This document shows, piece after piece, positions 1 through 64,000 of a stretch of DNA of 64,000 nt. The DNA comes from an uncultured Gemmataceae bacterium (GTDB lineage: Bacteria > Planctomycetota > Planctomycetia > Gemmatales > Gemmataceae): the NCBI GenBank assembly GCA_963750165.1, contig CAVVPN010000003.1:2656001-2720000 (forward strand), read 5' to 3'. Each line of letters begins with the position of its first letter. Within the stretch, counting starts at the first letter, position 1. Under the pieces are notes generated by a model. The model was not told the origin of the DNA. It saw only the letters and a program-made list of their open reading frames with translations, and ran no database searches. The translations under genes and the position numbers were made by a program.

Positions 1-613
1 CGAGCACGACGTACTCCGGCAGGTCCTGGTTGAGCGTGCCCAGGCCGTAGCTGACCCACGAGCCGATGGTCGGGAAGGCGCCCTCGCGGATGTGGCGGCC
101 GGTGTGCCAGGTCAGCTGGGCGCCGTGGTCGTTGTGGTTGGTCCACAGCGAGCGCACGACGGCGATGTCGTCGGCCAGGGCGCCGCAGTGCCGCCACCAG
201 TCGGCGACGGCGAGGCCGCTCTGGCCGTGGCGGCGGTGGCCGGTGTTCAGCCCCATGAGGACGCGGCGGCCGCCGTGCGCCGGGTTGCCGCCGATCACGT
301 CGCGCAACCGCTCCGGGTTGAGCGCGGCGCGATAGGGCGTCTCGTCGATGGTGCGGCCGTGGTAGCGGTTCAGTTCCGGCTTGGGGTCGAAGCTCTCGAC
401 GTGGCTGACGCCGCCGCACAGGAAAATCCAGATGACGCTGCGGGCCTTCGGTGGGAAGTGCGGCCGGCCGTCGGGCGGCGGGTTGTCGGCGCGGGCGACG
501 CCGTCGCGGAACAGCAGGGCGCTCAGGGCCAGGCCGGTGAAGCCCATGCCGGTGTCGGCCAGGAAGGTGCGGCGGGACATCCCCGGGCAGCGCGGCGGTC
601 GGTGCGTGGACAT
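1..613 (-). CDS. DUF1501 domain protein (5' part; runs off window)
   Basis: Manual translation: MSTHRPPRCPGMSRRTFLADTGMG (Tat-like), KARSVIWIFLCGGVSHVESFDPKP, GSWVSYGLG. Confidence 0.9.
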   Translation of the reverse strand, partial: MSTHRPPRCPGMSRRTFLADTGMGFTGLALSALLFRDGVARADNPPPDGRPHFPPKARSVIWIFLCGGVSHVESFDPKPELNRYHGRTIDETPYRAALNPERLRDVIGGNPAHGGRRVLMGLNTGHRRHGQSGLAVADWWRHCGALADDIAVVRSLWTNHNDHGAQLTWHTGRHIREGAFPTIGSWVSYGLGTLNQDLPEYVVL

Positions 614-683
614 CGGAAAGCCCCTTGGGAAGCTGGTCCAGTAATTGTCAGCGCTACTTCTACTGTGCGAGGTGGAGTGGGAT

Positions 684-753
684 GAGGCGTAGGACGGCTC
701 TCCAGAGCCGTCTGTGTCGAAGAAGACGGCTCTGGAGAGCCGTCCTACGCCTC
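684..753. repeat. GTAG-type REP-like doublet hairpin
   Basis: GTAGGACGGCTCTCCAGAGCCGTC ... GACGGCTCTGGAGAGCCGTCCTAC; same arms at 4299-4348. Confidence 0.85.
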
Positions 754-780
754 GCTTTCCCCGCATCCCGCACAGTAGAA

Positions 781-1388
781 CTACTCAGGTTGTTTGGCCA
801 GAATCTCGGTAAGTTTTTGAATCTTGATCGGGAGCGGGCGTTGCCATAGCCAGTCCGCGAGCAGCCAAAAACCGGGAAGCACCTCGCTCTGGTAAATCCC
901 CTTTTTCGGCCGCACCTCTCGGTAGGTCCCCCGCACGGACAGGCGCAGCAACATGACCTTTTCCACCACCTCATCCACGATCCAGTATTCGCGGATTCCC
1001 GCCTTCTGGTACTGAGCCCGTTTGTTCTCGTAATCCCGCCCCATGCTTTCCGGCGAGACAATTTCGACGGCGAGATCAGGGGCGCTGCCACGTAACCACA
1101 CTTCACCGACTTCAGCTTGTTTTTACTGACGAAGGCAATATCGGGTTCCGGGGCATTGTTATCGTTCAGCCGGAACGCCACCCGCGACCCATAGACCTTA
1201 CCCAAATTCTTGGCCTGAACGTAATCGTAAATCAACCCCCCCAACCAAAAGAACAGGTCGTTGGCGTCCGTATTCTCGGGCGATGCCATGTAGATTGCCC
1301 CCTCAATCAAATCTCCCTTCTGCCCGTCCTTCACAACCACGCAAAACTCATCGAACGAATAGCCCTTCCTGGCCGTTTGCCGGGACAT
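781..1388 (-). CDS. Uma2 family (DUF820) endonuclease, apparent frameshift near 1090
   Basis: EPDIAFV in ORF 660..1388 continues as APDLAVEIVSP...YQKAGIREYWIVD in ORF 781..1101. Confidence 0.88.
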
Positions 1389-1405
1389 AACTCCCCCTCC
1401 CGAAA

Positions 1406-4039
1406 TTACCGGATCGTCACGAACTCATGATGATTCATCAACACGTGAATAAAATTCTCGCGCGCCCGCAGCACCGGGTCCGCCGCCGGCAACCGGCCCT
1501 CGGGGTCGGCCGGCGCCGCTTTGCCGGGCTGCAGCGCCTGCGCCTGCTGCTTCAGAAACGCTGTGCATTCGCTCAGCTCGGCGGCCGTCGGTGTCCGCGT
1601 CAACACCTGCTCGAACGCCGCGGTCACGAACGCCGCGTCGTCCTTGACCTGCGCCGACAGCGACCGCGCCAGCAGCCGGGCGTGCCTGCGCACCAACGCG
1701 CTATTGCTGAGCGCCAGCGCCTGCTGCGGCACAACGCTGTGCTTGCGCTCGTAGCACTCGACCACGGAGGGGCCATCGAAGATCGCCAGAAACTCCATCT
1801 GCTTCTCGGCGGCGCTCTGGAAGTAGAGACTGCGGCGCGGCACCGTCAGGCCCTGGGTGTGCGGCAGGTCGGGGCCGCCGCGCGTCAGGTCGAGTTTGCC
1901 GGCGACGTGGAATATGCTGTCGCGCACCACCTCCGCCTCGGCGCGGCGCGGGGCCAGCCGCCACAGGTATTTGTTGTCGCGGTCGCGCTTCAGGTTGTGC
2001 TCGTCCGGCGTTGAGGCCAGGCGGTAGACGCTGCTGGTGACGATCAGGCGGTGCAGGTGCTTCATGCTCCAGCCATGTTCCATGAACTCCGCCGCGAGCC
2101 AGTCGAGCAGCGCCGGGTGCGACGGCAGCCGGCCGTTGCGGCCGAAGTCGAAGACGCTCGGCACCAGCGCCTGGCCGAGGTGACGCAGCCAGATGTGATT
2201 GACCGCGACCCGGGCCGTTAGCGGGTTGTCACGATGGGCGATCCAGCGCGCGAAGGCGAGGCGGCGGCCGGTGCTGGTTGCGGGGTAGCTGAGTTTGGAG
2301 CGCGGCGTGTAGAAGATGGTCAGCGGCTGCTGCAGCGCCGCCTGAGCCTTCGCCAGTGCGTCGTCGGCCAAGGAAATCGCCGCGGCGGCCGCGTTTTTCT
2401 TGCCACCGCCGACCGGCGTCTTGGCCAGCGCCGCCGCCACCAGTTTCTTCTTCCGGGCGTCGAACCAGGCCGCCTCGCGCTGCGCGGCGAGCGTGACCCT
2501 GGCCAACCACACCCACTCGGGGGAGTCCTGCTTGCCGGCGTCCTGCAAGGCCTCCGCCTGCAGTTCCGTCTCCACCGCCTCAAGGCGTGCGCGGGCCAGC
2601 TGGGCGTCCAGTTCCATCAGCGCATCGCCGGGCTTTGCCTTCAGCGCCGCCTCCGCTTTGGATAATGCGGCTTTGGCGGCGGTCAGCGCTTCCTGCTTGA
2701 CGAACTCGCGTTTGTCCGGGTTCTGTGCGGTTAGCGACAACTTCACCGGCTTAACCGCGAACGTGCCGCCGAGCGCTTCCAGCACGCCGGGGGCCAGCGG
2801 CGTTTTGTCCGGTGTGCGGTCGTCGCCGCGCAGGAACAGGAACGTTTTCGCGTCCAACTCCTTGTCGTAGACGCGCGCGACGCCATCCTTCAACAGGTTT
2901 GGCTGGCTGGGGACGCGATCAATGCGGACGTGGTGCGGCTCAAAAATGGCACGCACCCGATAGTATTCCTTCTGCGAAATCGGGTCGTACATGTGATCGT
3001 GGCATTTGGCACAGCCGAGCGTCAAGCCGAGGAACGCTTGCGCCGTGTGATCCACCGTGTCCTGCAGCCATTTCTCGCGGCTCAGCAGCTTGAAGTTGCG
3101 CACCAGGTAGCCCGTGGCCCGCAGCGCCTGCGGGTCGTCCGGCGTCAGTTCGTCGGCCGCGAGCATGTCCACGATCATGCGGTCGTAGCCGCGGTCGGCG
3201 TTGAGCGACTCGACGATCCAGTCACGCCAGCGCCAGACGTGCGGCTGACTGTCGCGCACCTGCGACCCGTAGCCGGCCCAGTCGCTGTAGCGCCACACGT
3301 CCATCCAGTGCCGCGCCCAGCGCTCGCCGTATTGCGGGCTCGCCAGCAACCGCTCGACCACCTGCTCGTAAGCGTCCGGCGATCTGTCTGCCAGGAAGGC
3401 GTGCAGCTGTTCGCGCGTCGGCGGCAGACCGATCAGGTCGAGGTAGACGCGGCGCAGCAGCACGGCGCGCGGCGCCTCGGGCCGTGGCTTCAGACCCAGC
3501 GCCTCGTGCTCGGTGGCGATGAAGGCGTCGATGGGGTTGCGCACCCAGGTGGCGTGCTTGACCGCCGGCACGGCGGGCCGCTTGACCACCTCGAAGGGCC
3601 GCCACGGGTAGCCGGCGCGGAAGCGGGCGAAGGCGGCGAGCAATTGCTTCGCCTCTTTCAGCTCCGAGGTGTCCGGTTTGTCGCCGGCCTCGCCGGGATA
3701 ATGGCCGGTGAGCAGCTCAAGCAAGTTGGACACGCCGTCGCCGTCGGCGTCCTCGCGGGCGATGGCGTCGAGGCGGTCGGCGATGGTCGTCTTTTTGCCA
3801 GCCTTCTTCAGTTCGCGGCGCACGACCACGAGGCGCTCGCCGAAGACGTTGTGCGGCCTGTCCGCGTCGCCGGGTTTGGCGCCGGGCCGGTCGGGCAGGT
3901 GGCAGGTGCGGCAGTCGTTGAGCTTTTTGGCCAGGAACGGCCCGAAATACTCGGCCAGCGCCTGCTTGTGGGCGGGGCGGGCGGTCGCGGCGGGCGCGGC
4001 CAGCAGCACGACGAACAGCGGCAGAAGGGTGCGACGCAT
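1406..4039 (-). CDS. DUF1549/DUF1553 planctomycete protein with CxxCH motifs
   Basis: CRTCH, NPIDAFI, YGERWARHWMDVWRY, CAKCHDH, NPLTARVAVN, PSHPALLDWLA, PQQALAL. Confidence 0.92.
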   Translation of the reverse strand: MRRTLLPLFVVLLAAPAATARPAHKQALAEYFGPFLAKKLNDCRTCHLPDRPGAKPGDADRPHNVFGERLVVVRRELKKAGKKTTIADRLDAIAREDADGDGVSNLLELLTGHYPGEAGDKPDTSELKEAKQLLAAFARFRAGYPWRPFEVVKRPAVPAVKHATWVRNPIDAFIATEHEALGLKPRPEAPRAVLLRRVYLDLIGLPPTREQLHAFLADRSPDAYEQVVERLLASPQYGERWARHWMDVWRYSDWAGYGSQVRDSQPHVWRWRDWIVESLNADRGYDRMIVDMLAADELTPDDPQALRATGYLVRNFKLLSREKWLQDTVDHTAQAFLGLTLGCAKCHDHMYDPISQKEYYRVRAIFEPHHVRIDRVPSQPNLLKDGVARVYDKELDAKTFLFLRGDDRTPDKTPLAPGVLEALGGTFAVKPVKLSLTAQNPDKREFVKQEALTAAKAALSKAEAALKAKPGDALMELDAQLARARLEAVETELQAEALQDAGKQDSPEWVWLARVTLAAQREAAWFDARKKKLVAAALAKTPVGGGKKNAAAAAISLADDALAKAQAALQQPLTIFYTPRSKLSYPATSTGRRLAFARWIAHRDNPLTARVAVNHIWLRHLGQALVPSVFDFGRNGRLPSHPALLDWLAAEFMEHGWSMKHLHRLIVTSSVYRLASTPDEHNLKRDRDNKYLWRLAPRRAEAEVVRDSIFHVAGKLDLTRGGPDLPHTQGLTVPRRSLYFQSAAEKQMEFLAIFDGPSVVECYERKHSVVPQQALALSNSALVRRHARLLARSLSAQVKDDAAFVTAAFEQVLTRTPTAAELSECTAFLKQQAQALQPGKAAPADPEGRLPAADPVLRARENFIHVLMNHHEFVTIR

Positions 4040-4156
4040 GGCGGGACCACTCGGGGATTCGCGGATGGAACGTCCTCATCGTAGCCCGGGGCGAGTTGCC
4101 AAGGCAAGCGTAATCCGCTGCCAGGTGCGGCCTGCGCGAACGGCGTCCGGGCGGCG

Positions 4157-4203
4157 CAAGGGTGCCAAGAATGCCAAGGGTGCCAACATTTTCGCACGTC
4201 GAG
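4157..4203 (-). repeat. 50-bp dispersed repeat, copy 1 (CTCGACGTG-GAAAA-GTTGGC + 9-bp CTTGGCnnn units)
   Basis: Reverse complement CTCGACGTGCGAAAATGTTGGCACCCTTGGCATTCTTGGCACCCTTG matches copies at 22521, 22632, 31231, 31331, 35755. Confidence 0.8.
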
Positions 4204-4271
4204 TTTAGAGCAACCGAACCAACCAGCCTGCCAACTGCTCCGCCAGTCGAGGCCGTGGTGCCTTCTGCCTT

Positions 4272-4370
4272 GGAGGCGCCGAACAACAACTTCCAAGAGT
4301 AGGACGGCTCTCCAGAGCCGTCCCGACGGCTCTGGAGAGCCGTCCTACGAAGTTGTTGTTCGGCGCCTCC
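4272..4370. repeat. Nested hairpin: GTAG REP doublet inside a 22-bp inverted repeat
   Basis: GGAGGCGCCGAACAACAACTTC ... GAAGTTGTTGTTCGGCGCCTCC encloses the REP doublet. Confidence 0.85.
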
Positions 4371-4434
4371 TTGTGGGCGGCGGGTGTCATATAAATACCT
4401 ACTGAAATCCACCGCAGCCCCTGTGAGATACACC

Positions 4435-6146
4435 ATGCTCCGCACGGCCCTGCCATTCTGTCTCGCCCTTTCTTTCTGCACTCCGGCTGCCGCAGGCGAT
4501 GCGCCGGAGGTCCAGAAAAGCCTCAAGGATCTGGCCGACAAGGATGCGAAGCAGCGCCTGGCCGCGGCGCGGCGCCTGTCGAACCCCCAGGCCGGCGGCA
4601 AGGAAGTCGTCGCCGCGCTCGGCAAGGCCGCCGCGGACGACGACCCGGCCGTGCGCGCGCCGCGCTGGACGCCCTGCGCCTGCGCGGCCCCGCCGCCGCC
4701 GCTGCCTTGTCCGATCTCAAGCAGGCGCTCAAGCACAGCGACGCCTTCACGCGCGAACGCGCCGCCGCCGCCCTGGCTGCCATCGGCCCGAAGGCGAAGG
4801 AGGCCGAGGCGCTGCTCGCCGCCGCCGTCCAGGATCGCGACACGATGGTCTGCCGCGCCGCCGCCCACGCCCTGGCCTGCATCGGTGCCACCAGCGCGGA
4901 CGCCCTGGAGGGCCTGCGCCGCGCCCTGACCGACGCGGATTTCGGCGTCCGCCTCGCCGCTGCCCGCGCCCTGACTGACCTGGCGCCGCACAACGAGGCG
5001 ATCATTCAGGCACTGACAGCGACGGCGCTCGCAGGCCGCAAGGCGGAGGTCAAGGACAGGAAGGCGCTGCCGAAGTTGCCCAAAAACGCCAGGGCCCGGG
5101 ACGACCAGACGGAGCTGCGCGTCCAGTCGCTGCGGGCGTTGGCGGCCATCGGGTCGGCGGCCCGATCGGTTGCCCCGAAGTTGACGCCCTTGCTCCGCGA
5201 CCTGGAAAAGGTCATCGTAGTCCGCACCGATAAGGGCAAGGATGTCGAACAGGAAGCGAGCGCGGAGCCGGACGTTGCGGTGCGTCTCCAGGCCATTGCC
5301 ACACTGCAAGCGCTCGGCGCCACGCAGGAGGCGGTAGGGGGGCCGCTGGAGAAGGCGCTGCAGGATCGCAACCCGATGGTGCGGTTGCACGCCGCCGCGG
5401 CGCTGCGGACAATGGGCGAACCCACCGAGAAACTGGCACAGCCCGTGCGGGAAGCGCTGGCGTCGCCGGACGGGCGGGTGCGTTACCGGGCGGCGGTCCT
5501 GTTGACGGACTGGGGCCAGGACACCGACGGCAAGGCGGTGCAGGCCCTCCTTGGTTTGGTGGGCGACAAGCAGGAAAGCCCGGCCGTGCGCCGCGCCGCC
5601 GCCGCGACCCTGGCACGGTTGAAGCAGCACCTGGGCCTGGTGGAGGTGTACGTGCTCGGGGCCGTGACCGACCCCAACCCGGTCATCCGTGGCGAGGCGC
5701 TGCGGTTGCTGGAACTGCTGCCAGCATCGAAACAGCTGTCGGCTGCGGACAGGCTCAAGCGCCTGCGCGACGGCCTCAAGGATTCCAGCCCGTACGTCCA
5801 GCGGATGGCGGTGCGGACGCTCGGCGGCCTCGGCGCTGCCGCGAAGGAAACCGTCCCCGCGCTGAAAAAACTGCTCGACGCGAAGGACCTGGACCTGAGC
5901 CTGGAGGCGGCGCTGGCGCTGGTGCGCATCGACTCGAAGAACCAGGAAGCGGCCGAGTTGCTGACGAAGCGCCTCGGGCGGCCCTGGGTGCGTGGCGGTC
6001 GCGTCGGCTACCTCAAGACGCTGGCCGCGTCGAAGGCGGAGTTGCAGGCGCTGGACGGATGGTTCCAGGATTTGGCCGCGCACGACCCCGAGCCCGCGGT
6101 GCGCCGGCTGGCCGCGTCGGTGAAGGACAGGGCGAAAAAGCAGTGA
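4435..6146 (+). CDS. Secreted HEAT-repeat protein, apparent frameshift near 4660-4680
   Basis: Signal-like MLRTALPFCLALSF; repeated D...VR..AA.AL..IG helical motifs in ORF 4707..6146. Confidence 0.85.
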
Positions 6147-6312
6147 GCGCTTCTTTTCTGCCGCTTGCGGATCAGGGTGTTCGCGGCAGCCGACGCCTGG
6201 AAAGCACCCGTCTTGCCCCGCAACCGAAGGGGCGCATAATAGATTCTGTGGACGCAGAACAGACCTACCACGAATGCTCGGCGACACCCTCACCGGAGTC
6301 AGGCCTCAACTT

Positions 6313-8805
6313 ATGCGACCCACCGCCACCATCTTTGTTGTTGCGCTGGTCCTGACCGTAAGTTTTGTCGGCGTCACCGCAGCCGGGGCGGCGGCGCAAA
6401 AGCCCGCTGCCTTGACGAAAGAAGGCGTGGCGTTCTTCGAGAAGTACATCCGTCCGGTCCTGGCCGAGCGCTGTTACGAGTGTCATTCGACGCAGTCCAA
6501 AAAGGTGAAGGGCGAACTGCTGCTCGATTCGCAACCGGGCATGGCCAGGGGGGCGCCAACGGCCCAGTCCTGGTCCCCGGCGATGTCGAAAAAAGCCGGC
6601 TGATCCAGGCCATCCGCTGGACCGACTCCGACTTCGCCATGCCGCCCAAGGCCAAGCTGTCGCCGCAGCAAATCGAGCGCTTCGAGCAGTGGGTCAAGAT
6701 GGTGCGCCGGACCCGCGCACCAAGGTGGTGTCAGCAGCGCCCAAGAAAACGCTCGCCTCCGACCTGGAGGCCGGTCGCAAGTGGTGGGCGTTTCTTCCGG
6801 TGAACCCGGTGGCCGCGCCGGTGGTCAAGCAATCGGCATGGGCCAGGAAGAAAAGCGACTTTTTCGTGCTGCACGAACTCGAAGCGAAAAAAATCGCCCC
6901 GTCGCCCCGCGCCGATCCCCGCACGCTCATTCAACGCGCTTACCTCGACCTCACCGGCCTGCGCCCCAGCTACGAACAAACCGAGGCCTTCGCCAAAAAT
7001 CCCACCGATCAGGCCTACGCACAGATCGTCGAACAACTCCTCGCCTCGCCCCAGTATGGCCAGCGCTGGGGCCGCTACTGGCTCGATGTCGTCCGCTACG
7101 GCGAGGACAACCCGACCTCCGAAGCCACCAACCGGCCCTATCCCTATGCGTGGCGCTACCGTGACTGGGTCATTGATGCCATCAACCGCGACGTGCCGTA
7201 CAACCAGTTCGTCGCGCTGCAGCTCGCCGCCGACCTGATCCCGAAGACGCCCCGCGGCGACCTCGTCGCCACCGGCTTCCTGGCGCGGGGCCGATCTATC
7301 ACAAGGACGGCCGCCTGTCCAAGGAGGTCATCGAAAACCTCTACATGGATGATTGGGACGAGCGCGTGGACGTGGTTTCCCGCGGCGTGCTCGGGCTCAC
7401 CGTGGCCTGTGCCCGCTGTCACGATCACAAGTTCGACCCGATCTCCAGCCGCGATTACTACGCCCTGGCCGGGGTCTTCGCCTCCACGGTCGCCGCCCCC
7501 CGCCCTCTGGCCGCCGTCGATCCCCAGGTCGAAACGCGCTTCATGGCCGCGACCCAGCGTCTTTTCTACGTCAGCTACCTCGCCAATTTGATGCGCAGCG
7601 AACCGGGAACCAGGCCGAAGGCAGCCCGGAAAAAGGTCGAGCAGTTCATCAAGGAACTGGACAGTATTGAGGCCGAGATCGCCGACCTCCGCGACCAGTA
7701 TCCCGCGCTTCATGCCCACCTCGCCCGCCTGGACAAGCGGCCGGCGCCTTACGAAACCAGGCCGGGCACCAGGACGGCCCCGCCGGCGGGGAAGCAAAAA
7801 AAGAAACGCGGCGACGGCGCCGAACCGTATTTCCATTCGGTCTTTGACGCCGGCCTGTGGGTGGACGGCACCGACCCGGACCTGACGCTGCTCGACATCC
7901 GGCCCGGCCAGCCCCGCGACCTGCGCGTGCTCGCCGGCGGCAACGTCGCCAAGCCCGGCGAAGTCGCCTCGCGTGGCTTCCCGGCCGTCCTGGCGAAGGG
8001 TGACCCCAAATTTCACCACGGCTCGGGCCGGCGGGAACTGGCGGCAAAAATCTTTACCGACGCCGCCCCGCTCGCCGCCCGGGTCATCGTCAATCGCGTC
8101 TGGGGCTGGCACTTCGGCAAGCCGCTGGTCGAGACGCCGAGCGATTTCGGCACCCAGGGCGAGAAACCGTCGCACCCCCAGTTGCTCGACGACCTGGCCG
8201 CGCGTTTCATCGCCCACGGCTGGTCGCTCAAATGGCTACACCGCGAGATCATGCTCTCCGCCGCCTACCAGCAGGCCAGCCGCCCGCGCCCCGACGCCGC
8301 CAAACTCGACCCCGGCAATCGCCTGCTGTGGCGGATGAACCCGCGCCGCCTCGACATCGAGGCGTATCGCGACTGCCTCCTGCAAGCGACCGGCAGTCTG
8401 GACACCCGTCTGGGCGGCCCGTCCACGGATCTCGACCAGTCCGGCAACAAGCGCCGCACCGTGTACGGCCGTGTCAGCCGCGGGCGCGTCAATGGCCTGC
8501 TGGCACTTTACGGCTTCCCCGAAGCGACGATGCACAGCCCCGGCCGCGAGACCACGACCACGCCGCTGCAGCAACTGTTCGTTCTGAACAGTCCGTTCCT
8601 GCGCGACCGGGCCGCCGCGCTCGTCGGCAGTGTCGCGCAGGAGCCGGACGGGAACGCGAAGGTGCGTGCCCTGTACCGCCGGGTGCTGGCCCGCGACCCC
8701 AGCCCGCGCGAGTTGACGCTGGCGAACGCCTACCTCGCTGGCGGCAGCCTGACCGATTACACCCACGCGCTGCTCTGCACCAACGAGGTCATTTACTGGC
8801 CGTGA
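6313..8805 (+). CDS. Planctomycete cytochrome c + DUF1549/DUF1553 protein, about 3 apparent frameshifts
   Basis: [62 protein letters not shown] spread over successive frames. Confidence 0.88.
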
Positions 8806-8825
8806 ACAAGTCTAGGAGGCTCACG

Positions 8826-10286
8826 ATGCGAATGCCCACATCGATCCTGGCCCTGCTGGCGGCCACACTCCTGGTGTCGCCCATCTGCCCTCAAGAGGGT
8901 GGGGCGCCGGCAAGCAAGGAACAGTCCGATGCGTCGGTCAAGAAGGTGAAGGAACTCCGGAAGGAGCGGATCGCCGTCTTGAAGAACCTGACTGAAGCAG
9001 TCGGTGTCTTGTACAAGAGCATGAGAACGAACACGTCGATCGACGACGTGTTTGAGGCGCGGCAGCTGCTGATCGCGGCGGAACTGGAGGCTGCGGAAAC
9101 GGAGGCGGAGCGCGTCGAACTCTACAAGAACCTCGTCGCCGTGCTGAAGCAGCAGGAGTCGTTGGCCGACCAGCGCGTCAAGGCGACGCGAGGAACCATG
9201 GTGAGCGTCCTCAAGGTGAAAGCGAAGCGCCTGGAAGCCGAGATCCACCTGGAGCAAGCGAAGGCTAACCTGGAGCAAACGCAGGCGAAAATGCCCGAGG
9301 TGAAGCACCAGAAGATTGTGGTCACCAGCCCCAGGGCCAAGGACATCATCATCACCCAGCAGTACGTCTGCCAGATCCATTCACACCACCACATCAAGGT
9401 CCGTTCTTTGCAGAAGGGGTATCTTGAGGAGATCCCGGTCAAAGAGGGCCAGGTTGTGAAGAAGGGCGCGGTGCTGTTCAAGATCCTGCCAACGCTCTAC
9501 AAGGCAAAACTGGACGCCGAGTTGGCCGAGGCCCTGCTCGCGGAGTTGGAATTCAAGAACACCAAAAAGTTGTACGAGCAGAAAGTGATCGGTCCGCAGG
9601 AGGTGGCATTGTACGAGGCCAAACTGGCCCGGGCCCGGGCCAAGGCGGAGCTGGCGAAAGCCGAATTGAACTTTACCGAGGTGAGGGCGCCATTCGACGG
9701 CCGCATCGGCCGCCAGCACGAGCAGCAGGGTAGCCTGGTCAAGGAAGGGGACGTCCTCACGACCCTGTCCGACAACAGCGTGCTGTGGGTTTATTTCAAC
9801 GTGCCCGAGATCCGCTACCTCGAATACAAGGCCAACCCGGGTAAGGAGTGGAAAATCGAACTCGTGCTGGCCAACGGTAGCAAATTCGCGGATAGCAATA
9901 CCGGCAAGGTGATCGCCGGCAAGATCAGTGCGAACGAGGCCGACTTCAACAACGAGTCCGGGACCGTCACCTTCCGCGCGGATTTTCCCAACCCGGAAGA
10001 CCTGCTGCGCAATGGGATGACCGGCAAGGTGTTGATCCACCGGACGTTGACAAACGCCATCGTCATCCCTCAGCGGGCGACGTTCGAGATACTCGACCAG
10101 CGGTACGTTTACGTCGTCGATAAGGGCGGCCTGGTGCATCAGCGCAAGATCATCGTCCAGAACGAAGTGGGGGACCTCTTCGTCGTCACCAAGGGAGTTG
10201 GCGTGGACGATCGGATCATTCTCGAGGGGATTCGACAGGTGCGCGACGGCGAGAAGGTGGAATACGAGTTCCGTCCCCCAAAATAG
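8826..10286 (+). CDS. RND efflux periplasmic adaptor (MFP) with extra N-terminal helical domain
   Basis: Lipoyl-like VKEGQVVKKGAVLF and VRAPFDGRIG, VYFNVPE, FPNPEDLLRNGM, IPQRAT. Confidence 0.88.
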   Translation: MRMPTSILALLAATLLVSPICPQEGGAPASKEQSDASVKKVKELRKERIAVLKNLTEAVGVLYKSMRTNTSIDDVFEARQLLIAAELEAAETEAERVELYKNLVAVLKQQESLADQRVKATRGTMVSVLKVKAKRLEAEIHLEQAKANLEQTQAKMPEVKHQKIVVTSPRAKDIIITQQYVCQIHSHHHIKVRSLQKGYLEEIPVKEGQVVKKGAVLFKILPTLYKAKLDAELAEALLAELEFKNTKKLYEQKVIGPQEVALYEAKLARARAKAELAKAELNFTEVRAPFDGRIGRQHEQQGSLVKEGDVLTTLSDNSVLWVYFNVPEIRYLEYKANPGKEWKIELVLANGSKFADSNTGKVIAGKISANEADFNNESGTVTFRADFPNPEDLLRNGMTGKVLIHRTLTNAIVIPQRATFEILDQRYVYVVDKGGLVHQRKIIVQNEVGDLFVVTKGVGVDDRIILEGIRQVRDGEKVEYEFRPPK

Positions 10287-10355
10287 GAAAAGCCTGTTGT
10301 TCCATGGGAGCGAGCCGCCTCGTAGAATCGGGTGCATTCCAGAGAGGGCCGTCCG

Positions 10356-11237
10356 ATGGCTGCTGAGGAGGGGTTGCGCGACTGGCACCGGCTGTTCGGG
10401 CTGCTGCTGACCGACTTCTTCAGCGGCTCGCCCTTCGTCGTCGAGGTCGAGCGCGACCTGTCGGTGCAGCAGCAGTTCCTCGACGTGCTCATCGTCCGCC
10501 GCAGCCGCGGGCGCTTCGCCGGCCGCCTGCCCGACGGCCTGGAGGGGCTGCGGCCGCACAACCTGATGACGTTCAAGTCGCACCACGAGGCGCTGGACGG
10601 CTTCGCAATGAAGGAACTGGTTGGCGCGGACGTGGCTTACCGCAAGTACGTCAGTCCGTCGCCAGCCGAACGGCTGCCCGACGAGCAGTTCGGCCTGTAC
10701 GCGGTGGCCGCCCGCTTCCCGCATAACCTGGCGCAGCAGGTTCCCTGGCAGCAGGTTCAGGCCGGCGTGTATGATTGCCGCTGGGGAACCGACATTGTGC
10801 GCGTCATCGTCGCGGGGGAACTGCCGCGCGAGCCGCACAACGCGCCCCTGCATCTGTTCAGCGCCTCGCCGGAGTTGGTGAGCTTCGCTACCGGTGCCTA
10901 CCGGCGGCGCTCGCAGTACACAAGCGCGCTGCTGAGGCAGCTATTCGAGCGGTTCCAGGGGGAGGGTCTGACCATGACCTACACGATGGAAGATTTCATG
11001 CGCCAGTTCGTCAAGGAGCACTTCGCGCAACTGTCGCCGGAGGAGCAGCGCGAAGCATTGGAGCGACTCTCCCCCGAACGCCGCCGCCAGTACATCAAGG
11101 AGCACTTCGCGCTGCTATCGCCGGAGGAGCAGCGCGAAGCGCTGGAGGGCCTGTCCGAGGAGCAACTCCGGCAGCTGTTGGACCGGCCGGCCGAGGGCCG
11201 GACGCCCCGGCCGCGCAAATCGCGGCGGAAGAAGTGA
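10356..11237 (+). CDS. Putative PD-(D/E)xK (Rpn-like) protein with C-terminal 28-aa tandem repeat
   Basis: WHRLF...LDVLIV...TFKS arrangement; KEHFAxLSPEEQREALExLS twice. Confidence 0.6.
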   Translation: MAAEEGLRDWHRLFGLLLTDFFSGSPFVVEVERDLSVQQQFLDVLIVRRSRGRFAGRLPDGLEGLRPHNLMTFKSHHEALDGFAMKELVGADVAYRKYVSPSPAERLPDEQFGLYAVAARFPHNLAQQVPWQQVQAGVYDCRWGTDIVRVIVAGELPREPHNAPLHLFSASPELVSFATGAYRRRSQYTSALLRQLFERFQGEGLTMTYTMEDFMRQFVKEHFAQLSPEEQREALERLSPERRRQYIKEHFALLSPEEQREALEGLSEEQLRQLLDRPAEGRTPRPRKSRRKK

Positions 11238-11308
11238 CAGGGCAGCGTTCGCAGGGACATACGGATCGCGAAATCAGCGTGAAACACCAGTGAGGTAATC
11301 TTCCGGCC

Positions 11309-12670
11309 ATGAACCAACCTATCTCGCGACGTGCAATGCTCCGCACCCTGGGCGCGGGCCTCGGCTCGGTCGCGCTCCATGGCCTGCTGGCCGACGAGCG
11401 GGCCCGCGCAGCGACCACGCCGGCGCCGCACTTCGCCGCAAAGGCGAAGCACAACATCGTCCTGTTCATGCCCGGCGGTCCGTCGCAGATCGATCTGTTC
11501 GACCCCAAACCCGCACTGCGGCGCTACGTCGGCCAGCGTCCCGATGCCGTCAACCTGCGCACCGAACGCACCACCGGCGGCCTGCTCCCGTCCCCCTTCG
11601 TCTTCCGCAAGCACGGCCGGGCCGGTCTCGAAATCAGCGAACTGCTGCCCAACCTCGCCGCGCTCGCCGACGACCTCTGTGTTGTCCGGTCGCTGCACAC
11701 GTTCAACCCCACGCACACGCCCGCGCGCAGCCTGTTCCACACCGGCAACATCGCCGCCACCCGGCCCTCGATGGGCTCGTGGATTTCGTACGGTCTGGGC
11801 TCCGAAAACCAGAACCTGCCGGGGTTCGTCGTCCTCAGCCCCGGCGGTGGCGGCGGTCCCGGCCTGCGCAGCGGCTTCCTGCCCGCGCACCATCAGGGCA
11901 CCGCGTTCGACGATGCCGTCACCGATCCGGAACGGATGATCCGCCACCTGCGAAACCGGCAACTCACGCCCACCGCCCAGCGCCAGCAGCTGGACCTGGT
12001 GCAACAACTCAACCGCGACCACGAACGAACCGTCGGCGGGGACGAATTGCTCGAAGCCCGCATCCAGGCCATGGAAACCGCCTTCCGCATGCAGACCGAG
12101 GCCACGGACGCCTTCGACGTGCGCGGCGAGCCCGCGGCCGTGCGCGAACAGTACGGGTGGTCGCCGTTCGCCAACGGCTGCCTGCTGGCGCGCCGCCTCG
12201 TGGAGCGCGGCGTGCGCACCGTGCATGTCTACTACGGCCCCGGCCAGCCCTGGGACGACCACGGCCGGATCGCGCAGAACCTGCGCGGCCGCTGCCCGGA
12301 CATGGACCGCGCCTCTGCCGCCCTGATTCGGGACCTCAAACGCCGGGGCCTGCTCGACGAAACCGCCGTGGTCTGGGGCGGCGAATTCGGCCGCACGCCC
12401 GTTTCCGAGAGTGGCGACGGCCGGGACCACAACCCCTACGGCTTCACGATGTTCATGGCCGGCGGCGGCTTCAAGGGCGGCACCTGCCACGGTGCCACGG
12501 ACGAATTCGGTTTCCGCGCCGTCGAGGATCGCGTCTCCATCCACGACCTGCACGCCACGCTGCTGCACGTGCTCGGCATCGACCACGAACGGCTCACGTA
12601 CCGCTACGCCGGCCGCGACTTTCGGCTGACAGATGTGTATGGCGAGGTCGTCCAGGAGCTGCTGGTGTAA
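11309..12670 (+). CDS. DUF1501 domain protein
   Basis: SRRAMLR, GGPSQIDLFDPKP, LARRLVERGVR, WGGEFGRTP, GRDHNP, HDLHAT. Confidence 0.93.
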   Translation: MNQPISRRAMLRTLGAGLGSVALHGLLADERARAATTPAPHFAAKAKHNIVLFMPGGPSQIDLFDPKPALRRYVGQRPDAVNLRTERTTGGLLPSPFVFRKHGRAGLEISELLPNLAALADDLCVVRSLHTFNPTHTPARSLFHTGNIAATRPSMGSWISYGLGSENQNLPGFVVLSPGGGGGPGLRSGFLPAHHQGTAFDDAVTDPERMIRHLRNRQLTPTAQRQQLDLVQQLNRDHERTVGGDELLEARIQAMETAFRMQTEATDAFDVRGEPAAVREQYGWSPFANGCLLARRLVERGVRTVHVYYGPGQPWDDHGRIAQNLRGRCPDMDRASAALIRDLKRRGLLDETAVVWGGEFGRTPVSESGDGRDHNPYGFTMFMAGGGFKGGTCHGATDEFGFRAVEDRVSIHDLHATLLHVLGIDHERLTYRYAGRDFRLTDVYGEVVQELLV

Positions 12671-12807
12671 CCCCGTGGCGCCGCGGCAATGCCTTGCCCT
12701 GGGGCAGTGATCCAAAACGCAATGGAGGGGAGTCACCGGGCCACCGGGTCACCATGTCGGAATCCGATGCCGTCCCATGCCGCCCGCTGCCATCCAGAGT
12801 AACCGGG

Positions 12808-12884
12808 GCGAAAAGGGGGCCAGGTCAGGTTTCACACGATTTTGAGAATCGTATGAAAACTGACCTGGCCCCCCTTTTCGCTTC
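12808..12884. repeat. 75-bp REP-like hairpin (GCGAAAAGGGG..CAGGTCA / TGACCTG..CCCCTTTTCGC), copy 1
   Basis: Inverted arms around ACGATTTTGAGAATCGT; near-identical at 17211-17285. Confidence 0.88.
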
Positions 12885-13107
12885 CGGCGCTGGCCGCGGC
12901 CTGCGGTGACGTGCAGACGCGCGGAGCATGCGGAGACTTCTCGTCACCAATTTAAGACTGTCCGGGTGGCTTGTCGTTTTCCCGGCGTTTCTTACTTGCA
13001 ATCCGAAAAGGGGGCGGTTACGCGGCCGCCAGCGTAAAACTGGGAAAACCGAGGCGCGGCGAGCGCCCCAATCCATGTTCGGCCTTGTAGCCGTAAATAA
13101 TGACCCC
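12885..13107 (+). mobile_element. Dispersed cargo-carrying repeat, copy A (shorter; inverted relative to B and C)
   Basis: Reverse complement of 16834-17100 and 22105-22334 with few substitutions; ends AAATAATGACCCC. Confidence 0.85.
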
Positions 13108-13340
13108 TCTCTACAGGTCCCATCCCCGCCCCCGTCGCCTGTTACTTCATGCCCGGCGTCGGCTGGTACGCCCGTTCAGGGGAGTGCCACCCGACTGATT
13201 GTTGGAAAAAAATGTCCGAAAATACTTTTTCCGGCCCCGCCGGCTACTTCCGCATACCAGACTGAAGAGGGACGGATTTGGTCCACTCCCCGTAGCCGCC
13301 GCCCCCCACCCGCGCTTTCCTTTTCCCAACGGAGCAGCTT

Positions 13341-16300
13341 ATGTGGCCCGCGTTCCGCAGTCCGTCCTGTCGCCCACCGATTGCCCGCCCCCGCGGCGCC
13401 CGCGCCGCGGGCGCACCTCGCTCCACCTGGAGATGCTTGAGGACCGTACCGTCCCGACGAACCTGGTCTACTGGCACGGCGGCTCCATCCTGCAAAACGT
13501 CATCGCCGTCCCGACCTTCTGGGGCACCAGCTTCGCGTCGCAGTACAAGAGCCTGGAGACCCAGGAAACCAACTTCACGTCCTACCTCGTCAACAGTACC
13601 TACATGGACATGATGTCCGAGTACGGCACGCCGGCCACCTCGGCGATTGAGGAAACGGACCAGCCCGGCGGCGCTCCGGTCTTCACGTCCACCAACCACC
13701 CGGCCCACACCATCGGCCGCGGCTCCGTCGGCGACGTGGAGGTGGACACCGACCCCGGCGCGCCGACGACCGGCACCACCGTCACGGACGGCCAGATTCA
13801 GGACAACATCGCCGGCGACCTGTTCGCCAACACTCTGGACTCGCTGGGCGTGCCGGGCGTCTCCGCCCTCGACGAGAGCTTTTTCGACAACAACTACCAG
13901 TCGCTCTACCCCGACGTGCTGTTCGTCGTCTACCTGCCGCCGGGCGTCAACGTGCAGGACGCCAACGGCCAGACCCTCTACCAGTTCCAGAACGGCTCGG
14001 AGGAGCGCGGCTATCACGGCACGTTCGGCCTGGACCAGCAGGGCAACGTGGACCGCTTCAGCAACGGCAGTGACGCGCTCGGCTCCAACGACGTTTTCGT
14101 CCACTACGCGGTTGTGCCGTACCCCACCGGCGGCGTCAGCACGACCAACTTCGACCAGGTGACCATTACCGCCTCGCACGAGATCATGGAGGCGGTTACC
14201 GACCCGCTGCAGGAGACGGACAACAGCGGCAACATCACCCAGGCCGGCTTCATCATCGACAACCCGACGGCCTTCGACAGCCACCTCGGCAGCGGCGACA
14301 ACGAGGTCGGCGACCTGGTGGAGTTCCAGCCGCCCAACCTGTCGGTCTCGGAGCTGGGCGGCTACGCCGTGCAGAACATGTTCTCCAACGTGGTCTACAA
14401 CGCCAACCACGCCTCGCACGGCATCAAGGCGCCCGCCGGCTCCACGAGCTACGGCGGCTTCGCCCTGGCCGACGGCGACGACAACCCGCAGCACACGAGC
14501 GCACCCGTGCTCGGCAGCACCAGCACCTCGGTCACCACGCTGCCCAACGGCCACACGCTGACCATCTCCACGACGACGCTGGCCAACGGCACCGTCACCG
14601 GCACCTTCAGCGCCCAGCTGGACCCGTCGGGCCTCGGCACCACCGAGGCCGACGTCAAGCCGGTGGACGGCATCAACGTCTACAGCTTCAACGAGACCAT
14701 CACGCCGCAGGGCATGCTGACCGGCAACTTCACGATCACGGCCGAGGGCAAGGCACTGGGCTACACGGTGCCGGACGCGCCGTCGCTGGTGCCCAGCACT
14801 GCCCTGGCCCTGACCGCCGTGTCGCCCAACAACACCGCGACCAGCTGGACGTTCTCGGGGCAGCTGGCCAGCTTCACCGATGCCGCCGGCGCCAGCGACG
14901 CCGCCAGCATCAACTGGGGCGACGGCAGCCTCACGGCCGGCACCATCGTCGCCGACGCGAACGTGCCCGGCCAGTTCGACGTGAAGGGCACGCACACCTA
15001 CGCCGCCGGCTCGACCGGCACGAACCGCTCGGTGTACGTCATCATCCACAAGTCGGACGGCAGCCAGGTGGTCGCCGACGCGCAGATCATCAACGGCGTC
15101 GCGGACCTGGTGGCGACGGCGCTGCCGGCGGACGAGGTGCAAGGCTCGTCGGCGGTGGTCGCCCTGGACGTGTTCTCGGACCTGGGCGGCCTGCACTCGG
15201 CCAGCTGGTACACGGCGACGGTGAACTGGGGCGACGGCACGGTCACGTCCGGTTCGGTGGTCGCGTCGGGCAGCCAGTTCGTGGTGCTGGGCAACCACCC
15301 CTATCAGCAACCCGGGCACTACCACGTCACGGTCACCGTGCAGGACATCGACAGCAGCAAGGACACGTTCCCGAGCACCGTCACGGTGCGGGCCACCCAG
15401 CCGAGCGCCATCGGCGGCTTCGACCCGACGACGGCGACGTGGTACCTGCACAACGGCGTCGGCGGTGGCGCCGCGGACGCCGGCTCGTTCCAGTACGGCG
15501 CGCCCGGCTGGATTCCGGTGACCGGCGACTGGACGGGCAGCGGCCACGAGGGCATCGGCGTCTACAACCCGGCGACGGCGACGTGGTATCTGCGCAATTC
15601 GGTGACGCCGGGCCCCGCCGACGAGGTGATCCAGTTCGGGGCGCCGGGCTGGCTGCCGGTGGTCGGCGACTGGAGCGGCGGCGGTCACACCGGCATCGGC
15701 GTGGTCAACCCGAGCACCGACACGTGGTATCTGCGCAACGAAGACAGCCCCGGGGCCGCGGACGCGGGCACGTTCCAGTTCGGCGCCCCCGGCTGGCTGC
15801 CCGTGGCGGGCGACTGGAACGCGACGGGCCGGGCCGGCATTGGCGTCTACAACCCGAGCACGGCGACGTGGTATCTGCGCGGCGAGGCCAGCGGCGGGCC
15901 AATCGACGTTGGCACCGTGCAGTACGGTGCGCCGGGTTGGACGCCGATCGTCGGCGACTGGGGCGGCCACGGCCACACCGGCCTGGGCATCCTCAACCCG
16001 GCCGGCGGCGCCTGGTATCTGCGCAACGAGGTGACGGCTGGCCCACCGGACGCCGGGGTGTTCGGCTACGGTTCGCCGGGCTGGCTGCCGGTGGCGGGCG
16101 GGTGGATCGGTTCGGCCCGCAACGGCATTGGCGCCGTCAACCCGGCGACGGCGACGTGGTATCTGCGCAACCAGGCCAGCGCCGGCGGCGTCACGGTCGG
16201 CGCCTTCCAGTTCGGCTCGGCCGGCTGGATTCCGCTGGTGGGCGACTGGAACGGCACCGGCCACGACGGCATCGGCGAGTACGACCCGAGCACGGCGACG

Positions 16301-16822
16301 TGGTATCTGCGCAACGAGGACAACGGCGGCCCCGCCGACGCGGGCGTCTTCCAGTTCGGGGCGCCGGGCTGGATTCCGGTGGTCGGCGACTGGACGGGCG
16401 CGGGCCACACGGGCATCGGCGTCTTCGACCCGCGCACCGCCACGTGGTATCTGCGCGTCGAGGCCAGCGGCGGCCCCGCCGACGCGGGCGTCTTCCAGTA
16501 CGGGGCGGCCAACTGGATTCCGGTGACCGGCGACTGGACGGGGGCCGGCTACACGGGCATCGGCGTCTTCGACCCGGGCACGGCGACGTGGTATCTGCGC
16601 ACGCTGGCCAACCCGGGTCCGGCCAACGCGGTGTTCCAGTACGGGGCGCCGGGCTGGCTGCCGGTGGTCGGCGACTGGTCGGGCGACGGCTTCGACGGCA
16701 TCGGCGTGTACTACCCCGGCAGCGGGGCGTGGTATCTGCGCTCCACCCCGAGCGCGGGGCCGCAGACGATGGCGTTCGGTTACGGGTCGCCGGGCTGGAA
16801 GCCGGTTGTTGGGGAGTTTTAG
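13341..16822 (+). CDS. Large secreted protein: LExLEDR motif, HExxE domain, PKD-like Ig domains, 10 FG-GAP-like repeats
   Basis: LHLEMLEDRTVP; HEIMEAVTDP...NEVGD; INWGDG/VNWGDG; ten ~47-aa GxxxPxxxxWYLR...GDW repeats. Start uncertain (ATG 13341 plus frameshift, or GTG 13343). Confidence 0.85.
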
Positions 16823-16833
16823 GGAGAGGAAAC

Positions 16834-17208
16834 GGGGTCAGGTTTATTTACGGCTACAAGGCCGAACATGGATTGGGGCGCTCGCCGCGCCTCGGTTTTC
16901 CCAGTTTTGCGCTGGCCGGCGGCCGCGTACAGACGTGTGTGTCTTGCGCGGCCGCCGACCAGCGCAACCGCCCCCTTTTCGGATCGCAAGTGAGAAACGC
17001 CGGGGAAACGACAAGCCACCCGGACAGTCTTAAATTAGTGACGAGAAGTCTCCGCATGCTCCGCGCGTCTGCACGTCACCGCAGGCCGCGGCCAGCGCCG
17101 CGACGTGCGCCGGCGTCGTGCCGCAGCAGCCGCCGACCAGCACCGCCCCCGCCCGCACCACCTCCGGTAACCAGTCCGCCAGCTGCCCCGGTGTCACCGG
17201 ATACCCCC
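16834..17208 (-). mobile_element. Dispersed cargo-carrying repeat, copy B, with homocysteine S-methyltransferase 3' fragment (17030-17207)
   Basis: Nearly identical to 22105-22440; minus strand encodes YPVTPGQLADWLPEVVRAGAVLVGGCCGTTPAHVAAL. Confidence 0.85.
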
Positions 17209-17210
17209 AG

Positions 17211-17285
17211 GCGAAAAGGGGCCAGGTCAGTTTTCACACGATTTTGAGAATCGTATGAAACATGACCTGACCCCCTTTTCGCTTC
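17211..17285. repeat. 75-bp REP-like hairpin, copy 2
   Basis: Same arms and loop as 12808-12884, same orientation. Confidence 0.88.
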
Positions 17286-17483
17286 CGAGAACGATGCCGG
17301 TGGGCACCGCTCGGCTCTCGGGATGTCGAATGACGATTTTCAGAATCGTGTTATCGGTCTCTGCCCCTTTTATCCTCCCCTTTTATTCTCTCGCGCTTTT
17401 TCTTTGCTATCAGCGGGTTATGAGAAGCGTCCCCGTTTTCTCCCGGTGGCTTTTTTCTCTGGCGTCTCGCCGCAAGCGCGTTG

Positions 17484-20400
17484 TTATTCCGGGGGCTGAT
17501 TTTCTTCCTGGGCTGTCGGGAGCAGTTGCCCGAGAAGTTTCGCAATCTGCTCGGCCTCGGGTAAGCCGTGCTCCCGTGCAGTTTGCAGTGCCCAGAAGAG
17601 ATGGCCCAGCGCCGTTTCTATCTCCTCTGTACGGCCGCGCTGCAACAGCGTCAGGCCGATGTTGGTCCGGCAGACGATCAGTTCGCGCACGTCGCCGAGG
17701 CGCTCGTAGACGGGCAGTTGCTTCTCCTGGCGGATGGCCAGGGCCTCGTCCAGCCGGCCCCGCGCGAACAGGATGTCGGCGACCTTGCCGTGCGCGACCG
17801 CCAGGGAGCGCACGTCGCCGAGGCGCTCGTAGACGGGCAGTTCCTTCTCCTGACGGATGGCCAGGGCCTCGTCCAGCCGGCCCCACCGGAACAGGATGTC
17901 GGCGACCTTGCCGTGCGTGACCGCCAGGGAGCGCACGTCGCCGAGGCGCTCGTAGACGGGCAGTTCCTTCTCCTGGCGGATGGCCAGGGCCTCGTCCAGC
18001 CGGCCCCGCGCGAACAGGATGTCGGCGACCTGGCCGTGCGTGACCGCCAGTTCGCGCACGTCGCCGAGGCGCTCGTAGACGGGCAGTTGCTTCTCCTGGC
18101 GGATGGCCAGGGCCTCGTCCAGCCGGCCCCACCGGAACAGGATGTCGGCGATGTCGCCGTGCGTGACCGCCAGGGAGCGCACGTCGCCGAGGCGCTCGTA
18201 GACGGGCAGTTCCTTCTCCTGGCGGATGGCCAGGGCCTCGTCCAGCCGGCCCCGCGCGAACAGGATGTCGGCGACCTTGCCGTGCGTGACCGCCAGGGAG
18301 CGCACGTCGCCGAGGCGCTCGTAGACGGGCAGTTCCTTCTCCTGACGGATGGCCAGGGCCTCGTCCAGCCGGCCCCGCCGGAACAGGATGTCGGCCAGAC
18401 GGCCGTTGGCAACGGCTTCTTGATTCTCTTTGCGGAGTTTTGCGAATAGCCCGATGGCCTGGCGAATGTACTGTTCCGCCTTCGCCACGTCTCCCTTGCT
18501 AAACAGCAGTTCGCCAAGTTCGGCCAGGGCCTGCGCCCGTTCTTCGGTATCCTGTGTCCCCGCCACTTCCAGGGCGCGTTCCAGGAGTTGCTGTGCGTCC
18601 TCGGCATCCCCGACAATCTGACAGGACAGTGCGGAAAGACGAAGAAGGTGAAACGGCGGCACGGCGTGCGCCTGGTCAATGACTGCGATGGATTGCCTCC
18701 CCAGGGCGGCGGCGTCCCGGTAGGCGTGCCGGGCGCGCAACATGCCGACCACCTCGCCGGCATCGGCGGCCACGACCTCGGCGTCGCGGGCCAGGATGCC
18801 CATGCGCGTCAATTCTCTGTTCAGGGGCAACGGTCGGGCCTGCGCCCCCGCCGCCCCGCCCCACGCGGCAAACAGTGGCTTGCAAACCAGCGTCGCCAGT
18901 TGCGCTGCTTCCGCCTGGTTCATGATGACGAACCTTCCTGTTCCAGTTGAGGCCGCACCAGTGGATCGACCAGCGCGTGATCGTGGCCGCGGCGGAAATC
19001 GAGCGGGTTTTCAAACCGATTGAGCAGGCCCAGGTCGAACTGGCGTTGCACGGCCGCGACGGCCGCCGCGGCATCCGCATGGTGCCGCGGATGAAGAAGT
19101 GGCAGCACCGCTTGCGGCGCCGGGATTTCAAACAGCGTCGAGCGGCGCAGCAGTTCGCGCTCATCGGGTGTGAGCAACCCGAGCAGTTCGTGGATCGCGA
19201 CGATGTTGAGGAACTCGCGCAGGCGCGGTTCGCTGGTCTGTCCTCGCGTCCGGAATTCCTGGGCGGCCTCCCGGAAGCGCTGGAAGGCGTCCGCGCTTTC
19301 GGCCCGCAGGCGGGCCGCGCGGCTCATGAGGCTCGGACTGCCGAACGCATCGTCGATGGCGCCGGCAAGTTCCTGGAAGAGTTGCTGCTCACTATCGAGC
19401 GCCTCCTGGGGGCTGATACCCGGGTTGTGCTTGATCTGCTCCGCGACCCGTTGCCGGGCCAGTTGCAACGTCTGCCGCAGCATTTCGCCGGGGGCCATGT
19501 CCGGCAGCTGGTAGAACGCCAGGCGCCGGTCCGCGTCCTTGCCGTTCACGACGCAGGTGAAGCGATACCGGCACGTGATCAGCAGCAAGGAGTCGTGTTC
19601 CGTGGTCGCGAAGGCGGTCACCAGGGCGGCGACCCCCGCCTCCAGTTCCGGCCTGACGCGGTGCAGCTTGCCGGGCATCGATTCCAGGGCACGTTCAAAA
19701 TCGTCCACGACCAGGAGGATCGGGCGCTGCTCGGCGCGGCCGCCGTGCGTGTGCAGCTCGCGCAAGGGGCCGCGCAACAGCCGGGCCAGCACCAGGGTGA
19801 AGGCGTCAGCCGTCAACTCCCCGGAGCCGGCCTCGTCGAGGATGCGCTGGACCTCCACGGCGCCGGCGTGTCCCTCCAGCGCGGTGGACGAGCGGAGCGC
19901 CCGCAGGATGCCCGCCGGCGTGTAGTCGTTGAATACGACCACCAGGTCGTAGGATGGGAAGCGCGAGGCCAGGCGGCAGGCGAGACTGCTCTTGCCGTGT
20001 TGCCCGAGTCCGTGGATCACCGTGGGTTGGTGCGTGCGCAGACAACGCAGGACGTCCTGCAAGGGGCGGCGGCGGCCCACAAACTCATACCGCGACGCGA
20101 CGGGGATCTGCTTGTTGATCCTGTCGAGGAATTCCTGATCCGCGCGGCCGGCGTCGTGCCAGTGGCGGCGCCGGTCGCCGCCGGTGATCTTGCCGCCGCC
20201 CTGCGCCCAAAAAAGACGCGGGCCTTGTGCCATTCCGTTTTTACTTCCCTGTCTCCGTGGCGGCCCAGCGTTTTCCGGGCCTGGGCGACGGCGGCCTCCA
20301 GCGACTCCCGCATGGCCAGGCGCCGGTACAGTTCGGCGGCGAAACAGGTGGCGCCCACGTCGCTCACCTTGCCCGCCCAGCCGAGGACGGCCGGGAAGCC

Positions 20401-21210
20401 CTTCAGGGCCAGGGCGCCGGCGAGCGAACCGAGCAGCTGATCCGGCTGGGCAGTGGTGCACGCCGACAGGAACAGCAACCGCGGCCGAAACTCGCCGAAC
20501 TGCTCCGCGATCTCCCGCGCCCCGACCAGCTCCGGTTCGCCGAGTTCGGTCTCCAGCGCCAGCACGGGGCGGTCGGTCAGGTTGCCGTGGCACGATAGGT
20601 GGACGATGTCCACGCCGCCGTCGCCCTCGGTCTCCTCCTGAATGCGCCGGGCGAGCGCCTCGAGGTTGCCGGTGTCCTCGCACAGGAAATCGACCCCGGT
20701 CGCGTGAACAGCTTGCAGGATGGCCTGTTCTTCCGCGTCGTGGTCGAGCGGCATGGCGTTGCCGCGCGGGTCGGCGGCCATGAAGACCATGGCCGGGCGG
20801 TAGCGCGACGCGGCGGGCGGTTCCCGTCGGGGGAGCAGGCGGCGGACCACGGAAAACGACAGGAACTCTGCCTCCGCGAGGTAGCCGTCCTCGTCGCGGA
20901 GCAGTTCCCAGGATACGTCCAGGAACAGCCGGTTGCCGCCGGCTTCGAGGACGAACTCGAGCCATAGCGCGTCCGGCGTTTCGTCGCGGTAACGGCCGAG
21001 CAGCCGGTCGGCACCATCGAGCCATTGATAGAGTTCCCGGCCGATCTGAGAACGCCGGTCGGAAGTTGCCGTGCCGCCGGCGTAATCCTGGAGCCAGGTG
21101 GCGAACCGCCCGGCGTCGGCGGGGGTGGTAGGCCGCTGACCCAGGTCGCGCCCGTCGCGCGTGGCGCGGAGATGGGTCGCGGACAGTGAAATGCAAACGG
21201 GCGAGGCCAC
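17484..21210 (-). CDS. CHAT (caspase-like) protease - P-loop NTPase (STAND-like) - TPR protein; apparent frameshifts near 20210 and 18925
   Basis: CHAT dyad DIVHLSCHG / LLFLSAC; Walker A GLGQHGKS; Walker B LLVVDDFE; LLITCRY; TPR repeats in 17484..18923. Confidence 0.85.
17686..18395 (-). repeat. Six near-identical 123-bp (41-aa) TPR coding repeats
   Basis: CGCACGTCGCCGAGGCGCTCGTAGACGGGCAGTT at 17686, 17809, 17932, 18055, 18178, 18301. Confidence 0.95.
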
Positions 21211-21264
21211 GGGTCGCTCCCGATCTGAGAAGCAGGGGCCGGAGGTCGCACGCGGTGGGCACGG

Positions 21265-21711
21265 TTACTGCGCAGGGTTCGCCACCGCCGCCGTCTCCGG
21301 GATGACGGCCACGTCCTTCATGACCTTGCAGGTCAGGTCGTGGAGCTGCTCGGCGTCGCCTTCGTGGAGGAACAGCGCCTTGTCGCCGATGATCGCGCGG
21401 ATGGTGGTCGGCAACTTTTGCTGGGCCCAATGGATCAGACCCAGCCAGTGCAGAACAAGGGCCTCGCGCCGCTTCTCGTACCCTTCGCGGATCTTATCGT
21501 AGACGTGGAACAGCACCACGGCGACTTCCAGAACCACGAGGGTTGCGTGGAGCGGGTCGATCATCTTGTCCGCGCCCGTTCCGGCCAGATCGGTCGATGG
21601 AGCGGCAGTGCGGATGGTGGGTCTGATCTTGAACCGGGCTTCCATCAGGTCGGCGAACTGCTGTGCGACGATGGCGCTGTCCTTGCCCTGGACGCGGAAC
21701 TCGATAGACAT
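21265..21711 (-). CDS. Small protein with central hydrophobic helix, EACC1-like candidate partner of the CHAT protein
   Basis: 148 aa; GGGGG SD-like run before ATG; flexible linker then DPLHATLVVLEVAVVLF; co-oriented 54 bp upstream of the CHAT gene. Confidence 0.7.
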   Translation of the reverse strand: MSIEFRVQGKDSAIVAQQFADLMEARFKIRPTIRTAAPSTDLAGTGADKMIDPLHATLVVLEVAVVLFHVYDKIREGYEKRREALVLHWLGLIHWAQQKLPTTIRAIIGDKALFLHEGDAEQLHDLTCKVMKDVAVIPETAAVANPAQ

Positions 21712-21838
21712 GGTGCCCCCCTTGGGCTTCTGGTTGGGATTGCTTTCAGGTTTATTTTCTCCCCAACCTCCATGATGTCAAGCCCCGGGTAGTCCCGGGC
21801 ACGGAAAAGGGTCCGATTAAAAGGAAGGGACAAAGAGG

Positions 21839-22028
21839 AACCGCACTGGCTACCTTTGGAGGTAGCTAACCCCAGTCGGGCAAGGGGTTAGGTCAACGAA
21901 GCCTTGGATTTTTCAGCCACATTCCGGGTGGGCAAACGAGGCGGGCCGGAGGTCGGCCGGCGGCTCAACCCAGGAAACCCAGGGAAAAATCAGGGATCGA
22001 GACCCCGCCAAAGATAGCCAGTGCGGTT
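21839..22028. mobile_element. 190-bp MITE with 21-bp TIRs and 11-bp target duplication
   Basis: AACCGCACTGGCTACCTTTGG ... CCAAAGATAGCCAGTGCGGTT (20/21 match); GGACAAAGAGG at 21828-21838 and 22029-22039. Confidence 0.92.
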
Positions 22029-22104
22029 GGACAAAGAGGGCTCATCTCATTCTGGCAGCTGGCTCGTCGGAATGGGTTATTTCTTCGCTAAAACCCACAT
22101 ACCA

Positions 22105-22480
22105 GGGGTCAGGTTTATTTACGGCTACAAGGCCGAACATGGATTGGGGCGCTCGCCGCGCCTCGGTTTTCCCAGTTTTGCGCTGGCCGGCGGCCGCGTA
22201 ACCGCCCCCTTTTCGGATTGCAAGTGAGAAACGCCGGGGAAACGACAAGCCACCCGGACAGTCTTAAATTAGTGACGAGAAGTCTCCGCATGCTCCGCGC
22301 GTCTGAACGTCACCGCAGGCCGCGGCCAGCGCCGCGACGTGCGCCGGCGTCGTGCCGCAGCAGCCGCCGACCAGCACCGCCCCCGCCCGCACCACCTCCG
22401 GTAACCAGTCCGCCAGCTGCCCCGGTGTCACCGGATACCCCCTTTTCGCTTCTTCCTGACCCCCTTTTTCGCTTCTTCCT
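22105..22480 (-). mobile_element. Dispersed cargo-carrying repeat, copy C, followed by tandem CCCCTTTTCGCTTC half-arms
   Basis: Direct repeat of copy B lacking its ~37-bp internal hairpin half; GGCCGTTP fragment within 22264-22440. Confidence 0.85.
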
Positions 22481-22520
22481 GGCTTCGTAAACCTCACCTT
22501 CTCACCTGCAAGGGCGCCGA

Positions 22521-22682
22521 ATCTCGACGTGTGAAAAAGTTGGCCCCCTTGGCCTCCTTGGCCCCCTTGCTGTGACGGGCGGCGCCGTTTGTTGTCGCGC
22601 CGTGCCACCCGTCCAGAGCCACGGCGCCAACTCTCGACGTGTGAAAAAGTTGGCCCCCTTGGCAGTCTTGGCTCCCTTGCTC
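22521..22682 (+). repeat. 50-bp dispersed repeat, copies 2 and 3
   Basis: TCTCGACGTGTGAAAAAGTTGGCCCCCTTGGC..CTTGGC..CTTGC twice, 111 bp apart. Confidence 0.85.
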
Positions 22683-22902
22683 GGTCAGCCGACGCTGGCC
22701 GGCGACTCCCAGCGCCACTCCGACAGCGCCTGGAGACAGCGCCAGGCAATTCGGCCCAGCAAAAATCGTTGACGGTGTCATGGGCAGGCCGTAGACTCGA
22801 TGACGTTTAATGCACCATTGCGCCTGGCCCCATTGAAGTTGCGTGCGCTGGCTGTTTTCGTGCTGGGGATGCTTGGGAAGGTCGTCCAAGGAGTCTCGTC
22901 CC

Positions 22903-25286
22903 ATGGGTGGTTGGGTCAAATCAACCCGCTTCTGGATGCCCGCCCTGCTGGTGGCCGGCGGACTGGTCGGTTTCCATGGGGCACACCAGGCGCCCCAGCC
23001 TGGCCCTGCGCAGGAAGCGCAACCGGACAGTGCCACCGTCCAGAAATTTGTCACCCAGCATTGCCTCAGCTGCCACAATGGCGATGACAAACGGGGCGGA
23101 CTGGCGCTCGACGCCATCAGTGCCGATGACGTGGGCAAGCACGCGGCGATCTGGGAAAAGGTCGTGCGCAAGCTCGTCGCGCGGCAAATGCCTCCCGCGG
23201 GCAAGAAGCGTCCGGACGAGAAGGCGTATGAAAAATTCGTCGCCGCGCTCGCAACCGCCCTGGACCGCGCGGCCGCCGCACACCCCAATCCCGGCCGAAC
23301 CGTCACCTTGCGCCGCTTGAATCGCACGGAGTATCAGAACGTCATCCGCGACCTCCTGGCGGTGGACGTGGACGCCGCGGCCCTGCTGCCGCAGGACGAA
23401 GCTAACCACGGCTTCGACAGCGCACCGCTGGGCGATCTGTCACCGACACTGCTGGAGCGCTACGTCACGGCGGCGCAGAAGATCAGTCGTCTGGCCGTCG
23501 GTCGGGCGCCGACCACGCCCAACAGCGATACGTTCCGGACCCGGCCGGACCTGACGCAGGAAGGCCACGTTGCCGGGCTGCCCCTGGGGACGCGCGGCGG
23601 CCTGCTGATTCCGTACACCTTCCCGCAAGACGGCGACTACGACATCCAGGTCTGGCTGACGCGCGACCGCAACGAACACATTGAGGGTTTGCGCGAACCG
23701 CACGAACTGGAAGTGCTGCTGGACCGCAAGCGCGTGGCGGCGTTCACCGTCAAACCGCCCGCCAGGGGCCAGTCCGATGCCCAGGTCGATAAAAACCTGA
23801 AGGCCCGCGTCACGGTGGCGGCCGGGCTGCACGACCTGGGCGCCACGTTCGTGCAGCACCCGGCGTCGTTGCAGGAAACCAAGCGCCAGCCGTATCCGGC
23901 GCACTGGAACCTGCATCGGCACCCGCGCAAAACGCCGGCGGTCTACCAGGTGTCGATCACCGGCCCCTACAACGCGAAAGGGCATGGCGAGACCGCCAGT
24001 CGCCGCCGTCTGTTTATCTGCGCACCGACCGGGCCGAAGGACGAAGAGGCTTGCGCCGAAAAAATCCTGTCCGCGCTGCTGCGCCGGGCCTACCGCAAGC
24101 CGGTCACCGCTGCCAACCTCGACAAGGTGATGAAGTTCTATCGGCAAGGCGCAAGGCCGGGGATTTCGACGCCGGCATTGAAATGGCCGTGAGTGCCGTG
24201 CTGGTGAATCCGCAGTTTCTGTTCCGCATCGAACGGGACCCGCCCGGCGTCGCTGCGAAGACCGCCTATCGGGTCAGCGACCTGGATCTGGCATCCCGAT
24301 TGTCCTTCTTCCTGTGGGGCACCATCCCGGACGACGAACTGCTGGACCTGGCCGAGCGCAACGAACTCCGCAAGCCCAAAGTGTTTGAACAACAGGTGCG
24401 GCGCCTGCTGGCGGACGAACGCACGCGCAACCTGGCGACCAATTTCGCAGTGCAATGGCTGCACCTCCGCAACCTGGAGTCGATCACGCCGGACCTGCGG
24501 TTGTTCCCGGATTTCGACGACAATCTGCGAACCGCCTTCCGGCAAGAAACCGAACTGTTCGTGGACAGTATGCGCCGCGAGGACCGGAGCGTGCTGGACC
24601 TGCTGTCGGCGGACTACACGTTTCTCAACGAGCGCCTCGCCAAACATTACGGCATCCCGCACGTCTATGGCGAGCGCTTTCGGCGCGTGGCGCTCGGTGC
24701 CGACCGGCAACGGGGCGGCCTGCTGCGGCACGGGAGCATTCTGACGGTCACGTCCTACGCCACGCGGACCTCACCGGTGGTGCGGGGCAAGTGGGTCCTC
24801 GAAAACTTACTCGGAACCCCACCGCCGCCCCCGCCGGCGGACGTGCCGGCGCTGCGGGAGAACACCGTGGGGACGAATCTGACGATCCGCGCGCGCCTGG
24901 CCCAGCATCGCTCCAACGCCGCCTGCGCGAGTTGCCATCGGCTGATCGATCCGGTGGGCTTCTCGCTGGAACAGTTCGACGCGGTGGGCCGCTGGCGAGA
25001 TCGGGACGAGGGGCAGCCGGTCGATGCGGCCGGGGGGCTGCCGGACGGCAGCGCGTTTGAGGGCGTTGCCGGACTTGAGAAGGCGCTGCAGCAGCGGCCA
25101 GAGTGGTTTGTCCGCACGCTGACCGAGAAACTTTTTACCTTCGCACTGGGCCGGGCGCCGGAAGAATATGATGCCCCGGCCATCCGCAAGATCGTCCGCG
25201 ATGCGCGGGCGAACCATTACCGCTTTTCCGCGCTGATCGTGGGCCTCACGACCAGCACACCGTTTCAAATGAGGAGGTCGCAGTGA
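22903..25286 (+). CDS. DUF1592/DUF1587/DUF1588/DUF1585-type planctomycete protein with CxxCH, apparent frameshift near 24150
   Basis: CLSCH, LRRLNRTEY, LASRLSFFLW, TSPVVRGKWVL, CASCHRLIDPVGF. Confidence 0.9.
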
Positions 25287-26626
25287 TCGTCACCAAGAAG
25301 GCGCTGTCGCGACGGACGTTTCTGCGCGGGGCGGGAACCGCACTGGCTTTACCGCTGCTCGATGCCATGATTCCCGCCATGACCGCCGAGGCCCAGACGC
25401 CGGCGGCCCCGCAGCGTCTGCGCCGTCTCGGCTACGTTTACATTCCCATGGGCTGCGATGGCACGCGCTGGACGCCGACCGGTCAGGGCAATCTGAATCA
25501 GCTGTCGCCCACGCTCGCCCCGCTGGAACGGGTCAAGCAGCATGTCACGGTGATCGGCAATCTGGAATTGCGGAACGCCTACCCCGGCACGCACGCGACC
25601 TCCAACTCGGCGTTCCTGAGCGCCGCCCGGGCCAGGCTCACGGAGAGCGCGGACTATTATCTGGGGACCACGGCCGATCAGATCGCCGCCCGGCACATCG
25701 GCCGAGACACGCAGTTGCCCTCGCTCGAACTGTCCATGGATTTGCTGACGCTCGCCGGCCAGTGCGACAACGGTTACGCCTGCGTCTACCAGAACAATCT
25801 TTCCTGGTCGTCGCCGACGACGCCACTGCCGAGCGAGGCGCATCCGCGGGTCGTCTTCGAGCGGCTGTTCGGCGACGGCGCCACCAGCGCGGAACGCCGC
25901 GCGGCCCTGCGGAGCCGAGCCAGTCTGCTCGATTCCGTGCGCGAGGAGTTGGCCCAGCTCAATAACCAGCTCGGCGCAACCGATCGCGCCACCGTCGCCC
26001 AGTACACGGACAGCGTGCGCGAGGTGGAACGCCGCATTCAACGCGCCGAGGCCAACGCCAACGAACACCCGCTCCCCGATCTCGACCGTCCGGTGGGCGT
26101 CCCGGCCTCCTACGCCGAGCACGCCCGGTTGATGTTCGACCTGCAGGTGCTGGCCTTCCAGAGCGACATCACGCGCGTCATCACCTTCCAGCTGGCGCGG
26201 GAAACGAGTAACCGGACCTACCCCGAGATCGGCGTTTCCGATCCGCATCATCCGCTCACGCATCATGGCGGCGACCCAGCGAAGATCGCCAAGGTAGCCC
26301 TGATCAACCGCTTCCACGTCTCGCTGTTCGCCGACTTTCTCGTGAAGTTGCGCGACACGCGGGAGGGCAATGGTACGCTCCTGGACCATGCGCTGCTGCT
26401 GTACGGCAGCGGCATGGGCAACGGCAACCTGCACGACCACGACAACCTGCCGATCCTGGTCGCCGGTGGCGCCGCGGGCCGGATGCGCGGCGGGCGGCAC
26501 GTCCGCTATGGGAAGCCGACGCCGTTGGCCAACCTGCACCTGACGCTGCTCGATAAGGTCGGGGTCCGCATCGACTCATTCGCTGACAGTCGCGGCAGGT
26601 TGGATGACCTGTTTGCTCCGCTGTAA
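25283..26626 (+). CDS. DUF1552 domain protein
   Basis: LSRRTFLRGAGTALALPLLDAM, PRVVFERLFG, YGSGMGNGNLH; GTGA overlap with upstream gene. Confidence 0.92.
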   Translation: MIVTKKALSRRTFLRGAGTALALPLLDAMIPAMTAEAQTPAAPQRLRRLGYVYIPMGCDGTRWTPTGQGNLNQLSPTLAPLERVKQHVTVIGNLELRNAYPGTHATSNSAFLSAARARLTESADYYLGTTADQIAARHIGRDTQLPSLELSMDLLTLAGQCDNGYACVYQNNLSWSSPTTPLPSEAHPRVVFERLFGDGATSAERRAALRSRASLLDSVREELAQLNNQLGATDRATVAQYTDSVREVERRIQRAEANANEHPLPDLDRPVGVPASYAEHARLMFDLQVLAFQSDITRVITFQLARETSNRTYPEIGVSDPHHPLTHHGGDPAKIAKVALINRFHVSLFADFLVKLRDTREGNGTLLDHALLLYGSGMGNGNLHDHDNLPILVAGGAAGRMRGGRHVRYGKPTPLANLHLTLLDKVGVRIDSFADSRGRLDDLFAPL

Positions 26627-26639
26627 AATGTTGTGGTGA

Positions 26640-26790
26640 TACGCTCTTCGCTACGCGACGGGCTTTGCGGGCGCGTAGCGAAGAGCGTACACCGTGTAAT
26701 ACGAAATCGCCTTGTTCGTTCGTGGTGGGTCGGAGCTCGAGCGCCAGCGAGGAGCAGCGCTGGCCCCTCGCTGGCGCTCGGGCTCCAACC
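26640..26790. repeat. Two adjacent REP-like hairpins
   Basis: TACGCTCTTCGCTACGCG...CGCGTAGCGAAGAGCGTA; GGTCGGAGCTCGAGCGCCAGCGAGG...CCTCGCTGGCGCTCGGGCTCCAACC (family also at 49184 and 56790). Confidence 0.8.
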
Positions 26791-27179
26791 GGAAACGCGA
26801 ATCGCCAGGGCGCTGCCGTATAAGTCCGTTCTGGATAGGGCGAGCGGTTACGCGAATCACACGTTCGGCGGCTTGACGGTGCAAAGGGGTTCGTTTGGCA
26901 TAGTGTCTTTGGCGTTTTCTGAGTCGAAAAAATGCAAGTGATTCGAGAATGCAGCCTGAAGGATTACGCTGGACAGTTCTGGCAGCGCCAGAGGGGAAAG
27001 AAAACTCGTGATGACGAACCTGCGATCTCGGACATTGAAAGAGGTGGAGATCCTGTTTTCTGGCTAGCTAACATCTATCCGTACAAGCTGCCCCAACCAT
27101 ATAACGACAAGATTGAACTGGTCAAGTTCGAGGAACCTGAGGAACTCAATTGCCTCCTCATTCATTACTCGATGATTAA

Positions 27180-28566
27180 GGCAACGTTTCAAAATTAATC
27201 CGCAGTTCCCTTCTACAATAACCCTGGCCCAACCGGGGGCCTGGTTTGGAAGGGAGGCAGAGCCGTGGACATCCACCAATGCCAATGCCCTCACTGCCGA
27301 CAAGGTGCGGACCACCCCGAACGCGCCCTCCATTACCGGCTCAACCTTCTCCTGAGCCGGTTGGATGAGCACCAACGCCGGTGGTTGGCAGCCTGGGAGT
27401 CCCAGAAGGTCGGCCGCGGCGGCGACCGCCTACTGTCCCTCATCACCGGCCTGAACGTGGAAACCATCCGGCGCGGTCGCCGGGAACTCGAGGACTCCCT
27501 GCGGGACTGCCCCCCGGATCGCATCCGCCGGCCCGGGGCAGGACGGCCCGCTGTGAAAAAAAAGTGCCGGGCCTCATGAACGCTTTGAGGCAGCTGGTTG
27601 AGGAGCAGACCGCCGGCAGCCCGCAAACCTGTCAGAAGTGGGTGCGCCACAGCGTCGCCTACCTGAGCACGCGGTTGCAAGGCCAAGGCTTCGCCGTCAG
27701 CCCCGCCACGGTCTATCGCCTGTTGGACGACCTGGGCTATTCGCTCAAGGCCAACCGCAAGCGCTTCACCGGCCCGCCTCACCCAGACCGGGACCGGCAG
27801 TTCGCGTACATCGCCGGGCAGCGGCGCCGCTTCGCCATCCTCGGCCAGCCGGTGATCAGCGTGGACAGCAAGAAAAAGGAGTTGATCGGCAACTTCAAGA
27901 ATGCAGGGCGGCAGTGGTGCCGGCACGCCACGGAGGTCAACGCCCACGACTTCCTGGACGACGCCTTGGGCCGGGCCGTCCCCTACGGGGTCTACGACGT
28001 GCGCCAGGACCGCGGCCATGTCTACGTGGGGTTGTCCGCCGACACCGCGGCGTTCGCGGGGGACGTGATCGGCCGGTGGTGGCGCGGCGAGGGACGGCTG
28101 TGGTACCCGCAGGCCGACGAGTTGCTGATCCTGTGCGACGCGGGCGGGAGCAACAGTTGCCGCGTGCGGTTGTGGAAACAGCGCCTCCAGGAGGAGTTGG
28201 CCGACCGCTGGGGGCTGTGGGTGACGGTGTGCCATTACCCGCGGGGGGCGTCGAAGTGGAACCCGGTGGAGCACCGGCTGTTCAGCCGCATCAGCGTCAA
28301 CTGGGCGGGGGAGCCGCTGCGAACCGTGGAGACGCTGTTGGCCTGCATCCGGGGCACGGAGACGGACGCCGGTTGGGCGGTACGTGCGACGTTGCTGGAC
28401 GCGGAGTACGCGAAGGGGGTCAAGGTGCCGGACGCAGAAATGCAGACGTGGCGCCTCCAAAGGCATGCCGTCTGCCCCAGTTGGAATTACACCATCAAGC
28501 CACGTTGGACAATATTCTAACATCAGCACCCAGGTGTAAGCTGCGGACTAATTTTGAACGGCTGCC
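27180..28566 (+). mobile_element. ISAzo13-family insertion sequence, 1387 bp
   Basis: IRs GGCAACGTTTCAAAATTAATCCGCAG / CTGCGGACTAATTTTGAACGGCTGCC; TAA duplicated at 27177-27179 and 28567-28569. Confidence 0.93.
27265..28520 (+). CDS. ISAzo13-family DDE transposase in two ORFs joined by -1 frameshift at A8G (27556-27564)
   Basis: ISVDSKKKELIGNFKN, LILCDAGGSN, SKWNPVEHRLFS, WNYTI. Confidence 0.92.
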
Positions 28567-29211
28567 TAAGGACGACTGGATGGTGGAACGCTGTCTTGTT
28601 CCCTGTCCGAAAACTCGACGATTGGGAGACATGGCTGCAATTGCACTTGAGCGAAGATATTTTGAGTCCAGTCATTCTGGCACGCAGATAACGCTGTTTC
28701 GAGAGTGGAAGGACAAGCAGACGCTAACGGGTTTTATTAGCGCAGAATCGTGTCCTCTCGTGGAGATGACTTGGGAACGCGTGTATGAGATCGTGGATGG
28801 ATGGGGCCGTCTACATGCGATGGCTGCACTCGTGAAGTATGGAAGTAAGTTCGAGCCATTTGAATGCTTCGTCGCGAATAGGAAAACGGACGCTGGGCAG
28901 GTTTCTGGTTGAGGGGCAACCGCTGAACCATCTTTGCACGTGGCGGGTCGTATCAGGCTACACGGACACGCCGGGTCGAGCGGCTCGAACGTGAATTGAG
29001 GTGTTCGGTCCCGGAGAGCGGATGAAATTCAACCGATTCCTGGGGGCAATGATTGCCAGGAGGGTATTGACGCAGCTGGCTCAGATGCGTTGTCGCTTCA
29101 TAGTAATGTACTCCTTTCGGCCAGCGCTCGACCGAGTTTGTGAAATCACCGAAAACGTATACCCTTTCACTCATTCATACAGCTGTTGAACCTACCTCTT
29201 GAGAACCAGCG

Positions 29212-31128
29212 ATGATCGATAGCCTTACTGTCGCCGAAGTCGTTTCTGCTATCCTCGAACAGGGTGAGATAACCAAGGACCAGATTCTGGAGACATGGGG
29301 CATCGCGGAAGAGGACTACAAGGAACTGCAGAAACAGGTTCTGAAGGGCAATCAGTCCATTGAAAAGGGGTCAAGGCACAGCGGCGGGTTCGTCGTCAAG
29401 AAGCGCAAAGGGAGACTGCCGGAGGAGAGCACCACCGAAGTGCTGCTGCTGCGGACAGACTGGGAAAAAACTGCCGTGGCGCGACTGGCCGAACTACTGC
29501 AGCACGGGAAACTCGAAGACTTGCTCGGCACGTTGCTACAAACAGTGCGGCAGGTGCGTCTTGCGGAAACAGGAGTCGATCGCCGCGGCCAGAAGTCAGA
29601 GTTGGCCACGGCGCTCGTTCTTCAGCGCGGGATCGATTTGTTCTGTGAAACCGATATCCGCGAAGCCGTGGGCAAGTCGGCGAGCGTTCCCGCGCCCAGT
29701 CGCTGGCACCCAGGTAAGCCGGCCGCAATCGACTTCGTCGCTAACACCGGCTTTCCCCGCGAACTAGCGGGGTTACCCACTGAGGAAGGACTGCCCGATT
29801 TTGAATACCTGGAAGGCCGATTTCGGCTGCGCCCCCTTGAGCCTTTCCAGTGCGAGGTGAAGGAGGAACTGAGCCATACTCTTCAAGATGCAGGCAAGCG
29901 CACGATTGTGACCTTGCCGACGGGGGCCGGCAAGACCCGCGTCGCTGTCGAGACCATTCGCGATTGGCTGACGAATCGGTATGACGTTGCTGCCCAGGCC
30001 CTCACAGGCGGTGTTGTCCTGTGGTTGGCGCATACAGAGGAACTGTGCGAGCAAGCATGCACTTGCTTCAAGCAGGTTTGGGAAGGTTCGGAGAGCGTTT
30101 GTCCGCTGCTCCTAGTGCGCTTCTGGGGCCGCTACACACAGGACCTCGCAAAACACCGGCAGACGCTGGAGCAGGTTCTGACGCGCCCGGGTGTCCTGGT
30201 CTCCACACCGCAGCGGATCATGAACCTGCTGGACCGGCGAATCGAAGGCAGCGAGGCGGTACTCGCTGACTTGACCGGGACCCTGGGCCTGGTAGTCATT
30301 GACGAAGCACATCGTGCCGCGGCGCCTTCGTACCAGCGCATCATGGACAACCTGATTCCAGAGGAGCGCCCGCTGTCGGTAGTCGGCCTCACGGCCACGC
30401 CGTTTCGCATGGAGTACGTAGGAGACGACCCCGAAGAGGGAACACGGGAGCTCAAGGAGATTTTTCACCACCTGATCGAGCCGATGCAGACCCTGGGTTC
30501 TGAGCCAAGACTCAAGCTGCAAGACATGGGCGTCCTCGCGCGGCCGGAGTTGAGAACGATCAAGACGCAGACAAAAATGCGGCTGCCGACGGTGCCCACC
30601 AAGGGAACGCTTTCCGAGGAGGAATTGGAGCGGCTTGATCGAATTCTGGCCGTGCGCACGGACAACACTCCACGGCGCCTCGCGATCCTGAAAGAATTGC
30701 TACCGCTCGCCAAGAACCCTGGACATTCCATCCTGTACTTCGGCCCCACCGTGCGCGATGCCGAATGCATGGCCTATCTATTGCGCCGGGAAGGAATCCC
30801 CGCGGCAGTCGTGAGCGGCAACACCCGCGATGTTACACGGCGCCAGGTGGTCACCGAGTTTAAGCAGAAAAAAATCCGGGTGCTTTGTAACTGCGAAGTT
30901 CTGACTACTGGCTTCGATGCCCCCCAGATCAGTCACATCGTGATGGGACGGCCGACGGTCAGTCGGGTTCTGTACGAGCAGATTGTCGGCCGCGGGCTCC
31001 GCGGGCCGAAGTTTGGCGGGACAGCCACCTGTGTCATTCTCAACTGCGAGGACAACTACACGGGTGACCCACCACCGCTTGGTTATGAATCATTCCGCAG
31101 GGTTTGGCTCGGATCCACGGGTCGGTAG
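29212..31128 (+). CDS. SF2 DEAD/DEAH-box helicase (ResIII/SSL2-like) with N-terminal extension
   Basis: LPTGAGKT, DEAH, GLTATP, VLTTGFDAP, QIVGRGLRG. Confidence 0.93.
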   Translation: MIDSLTVAEVVSAILEQGEITKDQILETWGIAEEDYKELQKQVLKGNQSIEKGSRHSGGFVVKKRKGRLPEESTTEVLLLRTDWEKTAVARLAELLQHGKLEDLLGTLLQTVRQVRLAETGVDRRGQKSELATALVLQRGIDLFCETDIREAVGKSASVPAPSRWHPGKPAAIDFVANTGFPRELAGLPTEEGLPDFEYLEGRFRLRPLEPFQCEVKEELSHTLQDAGKRTIVTLPTGAGKTRVAVETIRDWLTNRYDVAAQALTGGVVLWLAHTEELCEQACTCFKQVWEGSESVCPLLLVRFWGRYTQDLAKHRQTLEQVLTRPGVLVSTPQRIMNLLDRRIEGSEAVLADLTGTLGLVVIDEAHRAAAPSYQRIMDNLIPEERPLSVVGLTATPFRMEYVGDDPEEGTRELKEIFHHLIEPMQTLGSEPRLKLQDMGVLARPELRTIKTQTKMRLPTVPTKGTLSEEELERLDRILAVRTDNTPRRLAILKELLPLAKNPGHSILYFGPTVRDAECMAYLLRREGIPAAVVSGNTRDVTRRQVVTEFKQKKIRVLCNCEVLTTGFDAPQISHIVMGRPTVSRVLYEQIVGRGLRGPKFGGTATCVILNCEDNYTGDPPPLGYESFRRVWLGSTGR

Positions 31129-31230
31129 CGCTGCGATGTCGCCGGCGAGAATGCGTGGGAAGGGAAATGGTGAAAAATGGTGGAAAAGAGTGAAAATGGG
31201 GACGTCCGCGTCCCCTTTTTCTACCCGGCG

Positions 31231-31382
31231 ATCTCGACGTGCGAAAAAGTTGGCGTTCTTGGCGTTCTTGGCGTCCTTGATTCGACAATCGGCGTCACCG
31301 GGCGACGCGCGGTGACGGCCTGGGAGCCATTCTCGACATGTGAAAAAGCTGGCTCCCTTGGCTCCCTTGGCTCCCTTGCTCG
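31231..31382 (+). repeat. 50-bp dispersed repeat, copies 4 and 5
   Basis: TCTCGACGTGCGAAAAAGTTGGCGTTCTTGGCGTTCTTGGC and TCTCGACATGTGAAAAAGCTGGCTCCCTTGGCTCCCTTGGC. Confidence 0.85.
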
Positions 31383-31602
31383 GTCAATCCCTGCCGCGCC
31401 AGGACCGGCCGTGCCAGCCAGCCCAGGCTGGGGTTGAGCCCACGATGCCGCTGTATTCCCACTCCTGGCGCGATTGCTACCCTGTCCGCCGGCGGATAGA
31501 CTCGGGTAAGGAAGAAGTCCGTCATACCGCGCCTGAGCGGCCCGGGACCCCGCGATTTCGCGAAGGACAGGATCTCCCGGCGCTAATTCGGAGTCGATTG
31601 CC

Positions 31603-33108
31603 ATGGGAATGAAGCGATTCGGAATCGGGGCCCTGGTTTTGGTGCTGCTCGCCGGCGGTTCGGCCCTGGCCCAATCCAGCGCCCCGTTGGCGGACGCCGC
31701 GGAAAAGCGGGACCGTGCCCAGATCGACGCCCTGCTCAAAAAAGGCGCTGCCGTCAACGCAGCGCAGGTGGACGGCATGACGGCCCTGCACTGGGCGGTG
31801 TATCACGACGATCTGGCGACCGCAACGCTCCTGGTCAAGGCCGGGGCCAACGTCAAGGCCGCCAACCGCTACGACGTGACGCCCCTCTCGTTAGCTTGCA
31901 CGAACGGCAACACCGAGATCGTGGCATTACTGCTCAAGGCCGGCGCCGATCCCAACACGACGCTGCGCGGCGGCGAGACGGCCTTGATGACGGCCGCCCA
32001 CACGGGCAAACCGGGGCCGGTGCAGGCGCTGCTCGCTCAGGGCGCCAAGATGAATGCCAGGGACCGCAAGGGACAAACGGCCCTGATGTGGGCCGCGGCG
32101 GAGGGCCACGCGGAGGTGGTGTCCCTGTTACTGGCGGCCGGGGCGGAATTCAAAAGTGCGTTGCCCTCCGGGTTCACACCCTTGTTGTTCGCCGCACGGG
32201 AGGGCCGCATCGAGGTCGTCCGCGTGTTGCTGAAGGCGGGAGCCGACGTCAACGACGCAATCCAGGGCAAAAAAGCCGTTTCCCGTGGCCCCAAACCCGG
32301 AACCACTGCGCTGCACATGGCGGTCGAAAACGGCCATTTTGAGCTGGCCATCGTGCTCGTGAAAGCTGGCGCCGATCCGAATGACCTGCGCCCGGGCTAT
32401 GCGGCGTTGCACATGGTCTCCTGGGTCCGCAAGCCCAACCGCGGCGACGACGAGGAAGGCGATCCGCCGCCCATTGGCTCGGGAAAGTTCACCAGCCTGG
32501 AATTCGTCAAGGCAATGGTCGCCCACGGGGCCAAGGTCGATCTGAAGACCACCAGGAGCGTGTCGGGCCGAGGCATCCTCAAAATCCCCGGCGCGACTCC
32601 CCTGCTGGCGGCGGCCTCCACGGCGGATGTACCGCTGCTGGAACTGCTCGTCAAACTGAAGGCCGATCCGCTGCTGCCGAATGCACAGGGTTCCACGCCC
32701 CTGATGGCCGCGGCTGGGGTCGGCGTTGGCGCCCCTGAGGAGGCGGCTGGCACCGAACCGGAAGTGCTGGAGGCCGTCAAGCTGCTCTTGAAGCACGGCG
32801 CGGACATCAATGGGATTGACAAGCACGGCGAAACGGCGATGCACGGCGCCGCCTACCGGAACCATCCAAAGGTGGTATTGCTCCTCGCCGACAAGGGGGC
32901 CAAGATCAAGGTCTGGAACCAGAAGAACAAAACCGGCTTGACGCCTTTGGTGATTGCCGAAGGGTATCGGCCGGGCCTCAACTTCCGACCTTCCCCGGAG
33001 ACCGTTGCCGCTCTCCATCAAGTGATGCGCGCGGCCGGCGTGACGCCGCCAAAACGCGCTGCGCCCAGGGGTGCCCCCAAATCCGAATACAAAGACAAAA
33101 CGAAATAA
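31603..33108 (+). CDS. Secreted ankyrin-repeat protein
   Basis: Signal peptide; repeated GxTALHxA...GADxN motifs. Confidence 0.93.
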   Translation: MGMKRFGIGALVLVLLAGGSALAQSSAPLADAAEKRDRAQIDALLKKGAAVNAAQVDGMTALHWAVYHDDLATATLLVKAGANVKAANRYDVTPLSLACTNGNTEIVALLLKAGADPNTTLRGGETALMTAAHTGKPGPVQALLAQGAKMNARDRKGQTALMWAAAEGHAEVVSLLLAAGAEFKSALPSGFTPLLFAAREGRIEVVRVLLKAGADVNDAIQGKKAVSRGPKPGTTALHMAVENGHFELAIVLVKAGADPNDLRPGYAALHMVSWVRKPNRGDDEEGDPPPIGSGKFTSLEFVKAMVAHGAKVDLKTTRSVSGRGILKIPGATPLLAAASTADVPLLELLVKLKADPLLPNAQGSTPLMAAAGVGVGAPEEAAGTEPEVLEAVKLLLKHGADINGIDKHGETAMHGAAYRNHPKVVLLLADKGAKIKVWNQKNKTGLTPLVIAEGYRPGLNFRPSPETVAALHQVMRAAGVTPPKRAAPRGAPKSEYKDKTK

Positions 33109-33156
33109 CCAGCCGTTGCTTGAGCGCTTACCCTGTTCATTGATGCTACCATCGGA

Positions 33157-35328
33157 CTACTTCGTTTTCTTGATGCTCAGGGTGGTCGGTTCCGCGGTAA
33201 TCTTCAGCCGGGGGATGGTGATGCATCCGCCGGCGTCGGCCCGCACCTCTCCGGCGGACGTGCCAAATTGCCAGCGCACCAGCGCTCCCGGAGCGACCCG
33301 CAACAATTGCAGCCGGCGAACGCTGACATCGGCGGTCGCTTCCGTCGGAATCGTGAACTTGGTCTTGAGTTCCGTTGGCTTGACAAGAAAAAGCGACATT
33401 TCGAGCGCGTCCGGCGTATCACGCACGTTCTTCCACCGGAAGAATGCGTTGATCTGGCCGGCCTTCTTATCGTTGAGTTGCTTCGGCCAGGGCAGCGGGT
33501 CATTGGTCGAGGCATTGGTGAACACCGGATAGGACTCGGTTTTCTTGACGCTCAGCCAGTCAAACGAATTAATCAGGTCATTCACCTTCATGATCTGCGC
33601 GTGGTTATTCGCATGGCCGAACGGCCCCCAGTACAGGAACAGCGCATATTTCCGCCCGTTCATGGCCTTGACGAAGGCGTCGTGACCTCGGGACCATCCG
33701 TCGTTTTGCGCGGAATAGTCCACGACGATTGGCGGGTCGGGCAGAGTGAGGTTCGCCGGCACTTCGCGCGGCGGGAAGTACATCCGGCTGGAAACATGTT
33801 TGACCTCCGCGGGGACATTGGCCTTGATGGCGGCGAAGACATCCCCGTGGCGCATGCCGATCCCCAGGGCACCACTGCCGCCCATGGAATTCCCACACAA
33901 ATAGACGCGGTTCGCGTCGATGCCATAGTGCTGGATCACCCAGCGCACCGTGTCCAGCACCCGTTTTTCCGGAGGGCTGACCTCGGGGCCAGGGTACTTT
34001 TCGATACCCCACCACCAGTCCCCCTTGTTGGCCCGGCAATCGAGGTAGAGCGCGAAGAAGTCTTGCGGAGCGTGATAGATGTCGTGGTTGCCGACCTGCT
34101 TCGTGCAGGCCAGGCACGAATGCACGTCATGCCCGGCGGAATGCAGGACCACATACAGCGGAGCGTTCGCGCGCGCCTGCTTCGGATGGAGTACCAGGAA
34201 AGTGTCGCGTTGCGGCTTCGCATAGCCCCAGGCCTCCCTGCTCCCGTGCTGGAAGACCTCCAGTTTTCGCCCCGTAAATTCCGACTCCTTTTGCCGCGCC
34301 GGCGGCCAACTCGCCTCCTGGGTGAACGTCGCGATGCGACCCTTCGGGCCAACCGCCCAACCTGCACCGTTTGACGTAAAGCCGACGCTGGTGTATTTCT
34401 CCCGGTCCAGCAACTTCCAGGTAGCGCCGTTGTCCAGGGAAACATGGGAGCCCGACGTGCCTACCGCGACCCAACGATCTTTCGCCCACGCCACGGCTGA
34501 ACGATAGGGCAACCGCCTGTCGAGGAGCGTCCAGGTTTTTCCGCCATCGGCGGTGGTTGCCGCGGTGGCGCCGCTGTCGTTGGGTTTGCGATAGTCGCCA
34601 CCGACGATCATGCCGTGCTGTCGGTCGCGGAAGGCGATCGAGAAAATACCAGCGGACGGGACGCCGGCCAGGATCGGCGTGTCGCTCACCTCCCAGTGTT
34701 GGCCGCGATCCCTGGAATGAAAGATGCGTGCTGTTTTGGCCCCGCCGGTTGCGAACCAGACATCCCGTTCGCCGTGGGTGACCAGGCAGGTGCCGCTGGC
34801 CGCGAAGGCTCCCTCCCCGGGCAAGGCCGGCGGGAAACTCTTCGGCGCCAGCGGTTTCCAATGGGCTCCGCCGTCGGTGGTGACCAGCAATTGAAACTGC
34901 CCTTTGATGGGGTCGCCGAGGGCAAGGCCGTTCTGCTCGTCCCAGAAGGCGATGGCGTCCAAAAAGGCCGCCGGGTCGGCGCTTTGAAATTGCAGCGCCC
35001 AGGACTTGCCGCCGTCGATGGTTTTGTAAATGCGGGAAGCATCGCCCGGGCCAGCGCTGAGCAGGTAGGCTGTCGCCGCGCCGAACGCCTCGACATCGCG
35101 GAAGTCGAGTTTCTCCGCGCCGGGCACGGTTCCGACCAACCAGGTGTTGCCGCCGTCGGTGGTGCGCGCGTAAGTGCCCCCGGTGCCGCTCACCCAGGCG
35201 ACCTTCTGAGTCACCGCGCCCAGGCCGCGGAAATCGGCCTGGGTATTGATGGGTTGTGTTTGCCATTGGCCGAACGCACCGGAAGCGCAGAGGCCGAGCA
35301 GGGAAGCCGCGAGGAAGAAGGTTTTCAT
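33157..35328 (-). CDS. BNR/Asp-box (Ycf48-like) beta-propeller fused to alpha/beta-hydrolase domain
   Basis: TxDGGxxW repeats, EGAFAASGT; C-terminal IDANRVYLCGNSMGG. Confidence 0.8.
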   Translation of the reverse strand: MKTFFLAASLLGLCASGAFGQWQTQPINTQADFRGLGAVTQKVAWVSGTGGTYARTTDGGNTWLVGTVPGAEKLDFRDVEAFGAATAYLLSAGPGDASRIYKTIDGGKSWALQFQSADPAAFLDAIAFWDEQNGLALGDPIKGQFQLLVTTDGGAHWKPLAPKSFPPALPGEGAFAASGTCLVTHGERDVWFATGGAKTARIFHSRDRGQHWEVSDTPILAGVPSAGIFSIAFRDRQHGMIVGGDYRKPNDSGATAATTADGGKTWTLLDRRLPYRSAVAWAKDRWVAVGTSGSHVSLDNGATWKLLDREKYTSVGFTSNGAGWAVGPKGRIATFTQEASWPPARQKESEFTGRKLEVFQHGSREAWGYAKPQRDTFLVLHPKQARANAPLYVVLHSAGHDVHSCLACTKQVGNHDIYHAPQDFFALYLDCRANKGDWWWGIEKYPGPEVSPPEKRVLDTVRWVIQHYGIDANRVYLCGNSMGGSGALGIGMRHGDVFAAIKANVPAEVKHVSSRMYFPPREVPANLTLPDPPIVVDYSAQNDGWSRGHDAFVKAMNGRKYALFLYWGPFGHANNHAQIMKVNDLINSFDWLSVKKTESYPVFTNASTNDPLPWPKQLNDKKAGQINAFFRWKNVRDTPDALEMSLFLVKPTELKTKFTIPTEATADVSVRRLQLLRVAPGALVRWQFGTSAGEVRADAGGCITIPRLKITAEPTTLSIKKTK

Positions 35329-35627
35329 GGCGGGTTTGGCCCAGGGGTTTTCTGGACAATATACAAGCCGACCTGCCCCTGGGCGACAAGGCCCCCATTC
35401 GGGCTTCGCCGCAGCCTGGGCCCAACACCAGCGGGACACCACTGTTCGACGACTCCCTCCACTTGAACCAGCTTGCCCTTGAACTTCTCCGGTTCCTTCG
35501 CCAACGCTTCGAGCGTGACCTTCTGGGCCACCTGGTTCTTGTCCTGCACGGCACCGGTCCCAACGCCGACAACTACGACGACAAGCATCACCGACGCGAG
35601 CACACTCTTGAGTTTGGTCGCTGTCAT
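35325..35627 (-). CDS. Small exported hypothetical protein (possibly truncated)
   Basis: AGGAGG SD; signal-like MTATKLKSVLASVMLVVVVVG; PEKFKGKLVQVEG. Confidence 0.45.
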   Translation of the reverse strand: MTATKLKSVLASVMLVVVVVGVGTGAVQDKNQVAQKVTLEALAKEPEKFKGKLVQVEGVVEQWCPAGVGPRLRRSPNGGLVAQGQVGLYIVQKTPGPNPP

Positions 35628-35754
35628 GGCTTTCACCCCTCCTCCTTATTGTGCGGCCGCCATGGCCGAACCAGGTGATTCGAGCGGTTCACGCACGGTT
35701 TGCGCACAAGTGGCGGCGGGCACGGGCTGACCACCAGCGGCCTGCGCTGCCACA

Positions 35755-35803
35755 GCAAGGGGGCCAAGGGAGCCAAGGGGGCCAACTTTTTCACACGTCG
35801 AGA
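35755..35803 (-). repeat. 50-bp dispersed repeat, copy 6
   Basis: Reverse complement TCTCGACGTGTGAAAAAGTTGGCCCCCTTGGCTCCCTTGGCCCCCTTGC. Confidence 0.85.
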
Positions 35804-35839
35804 TTCGAGCCTGGGAGCGGCTCGCGCAGCACGTATCCA

Positions 35840-36016
35840 CTTGGGGTCGAGCGTGTCGATATGACTGGGGCCGCCCTGCATCCACAGGATGCAGTTGACG
35901 TTGCTGCGCCGCGCCGGCGTGGACGCGGCCGCCTGCTGGCGCAGACGCAACACCGTGGGCAGCGTCAGGCCGAGCGCGGCCAGGCCGCCGACGCGCAAAA
36001 AGCCACGACGCGACAC
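35840..36016 (-). pseudogene. DUF1501 gene 5' fragment
   Basis: SRRGFLRVGGL...ILWMQGGPSHIDTLDPK, then similarity stops. Confidence 0.8.
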
Positions 36017-36136
36017 ACCGCGGCAGTCCGCGGATCGGCTTTTCGGCGCTTGCGACCGTCGCCGGGCGGTGTATGATAAATCCGATCCTCAACCCTGCCC
36101 CCCGTGTGCCCCGGCCCTCGCCGCGAGAGATGTCCC

Positions 36137-38294
36137 ATGTTCCCTGGCTGCCGGACTGCTTGCCTGACCCTCCTGCTGCTCGCCGGCACCCGGCTGGCGA
36201 CCGCGGGCGATTACGTCATCGCGCCGGAAGCGAAAAAGCACTGGGCGTGGCGGACGCCGGTGCGGCCGGCCGTGCCGAACGTGCAGCGGCCGCAGTGGGT
36301 CAAGAACCCCATCGACGCCTTCGTGCTGGCGAAACTGGAGGCCGCCGGCCTGACGCCCGCCGCGCCGGCCGCGCGCGAAACGCTGCTGCGCCGCGTCACC
36401 CTCGACCTCATCGGCCTGCCGCCCACTCCCGCCGAGATCGACGCCTTCGTCAAGGACACCGCGCCCAACGCCTGGGAAAAAGTGATCGACCGGCTGCTGG
36501 CGTCGCCGCATTACGGTGAGCGCTGGGCCCGGCACTGGCTCGACCTGGTGCGCTTCGCCGAGAGCAATGGCTACGAGTTCGACGAACCGCGGCCGCAGGC
36601 GTGGCGCTACCGCGATTACGTCATCAATGCTTTCAACGCCGACAAGCCCTTCGACCGCTTCGTGCAGGAGCAGCTCGCCGGTGACGAACTGTTCCCGGAC
36701 GACGCCCAGGCGCGGATCGCGACCGGCCTGCACCTGCTGGGGCCGGACATGACCGACGCCGCCAGCATGACCCAGCGGCGGCAGAACGCGCTCGACGACA
36801 TGACCGATACCGTCGGCCTGGCGTTCCTCGGCCTGACGGTCGGTTGCGCCCGCTGCCACGACCACAAGTTCGAGCCGATCCCGCAGCGCGACTACTATCG
36901 GCTGCAGGCGGTGTTCACGCCGGCCCAGTTCCGCCGGGACATCGTGGTAGCCGACGCCGCGGAGCGCAAACGCCATGAAGCCGCGCTCAACAAATACCAG
37001 GCACTGACACGATCATTGCAGGACGCGCTGACGCAGTTGGAGGGGCCGTATCGCAAGAAGCTGACGGACGCCCGCTTCGCCAAGCTGTCGGACGAGACCC
37101 GCGCCGCCCACCAGACGCCGCCGGAGAAGCGCACTGCGACGCAGCGGGAACTGGTCGAAAAGAGTCTGCGGCTGCTGGCGGTGACGCCGGCACAGGTGGC
37201 CGCGGCGCTCGAGCGACGCGGACAGAGCGAAGGCCAGGCAATGGCAGGCGGAGTTGAAGAAATTCGACCCGTTCAAGCCGGCGCCGCTGGCGACCGCGTG
37301 GGGCTTGCAGGAGAGCAGTGCGACGCCGCCGAAAACGTTCCTGCTCAAGCGCGGCGAACTGAAGCGCCCCGGTGCGGAAGTGCAGCCGGGCTGGCTTCGG
37401 GTGCTGTCGCCCGGCCAGAAGGAAACGCCCGCCGCGGTGCAACCGCTGGCGGCGAGCAGCGGCCGGCGCACCGCCCTGGCGAAGTGGCTGACCGACCCGG
37501 CCCATCCACTGACGGCGCGCGTCATCGTCAACCGGCTGTGGCAGCACCATTTCGGCCGCGGCCTGGTGGCGAGCGCCAGTAACTTCGGGCTGCGCGGCGA
37601 GGCGCCGACGCACCCCGAACTGCTCGACTGGCTGGCGACGGAACTGGTCGCGCAGAAGTGGAGCCTCAAGGCGCTGCACAGGTTGATGCTGCAGTCAGCG
37701 ACGTATCAACAAGCGACGCAGGCCGACGCGATAGTTTTGAAGAAGGATCCGGGGAACCGGCTGTTCGGCCGCATGAACCGGCAGCGCCTGGAGGGCGAGG
37801 TGATCCGTGACAGCCTGCTGTCACTCGGCGGGCGGCTGAACCCGAAGGTGGGCGGCCCGAGCGTGTTCCCGCCGCTGCCGCCGGGGGCGGCGGACGTCAA
37901 GGGATGGACCGTCAGCCCGGACCCGAAGGAGCACACGCGCCGCAGCGTCTACATCTTCGCCTGCCGCAACCTGCGCTACCCGTTCCTGGAGGCGTTCGAT
38001 CTGCCGGACAGCAACCTCAGCTGCCCGAAGCGGCAGCAGAGCACGACCGCTCCGCAGGCGCTGGCCATGCTGAACGCCGCCGATGTCGTGGACGCAGCGA
38101 AGGCGCTGGCGGCGCGCGTCGGCAAGGAGGCGCCGACGGTGGACGGGCGCGTGACACGGTGTTACCGGCTGGCGCTGGGCCGCCGACCCAGCGCCACGGA
38201 GTTGCGGCTGGCGCGCGAGTTCCTGGCGGAGTCGCCGCTCAGCGAACTGTGCCGGGCGCTGTTGAATGTGAACGAGTTTATATATGTGGATTAG
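36137..38294 (+). CDS. DUF1549/DUF1553 protein, apparent frameshift near 37215
   Basis: [66 protein letters not shown]. Confidence 0.9.
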
Positions 38295-38308
38295 AGCTAT
38301 AGCGCTTG

Positions 38309-38507
38309 GCGGTCGGGTGTAGGGGGTTAGCGACGCTTCGCAGAAGCGTTTCGGCGCCATACGCTTCTGCGAAGCGTCGCTAACCCCCTACACCCGACCG
38401 CGAACTGCTCTAGCGGAAAAAACTCATGCACTTGGCGAGCGGCGCGACGTAAGCCCGCCGGTGAGTGTGGGTTACCGGCGGGCTTACGCCGCGCCGCTCG
38501 CCAAGTG
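38309..38507. repeat. Two long REP-like hairpins between DUF1553 and DUF1501 genes
   Basis: GCGGTCGGGTGTAGGGGGTTAGCGACGCTTCGCAGAAGCG inverted at 38363-38402; CACTTGGCGAGCGGCGCG...CGCGCCGCTCGCCAAGTG. Confidence 0.88.
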
Positions 38508-38526
38508 TGATCCCGAGGGCTTTACC

Positions 38527-39958
38527 ATGACCCGCTGCCCCGGCCCCACCGCCCCGACGCTGCCGCCGCCCGACCGCCGCGATTTCCTGCGCCGCGCCGG
38601 CGGCGGTTTCGGCCTGATCGCACTGACGCCCTGCTCGCCGAGCAACGGCTGCTCGCGGGAGACAACCCGCAATCGCCAAGGCGGCCGCACCACCGCGCCC
38701 GCGCCGAGCGCGTGATCTTCCTGTTCATGTCCGGCGGCCCGAGCCATCTCGAACTGTTCGACCCCAAGCCGGACCTGCAGCGCCTGCACGGCCAACCGCT
38801 GCCGGAGTCGTTCGGCCCGGTGGCGACGCGCCGCAACGTCGCCCGCAACCGCCTGCTGGCGACGCGGCACACCTTCCGCCGCTGCGGCCAGTCCGGCGTC
38901 GAGGTCAGCGACCTGCTGCCGCACCTGGCCCGGCACGCGGACGACCTGTGTGTGATCCGCAGCTGTCACGGCGACAGCGTGACGCACCCGGAGTCGGTGT
39001 ACCTGCTGAACACCGGCTCGATCCTGATGGGCCGGCCGAGCCTGGGTTCGTGGGTGAGCTACGGCCTGGGCACGGAGAACCAGAACATGCCGGCCTATGT
39101 CGTGCTGCCGGACCCGGCCGGGCTGGTCAAGGGCGGCGCGCCGCGTGGGGCCACGGCTATCTGCCGGCCGCGTATCAGGGCACCATGCTGCGCGGCGGTC
39201 GTTCACCGCTGCCGCACCTGCACAACCCGCCCGGCGTCAGCGGCGCCCAGCAGCAGCGCACGCTCGACCTCATTAACCGGCTGAACCGCGAGCACCTCGC
39301 CGTTCGGCCGCCGGACATGGAACTGTCGGCCCGCATCGCCGCATACGAGCTGGCGTTCCGCATGCAGGCGCACGCGCCGGAGGTGGTGGACGTGACGCAG
39401 GAGACGCCAGCGACACGGCGGCTGTACGGCCTGGAGCGGCGCGAGACGGCGGAGTTCGGTCTGCGCTGCCTGCTGGCGCGGCGGATGGTGGAGCGTGGCG
39501 TCCGCTTCGTGCAGGTCTACTGCGGCGACACCAACGGCTGGGACGCCCACTCGGACATTGAAGGCAATCACGGTCGGCTGTGTGCGCAAAGCGATCAGCC
39601 AATCGCGGCGCTGCTGACGGACCTGAAACAGCGCGGCCTGCTGGATTCGACGCTGGTGGTCTGGGGCGGCGAGTTCGGGCGGACGCCGATGACCGAAGGC
39701 ACGACCGGCCGCGATCACAACCCGCACGGCTTTACGATGTGGCTGGCCGGCGGCGGCGTCAAGGGCGGCCAGACGATCGGCGCCACCGATGCGGTCGGCC
39801 TGCGGGCGGCGGAGGATAAAGTGCATGTGCATGACCTGCACGCGACGATTTTACACCTGCTGGGGCTGAATCATCTGCGGCTGACGTATCGGCACAACGG
39901 CCGCAACGAACGGCTGACGGACGTGTACGGCGAGGTGGTCGAGCAGGTGCTGGCGTGA
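38527..39958 (+). CDS. DUF1501 domain protein, apparent frameshifts
   Basis: RRDFLRRAGGGFG; GGPSHLELFDPKP; WGGEFGRTP, GRDHNPHGF. Confidence 0.9.
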
Positions 39959-40016
39959 CGCCCGCCTTTGCCTACTTCGGGAGGCGCCCCCTCAAAGCGG
40001 CTGCCGGCTGGTTTGC

Positions 40017-40044
40017 TTGACAGCATCCCCCCCCCTGTTAGAAT
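40017..40044 (+). promoter_or_regulatory. Sigma70-type promoter of mcsA-mcsA-mcsB
   Basis: TTGACA-N16-TAGAAT with TG extended -10, 45 bp before ATG. Confidence 0.7.
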
Positions 40045-40088
40045 GGCGCAGGAAGACCATTCGCGTGCCGTTTCTGGGGATCCCAGCG

Positions 40089-40574
40089 ATGAAGTGCCAG
40101 AAGTGTCACAACCCCGCAACCTTGCACATCACCGAGGTCCTCGGCGACGAGCAGTTTGAAGAATTGCATCTGTGCGAGCAGTGCGCCAACAAGTATCTCT
40201 ACGAGCCCCAGCAGAAGGCGTCGGGCGGTTCCAAGAGCCAGGTCCCCGAACTCAGCGCCGAGGCGGACGAGGGCCCGTTCAACCAGCACGAATGCCCGCT
40301 CTGTGGGATCAAGTTTGTGGAATTTCGCAACACTGGCCGGCTCGGCTGCCCCAACGACTACCACGAGTTCCGCGAGGAGTTGACGCCGCTGCTGGAGAAC
40401 ATCCACGGCGAAACGCGCCACTGCGGCAAGACGCCGCGCCGCCAGCCGCAGACCCGGCAAACGCAGTCGGAATTGATCCAGCTCCGCAACCGCCTCAAGC
40501 TGGCCATCGACAAGGAAAATTACGAGGAAGCCGCCCGGCTGCGCGACCGCATTCGCACACTGGAAGGAAGCTAA
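40089..40574 (+). CDS. mcsA: McsA-like protein (CxxC motifs, UVR domain), copy 1
   Basis: CQKC, CEQC, CPLCG...GRLGCPNDY, ENYEEAARLRDRI. Confidence 0.9.
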   Translation: MKCQKCHNPATLHITEVLGDEQFEELHLCEQCANKYLYEPQQKASGGSKSQVPELSAEADEGPFNQHECPLCGIKFVEFRNTGRLGCPNDYHEFREELTPLLENIHGETRHCGKTPRRQPQTRQTQSELIQLRNRLKLAIDKENYEEAARLRDRIRTLEGS

Positions 40575-40679
40575 CGACAACTGCTCTCCTCTCCCCCTTC
40601 AGGGGAGAGGGGAGGAAGTAGCCGGTTCCCACCGGAGGGGGGCCGGGACGCCAGGCAGGACCGGACGGAGGACCGAGGC

Positions 40680-41186
40680 GTGAAGTGCCAGTTGTGTTCC
40701 AACCCCGCCACCGTTCACCTGACCGACATCCTCGTTGACGGGAAGAAGCGTGAGACGCACCTGTGCGAGAGTTGCGCCGAGAAGCAGCAGCTCCTCAAGG
40801 GCCCGGACAAGGATCTGAACCTGTCGGCCATCGTGCAGACGGTCATGACGCCGCACCCCGGCCAACCCACCGATGAACTGGGTCGGTTGACCTGCCCGGT
40901 GTGCGGAATAAAGTACATGGAGTTCAAGGCGGGCGGGCGGCTCGGCTGCCCCCACGACTACCAGGTGTTCCGGGCGGGCCTGGAGCCGCTGCTGTTGCGC
41001 ATCCACCGGGCGCTCCGCCACACCGGCAAGGCGGCGGTCCACGCCCTGGCCAACGCCGCCCGTCAGGCGGACATCGTTCGGCTCCGACAACAACTGCGGA
41101 CCGCGGTCGAGGCGGAAGCCTATGAAGAGGCCGCCCGTCTGCGCGACCTTTTGCGACAGAAGGAAACGACGGATGAACCTGGATAG
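40680..41186 (+). CDS. mcsA: McsA-like protein, copy 2
   Basis: CQLC, CESC, CPVCG...GRLGCPHDY, EAYEEAARLRDLL. Confidence 0.9.
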   Translation: MKCQLCSNPATVHLTDILVDGKKRETHLCESCAEKQQLLKGPDKDLNLSAIVQTVMTPHPGQPTDELGRLTCPVCGIKYMEFKAGGRLGCPHDYQVFRAGLEPLLLRIHRALRHTGKAAVHALANAARQADIVRLRQQLRTAVEAEAYEEAARLRDLLRQKETTDEPG

Positions 41187-42240
41187 CCTGACTCAACATA
41201 ATGGCGAGTGGTTGCGCGGCGCTGGTCCGGAGTCGGACATCGTCGTCTCCAGCCGCATCCGTTTGGCCCGCAACCTGGCCGCCTTCCCCTTCACCAACCG
41301 CGCCAGCGCCCACCAGAAGGCGGAGATCGAGGCGCTGCTGCGCGACCGCGTTGGCAAGCTCGACCTCGACCCCGGCCTGACCTACTTCCACCTGCCCAGC
41401 CTGAACGCGCTCGACCGCCAGTTCCTGGTCGAACGGCAGCTCATCAGCCGCGAACTGGCCAACAGCGAGGGACCGCGCGGCGTCGCCCTGTCGGCGACCG
41501 AGAACGTCAGCCTGATGGTCAACGAGGAAGACCACCTGCGGCTGCAGGTCATGCGCAGCGGCTTCGCCCTCGATGAGGCCTGGCAGGAGATCGACCGCAT
41601 TGACGACCTGCTGGAGCAGAAGGTCAGTTACGCTTTCAGCGAGGAGTTCGGCTACCTGACGGCGTGTCCGACCAACGTCGGCACCGGCATGCGCGCCAGC
41701 GTCATGCTGCACCTGCCGGTGCTGGTGATGACCAAGCACATCGAAAAAGTCTTCCGGGCGCTGCAGAAGATCAATCTGGCGGTGCGCGGCCTGTACGGCG
41801 AGGGGAGCAGGGCGTCCGGCGATTTCTACCAGATCTCGAACCAGGTGACGCTCGGCAAGAGCGAGGCGACCATTCTGTCGGAGATTCGCGAGGTGATTCC
41901 GCAGATCATCACCTACGAGCGGCAGGCGCGGACAACCATGGTGCGCGAAACCCGGCAGGCGCTGCAGGACCGTGTGTCGCGCGCCTATGGAACGCTGTGC
42001 TCGGCGACGATGATGACCTCCGAGGAGACGATGGATCTGCTGTCGAGCGTGCGGCTCGGCATCAACCTCGGCCTGTTGGAGGACGTGTCGATCGCGACGG
42101 TCAACGAGCTGTTCCTGCACACGCAGCCGGCGCACCTGCAGAAGTTGATGGGCGCGTCGCTGGACGGCGAGGAGCGCAACAGTGTCCGCGCTCGCTATCT
42201 GCGGACGCGGTTGCGCGAGGCGGGGCCGCAGTTGAACTAA
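41173..42240 (+). CDS. mcsB: Protein arginine kinase McsB
   Basis: SSRIRLARN, NEEDHLR, GYLTACPTNVGTGMRAS, QISNQVTLG. Confidence 0.95.
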   Translation: MNLDSLTQHNGEWLRGAGPESDIVVSSRIRLARNLAAFPFTNRASAHQKAEIEALLRDRVGKLDLDPGLTYFHLPSLNALDRQFLVERQLISRELANSEGPRGVALSATENVSLMVNEEDHLRLQVMRSGFALDEAWQEIDRIDDLLEQKVSYAFSEEFGYLTACPTNVGTGMRASVMLHLPVLVMTKHIEKVFRALQKINLAVRGLYGEGSRASGDFYQISNQVTLGKSEATILSEIREVIPQIITYERQARTTMVRETRQALQDRVSRAYGTLCSATMMTSEETMDLLSSVRLGINLGLLEDVSIATVNELFLHTQPAHLQKLMGASLDGEERNSVRARYLRTRLREAGPQLN

Positions 42241-42251
42241 CGCGAATGATT

Positions 42252-42503
42252 CACCACAGAGAACGCAGAGAGCGCAGAGAAAAGACAAAAAGAGGATCCA
42301 CAGATAAACACCGCTAAAGACCAATTCAAAATGTCTTTATTGCAGATTGCGAAGGGGGGGAGCGGAAGTCGCCAGACTTCCGAGCAGCACCGGACGGAAG
42401 TCTGGCGACTTCCGCTACACCCAACTGCGAACCGCTCGAGCGGTGTTTATCTGTGGATCAATTCTGCGGTCTTCTCTCCGCGCGCTCCGCGTTCTCTGTG
42501 GTG
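42252..42503. repeat. Three nested inverted-repeat pairs
   Basis: CACCACAGAGAACGC / GATCCACAGATAAACACCGCT / AGCGGAAGTCGCCAGACTTCCG, each with its inverted partner. Confidence 0.88.
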
Positions 42504-42529
42504 CATCCTCCGGGCTAACGGGGTCGGCC

Positions 42530-42754
42530 ATGAATCCGCAGAACTCCGTCGAGGTGCTGCTGCGGCAACTGCGCCTCCTGGAACACCAGAACAGCCATCT
42601 GCAATATCAGCTGACGCTGTTGCAGGAGGCCGTCGAGACGATTTGCTACACCTTTCTCGCCAACCCGCAGGACATCGAATCGGCCATCCGGACCGCGATC
42701 ATGCTCAAGGAACGGGCCTTCAAACCGGCGGACTCGCCGATCAAACCCCTGTGA
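42530..42754 (+). CDS. Small coiled-coil hypothetical protein (74 aa)
   Basis: MNPQNSVEVLLRQLRLLEHQ..., genome-like codon use, followed by hairpin. Confidence 0.6.
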   Translation: MNPQNSVEVLLRQLRLLEHQNSHLQYQLTLLQEAVETICYTFLANPQDIESAIRTAIMLKERAFKPADSPIKPL

Positions 42755-42755
42755 C

Positions 42756-42813
42756 GTGGGGCAGACCTTCCTGTCTGCCATTCTGATTGGCAGACAGGAA
42801 GGTCTGCCCCACG
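42756..42813. repeat. GTGG-type REP-like hairpin between convergent genes (possible terminator role)
   Basis: CGTGGGGCAGACCTTCCTGTCTGCCA...TGGCAGACAGGAAGGTCTGCCCCACG. Confidence 0.85.
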
Positions 42814-42822
42814 TTCCGGACG

Positions 42823-45681
42823 TTACTTCCGCGGCACCTCCTTCGGCACCCGCAGCACCGCCCCATTCTGGCCCAGCAGGTACTTGGCCACCTGCGTCCG
42901 CGACATGCCCGCGCTCATCAGACACGCCGCCTGCCCCGTTGCGAACGCAGTCGCCAGATCGCTGCCGTACACCTTCGACCTCTCCGGCAGCGCCACGTCC
43001 AGCGCGTCGTAGGCCAGCACGTTCGGCTTGCGATAACCGGTCAGGCCCATCGGTGGCCCCAGCGACGCGTACGGCCCCGGCTGGTCCGACAGCTGAGCCG
43101 CGCCCACCGTCACCACCGTCCGCGCGTCCGCCAGCATGCCGATGCTGCCCTGGTCCGTGTGGTAGGTCTCGAAGACCGGCCGGCCAGCTGTGCTCGCCAG
43201 CGGATCAACGCACTCCACGAACAACCGCGGCCACAATTCCCACTTCTTCTCGAACGCCTCCAGCGACGGCGCCCCCAACGGCCGGATGCCCGTCGGCGCC
43301 AGGCCGCGCTCCAGCACGAACGAGTAACGCCCCGTCACCCGGTCCTGGATCAGATCCCAGCGCTCCGGCTGCTGCCGCACCACAAACGCCGCGTAGCGGC
43401 TGCTGCGCTCGATGGTGAACTCGATGCCCTGCTCATAGGTGGCCATGTTCGGGCGGTTATCCAGCCGCTGCGGTGCGCCGTAGGTGACCGCCACCGGCTC
43501 GAAGTCATCGGTGGGCAGCACCTTGCCCGACGGGTCGCGCTGCCGCAGCACCGTCACGCGCAGTTCCGCCAGCGGCGTCCGGTAGCGGTCCTCCTCGCCC
43601 GGGCGGAAGTAGTAATCCGGGTCGTGCGGCTCGCGCCACTGCAACGAGATACGCAGCCGGGCCGGCCCCTTGTTGCCGGCCGGCACGAACGGCTCCCACT
43701 TCAGGAAATTCAACTCCGTCGTCCACTGCCCCTTGTCGAGTTTGGTGCCCGGCGGCGCGAACTCCATGACACCGTTGCCGTCCGCGTCGCGGTACAGGCC
43801 GTACCATGTCTGGCGACGCTGGCTGCCCGCCGACTGCAACCACAACGCCTTCTGTGGCGTCTGGTCGAACCAGCGGCTCAAATAACTACTGCCGCTCAGG
43901 GGATAGCGATCCGGCCAGCTGAACGTGCAGCACACCAGGTCGATGCCGCGCAGCGTGGCCAGGTCCTCCATGAGCTTGAGGAGGCGCAGCTCACGGCGGC
44001 GATGGTCGAGGTCGTCGCGCTCCACCTCCGCCAGGCGACGCAGGCTCCACTGCCGGGGGCTGAACAGCCAGGCCGTCACCGCGTCGCCGAGCAGCCCGTA
44101 CTGTTCGGCAAAATCCGCCTCATCCTGGAAGTCGTCGAGAATCAGCCGGCGCTCCTTCAGGACAATGGCTCGCCGGGTCGCGATCACCGCGGCTTCGGCG
44201 GCCAACTCGTCGCGGCGCCGCTCTAAATCTGGTGACACCAGCGGCTCGCCGTTGATGTAGCGGGCCACGTCCTGAACCTGGTACGGCGTCCGCGGATCGA
44301 CCCGCACCAGCGTCAACTGGGCGTCCGGCGCCGCCAGATGGGCCGCGAGGGCGCACTGCGTCCCGTGGCCGTGCTGCTGCGGTTCAAACCACCGCGGCGC
44401 GGGGTAAAGGTCGGAATCGCGCTGGATTGTCAGGTCCACCAGCCGCGTGTCGGCCGGCAGCTTTTTCTCCTCGATCAACTCCGCGACACCACTAAAGTCG
44501 TCATCAAGGATCGCCAGGCGGAGCTTGCGATCCTTCGCCTTCGGATAGTGGAGGGTGCCCGGGATGTGGAGCTTGCCGCGTTTGCCGAGTTGGTGCAGCC
44601 GGGCCAGGCCGCTCTTTTCCAGCACCTGCTTGTTGTCCGTCGCGAACTTGGCCTCGGCGGCGGCCAGGCGGTAGGACAGCCGCGGCAGCCGAATCGTGCT
44701 GACCTGCGGCAGCGCCGCCAGCTTCCGGACGTAGCCGACGCGCGTGACGCAGGTCACCACCGACCCCAGCCGGCCTTCCAGCAGAATTTCCGGCACGTGC
44801 GCTTTCAGGCCCGACCACCAGAGCCGGTCGTCGTCGCCAGGCGTGTACGTCAGGATGATTTCCAGGCGCGTCGCTTCCAACACCCGGTCCTTGTCGCTGA
44901 CGAGCGGCGCCAACTCGGGGCTGACCTTGTCCATGTACGCGGGGGTGAGCGGTTCCGGCAGCACCAGTTCCCGGGCGGGGGCCGGCTCGCGCAGCACCTC
45001 GGTGACCAGGATGGGGTTCTCCCGGCGCAACGGCAGCGGCAAATCCTCCCGCGCGATGGCCGGCGCGAACCAACCGCCCGGCCGGTTGCGCAGGTCCTTG
45101 AGCAGCGTCTCCAGCTGATGGACCGGCACGGTGCCGACCAGGCGCGTGTGCGGCCGGCCAGTGTAGCCGCGGTGGTCGTAGCCATCCGCCTCCGTAAACC
45201 CTAGCTGGCCCAGCAAAACGAGCACCTGGTTGGCCAGCGTCAGCTGCCGGTCGGGGCTGTAGCCGGACGGCAGTTCCAGCCGCACCTTGACGGGCTGGTT
45301 CGGGTCGTTGGGCAGCTTCAGGTCCGCGGGCACCAGCAGGACCGACGCGACGCTGGGGTCGCCCAGCAGCCGCAGCGGATTGCCGGGGCCGATCTGGCCT
45401 TCCAACTCGTTCTTGCCACGATCCTCGCGGTCGGTTTCGGGACGGTCCTCGAGCGGCGGGTCGAACTTGAATTTGAGACTCTTCAGGTACTCGATCATCG
45501 CGTCGTACTGCTTGACGTGCTGGTCGCGCGGCGCGGGGATGTGGTAGCGGAGTTTCACCCTGTACTTCGCCACCGGCGGCGGTTGCAGCGGTTGCTGGGC
45601 CAGGGACGGGAGCACAAGCAAGCAGGCCAGGGCCGCAATCAGGACCGCGGCTCGCGAACGGGGGCCGACGCCGGACGTCAT
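42823..45681 (-). CDS. Large secreted protein with degenerate subtilisin (S8)-like motifs
   Basis: Signal peptide; LAILDDDF, HGTQCA...APDAQL, VVTVGAA, KPNVLA, GSDLATAFATG. Confidence 0.65.
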   Translation of the reverse strand: MTSGVGPRSRAAVLIAALACLLVLPSLAQQPLQPPPVAKYRVKLRYHIPAPRDQHVKQYDAMIEYLKSLKFKFDPPLEDRPETDREDRGKNELEGQIGPGNPLRLLGDPSVASVLLVPADLKLPNDPNQPVKVRLELPSGYSPDRQLTLANQVLVLLGQLGFTEADGYDHRGYTGRPHTRLVGTVPVHQLETLLKDLRNRPGGWFAPAIAREDLPLPLRRENPILVTEVLREPAPARELVLPEPLTPAYMDKVSPELAPLVSDKDRVLEATRLEIILTYTPGDDDRLWWSGLKAHVPEILLEGRLGSVVTCVTRVGYVRKLAALPQVSTIRLPRLSYRLAAAEAKFATDNKQVLEKSGLARLHQLGKRGKLHIPGTLHYPKAKDRKLRLAILDDDFSGVAELIEEKKLPADTRLVDLTIQRDSDLYPAPRWFEPQQHGHGTQCALAAHLAAPDAQLTLVRVDPRTPYQVQDVARYINGEPLVSPDLERRRDELAAEAAVIATRRAIVLKERRLILDDFQDEADFAEQYGLLGDAVTAWLFSPRQWSLRRLAEVERDDLDHRRRELRLLKLMEDLATLRGIDLVCCTFSWPDRYPLSGSSYLSRWFDQTPQKALWLQSAGSQRRQTWYGLYRDADGNGVMEFAPPGTKLDKGQWTTELNFLKWEPFVPAGNKGPARLRISLQWREPHDPDYYFRPGEEDRYRTPLAELRVTVLRQRDPSGKVLPTDDFEPVAVTYGAPQRLDNRPNMATYEQGIEFTIERSSRYAAFVVRQQPERWDLIQDRVTGRYSFVLERGLAPTGIRPLGAPSLEAFEKKWELWPRLFVECVDPLASTAGRPVFETYHTDQGSIGMLADARTVVTVGAAQLSDQPGPYASLGPPMGLTGYRKPNVLAYDALDVALPERSKVYGSDLATAFATGQAACLMSAGMSRTQVAKYLLGQNGAVLRVPKEVPRK

Positions 45682-45901
45682 GATGAAACACCTCGCAGGG
45701 GCGCGCGTGGATGGGAGCGCAGCCGTCATTAGAAGAATTGTTGCGCCCGCCCGGCCGTTTGCCAAGGGCAGTCCGCGCAAGTATGCCATGCTCCCGACGA
45801 CGACACGGCCTTGCCGGCGAGCGCCCGAGCCCGGAAAACAACCCAGGCAACCGGCGCCGCCGGCACAGGCGCGCCAGACGGAACCCCGACAGGAGTCGCG
45901 C

Positions 45902-46714
45902 ATGTCCTTCGCCAACCAGGTCGCAATCATCACGGGAGCGTCCAGCGGCATCGGCTGGTCGCTGGCGAAGGCGCTGGCGAAGGAGGGGGCGCGCGTCGGC
46001 CTCGTGGCCCGGCGACTCGACAAACTGGAGGCGCTCGCCGCGGACATCCGTGGGCAGGGCGGCACCGTCGCCGTCGCCGCCGCGGACGTTGGCGACCGTC
46101 ACTCGACCGTCGCGGCCATCCACCAGCTGGCGGCGGAGCTGGGGCCGATCGATCTGCTGATTGCCAACGCCGGCGTCGGGGCGCCGACGCTGCTGGAGCC
46201 GCTCAACGTCGAGATGGTCGAGAAGATGGTGCGCGTCAACCTGCTCGGCGTCGTCTACGCCATTGAGGCGGTGTTGCCGGCGATGCTGGAGCGCAAGCGC
46301 GGCCATCTGGCGGCGGTGTCGAGCCTGGCGGCGTACAAGGGTTTGCCCGGCGAATCGGGCTACTGCGCGAGCAAGGCCGCCGTCAACAGCTACATGGAGG
46401 GTTTGCGCATTCAGTTGCAGAGCCGCGGCATCGCCGTGACGACCATCTGTCCGGGCTTCGTCAAGACGCCGATGACGGACATGAACAACTTCAAAATGCC
46501 GTGGCTGGTCACCGCAGACGAGGCGGCACGGCGGATCGTGCGGGCGCTGCGGCGGCGGCGCAAGGTGTTCAACTTCCCGTGGCAGACGACGCTGATGATG
46601 AAGCTGACGCGCTGGCTGCCGGACCGGGTTGTGGCCTACTTCATGCAGGACTACAACGACAAGCCGCCGATGCCCACGGACGAGATGGCCCACGGCGCGG
46701 CGGGGCCGGGTTAG
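45902..46714 (+). CDS. SDR family oxidoreductase
   Basis: ITGASSGIG, ANAG, YCASK, PGFVKT. Confidence 0.95.
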   Translation: MSFANQVAIITGASSGIGWSLAKALAKEGARVGLVARRLDKLEALAADIRGQGGTVAVAAADVGDRHSTVAAIHQLAAELGPIDLLIANAGVGAPTLLEPLNVEMVEKMVRVNLLGVVYAIEAVLPAMLERKRGHLAAVSSLAAYKGLPGESGYCASKAAVNSYMEGLRIQLQSRGIAVTTICPGFVKTPMTDMNNFKMPWLVTADEAARRIVRALRRRRKVFNFPWQTTLMMKLTRWLPDRVVAYFMQDYNDKPPMPTDEMAHGAAGPG

Positions 46715-47142
46715 GCGTCGATCATGTGTTCGCCGCCGTGCTCGGGGTTGCCGATCAGCCGCTGGTTCTTCGGGTCCACCACCCAGTCCATCAATTCCAG
46801 CGGCACCTGCCCAATAATTACGTTGAAGGTGTCGGGAATCTCCCCCACGTCGCACACGCAGTCGCGCCCCTGCACTGTCAGCCGCACGGCCCGATAAATC
46901 TGCATCGCCGCCTCGCCGTTGATGGTTCGCGAGCGACGCGTGCGCAGCGGCTGCAAGCCCAACCGGGCGATCAGCCCCTTTGGCATCAGCAGCGTGCTCG
47001 CCCCCGTGTCCACCAATGCGTCCATCACTTCGACGCAGCGGACCTGATCCGCGGGCAGCACGTTTTGATTGGCCTTGAACACGTCTTCCAGGTTCTCGAT
47101 CCGGGCCGCGACCAGCACCTTGCCCATCGTCATCGACTCCAT
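46711..47142 (-). CDS. Retropepsin-like (clan AA) aspartyl protease
   Basis: ALVDTGAS, IIGQVPLE. Confidence 0.88.
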   Translation of the reverse strand: MESMTMGKVLVAARIENLEDVFKANQNVLPADQVRCVEVMDALVDTGASTLLMPKGLIARLGLQPLRTRRSRTINGEAAMQIYRAVRLTVQGRDCVCDVGEIPDTFNVIIGQVPLELMDWVVDPKNQRLIGNPEHGGEHMIDA

Positions 47143-47175
47143 GACCCTTCTCCGCAGAGGTTGAATTTGACTGCT

Positions 47176-48555
47176 TCAGTTTATCGCATTCCCCTCGTGC
47201 CGGTGGCTCTCCTCCGGCACCGTCAGGAAGCCCCAGCGCAGCGCCTGGTCCTGCATGTAATTCTTGCCCAGCGTCAGCGCCGTCACCGCCTTGGCCAGTT
47301 CGTAGCCCAGGTAGAACGCATGCGCCGGGTCAATCGCTTCCTGCTCCAGCATCTGCCGGAACAGCGCGAACGGATCGGTTTCCCACAGAAATAACTGGTG
47401 ATTCAGCGCGTACAGCAGGCCGCGCTCCGCGAACAGGCGGAAATTGCGGTCCTTGATGTTCGCCGCCAGTTCGCGCAGCGCCGCCTCGCCGTGCTCCTTT
47501 AGCTTTGGATCGCGCAACAGCACCAAATTCGGCTCCAGCTTCTTCGGCAGCACGCGCTGGCGCACGGCGTAATGCACCAACCGCCGCGCCAGGTCCAGTT
47601 CGCGCACGCAGCTGCGGCACCAGTTGATGACCTCCGTCGTCAACACGCTGCGGATGCCCACCTCCTGACAGAAGCCGAGCAGCATCACATTGACGCCGGC
47701 CGAATCCGCGTCCGTCAGTTCCGTTAAATTGCCGACGCCCATCAGCATCGCCGCGTCCGGGTAGCGGCGGCGCACCTCCAGGTAGCGGCCCAGCGACGCC
47801 GCGAAGCCGAAGCCGATCGGCTCCAGCACCGGGTCGATGCGGAACGGCACCCCCGCCATGGTTAGTCCTTCGACAGTCGCGTCCAGGCCGGCCAGCGTCG
47901 CGGGCACGTCCGGCACCGCCACGACCTCGCAGCCCCAGTCCGCCGCTGCAGCGATGTTCGTGCCGTTGACGCTCAGCACCAGTTCCGCCCCGGCCGCGGC
48001 CGCCAGCGCCACCTCGCGGCCGTCGAAGCTGTCCACCGACACGCGCAGCCCCGCGTCGCGCAGCCGCCGTACCGCGTCGCCGACCGCCTCCCAGGTGCCG
48101 TCCGGGTCGCAGCCCAGATCGATCACGTCCGCCCCCGATGCCCGCGCCGCCAACGCCTGCCGCAGTAACTCCTCCGGCGCCAGCCGCGGCGCGTGGTTGA
48201 TCTCCGCGAGAATCTCGATGTCGAAGGCGCCGTAATCGCTTTTCGCCTGGTCCGCCTTGAAGAACTCGGGCAGGTCGCGCAGGTCCGCGGGGCCGCGCTC
48301 TACCGGTATCCCGACCGCCGTCGCAACCACGTCCAGGTCGCCGCCGCACAGGCCCGGCAGGACGACGCGCGCGACGCCAGCGGGCACAGTCAGGTGGCGC
48401 ACGACCCACGGCGTCGTCGTCAGCGCCGCCACGGTGATCGGCAGCACCGCCACGCTGTAGTCGAAGCCGGCGCGCGCCGCCAGCTCGGCCAGCGTCCGCC
48501 GCAGCGCCGCCTCGGCCAGCTTGCCGGTCACGAACAGCAGGTGGGGTTGTGCCAT
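47176..48555 (-). CDS. Dihydropteroate synthase-like protein (DUF6513/DUF4346; Orf20-type, methanopterin pathway-associated)
   Basis: LFVTGKLAE, GADVIDLGC, VSVDS, MGVGNLTELTDAD, HAFYLGYELAKA...YMQD. Confidence 0.85.
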   Translation of the reverse strand: MAQPHLLFVTGKLAEAALRRTLAELAARAGFDYSVAVLPITVAALTTTPWVVRHLTVPAGVARVVLPGLCGGDLDVVATAVGIPVERGPADLRDLPEFFKADQAKSDYGAFDIEILAEINHAPRLAPEELLRQALAARASGADVIDLGCDPDGTWEAVGDAVRRLRDAGLRVSVDSFDGREVALAAAAGAELVLSVNGTNIAAAADWGCEVVAVPDVPATLAGLDATVEGLTMAGVPFRIDPVLEPIGFGFAASLGRYLEVRRRYPDAAMLMGVGNLTELTDADSAGVNVMLLGFCQEVGIRSVLTTEVINWCRSCVRELDLARRLVHYAVRQRVLPKKLEPNLVLLRDPKLKEHGEAALRELAANIKDRNFRLFAERGLLYALNHQLFLWETDPFALFRQMLEQEAIDPAHAFYLGYELAKAVTALTLGKNYMQDQALRWGFLTVPEESHRHEGNAIN

Positions 48556-48600
48556 GAGAGTCAGCCGTTCGGGGCGGCCGCTGTCCGGTTCCCTCCCCCA

Positions 48601-48936
48601 ACAGGCATTGGTATTTACACAAATACCACTGGGGGGACAGGGCGGTATAATCAGTGTATGTATCTTCTTTGCCTGATCTGGAGCGGTGCTTGCAACGACG
48701 GTACGACCAACTGATCCAGGAGCAGGTGGCTCCCCTCCAAACTGTGGCCGCTGGACGCCGCGCTGTCCCCGCCCTGGCGCGCTCCCTTCACCAGCACCCA
48801 GGCCGCCTGGCGCTTCTGGGCCAAGCGCGCACGACGCTGACCACCCTCGCGCAACCCCTGGTGCAGGCCGCGCGCGCCGCCGTCCCCCAGGAGTGCCTCG
48901 TATCACCCTCGTCGTCCACGACTGGTCGCTGCTCCA
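48601..48936 (+). pseudogene. IS4-family (IS50-like) transposase 5' remnant with probable left end
   Basis: Frameshifted QRRYDQLIQEQ...STQAAWRF...LAQPL...LVVHDWS; TATTTACACAAAT resembles IS50-type ends. Confidence 0.65.
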
Positions 48937-49216
48937 TGGGACTATCTGAGAGAGCAACGCCCGAACTCTGTTCGCGCGAAACGTAAACGGACGCCAGGCT
49001 GCCACCCGTCCGGGGGTGGCTTGACTCGCGAAGGCAATGCCAGGCAACGGCCGGAGCGGCCATGCCCGGTCTGGCGCTCTTTGGCAAATAGGGGTGTGAG
49101 AGAAACGTGAGATGAAACGCGAACCCCTGTGCCACTAAAGGGTTATTTCATCTCACCCCCGAGAGATGAAATCGCCTCGTTTCTGGTCGGAGCCCGAGCG
49201 CCAGCGAGGGTTAGGA

Positions 49217-50176
49217 CTAGCGCGCGGCCAGCAACTCCTCCGGCGTGACCGTGGCGGTGCCGACCTTGCCCACGACAATGCTGGCCGCCCGGTTGGCCAG
49301 GTGCATGGCCTCTTCCAGGTTGCCCCCGGCTGCCAGGCTCAGCGCCAGGGTGCTGGCCACGGTGTCGCCGGCGCCGGTCACGTCGTACACGTGCCGCGCC
49401 AGCGTCGGCAGGTGGACCGTGTCGGCGTCCGCGCGGAACAGCGACATGCCCTGCGGCCCGCGCGTGATCAGCAGCGCGGAGCCGTCCAGGATTTCCAGCA
49501 GTCGCCGGCCGACCTCGCGCAAACTGGCCTCGTCGGTGATGGGCTGCTTGGCGACGGCCTCGGCCTCGTGGACGTTGGGCTTGACCACGGTGGCGCCGCG
49601 GTACTTGCCGTAATCGGTCCCCTTGGGGTCCACCACGACGGGCCGGCCAGCCAGCCGCGCCAGCCGGATGAACTGCCGGGCGACGCGCTCGGACACCAGC
49701 CCCTTGCCGTAGTCGGAGATGACGCACACCTCCACGCCGGGCAGCCGCGCTTCGGCCGCGGCCAGCAGTTCGTCCTCCAGGCCCGCGGCCAGTGGCGCCC
49801 GCTGCTCACAGTCCAGGCGCACGACCTGCTGGCTGTGGGCGACGATGCGCGTCTTGGTCGTCGTCAGCCGGGTGGGGTCAACGCACAGCCCTTCGGGGTC
49901 GATACCGTGCCGGGTCAGGGCCTCGCGCAGGACGGTGGCGTGATAGTCGCCGCCCACGATGCCGAGCAGCATCGGCACACCGCCCAGCGCCGCCACGTTG
50001 GCGGCCGTGTTGGATGCGCCGCCCGGCACATAAGTCCGGCGGCTCATCTCCACCACCGGCACGGGCGCTTCCGGCGAAATCCGCCGGACCTCGCCCCAGA
50101 TGTACTCGTCCAGCATCACGTCGCCCAGGACGAGCACCCGTTTGCCGCGAAACGCCTCGGCCAGCCTGCGGTTCAT
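49217..50176 (-). CDS. rfaE1: Heptose 7-phosphate kinase (RfaE domain I)
   Basis: LGDVMLDEY, RISPEAPVPV, SDYGKG, DVTGAGDT. Confidence 0.92.
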   Translation of the reverse strand: MNRRLAEAFRGKRVLVLGDVMLDEYIWGEVRRISPEAPVPVVEMSRRTYVPGGASNTAANVAALGGVPMLLGIVGGDYHATVLREALTRHGIDPEGLCVDPTRLTTTKTRIVAHSQQVVRLDCEQRAPLAAGLEDELLAAAEARLPGVEVCVISDYGKGLVSERVARQFIRLARLAGRPVVVDPKGTDYGKYRGATVVKPNVHEAEAVAKQPITDEASLREVGRRLLEILDGSALLITRGPQGMSLFRADADTVHLPTLARHVYDVTGAGDTVASTLALSLAAGGNLEEAMHLANRAASIVVGKVGTATVTPEELLAAR

Positions 50177-51204
50177 GACTGCCCTCCTACCGACTCCCGT
50201 TCCCGACCCATGAGGAAATGCACAATGGCCGCCCAGTCCGGCGCCACGAAATCCGCGGCGGCCGCGCCGTCGTCGGCAGCCGCGACCAGGACGGTGCGGC
50301 AGCCGGCGGCCCGGCCGGCCGACACATCGCTCGGCTTGTCGCCGACCATGAACGAGCGCGCCAGGTCCAGGTTCAGATCGTCCGCCGCGCCCGCAGCAGG
50401 TGCGGCGACGGCTTCCGACAGGCACACCCCTCGTCCGGGGCGTGGTAGCAGTAGTACGCGCCGTCGAGGGCGACGCCCTGTTCCGCGAGGATTTCGACCA
50501 GGCGCTGGTGAACGCGGCCAGCCTGCTCCCGCGTGAGAATGCCGCGGCCGACCCCGGACTGGTTGCTGACCACGACCAGGGCGAAGCCGTGCCGGCGCAG
50601 CTCCGCCAGTGCCCGCACGGCCCCCGGCAAAGGCCGAAGCTGTTGCGGATCGCGCGGGTAGCCGACGTCTTCCACCAGCGTGCCGTCGCGGTCGAGGAAG
50701 ACCGCGGGCCGCAGCGCTGCCCGCCGGGCCAGTTCGGTCGTCGAGACGCCCGGCGAGAACGACAGGAAGGCGAAGCGGCCGCCATACGACGCGATCAGGG
50801 CAGCCTCGGGGATCGGCTTGCCGTGCGGCGGCGCGTAGTCGCCGCCCTTGCAGCAGATGTCCGGTCGCAGCCGGGCCAGCACGGGCTCCGGCGTCGCTTC
50901 ACCAAAGACCACCACCGCATCGACGCACTCCAGGGCCGCGAGCACCTCGGCCCGTTCATCTTCCGGGACCAGCGGCCGGGTCGGGCCCTTGAGCCGCCGC
51001 ACCGAACGGTCGCTGTTCACGCCGACGATCAGCACGTCCCCCAGATCGCGCGCCTCCTGCAGGCTGCGCACGTGGCCGACGTGGAGCAGGTCAAAGCAGC
51101 CGTTCGTCCAGACGACCGTTTTGCGCTCGGCCCGCCAGCGTTCGCGGAACGGCAGCAGTTGCTCCAGGGTGAGCACCTTGCGCGGGGTATGGTCGAGCGC
51201 TCAC
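50173..51204 (-). CDS. Fused heptose 1-phosphate adenylyltransferase (RfaE domain II) + GmhB-type HAD phosphatase; apparent frameshifts near 50390 and 51185
   Basis: TNGCFDLLHVGH, KGGDY, STT then in frame FLDRDGTL, SNQSG, CACRKP; MVGDKPSD in next frame. Confidence 0.88.
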
Positions 51205-52157
51205 GCGGGGCCCTCCGCCAGTTCGTCCACCACCGCCTGGGCCAGCAGCGGCAGCAGCAGTTCGTGCCGGCCGATGAGGCTGTAGCCCTTGCCGCCGACG
51301 GTTGGCGGGCGTCGCACCACGTTCTCGCCGGGGCGGTAGTGGGCGATCATGTCCACGTTCACGGTCACGAAGTCGTGCAGCTCGGCCCCGAGGTTCTGAG
51401 CCACGGTGAACGCCTTCAGGAAAACCTCCGGCAGCAGCACTGCGGAGCCGGCGTTGAGGTAGACGCCGCCGCTGAGGTGCGTCACGCAGCCGGCCAGGAG
51501 GCGGAAGTCGTTGAAGCTCGCCTGGCCGAGCGCGGCGCCGTTGGCCGACGGGTGCATGTGCGTGATGTCGGTGCCGACGGCCACGTGGACCGTCAGCGGC
51601 ACACCCAGTTCGCGCGCGGTTGCCAGCAGGCTGTGCCCACAATGCGGGGCGTGCGTGCGGATGAGGAAGTCGCCCAGCAACTCGCCCATGCCGCGCTCGG
51701 GCTGGCGAAGCACCTCGTTGACCGCCTCGTTCATCAGTTCGCCGGTTTCGCGCACCATGCCGAAGGTGCCGTGACGCAGGCCAGCCGCCACGTCCTCGGA
51801 GGTTTCGCCGATCAGGGCCAGTTCAAAGTCGTGGATGGCGCCGGCGCCGTTCACCGCCAGCGCGGTGACGATCCGGCGCTTCAGCAGGTCGATCAGCACC
51901 GGGTTGAGCCCGCACTTGATGACGTGGGCGCCCAGGCCGACGATCACCGGCCGGCCGCGCCGCCGCGCTCCGACGATGGCCTCGATGACGGCACGGAAGT
52001 CGTTGCCGGCCAGGATGGCGGGCAGGCCGGCCAGAAAGTCCTTGACGGACTGGCCCGGCACCGGCGGCCGGGCGAACCAGTCAAGGTTCACCTTGTTCGA
52101 CCGCGCCCCCAGCGGGACAGTGCGCACCCGGTTCAGATCGACGGGATTCATGAGCAC
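51201..52157 (-). CDS. Deoxyhypusine synthase-like hypothetical protein
   Basis: GLGAHVIKCGL, NGAGAIHDFE, HVAVGTD, GSAVLLPEVF, GRHELLLPLL. Confidence 0.7.
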   Translation of the reverse strand: MLMNPVDLNRVRTVPLGARSNKVNLDWFARPPVPGQSVKDFLAGLPAILAGNDFRAVIEAIVGARRRGRPVIVGLGAHVIKCGLNPVLIDLLKRRIVTALAVNGAGAIHDFELALIGETSEDVAAGLRHGTFGMVRETGELMNEAVNEVLRQPERGMGELLGDFLIRTHAPHCGHSLLATARELGVPLTVHVAVGTDITHMHPSANGAALGQASFNDFRLLAGCVTHLSGGVYLNAGSAVLLPEVFLKAFTVAQNLGAELHDFVTVNVDMIAHYRPGENVVRRPPTVGGKGYSLIGRHELLLPLLAQAVVDELAEGPA

Positions 52158-53382
52158 CCGCTCCTGTTCGCCGTCTCACACAGGCTGCCGGCCGCCACCG
52201 GCACGCCGCGGACGGTGGCGATGACCTGATCCAGTCGGCTCAACTGCGTCTCCCAGCGGTAGTTCGCCTCCATGCAGGCGCGGGCGGCCTGGCCCAGTTT
52301 GTTGCGCTCGGCCGCGTCGCCCAGCAGCCGCACCACCTTCGCGGCGAAATCGGCCGGCTCGTCGGCGACCAGCAGGTGAGCGCCCTTCTCGGCCTCCACG
52401 CCCTCGAAGGACGCAGTTGACGCGACCGTGGGCAGCCCCATCGCCATCGCCTCCAGCAGCTTGTTCTGGATGCCGCGGGCGATGCGCAGCGGCACGACGC
52501 ACACCGCCGCACGGGCCAGGTACGGCCGCACGTCCGGCACCCGTCCGGTCACTTCCACGCCCTCCAGGCGGCCAAGCGCCTGCACCGCGGCGTTGGGCCG
52601 TGCGCCGCAGATGGTGAAGGTGACGCCCGGCACCTGCCGCGGATGAGCGGCAGCACGTCCCGGCAGAACCAGACCACGCCCTCCACGTTCGGAAAGTAAT
52701 CCATGACGCCGGTGAAGACCAGGTTGTTTTCCTGGCGCGGCACCGTCACCGGCTGATAATAGTCGAGATCCACGCCGTTGCTCACGCAGCTGACCGGCGC
52801 CCCCGGGATGAGCTGATGGAAGTCGCGCACCTCGCGCGGCGTACACACGAGGGAGTGGCTGAACTCCGTCGCCAGGCGGCGCTCGTAGCTCAGCAGCCGC
52901 CGCGACTCCAGGCCGAAGACCCAGCGCTTCGGCGGGAACACCGTGGCGGCGTACTGCCGCCACTTGAGCGAGTCGAGGTCGGCGAACTGCATGACACGCG
53001 GCACATCGGCGTAGCGCTCAACGAACTGCGCCACGCCGGAGCTGTACACCACGATCAAATCGGCTGGCCACGCCCGCAAACGGTCGGCGACGCGGCGGTG
53101 CAATTCGCCCTCGTTGAAGTAGGCGACAGTCAGCGGCTTGCCCGTGGCTAGGGCCGCCAGGGCCCGAACGCGGGCACGCCGCCGGTTCAACGGCACGGCA
53201 TCCACGGAAACGGCCAGGGGCTCCAGGGCGGCGACGTTCGCCAGATCCTCCGGACCGTCCGCCAGGCAGGCCACCGCCACCTCATGGTGTCGCGCCAGGT
53301 GGCGGATTTCGTGGTAGGTGGTAATCTTGTCCCCCCGGTCCGGCGGATAGGGGACGCGCTGAGCCAGGAAAAGAATGCGCAT
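52148..53382 (-). CDS. TIGR03087-type PEP-CTERM/exosortase system GT4 glycosyltransferase, apparent frameshift near 52640
   Basis: RVPYPPDRGDKI, FTGVMDYFPN, ARGIQNKLLEAMAMG. Confidence 0.9.
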
Positions 53383-53394
53383 CGAGTGTCCTTC

Positions 53395-54569
53395 TCAGAA
53401 GCCCGGGGAAACCGCCAGCGTGGGAGAGGCCACCAGGGGAAGGGATCGAGATCCGCGCAACTGGCGCCGCACGGCCTCGGCCACGTGATCGACGCCAATC
53501 AGGTCCATGCAGTTCGGGATGAAGTCGCAGCGCTCCTTGTAACATCCCAGGCAGTCCATCTCGGGCACGACCTTTTCCCCAAGCCCGTAGAGTTCGATTT
53601 CGTGGGCGCTGGTAGGCCCGAACAGGACCACCGTGCGCCGGCCCGTCGCCAGGGCGATGTGCATCGCCAGGGTGTCCCCCGAGACGACGACATCGCAGCA
53701 CGCGGTCAGGGCCGCGAAGTGGCGCACGTCGTTGTCGTTGCCGGCGTCGAAGACGGGCACTGCCGACCGGGCCGTCAGAAAAGCGTGCCGGTCGCGCTCG
53801 GCCTTGCCGCCCAGCAGCAGCACCTGACCGCCCATGTCCCGGTGAACCCGCTCCGCCAGTTCGAGGAAGCCCTCCAGCCGCCACTGCTTGAGCTCCCAGC
53901 GGCCGCCCGCCCCGGTGTTGAACCCGATCAGCGGCACGCCCGGCTCGACCCCCAGGCGTTCCAGGTGGTCGCGCGCCGCGCCCGCTCCTCGTCGGTCAGG
54001 TGCAGGACATAGTGGCACTTCTCGTGTGGCAGACCGAGGATCTCGGCCATGATGCTCTGGTAGCCGCGCGTGTTCTGACGCTTGAGGTCGTCGAAGACGC
54101 CCATCTCCAGCCAAGCCCGGGCGGCGGCGTTGGTGGGCAGGACATGGCCCGACTCGTGCAGGATGTAGCCGTCCTTGCGGGTGGACCGCGCCGCCGTGGC
54201 CAGGCCGGCGCTGACCTTGCCCGCGTCCAGGTTGATGACCCGGTCGAATTTGCGGGTCAACAGGTGGATCAGCGAATCCGGCCCGTACGCCACCACTTCC
54301 GCCAGATAGGGGTTCTTCTCCAGCAGCGGTTTGGCCTCCGGCCGCGTCACCCAGGTGATGGCCGCTCCGGCGTGGGCCTCCGCCAGTGCCGGCAGCAGGG
54401 CCGTCGTCCGCAGCACGTCCCCCATGGCGTCGAGCTTGACGATCAACACCTGCTCGCGAACCGGTTCGTAATAATCGCACTTGCAGATGACCCGCTCGTC
54501 CTGCTTGTGGAAGCGGCAGGGGCGGTCACCCTGGAAGTGTCGGCAGTCGAAGGCCAACTCACGCGACAT
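53395..54569 (-). CDS. GT9 heptosyltransferase-like protein, apparent frameshift near 53970
   Basis: KLDAMGDVLRTT, KQW, SGDTLAMHIA, LFGPT. Confidence 0.9.
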
Positions 54570-54681
54570 GGTGGGAAACTCACTCAGGTAGTGGGCAGTG
54601 TCTGTTCGAGGGCACCGGGGCAGGGGGAGAGTGACCCCAGAGGCAGTCCGTTTCGCTTGCAACGGAGAGTTTTTCATGGAC

Positions 54682-54696
54682 GCATAAAACATGCCA
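54682..54696 (-). promoter_or_regulatory. Sigma54-type -24/-12 promoter upstream of GT9 operon
   Basis: TGGCATGTTTTATGC (GG-N10-GC); TGT-N12-ACA at 54803-54820. Confidence 0.6.
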
Positions 54697-54845
54697 GAGA
54701 GCGTTCATACCCGGAAACCCGCTATTGCGGCCGTTCCCACCGGTTTTCGACCGCCTTCGGGCTCGGAACGGTCAATACGGCCCGTTTCCAGCCGCGCCGC
54801 ACTGTCCGGGCGAGTTGACACACTGGCAACCACTGTAACCCTCGG

Positions 54846-56755
54846 TTAACAGGCCGCCACGGTAGGGGCGGCCAGGTACCGTTCCGCCCAGCGTGCCAGC
54901 ACGAGCAGGCTCCACAGCACGTCGCCGTGCCGGCCGAGGCCCGACCGGTGGGCGCGGTACAACTTCCCGGCCAGTTCCTGGTTGACCAGCGCGGCCACGC
55001 GCGCGCCCGGAGACAGCACGGCATCCTCGAACATTTCGCGCAGCGGCCCGGCCAGCCAGGTGTTGATGGGGATCTCGAAGCCGTGCTTGGGCCGGTTCGT
55101 CACCGCCGGCGGCAAGCGATCCTTGAACGCCTGCTTGAACACCCACTTGGTTTCGCCGCGATGCACCTTCCAGCGCGACGGGATACGGGCGGCCAGTTCC
55201 AGCAGCTCGTGGTCCAGGAACGGCGGCCGCACCTCCAGCCCATTGGCCATGCTGGCGCGATCGACCTTCACCAAAAAGTCATCCGGCAACAGCATGCCCA
55301 CATCCGCGGCGATCATGCCGGCCAGGGGGTCGCGCGGCGGCGCAGTGGCGAACGCCTCCCGGACGATGGCGCCAGGATCACGGCCGTTCAGGGTCGCGGC
55401 CAGGTCCGGGGCCAGCAACCGACGGCGGAGCGGCGGCCGGCACAGGGAGATGGTGTTGGCGTAGGCGGGGCCGGGCTCCAGTGCCAGGTTGGTCAGCAGC
55501 GTCCGCGCCCGCAGACGCCGCGGCAGCCAGTCGGCCTTGGGCCAGACCTGGGCCAGCGGCCCAACCGCCAGTCGTCGGAACCAACCCGGCAGCCAGTCGC
55601 GCAGCGCCGCCTCCTTGAGGTCGTGGGCGTAGCGCGCGTAGCCGCCGAACGCCTCGTCGCCGCCGTCGCCGGACAGCACCACCTTGACATTCCGGCTCGC
55701 CAGCCGCGACACCAGGAAGGTCGGGATGGCCGAGGAGTCCGCGAACGGCTCGTCGTAATACCGGCTCAGGTCGTCGAGCAACTCGGCCGCGTCGGGCGTC
55801 ACCACTTCCTCATGGTGACTGGTGCCGAAGCGCTTGGCCACTTCCCGGGCGTAGGGCAGTTCGCTGAACGCCTCGTCCGCGAAGCCCATCGAGAACGTTT
55901 GCAGCGGCCCCCGGGTCAGGCCGGCGCTGGACGCCACCACGACGCTGGAGTCCAGGCCGCCGCTGAGGAACGCCCCCACCGGCACGTCGGCGATCAGGTG
56001 CAATCGCACCGTCTCCGCTACCTTGCGCGCAGGGCCTCCTGCCACTCCTCCGGCGTGGTCCGCTCGTCCGGCTCGATCCGCAGCTGCCAGTAGCGGCGCG
56101 GCGGGCAGTCGAAGCGCCCCGCCTGGAGCGACAGCACGTGGGCCGGAGGCAATTTCTCGATGTGCTGGAAGATCGACCGGGCGCCTGGGACGACGCCGAA
56201 GGTGAAGTAATCCTCCAGGCCAGCCGGGTCGAGGCCGGTCTGCACGCCGGGGTGGGCCAGGATCGCCTTCAATTCCGAGCCGAACAGCACCTTCTCGGCG
56301 TCGCGGTAGAGGTAGAGCGGCTTGATGCCGAGACGGTCGCGGGCCAGGAGCAGTTGCCGGCGGCGGCGGTCCCACAGCGCGAAGGCGAACATGCCCCGCA
56401 GCCGTTCGACGAGCCGGTCACCTTCTTCCTCGTACAGGTGGACGAGCACCTCGGTGTCGCTGTGCGTGCGGAAGCGGTGGCCCTTGCCTTCGAGCCAGGC
56501 ACGCAACTCCTGAAAGTTGTAAATCTCGCCGTTGAAGATGACCTGGAGCGAGTCGTCCTCGTTGGCGATGGGCTGGTCGCCGCCGGCGAGGTCGATGATC
56601 GACAGCCGCCGATGGACCAGGCCGATCCCCGGCTCGCTCCAGAAACCCGCAGCGTCGGGGCCGCGGTGGGCGATGCTGGCGCTCATCCGCCGCAGCGCGG
56701 CGCGGTCCACGGGGTGTGCAGGGTCAGCGTACAGGACGCCTGCGATTCCACACAT
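54846..56755 (-). CDS. asnB: Asparagine synthase (glutamine-hydrolysing)-like amidotransferase, apparent frameshift near 56025
   Basis: MCGIAG, HRGPD, FNGEIYN, LSGGLDSS, SGDGGDE, KVDRASM. Confidence 0.93.
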
Positions 56756-56789
56756 GCTCGGCTTCCCTTCGGGGAGAAGATAACCTTGT

Positions 56790-56853
56790 GGGTCGGAGCC
56801 CGAGCGCCAGCGCGGGGCAGACTTGGCCCCGCGCTGGCGCTCGGGCTCCGACC
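56790..56853. repeat. REP-like hairpin (family of 26728 and 49184)
   Basis: GGTCGGAGCCCGAGCGCCAGCGCGGGGC...GCCCCGCGCTGGCGCTCGGGCTCCGACC. Confidence 0.85.
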
Positions 56854-56858
56854 ATAGT

Positions 56859-57464
56859 TCAACCGGCCGGGGCGGCCTGGGGTTGGTTGCGGTAGCGGAC
56901 CACCCGCGCAGGGGAGCCGACGGCGATGGCGTAGTCGGGGATCGGCCGCGTGACCACCGAACCGGCGCCGATCACGCAATGTTTGCCCACGTCGGCCATG
57001 ATGATGGCGCGGTCGCCGACCCAGGTGTCGCGACCGATGGTGACGTGCGGGAACACGCCGGGCTGCTCCCGCACCGGGATGTCCAGCCGTTCGATGCCGT
57101 GCTGGGCGTTGCCGTTGGTGATCGAAATATGCGAGCCCAGGAGCACGTCATCCTCCAGGGTCACCTCTCCCAGACAGCAGAACAACCCGATGTAGACGTT
57201 CCGCCCCACGACATTGCCGGGATGCGAGAAGACGACGCCGAAACAGATGCAGGAGCCGCGGCCGCAGGGGAACACAAATTGGTAGAAGGCCCGACGCAGG
57301 TAGACGCCCCAGGTGCCGGGCAACAGACTGAACGCCTGCGTCCAGGCCGGGAACGCTCGCCTGGCGCCGCAGAGCAGCCGGGCGGTGTGGTACGCCAGCG
57401 CCGCGGGCAGGACCAGCAGGGTGGCCGACAGTTCCGCGAGCCGTTTCAACAATGCTTTCATCAC
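56859..57464 (-). CDS. Hexapeptide-repeat acyltransferase
   Basis: VTIGRDTWVG, VIGAGSVVT, GSPAR. Confidence 0.9.
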   Translation of the reverse strand: MMKALLKRLAELSATLLVLPAALAYHTARLLCGARRAFPAWTQAFSLLPGTWGVYLRRAFYQFVFPCGRGSCICFGVVFSHPGNVVGRNVYIGLFCCLGEVTLEDDVLLGSHISITNGNAQHGIERLDIPVREQPGVFPHVTIGRDTWVGDRAIIMADVGKHCVIGAGSVVTRPIPDYAIAVGSPARVVRYRNQPQAAPAG

Positions 57465-57521
57465 GAGGACAATTTATTGGTGTCGCAGGGAGCCGGTCCA
57501 GAGAGTACCGCGTCGGCCTGG

Positions 57522-57537
57522 TGCAAAAATGAGGCCG
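57522..57537 (-). promoter_or_regulatory. Sigma54-type promoter upstream of acyltransferase-asnB
   Basis: CGGCCTCATTTTTGCA (GG-N10-GC). Confidence 0.55.
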
Positions 57538-57717
57538 GCCGCTGTCTTTTCCGGGAAAACACGCCTATTCCCCAGCTTCTCATCATATTCTAGCCTTTTT
57601 CGAGGTCGAAAACCGGCTTGAGGCAGGCCGCCCCTCAGGAACGCCCCGCAACAGCACCAGACCGCCACGCCGCGACGAGCACCAGGTTGTCACTCCCTGT
57701 AACCGTCCACTTTTTCC

Positions 57718-57735
57718 TGTCAACAGCGGTTTACA
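57718..57735. promoter_or_regulatory. Putative enhancer (bEBP binding) palindrome
   Basis: TGTCAA-N6-TTTACA, 115 bp upstream of the sigma54 site at 57850. Confidence 0.5.
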
Positions 57736-57849
57736 GAAGTGGGGACCATGAGGATGTCGTGCGGAAGGTCGCGTGGACATTCCAGCCTAACACCTTTCAA
57801 GACATCGAGCTGCGGCGAGCCAGAAAAACCACGAGGCCCCGCACCGGAC

Positions 57850-57865
57850 TGGCCTGAAGTTTGCA
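57850..57865 (+). promoter_or_regulatory. Sigma54-type promoter upstream of exosortase operon
   Basis: TGGCCTGAAGTTTGCA (GG-N10-GC, TTGCA). Confidence 0.65.
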
Positions 57866-58075
57866 ATAGAAGGGGATCGTGGATAAAAATGTTTACTGTC
57901 CGAAATGACCTCCACCCCAACCCAGACGAGTACACGTAAAACTCCGTGGTGAACTCGCCAACACAGCCTGCGCCCGAACGCGAAGTATATTTTACCGCCG
58001 GTTCCTCCGCAGGATAGCGCGACCGATCTCTCCACGAAGCCCAGGGGGCGAAGCCAAGAACCTTCGCCGTGCATC

Positions 58076-58981
58076 ATGTTCCGCTGGACGCGACCATCGA
58101 TCCTGATCGGCCTGATCTTGTTCGGGGCGCTCTCCCTGTGGGCGTACTGGCCGACGCTGGAAGAGGTCGCGGAGAAGTGGGCGACCCACGCGATGTACTC
58201 GCACGGCTACCTGGTGCCCGCGTTCTCCCTGTTCCTGCTGTACTTCCGCCGGCAAAAACTCGAAGGTGTCACGCCCCAGCCGAACCCGTGGGGCCTGCCG
58301 GTACTGGTGGTTGGCGTCGCGCTGCACCTGGCCGGCACCTACTACTACTTCGACTATATCAGCGCGCTCTCGCTGCTGCCGGTGCTCGCCGGCCTGGCCC
58401 TGTGCCTCGGCGGCCTGCGGGTGCTCGCCTGGACCTGGCCGTCCGTCGCTTTCCTGGCTTTCATGCTGCCCCTGCCCCACCAGCTGGAAGTGGCCCTGGG
58501 CTCCTCGCTCCAGCGGCTGGCCACGGTCTGCAGCACGTTCCTGTTGCAAACCATCGGCTTCGCGGCCGTCTCGGAGGGCAATACCATCATCATGGAGGAG
58601 GCCCGGGTCGGCGTCGTCGAGGCCTGCAACGGCCTGGGCATGCTGCTGTTGTTCTTTGCCATGACGACCGGCACGGCCATCGTCGTGCGGCGGCCCCTGC
58701 TGGACCGGCTGGTGATCGTCCTCAGTGCCGTGCCGATTTCTCTGCTGGCCAACATCATCCGCATCACCATCACAGCGATGCTGGCGGAATGGCTTGGGGG
58801 CTCGACCGCCGACCTGCTCGCCCACTACTGGGGCGGTTGGCTCATGATGCCCCTGGCCCTGGTCATGCTCTGGGTGGAAGTGAAGATCCTCGACCGGCTG
58901 CTGGTCGAGCGGCTCCCCGAAAAGCAGCTGGAGTTTACCTTGACCGTCCCCGGCCCCACGGAACACGCCGGGGTTTCCTGA
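58076..58981 (+). CDS. Exosortase family protein
   Basis: YSHGYLVP, VVEACNGL (Cys), ANIIRI (Arg), H; multiple TM helices. Confidence 0.92.
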   Translation: MFRWTRPSILIGLILFGALSLWAYWPTLEEVAEKWATHAMYSHGYLVPAFSLFLLYFRRQKLEGVTPQPNPWGLPVLVVGVALHLAGTYYYFDYISALSLLPVLAGLALCLGGLRVLAWTWPSVAFLAFMLPLPHQLEVALGSSLQRLATVCSTFLLQTIGFAAVSEGNTIIMEEARVGVVEACNGLGMLLLFFAMTTGTAIVVRRPLLDRLVIVLSAVPISLLANIIRITITAMLAEWLGGSTADLLAHYWGGWLMMPLALVMLWVEVKILDRLLVERLPEKQLEFTLTVPGPTEHAGVS

Positions 58982-59088
58982 CGCGAATGTGGAGATCAAC
59001 CCTCCTGCCCCGGCGGCCCAGGTCACCCGGCAGGATCTCTGGATAGATGCGTCGGTGCGGCACCCCCAAACCGACAACGGAGCGCTTC

Positions 59089-61422
59089 ATGTTTGACCCA
59101 AACGCTCAGCCCGTCGTCCCCCAGCCCCAGGTGGGGGCGCCCATCGAGTCGCCTGGCGGCGCGGTCGTCGTGCGCAAACTCAAGCCGCACGGCCCGCTCG
59201 CCGCCCCCCAGGCCGCCACCGGGACGGGGTTTAACGTCTTCGCTCTGCTGCGCGCCCTGCAGCGCCGTTGGCTGCTGGCCGTCTCCCTGGGCGTGCTCTT
59301 CGCCGGCAGCGTGGCCGGGGCGGTCTGGCACTTCTCACCGCCCCGCTTCACCGCGCGGACGATGATCCACGTCGCCGCCAACCGCCCGCACGTCCTGATG
59401 CAGATGGACCGCGTCAATGACTTCGCAAGTTACCAGCGCACCCAGATCGCGCTGGTGAAAAGCCGCCTGGTGCTCAACCGCGCCCTCAACAACCCCAACG
59501 TGGCGGCGCTGTCGGTCGTCAAGGAACATGTGGACCCCATTCTCTGGCTCGAAAAAGAGATCCAGGCCGACTTCCTCACCGCCCCAGAGGTTCTCAAGAT
59601 CTCCATGAACGGGGAAAAGGGCGAGGAGCTGAAGGTCGTGGTCGATGCGGTTCGCGAATCCTACGTGAAGGAGATCGTCAACAAGGAGTTCAACCAGCAA
59701 GAGATGCGCCTGACCAAGCTGCGCGAACTCTTTGCCGAGGCCGACAAGCAGTTGCAGGAAAAGCGCCGCGTCCTCAAGTCCATGTCCGAAGACCTTGGCT
59801 CCTCCAAGGATCCCAAGGTGATGGAGAAGACCCAGCTCATGGCCTTCCGCCAACTCGACGGCATTCAGGCGCAACTGCTCACCGTCCAGGCCAAACTGCG
59901 CCAGGCGCAGATGGAAGCGGTCGCGGCCCCGGCCCAGAAGAAGGACGGCAAGGACGGTAAGGGCGGCGAAGCGGCTCAGAAGGATTGGGCCGCCCTGCTG
60001 TTCCCGGCCCCCAAGGAAGAAGTGGACGACTTCCTCCCGCTGCCAGAGCACAAGATTCAGGAATGGATTGACAAGAACCCGAAGATCCAGGATCTCGAGA
60101 AGGAAATCGCCCGGCTGGACAGGATCGCCAAGCAGATCCACAAAAACGCCCACAACGCGGAAAAGGAACCCGTCTACAAGGCGGCGCTGGCCGCACAGGT
60201 GGTGGCCAAGAAGCACCTGGCCGACACGCGGGCCCAACTGCGTCAGGAGCTGGCCCAGAAGGTCCGCGGGGATGCCCACCCGGAGATCAAGGGCAGCAAT
60301 CAGTCCTACACCCAGAAACAGATCGCGGTGCTGGAAATGCAGGACAAGTGGCTGACGCAGGAGGTCAATAACTACCTGAAAAAGTTCCAGGGGCTGAGCA
60401 AGCGCCGCGTCGATGTGGAGTGGCTGCGCGACGAGATCACCCTGGCGGACGAGATCACCCGCAAGATGGCCAGTCAGCTGCAGATTCTGCAGGTGGAGCA
60501 GAAGGCTCCGGAACGGATCACCGTCATGGAGGAAGCGATCGTCCTGCCCGACCAGGACAGTCCGCTGAAGAAGGCCGGCATCGCCGGCGGCGCCATCTTC
60601 TTCCTGGTCCTGCTGGGCGTCGCTTTCCTGGAATACCGCACGCACAAGATCAACGGCGCCGACGATGTGGTCAACGGCCTGAAACTGCGACTGGTCGGCG
60701 CCATCCCCGCCCGGGTCAAGCGCGGCTGGGGCGGGCTCAACTCGCGGAAGAGCCAGGCCCGCTGGCAGCAGCGCCTCACCGAGTCCATCGACGCGACGCG
60801 CACCATGCTGCTGCACACCGCCAGCGTCGAACCGCTCCGCATCGTCATGGTGACCAGCGCCGTCGGCGGCGAAGGCAAAACCACCCTCTCGGCCCACTTG
60901 GCGGTCAGCCTGGCCCGCTCCGGCCGGCGGACGCTGCTCATCGACGGCGACCTGCGGCGGCCGTCGCTCCAGAAGCTGTTCAACCTGCCGCTGACGCCCG
61001 GCCTGAGCGAAATCCTCCGTGGCGAGACCGCCCTGGCGGCCGTCGTCCGCCCCGGCCCGGTCGAGGGGTTGTCGATCCTGACCGCCGGGCGCAGTGACCC
61101 CCTGGCCATCCAGGCCCTGTCGCGCAAGCCGCTGGAAGACCTCTTCCAGCTGGTCCGCGAGCAGTACGACTTCGTGATTGTGGACTCGGCGCCGGTGCTG
61201 CCGGTGGCCGACTCCCAGTTGCTCGCCCAGCACACGGACGCCGTGATTTTCTCGGTGCTCCGCGAGGTGAGCCGCCTGCCGCTGGTCTATGCCGCCTACG
61301 AGCGCCTCAAGATGCTGCGCACGCGCATCCTGGGGGCGGTGGTCAACGGCACCCAGGACAGCATCCACGGCGGCCATTACAGCTACGAGAGTAACACGCC
61401 CCCGGCCTCGGCCGCCTCCTGA
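59089..61422 (+). CDS. Polysaccharide biosynthesis tyrosine autokinase (Wzc-like)
   Basis: Two TM segments with coiled coil; VTSAVGGEGKTT, IDGDLRRP, IVDSAP, Tyr-containing tail. Confidence 0.92.
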   Translation: MFDPNAQPVVPQPQVGAPIESPGGAVVVRKLKPHGPLAAPQAATGTGFNVFALLRALQRRWLLAVSLGVLFAGSVAGAVWHFSPPRFTARTMIHVAANRPHVLMQMDRVNDFASYQRTQIALVKSRLVLNRALNNPNVAALSVVKEHVDPILWLEKEIQADFLTAPEVLKISMNGEKGEELKVVVDAVRESYVKEIVNKEFNQQEMRLTKLRELFAEADKQLQEKRRVLKSMSEDLGSSKDPKVMEKTQLMAFRQLDGIQAQLLTVQAKLRQAQMEAVAAPAQKKDGKDGKGGEAAQKDWAALLFPAPKEEVDDFLPLPEHKIQEWIDKNPKIQDLEKEIARLDRIAKQIHKNAHNAEKEPVYKAALAAQVVAKKHLADTRAQLRQELAQKVRGDAHPEIKGSNQSYTQKQIAVLEMQDKWLTQEVNNYLKKFQGLSKRRVDVEWLRDEITLADEITRKMASQLQILQVEQKAPERITVMEEAIVLPDQDSPLKKAGIAGGAIFFLVLLGVAFLEYRTHKINGADDVVNGLKLRLVGAIPARVKRGWGGLNSRKSQARWQQRLTESIDATRTMLLHTASVEPLRIVMVTSAVGGEGKTTLSAHLAVSLARSGRRTLLIDGDLRRPSLQKLFNLPLTPGLSEILRGETALAAVVRPGPVEGLSILTAGRSDPLAIQALSRKPLEDLFQLVREQYDFVIVDSAPVLPVADSQLLAQHTDAVIFSVLREVSRLPLVYAAYERLKMLRTRILGAVVNGTQDSIHGGHYSYESNTPPASAAS

Positions 61423-61436
61423 GCGACGGAGACGTT

Positions 61437-62087
61437 ATGTTGCGAGTGTTTCTCCTGCTGGCGGCCGGCCTCTTGCTGGCGGCCGATGGTCTGGTCGGCG
61501 GCCTGTGGACGAACCGCTGGCAGACCTCCCCGGAACTGGCCGCCGCGGTGGCCCGGATGGACAAGGTGCCCATGAACTTCGGCGCCTGGCGCGGCAAGGA
61601 GGGCCCCGACGTGGAGGACTGGGCAGTCAGAGGGTCGCGGATTTCCGGCTTCGCCGCACGCCGCTACGAGCGCCGTGACGGCAGCGTGGTGAACGTCCTG
61701 CTGGTCTGCGGCCGTCCGGGCCCCATGTCGGTTCACACGCCCGAAGTCTGCTACCGCGGCGTGGGTTACCAGATTCTCAGCGGCCCCGACCACTGGCCCC
61801 TGAAGGCCGCCCCGGGCGGGATGGACGCGGAGTTGTGGAAGATCAAGGTCGGGAAACCCGACGCCGCCACGCCCATGCAGATGTCCGTGCTGTGGTCCTG
61901 GACCACCGACGGCACCTGGCAGACGCCGAATTCGCCACGCTTCACGTTCGCCGGCAAGCCCGTGCTGTACAAACTGTACGTGACGCACGAGATCGTCAAC
62001 GGCGACAAGAAAGCCGACGAAGTGTGTCGCGAATTCCTCCGAGACTTCTTGCCGGAACTCAACCCGGTGCTGTTCCGCAAGCGCTGA
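61437..62087 (+). CDS. Exosortase-associated EpsI family protein
   Basis: N-terminal TM; HTPEVCYRGVG; LYKLYV. Confidence 0.85.
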   Translation: MLRVFLLLAAGLLLAADGLVGGLWTNRWQTSPELAAAVARMDKVPMNFGAWRGKEGPDVEDWAVRGSRISGFAARRYERRDGSVVNVLLVCGRPGPMSVHTPEVCYRGVGYQILSGPDHWPLKAAPGGMDAELWKIKVGKPDAATPMQMSVLWSWTTDGTWQTPNSPRFTFAGKPVLYKLYVTHEIVNGDKKADEVCREFLRDFLPELNPVLFRKR

Positions 62088-62155
62088 ACTCTCCAAGGTC
62101 TGACTCGTTCATTGACATGCGCGGTGCCTAACTTTTTCCGCATAAGGTGTTCTGG

Positions 62156-62941
62156 ATGCTTACCAACAGTGACTCGCACCCTACCCCCCCCCTGGTGATC
62201 CGGTTGGAGCACCCGCGGCGCCATCCAGCGGTCCCGCAGCGCCCGGAGGGGTGGTATCACTCCGTGAAGGCCGTGCTGGATTTCGGCTGCGCCCTGGCCC
62301 TGCTCGTGCTGGCGGCGCCGCTCATCCTGCTGGCGGCGCTGGCGGTCAAGTTGACCTCACGGGGGCCGGTGTTTTACTCGCAGGTGCGTTTGGGGCGCGG
62401 CGGTCGGCCGTATACCATTCACAAGATTCGCACCATGCGGCACGACTGCGAGAAGCACACCGGCGCGCGCTGGAGCACTCCGGGCGACAACCGCATCACC
62501 CCCGTCGGCCGCTTTCTGCGCAAGACGCACATTGATGAGCTGCCGCAGTTGTGGAACGTCCTGCGGGGCGAGATGAGCCTGGTGGGGCCGCGGCCCGAGC
62601 GCCCGGAGTTTGTGCCGCGCCTCGAAGAAGCCATCCCGCGCTACCGCGAACGACTCCTGGTCCGCCCCGGCCTGTCCGGCCTGGCCCAGGTGCAGCTGCC
62701 GCCCGACAGCGACCTCGACAGCGTGCGCCGCAAGCTGGCCTACGACCTATACTATGTGGAACGGGTGGGCTTCTGGCTCGACCTGCGCATCCTGCTCGGC
62801 ACGGCCCTGTACGCCCTGAGCCTGCCCGCCACGGTGGCGCGCGTGTTGTTCGGCCTGCCGGGCGGCCGGGTCGTCGAGGAGGCGTACGAAAGTACGGCGG
62901 CACCGGTCCCCGAGCCGACCCCCGAACTCCAACCAGCTTGA
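62156..62941 (+). CDS. Priming sugar transferase (WcaJ/WbaP-like)
   Basis: [41 protein letters not shown]. Confidence 0.93.
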
Positions 62942-62963
62942 ACTCGCTGGGGCCTTCCGACGC

Positions 62964-64000
62964 ATGGATTCCTCGATTACCTCCGGCGACGGCCCGGAAC
63001 TGCTGTACCTGGTCCACCGCTTCCCCTATCCACCCGACAAGGGGGACCGCATCCGGGCCTTCCAGTTGCTCCGCTACCTCTGCCGCCGTGCCCGCGTCCA
63101 CCTGGCCTGCCTGGCGGACGAGCCGGTGGACCCCGAGGCCCGCGCTACCCTGGAGCGCTTCTGCGTGCGCCTGGCGGTCCAGCCCACCGGCGGTGTGCTG
63201 CGCTGGGCGAATAGCCTTCACTCCCTGGCGACCGGCCGAACCGCCACCGAGGGCGCGTTCCGGTCGCGCGGCCTGGAGGCCACCTTGCTGGATTGGGCCC
63301 GGCAGACTCGCTTTCACACCGTGCTGACCTCCGCCTCCAGCATGGTGCCGTATCTCCGCCTGCCGGGGTTGCGCGACGTGCCCGCGGTCGTGGACCTGGT
63401 GGACGTGGACAGCCAGAAATGGCTCGACTACGCCGCCGCCGACCGGCCGCCGCGGTCCTGGCTCTACCGCCTGGAAGGCCAGCGCCTGCGCCACCTGGAA
63501 CAGGACTTGCCGGCCCAGGTCCGGGCGGTGGCACTGGTCACCCAGGCCGAGGCCGCCCTGTACGAGCAGTTCTGCGCTCCGGGCCGGGTGCAGGTCGTCG
63601 GTAACGGCGTGGACCTGGACTACTTCCAGCCCCAGGATGTGGCCGAGGAACGGCGCTGCGTCTTTGTGGGCGCGATGGACTATCGGCCCAACGTGGAAGG
63701 CGCGTGCTGGTTCGCCCACGAAGTCTGGCCGGCGCTCCACCACCGCCACCCGGACGCTCGCTTCGCCCTGGTGGGCCGCAGCCCCACGCCTGCCGTGCGG
63801 CGCCTGGCGGAGTTGCCCGGCGTCGAGGTGGTGGGCCCGGTCCCGGACGTGCGCCCCCACCTGGCCCGGGCGGCCGTTGCGGTCGTACCGTTGCACATCG
63901 CCCGCGGTTTGCAGAACAAGGTGCTGGAGGCACTGTCGATGGGCAAGGCGGTCGTGGTCTCGCCGCAGGCGATTCAGGGCCTCCAGACCCAGCCCGGCCG
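62964..64000 (+). CDS. TIGR03087-type GT4 glycosyltransferase (runs off window)
   Basis: Manual translation: HRFPYPPDKGDRIR, DLVDVDSQKW, FVGAMDYRPN, ARGLQNKVLEAL. Confidence 0.9.
   Translation, partial: MDSSITSGDGPELLYLVHRFPYPPDKGDRIRAFQLLRYLCRRARVHLACLADEPVDPEARATLERFCVRLAVQPTGGVLRWANSLHSLATGRTATEGAFRSRGLEATLLDWARQTRFHTVLTSASSMVPYLRLPGLRDVPAVVDLVDVDSQKWLDYAAADRPPRSWLYRLEGQRLRHLEQDLPAQVRAVALVTQAEAALYEQFCAPGRVQVVGNGVDLDYFQPQDVAEERRCVFVGAMDYRPNVEGACWFAHEVWPALHHRHPDARFALVGRSPTPAVRRLAELPGVEVVGPVPDVRPHLARAAVAVVPLHIARGLQNKVLEALSMGKAVVVSPQAIQGLQTQPG

Follow-up and report, generated by a model that had tools for sequence, protein, structure and literature searches.

The locus at positions 17484 to 21711 of the window, the 64,000-nucleotide stretch of DNA analysed here, is a three-gene operon and not two genes with two frameshifts. 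We read it as an abortive-defence operon of Gemmataceae-like planctomycetes, namely a divergent EACC1-caspase abortive system in which a detachable arm-TPR protein would act in trans to control the CHAT-STAND core, and we assign this reading a probability of roughly 0.6. Because cleavage and membrane disruption have been shown for EACC1/caspase-STAND elsewhere, the best reading represents a variation on a system already described rather than a new one.

Organisation of the locus

The three co-oriented genes were found repeatedly as one unit across relatives. As expected from the original prediction, the gene for a 148-aa protein lies upstream of the CHAT gene, 54 bp before its GTG start at 21210 (Table 1). 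The promoter candidate is the sole match in 17200-22200, where shuffled sequence averages 0.2. The system is patchily distributed, occurring in 4 of 252 family genomes. The window contains no defence island; the genes around the operon code for DUF1501, DUF1587-type and secreted repeat proteins. Scans of the locus with single sequences gave no matches.

Table 1. Features of the operon and its flanks, in window coordinates
Feature	Position	Strand	Basis
Sigma-70-like promoter candidate TTGACA-16-GAAAAT	21754..21781	-	Consensus match only; 43 nt before gene 1
Gene 1: 148-aa EACC1-like protein	21265..21711	-	Homologues, hhalign, AF2
Gene 2, 5' part: caspase-like CHAT protease domain carrying the His/Cys dyad	20206..21210	-	PF12770, invariant dyad
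Frameshift private to this copy	20206..20214	-	T6-G3 run; relatives in frame
Gene 2, 3' part: STAND NOD module, real stop at end	18920..20212	-	Motifs, relatives' ends, fold
Stop/start overlap (ATGA) with purine-rich, ribosome-binding-like stretch 9 nt upstream	18920..18940	-	Conserved in relatives
Gene 3: stand-alone arm + TPR sensor, 479 aa	17484..18923	-	TPR_12, repeats
Dispersed 375-nt repeat, left copy	16834..17208		Repeat comparison
Right copy of the dispersed repeat, shorter by 37 nt	22105..22442		Repeat comparison
MITE-like element (label inferred), ~200 nt, inverted ends	21828..22028		C11:19099-19298 copy 95% identical

The TPR sensor is a separate gene

The CHAT, NTPase and TPR parts had been taken for a single NLR-like protein of ~1240 aa with frameshifts near 20210 and at 18925. 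Only the first of these breaks is a frameshift; the second is a real gene boundary with an ATGA overlap, and throughout this clade the sensor arm is encoded by a gene of its own. A 4-nt NTGA stop/start overlap just past the STAND winged helix was present in all five clade loci whose junction DNA was examined (the window locus, L006, L007, L008, which is the same as L011, and L012). L009, with a frameshift near the arm and no stop/start overlap, was excluded from this count. Since the break at 18920-18923 is this conserved boundary, the TPR part forms its own gene. The cut point falls in the loop between winged helix and arm, between helices 760-765 and 769-790 in the model of P0003, a fused relative. 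Programmed frameshifting was considered for both breaks and rejected by eye, as no slippery run is common to the NTPase/TPR junctions and the relatives lack the T6 run. For annotators, stop/start overlaps of this kind are easily taken for frameshifts.

The terminal TPRs of the original prediction were recovered in gene 3 (TPR_12, E 5e-33), where an arm of ~173 aa is followed by six near-identical 41-aa repeats, encoded by 123-nt units that are 94-96% identical; repeat number ranges from 2 to 8 across relatives. A quick tree supported the split clade (SH-aLRT 100) and nested the fused P0003 within it, so the split is not required. P0003, P0002 and the window locus, at 68-69% identity, provide a matched set of fused and split forms.

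The split may be real but neutral, an ancestral one-base change rescued by translational coupling, with halves that stay permanently bound and behave as a fused protein. We consider this possible, at somewhat less than even odds. The nested P0003 would fit, as would the arm genes, which always lie directly after the core and nowhere else in this genome. L012 bears on both sides: its two tandem arm-TPR genes resemble each other in their N parts, as neutrality would suggest, yet a complete second arm gene, carrying 5 repeats where the other has 8, is something that only a split design permits. Also against neutrality, the split has been kept among proteins only 52-57% identical, and every one of these junctions has a purine-rich site that precedes the start by 6-10 nt.

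The CHAT-STAND core

Gene 2 begins with the predicted CHAT domain (PF12770, E 3.7e-27, 96 bits against a cut-off of 24). Its dyad is intact, with the His in HLSCHG (20587-20589) and the Cys in LSAC (20458-20460), and both residues (H208 and C251) were invariant in 17/17 aligned relatives. The NOD module comprises an NBD with the predicted Walker A (GLGQHGKS, 19988-20011) and Walker B (ILLVVDDFE, 19694-19720) motifs, a helical domain with GSP (GxP) and a winged helix; neither NTPase profile reached its cut-off (AAA_16, E 3e-5; nSTAND1, E 3e-4). The related proteins P0002, of 770 aa, and P0004, of 772 aa, terminate at the same point as the gene 2 product. For the fused P0003 model the top fold match was PH0952 (6MFV, Foldseek E 1e-12), with further matches to CED-4, Apaf-1 and Avs3.

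Among the curated Avs models (Avs1-21), Avs3a of NCBIfam alone responded, at E 0.22, and PADLOC 2023 gave no Avs match for the locus; newer Avs families may be absent from both sets. PADLOC returned generic TPR and SAVED-CHAT matches and nothing else. A complex prediction with two CHAT copies and the small protein scored 0.00, which counts neither way.

State of this copy

The T6-G3 run is one base short of the frame of the relatives, and L006, L007, L012, P0002, P0003 and P0004 are all in frame at this position. For this copy to be functional, the 20210 break would have to be an assembly error. Chances are even that the frameshift is instead real and the operon inactive here, with only a CHAT fragment made, an outcome compatible with our best explanation. 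Aligned coding DNA has a background of just 1 shift per 20-33 kb, which predicts 0.13-0.21 in 4.2 kb, and lesions occur in four of nine related loci from other assemblies (a TAG in the TPRs of L006, two frameshifts in L007, a frameshift in L009 and a TAG in the CHAT of L032). Pointing instead to an error, the break lies within a homopolymer, all other motifs of the operon are intact, and frame switches are scattered through near-identical multi-copy elements of the assembly, as expected of sequencing indels.

Gene 1 encodes a small EACC1-like protein

The product of gene 1 has a beta-alpha-beta N part, a flexible linker, a hydrophobic segment, a helix with a conserved W95, a beta-hairpin and a final helix. 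The linker ends in K-M-I-D52-P; D52 is at least 90% conserved in family alignment A3. We found 10 homologues at 36-52% identity (family length 138-148 aa) and a sister family (hhalign 97%, E 5e-11). The linker, with a conserved basic/Asp motif directly before the hydrophobic segment, is retained in both subfamilies.

The original prediction of a flexible linker and hydrophobic helix held for the linker and for the hydrophobicity (residues 50-68, Kyte-Doolittle mean 1.92), and the best hydropathy window was 1.1-2.3 in 20/20 family members scored. The AlphaFold model (pLDDT 70.8 overall; strands 3-9, 32-36, 103-108 and 111-114) agrees with a single hydrophobic segment flanked by short alpha+beta parts, but models the segment itself at pLDDT ~50 and partly as strand; the label 'helix' thus rests on hydropathy and analogy. 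In EACC1 the N fragment shares one sheet with two strands from the C-terminal part.

The family looks like a distant EACC1. The layout is EACC1-like, as had been proposed; by eye, the elements of the K. racemifer EACC1 (Table S1) follow one another in this order too, and its D49 occupies the position of D52. The likeness stops short of the Pfam cut-off and of the glycine patch: no family member reaches the PF19953 gathering threshold (23.6 bits), with no match for the window protein, 11 A1 members or 7 further members, and the glycine-rich patch of the EACC1 TM centre is absent from the subfamily of the window, whose segment carries a central Glu. The sister subfamily has a Pro-small-Gly/Ala patch; 1/15 sister proteins scored 18 bits against PF19953, and the sister member P0033 aligned over 2-105/107 (E 0.0029). 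EACC1 was carried by 16-50% of the members of the top three named ESM clusters (score 0.86-0.87), at the level of a lead.

The gene 1 product had no match in Pfam, NCBIfam or PADLOC, and a word-index search returned only itself. Foldseek gave no match at E ≤0.001, and other fold matches were weak and of the common ferredoxin-like type (residues 1-110, Z ≤6.6); these searches listed no pore-forming fold, which excludes nothing. A search for true EACC1 in the same genome, three plasmids and five genomes yielded none, and one of 301 phylum genomes gave a single 25-bit match carrying a stop.

The small gene is linked to CHAT genes

The expected link of small-gene homologues to CHAT/protease genes was borne out in 8/9 other loci, the ninth being a TIR fusion (L044) on a 1.7-kb contig where no CHAT was seen. 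The small gene lies 5' of the CHAT gene in 7 of those 8, and the two overlap by ATGA in L009, L032, L033 and L034. Among loci found from the small protein alone, adjacency was 5/6. Duplicates were counted once (L031 of L009, L011 of L008, L043/L046 of L033), and L045 (E 3.6e-5) was dropped as spurious, lying inside a 1240-aa frame with a kinase-like visible ORF. In the 10 distant CHAT-STAND loci examined from the class, no small-family member was nearby. Of seven plasmid CHAT-STAND matches, four were opened: the upstream ORFs in Herpetosiphon and Acaryochloris were outside the family, and the Ruegeria locus had no ORF annotated directly upstream.

In Azospirillum the gene order is reversed and the locus adjoins transposase, TniB and TniQ genes. 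Patchy spread, the TIR fusion and these transposon neighbours give the family a conflict context.

A module for signalling or programmed development, not anti-phage defence, seems improbable. It would suit a window with no adjacent known defence gene and only the generic PADLOC matches, and STAND clades with and without a defence role are intermingled. The patchy distribution, the TIR fusion, the transposon neighbours and the frequency of inactivated copies argue against it.

Proposed mechanism

In the abortive-defence reading, arm-TPR would be made by translational coupling, bind the CHAT-NOD core in trans and keep it closed. A foreign protein on the TPRs would free the core, which would then oligomerise and bring the CHAT domains together. 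CHAT may then cleave the gene 1 product in its linker at G-x-[KR]-x-D-P, after D52 or a nearby Lys, removing the N part; the conserved D52 is only suggestive as the cut site. The C fragment with its hydrophobic segment would oligomerise in the membrane and kill the cell, as for K. racemifer EACC1. By this analogy the small protein is probably membrane-damaging; cleavage, pore formation and defence are inferred here from a different EACC1-Avs pair, described in a 2025 preprint. Cutting of the linker by CHAT to free a membrane-active fragment, as originally proposed, stays the best reading on the KrEACC1 precedent, though as a variant of a described system.

Several observations count against the favoured reading: a Pro follows D52, the hydrophobic segment is poorly modelled, and the visible motifs of KrAvs12 differ from CHAT. 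The sub-threshold Pfam scores, the missing glycine patch, the reversed order in Azospirillum, the TIR-fused member, the nesting of P0003 and the absence of a defence island weigh on the same side. Caspases usually disfavour Pro after the cleaved residue.

The small protein might instead serve as a sensor, an adaptor or an anchor in the membrane, recruiting or activating a protease that targets itself or some other protein. This is the role first proposed for EACC1 by Kaur et al. (PMC7159879, section 33). The TIR fusion in L044 suggests adaptor use, and the Pro after D52 and the missing glycine patch point the same way. We regard this as unlikely, given that the only EACC1 put to the test undergoes cleavage and yields a toxic C fragment (bioRxiv 10.1101/2025.11.14.688446) and that both subfamilies keep the flexible linker and basic/Asp motif before the hydrophobic segment.

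A bolder and rather doubtful form of control in trans would make the detached arm-TPR an antitoxin-like guard, the sole brake on a self-activating CHAT-NOD core that fires on a TPR ligand or on arm loss, as through host shut-off or a phage protease. If so, NLR sensing and toxin-antitoxin logic would be combined upstream of an unnamed pore-forming family, and with extra arm genes, as in L012, sensors could be exchanged on a single lethal switch.

Relation to known systems

In Ktedonobacter racemifer, the caspase-STAND KrAvs12 cleaves KrEACC1, leading to membrane disruption and liposome leakage (Evans et al., bioRxiv 10.1101/2025.11.14.688446 = PMC12642450). The locus described here differs in having a CHAT-type protease, a sensor on a separate gene, and a small protein that falls short of the PF19953 cut-off, has Pro after the Asp and is longer (138-148 vs 114 aa). 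EACC1 'System 4' (Kaur et al. 2020, PMC7159879) likewise pairs a 5' single-TM gene with a 3' caspase-superfamily gene with STAND and repeats, but it has two genes and is mainly actinobacterial, whereas ours has three, is planctomycete and lacks the glycine patch in its subfamily. The TPR-sensor STANDs PH0952 (PDB 6MFV) and MalT share the NBD-HD-WHD-arm-TPR order and are autoinhibited by arm and sensor (PMC6468293); they hold the switch closed in cis, in a single chain with transcriptional output, where we propose control in trans. A single sentence of PMC13601566 mentions a 'split-TPR' variant of Avs1, likewise of a protease-STAND defence family, and gives neither the split point nor its function; Avs1 differs in sensing terminase and pairing with an MBL effector. 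Our survey of the literature on EACC1/caspase, Avs12 and split STANDs found no description of the three-gene form with a split sensor, although supplements may bear on this. In bacterial gasdermin-protease pairs and in Craspase (Csx29-Csx30), a caspase-like protease activates an adjacent-encoded substrate. Neither sequence nor fold matches linked gene 1 to gasdermin or Csx30 substrates, and the locus has no CRISPR link.

If our reading is right, protease-gated pore defence extends to an unnamed EACC1-like family of Planctomycetota, Verrucomicrobiota and Alphaproteobacteria that escapes current profiles. The locus would also provide an NLR that is split by nature and whose lethal output is simple to score, allowing a direct test of whether a STAND arm and sensor inhibit or activate in trans and of whether sensors are exchangeable.

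Flanking repeats

The two direct repeats said to bracket the unit are present, but they are not its specific ends. A role as att sites is not supported, as they are dispersed and carry the end of a host gene. The genome holds four near-full copies (three on C3, one on C12), each consisting of a hairpin-rich stretch and a copied gene 3' end, the intact gene lying at C4:529570-530430.

Operon anatomy and a conserved gene boundary

The operon lies in a 9.6-Mb assembly of 12 contigs, among genes carrying the planctomycete-type families DUF1501, DUF1587 and DUF1549. The host is probably Gemmataceae-like, since one protein from another genome in its family is identical to a protein bearing the label Urbifossiella. 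Profile searches of the window scored CHAT at 96 bits and TPR_12 at 113 bits, with AAA_16 and nSTAND1 both sub-threshold on the NTPase part. The CHAT His/Cys dyad, originally predicted to be intact, is invariant in all 17 aligned relatives. GC3 placed frame changes at ~20210 and ~18920, which the original prediction had treated as frameshifts within a single CHAT-NTPase-TPR protein.

Coordinates of the operon and of neighboring or related features (window positions unless a contig or locus is named)
Feature	Position	Strand	Basis or note
Small-protein ORF, 148 aa (gene 1)	21265-21711	-	ORF reading
CHAT frame (gene 2)	begins 21210	-	ORF reading
NTPase frame (gene 2)	ends 18920	-	ORF reading
TPR ORF (gene 3)	17484-18923	-	ORF reading
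Dispersed repeat copies	16834-17208; 22105-22442; 12885-13100; C12:63773-64134
MITE-like element, ~200 nt	21828-22028; C11:19099-19298		20-nt inverted ends; copies 95% identical
ISAzo13-type transposase	27381-28520
Palindromic element, 66 nt	12808-12877; 17214-17282
1207-aa protein	13199-16822	+
SF2 helicase	29212-31128	+	ResIII/DEAD/Helicase_C
Host gene sharing its 3' end with the repeat	C4:529570-530430
Small protein-TIR fusion (L044)	G721:C842, 221-1006	-
1050-aa kinase-like gene	L006 4028-7168; L007 14400-17657
107-aa ORF	L036 2521-2844

Among the 11 longer relatives found for the NTPase, three are closest. P0002 (770 aa) and P0004 (772 aa; 208-kb contig) of this trio end where the window NTPase ends, and its third member, P0003, continues into TPRs; P0002 and P0003 were compared as protein sequences. 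Junction DNA was compared at five distinct clade loci: the window, L006, L007, L008 (the same as L011) and L012. All five junctions carry a four-base stop/start overlap, either ATGA or GTGA, and each has purine-rich sequence 6-10 nt before the overlapping start. Because the overlap persists although the NTPase parts are only 52-57% identical to the window's, the break near 18920 is, on this comparison, a conserved gene boundary, and the single three-frame protein gives way to a CHAT-NOD core and a separate 479-aa arm-TPR sensor.

TPR repeats numbered six in the window, four in L007, eight in L008 and two in P0003, and L012 carries two tandem arm-TPR genes (eight and five repeats) with the junction duplicated. 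In the AlphaFold model of the fused P0003 (pLDDT 86), whose top fold match was the TPR-sensor STAND PH0952, the split point comes after the last helix of the winged-helix domain (760-765) and before the arm begins with helix 769-790. When 19 CHAT-NTPase rows were placed in a quick tree, P0003 and the six split rows came out as a single clade (SH-aLRT 100), every other full-length relative being fused; one split followed by one re-fusion would be the simplest reading.

The small-protein family

We identified ten homologues of the small protein (36-52% identity) and, by profile, a sister group that was independently confirmed (hhalign 97%, E 5e-11, 119 columns). The gene is rare: counting the genome studied here, 4 of 252 genomes of the family carry it, and 4 of 267 of the order, many of these genomes being incomplete. 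Its predicted pairing with CHAT was borne out: CHAT is adjacent in eight of nine other loci with DNA context, and in five of the six found from the small protein alone. The CHAT gene lies immediately 3' in L005, L006, L007, L012, L009, L032 and L033. In L034, on an Azospirillum plasmid with neighboring genes for a transposase, TniB and TniQ, it is instead the immediate upstream neighbor. Fused CHAT-STAND-TPR genes adjoin the outer members L032, L033 and L034. At the ninth locus, L044, on a 1.7-kb contig, a member carries a TIR domain (TIR_2, E 5e-14) as a C-terminal fusion. No member was found near ten distant CHAT-STAND loci of the class.

A NERD nuclease gene is divergent from the TIR fusion. 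In both g48 genomes the operon is preceded by a kinase-like gene, which directly adjoins it in L006 and is 4 kb off with intervening genes in L007. The 107-aa ORF of L036, 9 nt ahead of a CHAT-STAND-TPR gene from Acaryochloris, has a central hydrophobic Gly-containing segment and by eye a layout similar to the family's; it matched neither the family nor Pfam.

By layout, the small protein resembles EACC1. Its model runs strand-helix-strand, disordered linker, hydrophobic segment (pLDDT ~50), helix, hairpin and helix, by eye the element order of Ktedonobacter racemifer EACC1 in the part of Table S1 of Evans et al. used here, whose putative cleavage Asp49 falls, again by eye, at D52 at the linker end. 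EACC1 is carried by the top three named ESM clusters (lead level), and the sister member P0033 matches PF19953 over nearly its full length at 18 bits. However, none of the family members scored reached the PF19953 cut-off, the window's subfamily lacks the EACC1 glycine patch, and Pro follows D52. The small protein is a candidate member of the EACC1 family.

A proposed mechanism

Directly observed at the operon are gene anatomy, conservation and motifs only. Excerpts of Evans et al. (bioRxiv 10.1101/2025.11.14.688446 = PMC12642450) report that KrAvs12 cleaves EACC1, whose C fragment alone is toxic and leaks liposomes, and excerpts of PMC6468293 describe TPR-STANDs held closed by arm-NBD and sensor-NBD contacts. 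Combining the two, we infer, with a probability of roughly 0.6, that the separate arm-TPR would act in trans as a clamp on the CHAT-NOD core, that the core would be set free when a ligand binds or the arm is lost, and that an oligomer of the released core would cut the small protein into a membrane-damaging fragment. That the split of the arm is neutral is a further reading, less likely than not and compatible with such a clamp. An adaptor role for the small protein, after passages of Kaur et al. (PMC7159879), is unlikely, and non-defence signalling by the module is more doubtful still.

The originally predicted mechanism is plausible and largely known, as EACC1-caspase-STAND systems are described in excerpts of PMC7159879, PMC8195603 and bioRxiv 10.1101/2025.11.14.688446. 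In the portions consulted, PMC13601566 gives a 'split-TPR variant' of Avs1 one sentence, and the STAND survey PMC13581612 names split proteins in its methods only; the literature searched yielded no account of the three-gene form. From this comparison, what is new is therefore that a separate sensor arm is conserved in a system that is probably lethal.

The break at 20210

The 20210 frameshift, at a T6-G3 run, is private to the window copy: L006, L007, L012, P0002, P0003 and P0004 all read through. Aligned paralogous coding DNA of the assembly (589 kb) held 30 frame switches; without five near-identical multi-copy queries the figure was 17 in 561 kb, and the two rates give an expectation of 0.13-0.21 in the operon. 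Among nine related loci in other assemblies, four are damaged by lesions; real decay therefore has about the same likelihood as sequence error. A dead window copy, for which these lesions and that expectation speak, has even odds and is compatible with the trans clamp. The in-frame stops of L006 (near 57-59) and L032 (7744-7746) are both TAG, probably ordinary nonsense changes.

Across the genome, aligned coding DNA shows one frame switch in about every 20-33 kb, and such switches also occur where near-identical copies of mobile elements are compared. Other 'split gene' findings in the assembly need comparison with relatives.

Repeats and flanking genes

The pair had been placed in accessory DNA between direct repeats. 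Repeats do flank it, but they belong to a 375-nt element that is dispersed in the genome, four of its copies being near-full. The element joins a hairpin-rich stretch to the captured 3' end of a host gene intact on contig C4, which we take from its GGCCG motif to be a homocysteine S-methyltransferase. The region has the GC content of the genome and is rich in mobile remnants, and its flanking repeats do not delimit an insertion. Upstream of the operon are a MITE-like element and a promoter-like site.

The C12 repeat copy and a copy of the window's ISAzo13-type transposase are ~540 nt apart. On C11, the MITE-like copy has an integrase-like ORF fragment at a distance of ~1 kb and a transposase-like ORF at 2 kb (both labels assigned by eye). 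The palindromic element occurs nowhere else in the genome. The 1207-aa protein, probably exported, has a PKD-like domain, nine C-terminal repeats of 47-48 aa and, by eye, a possible HExxE metalloprotease motif in its N-terminal part. Directly after the ISAzo13 transposase, a lower-GC stretch encodes the SF2 helicase, a possible accessory or defence gene.
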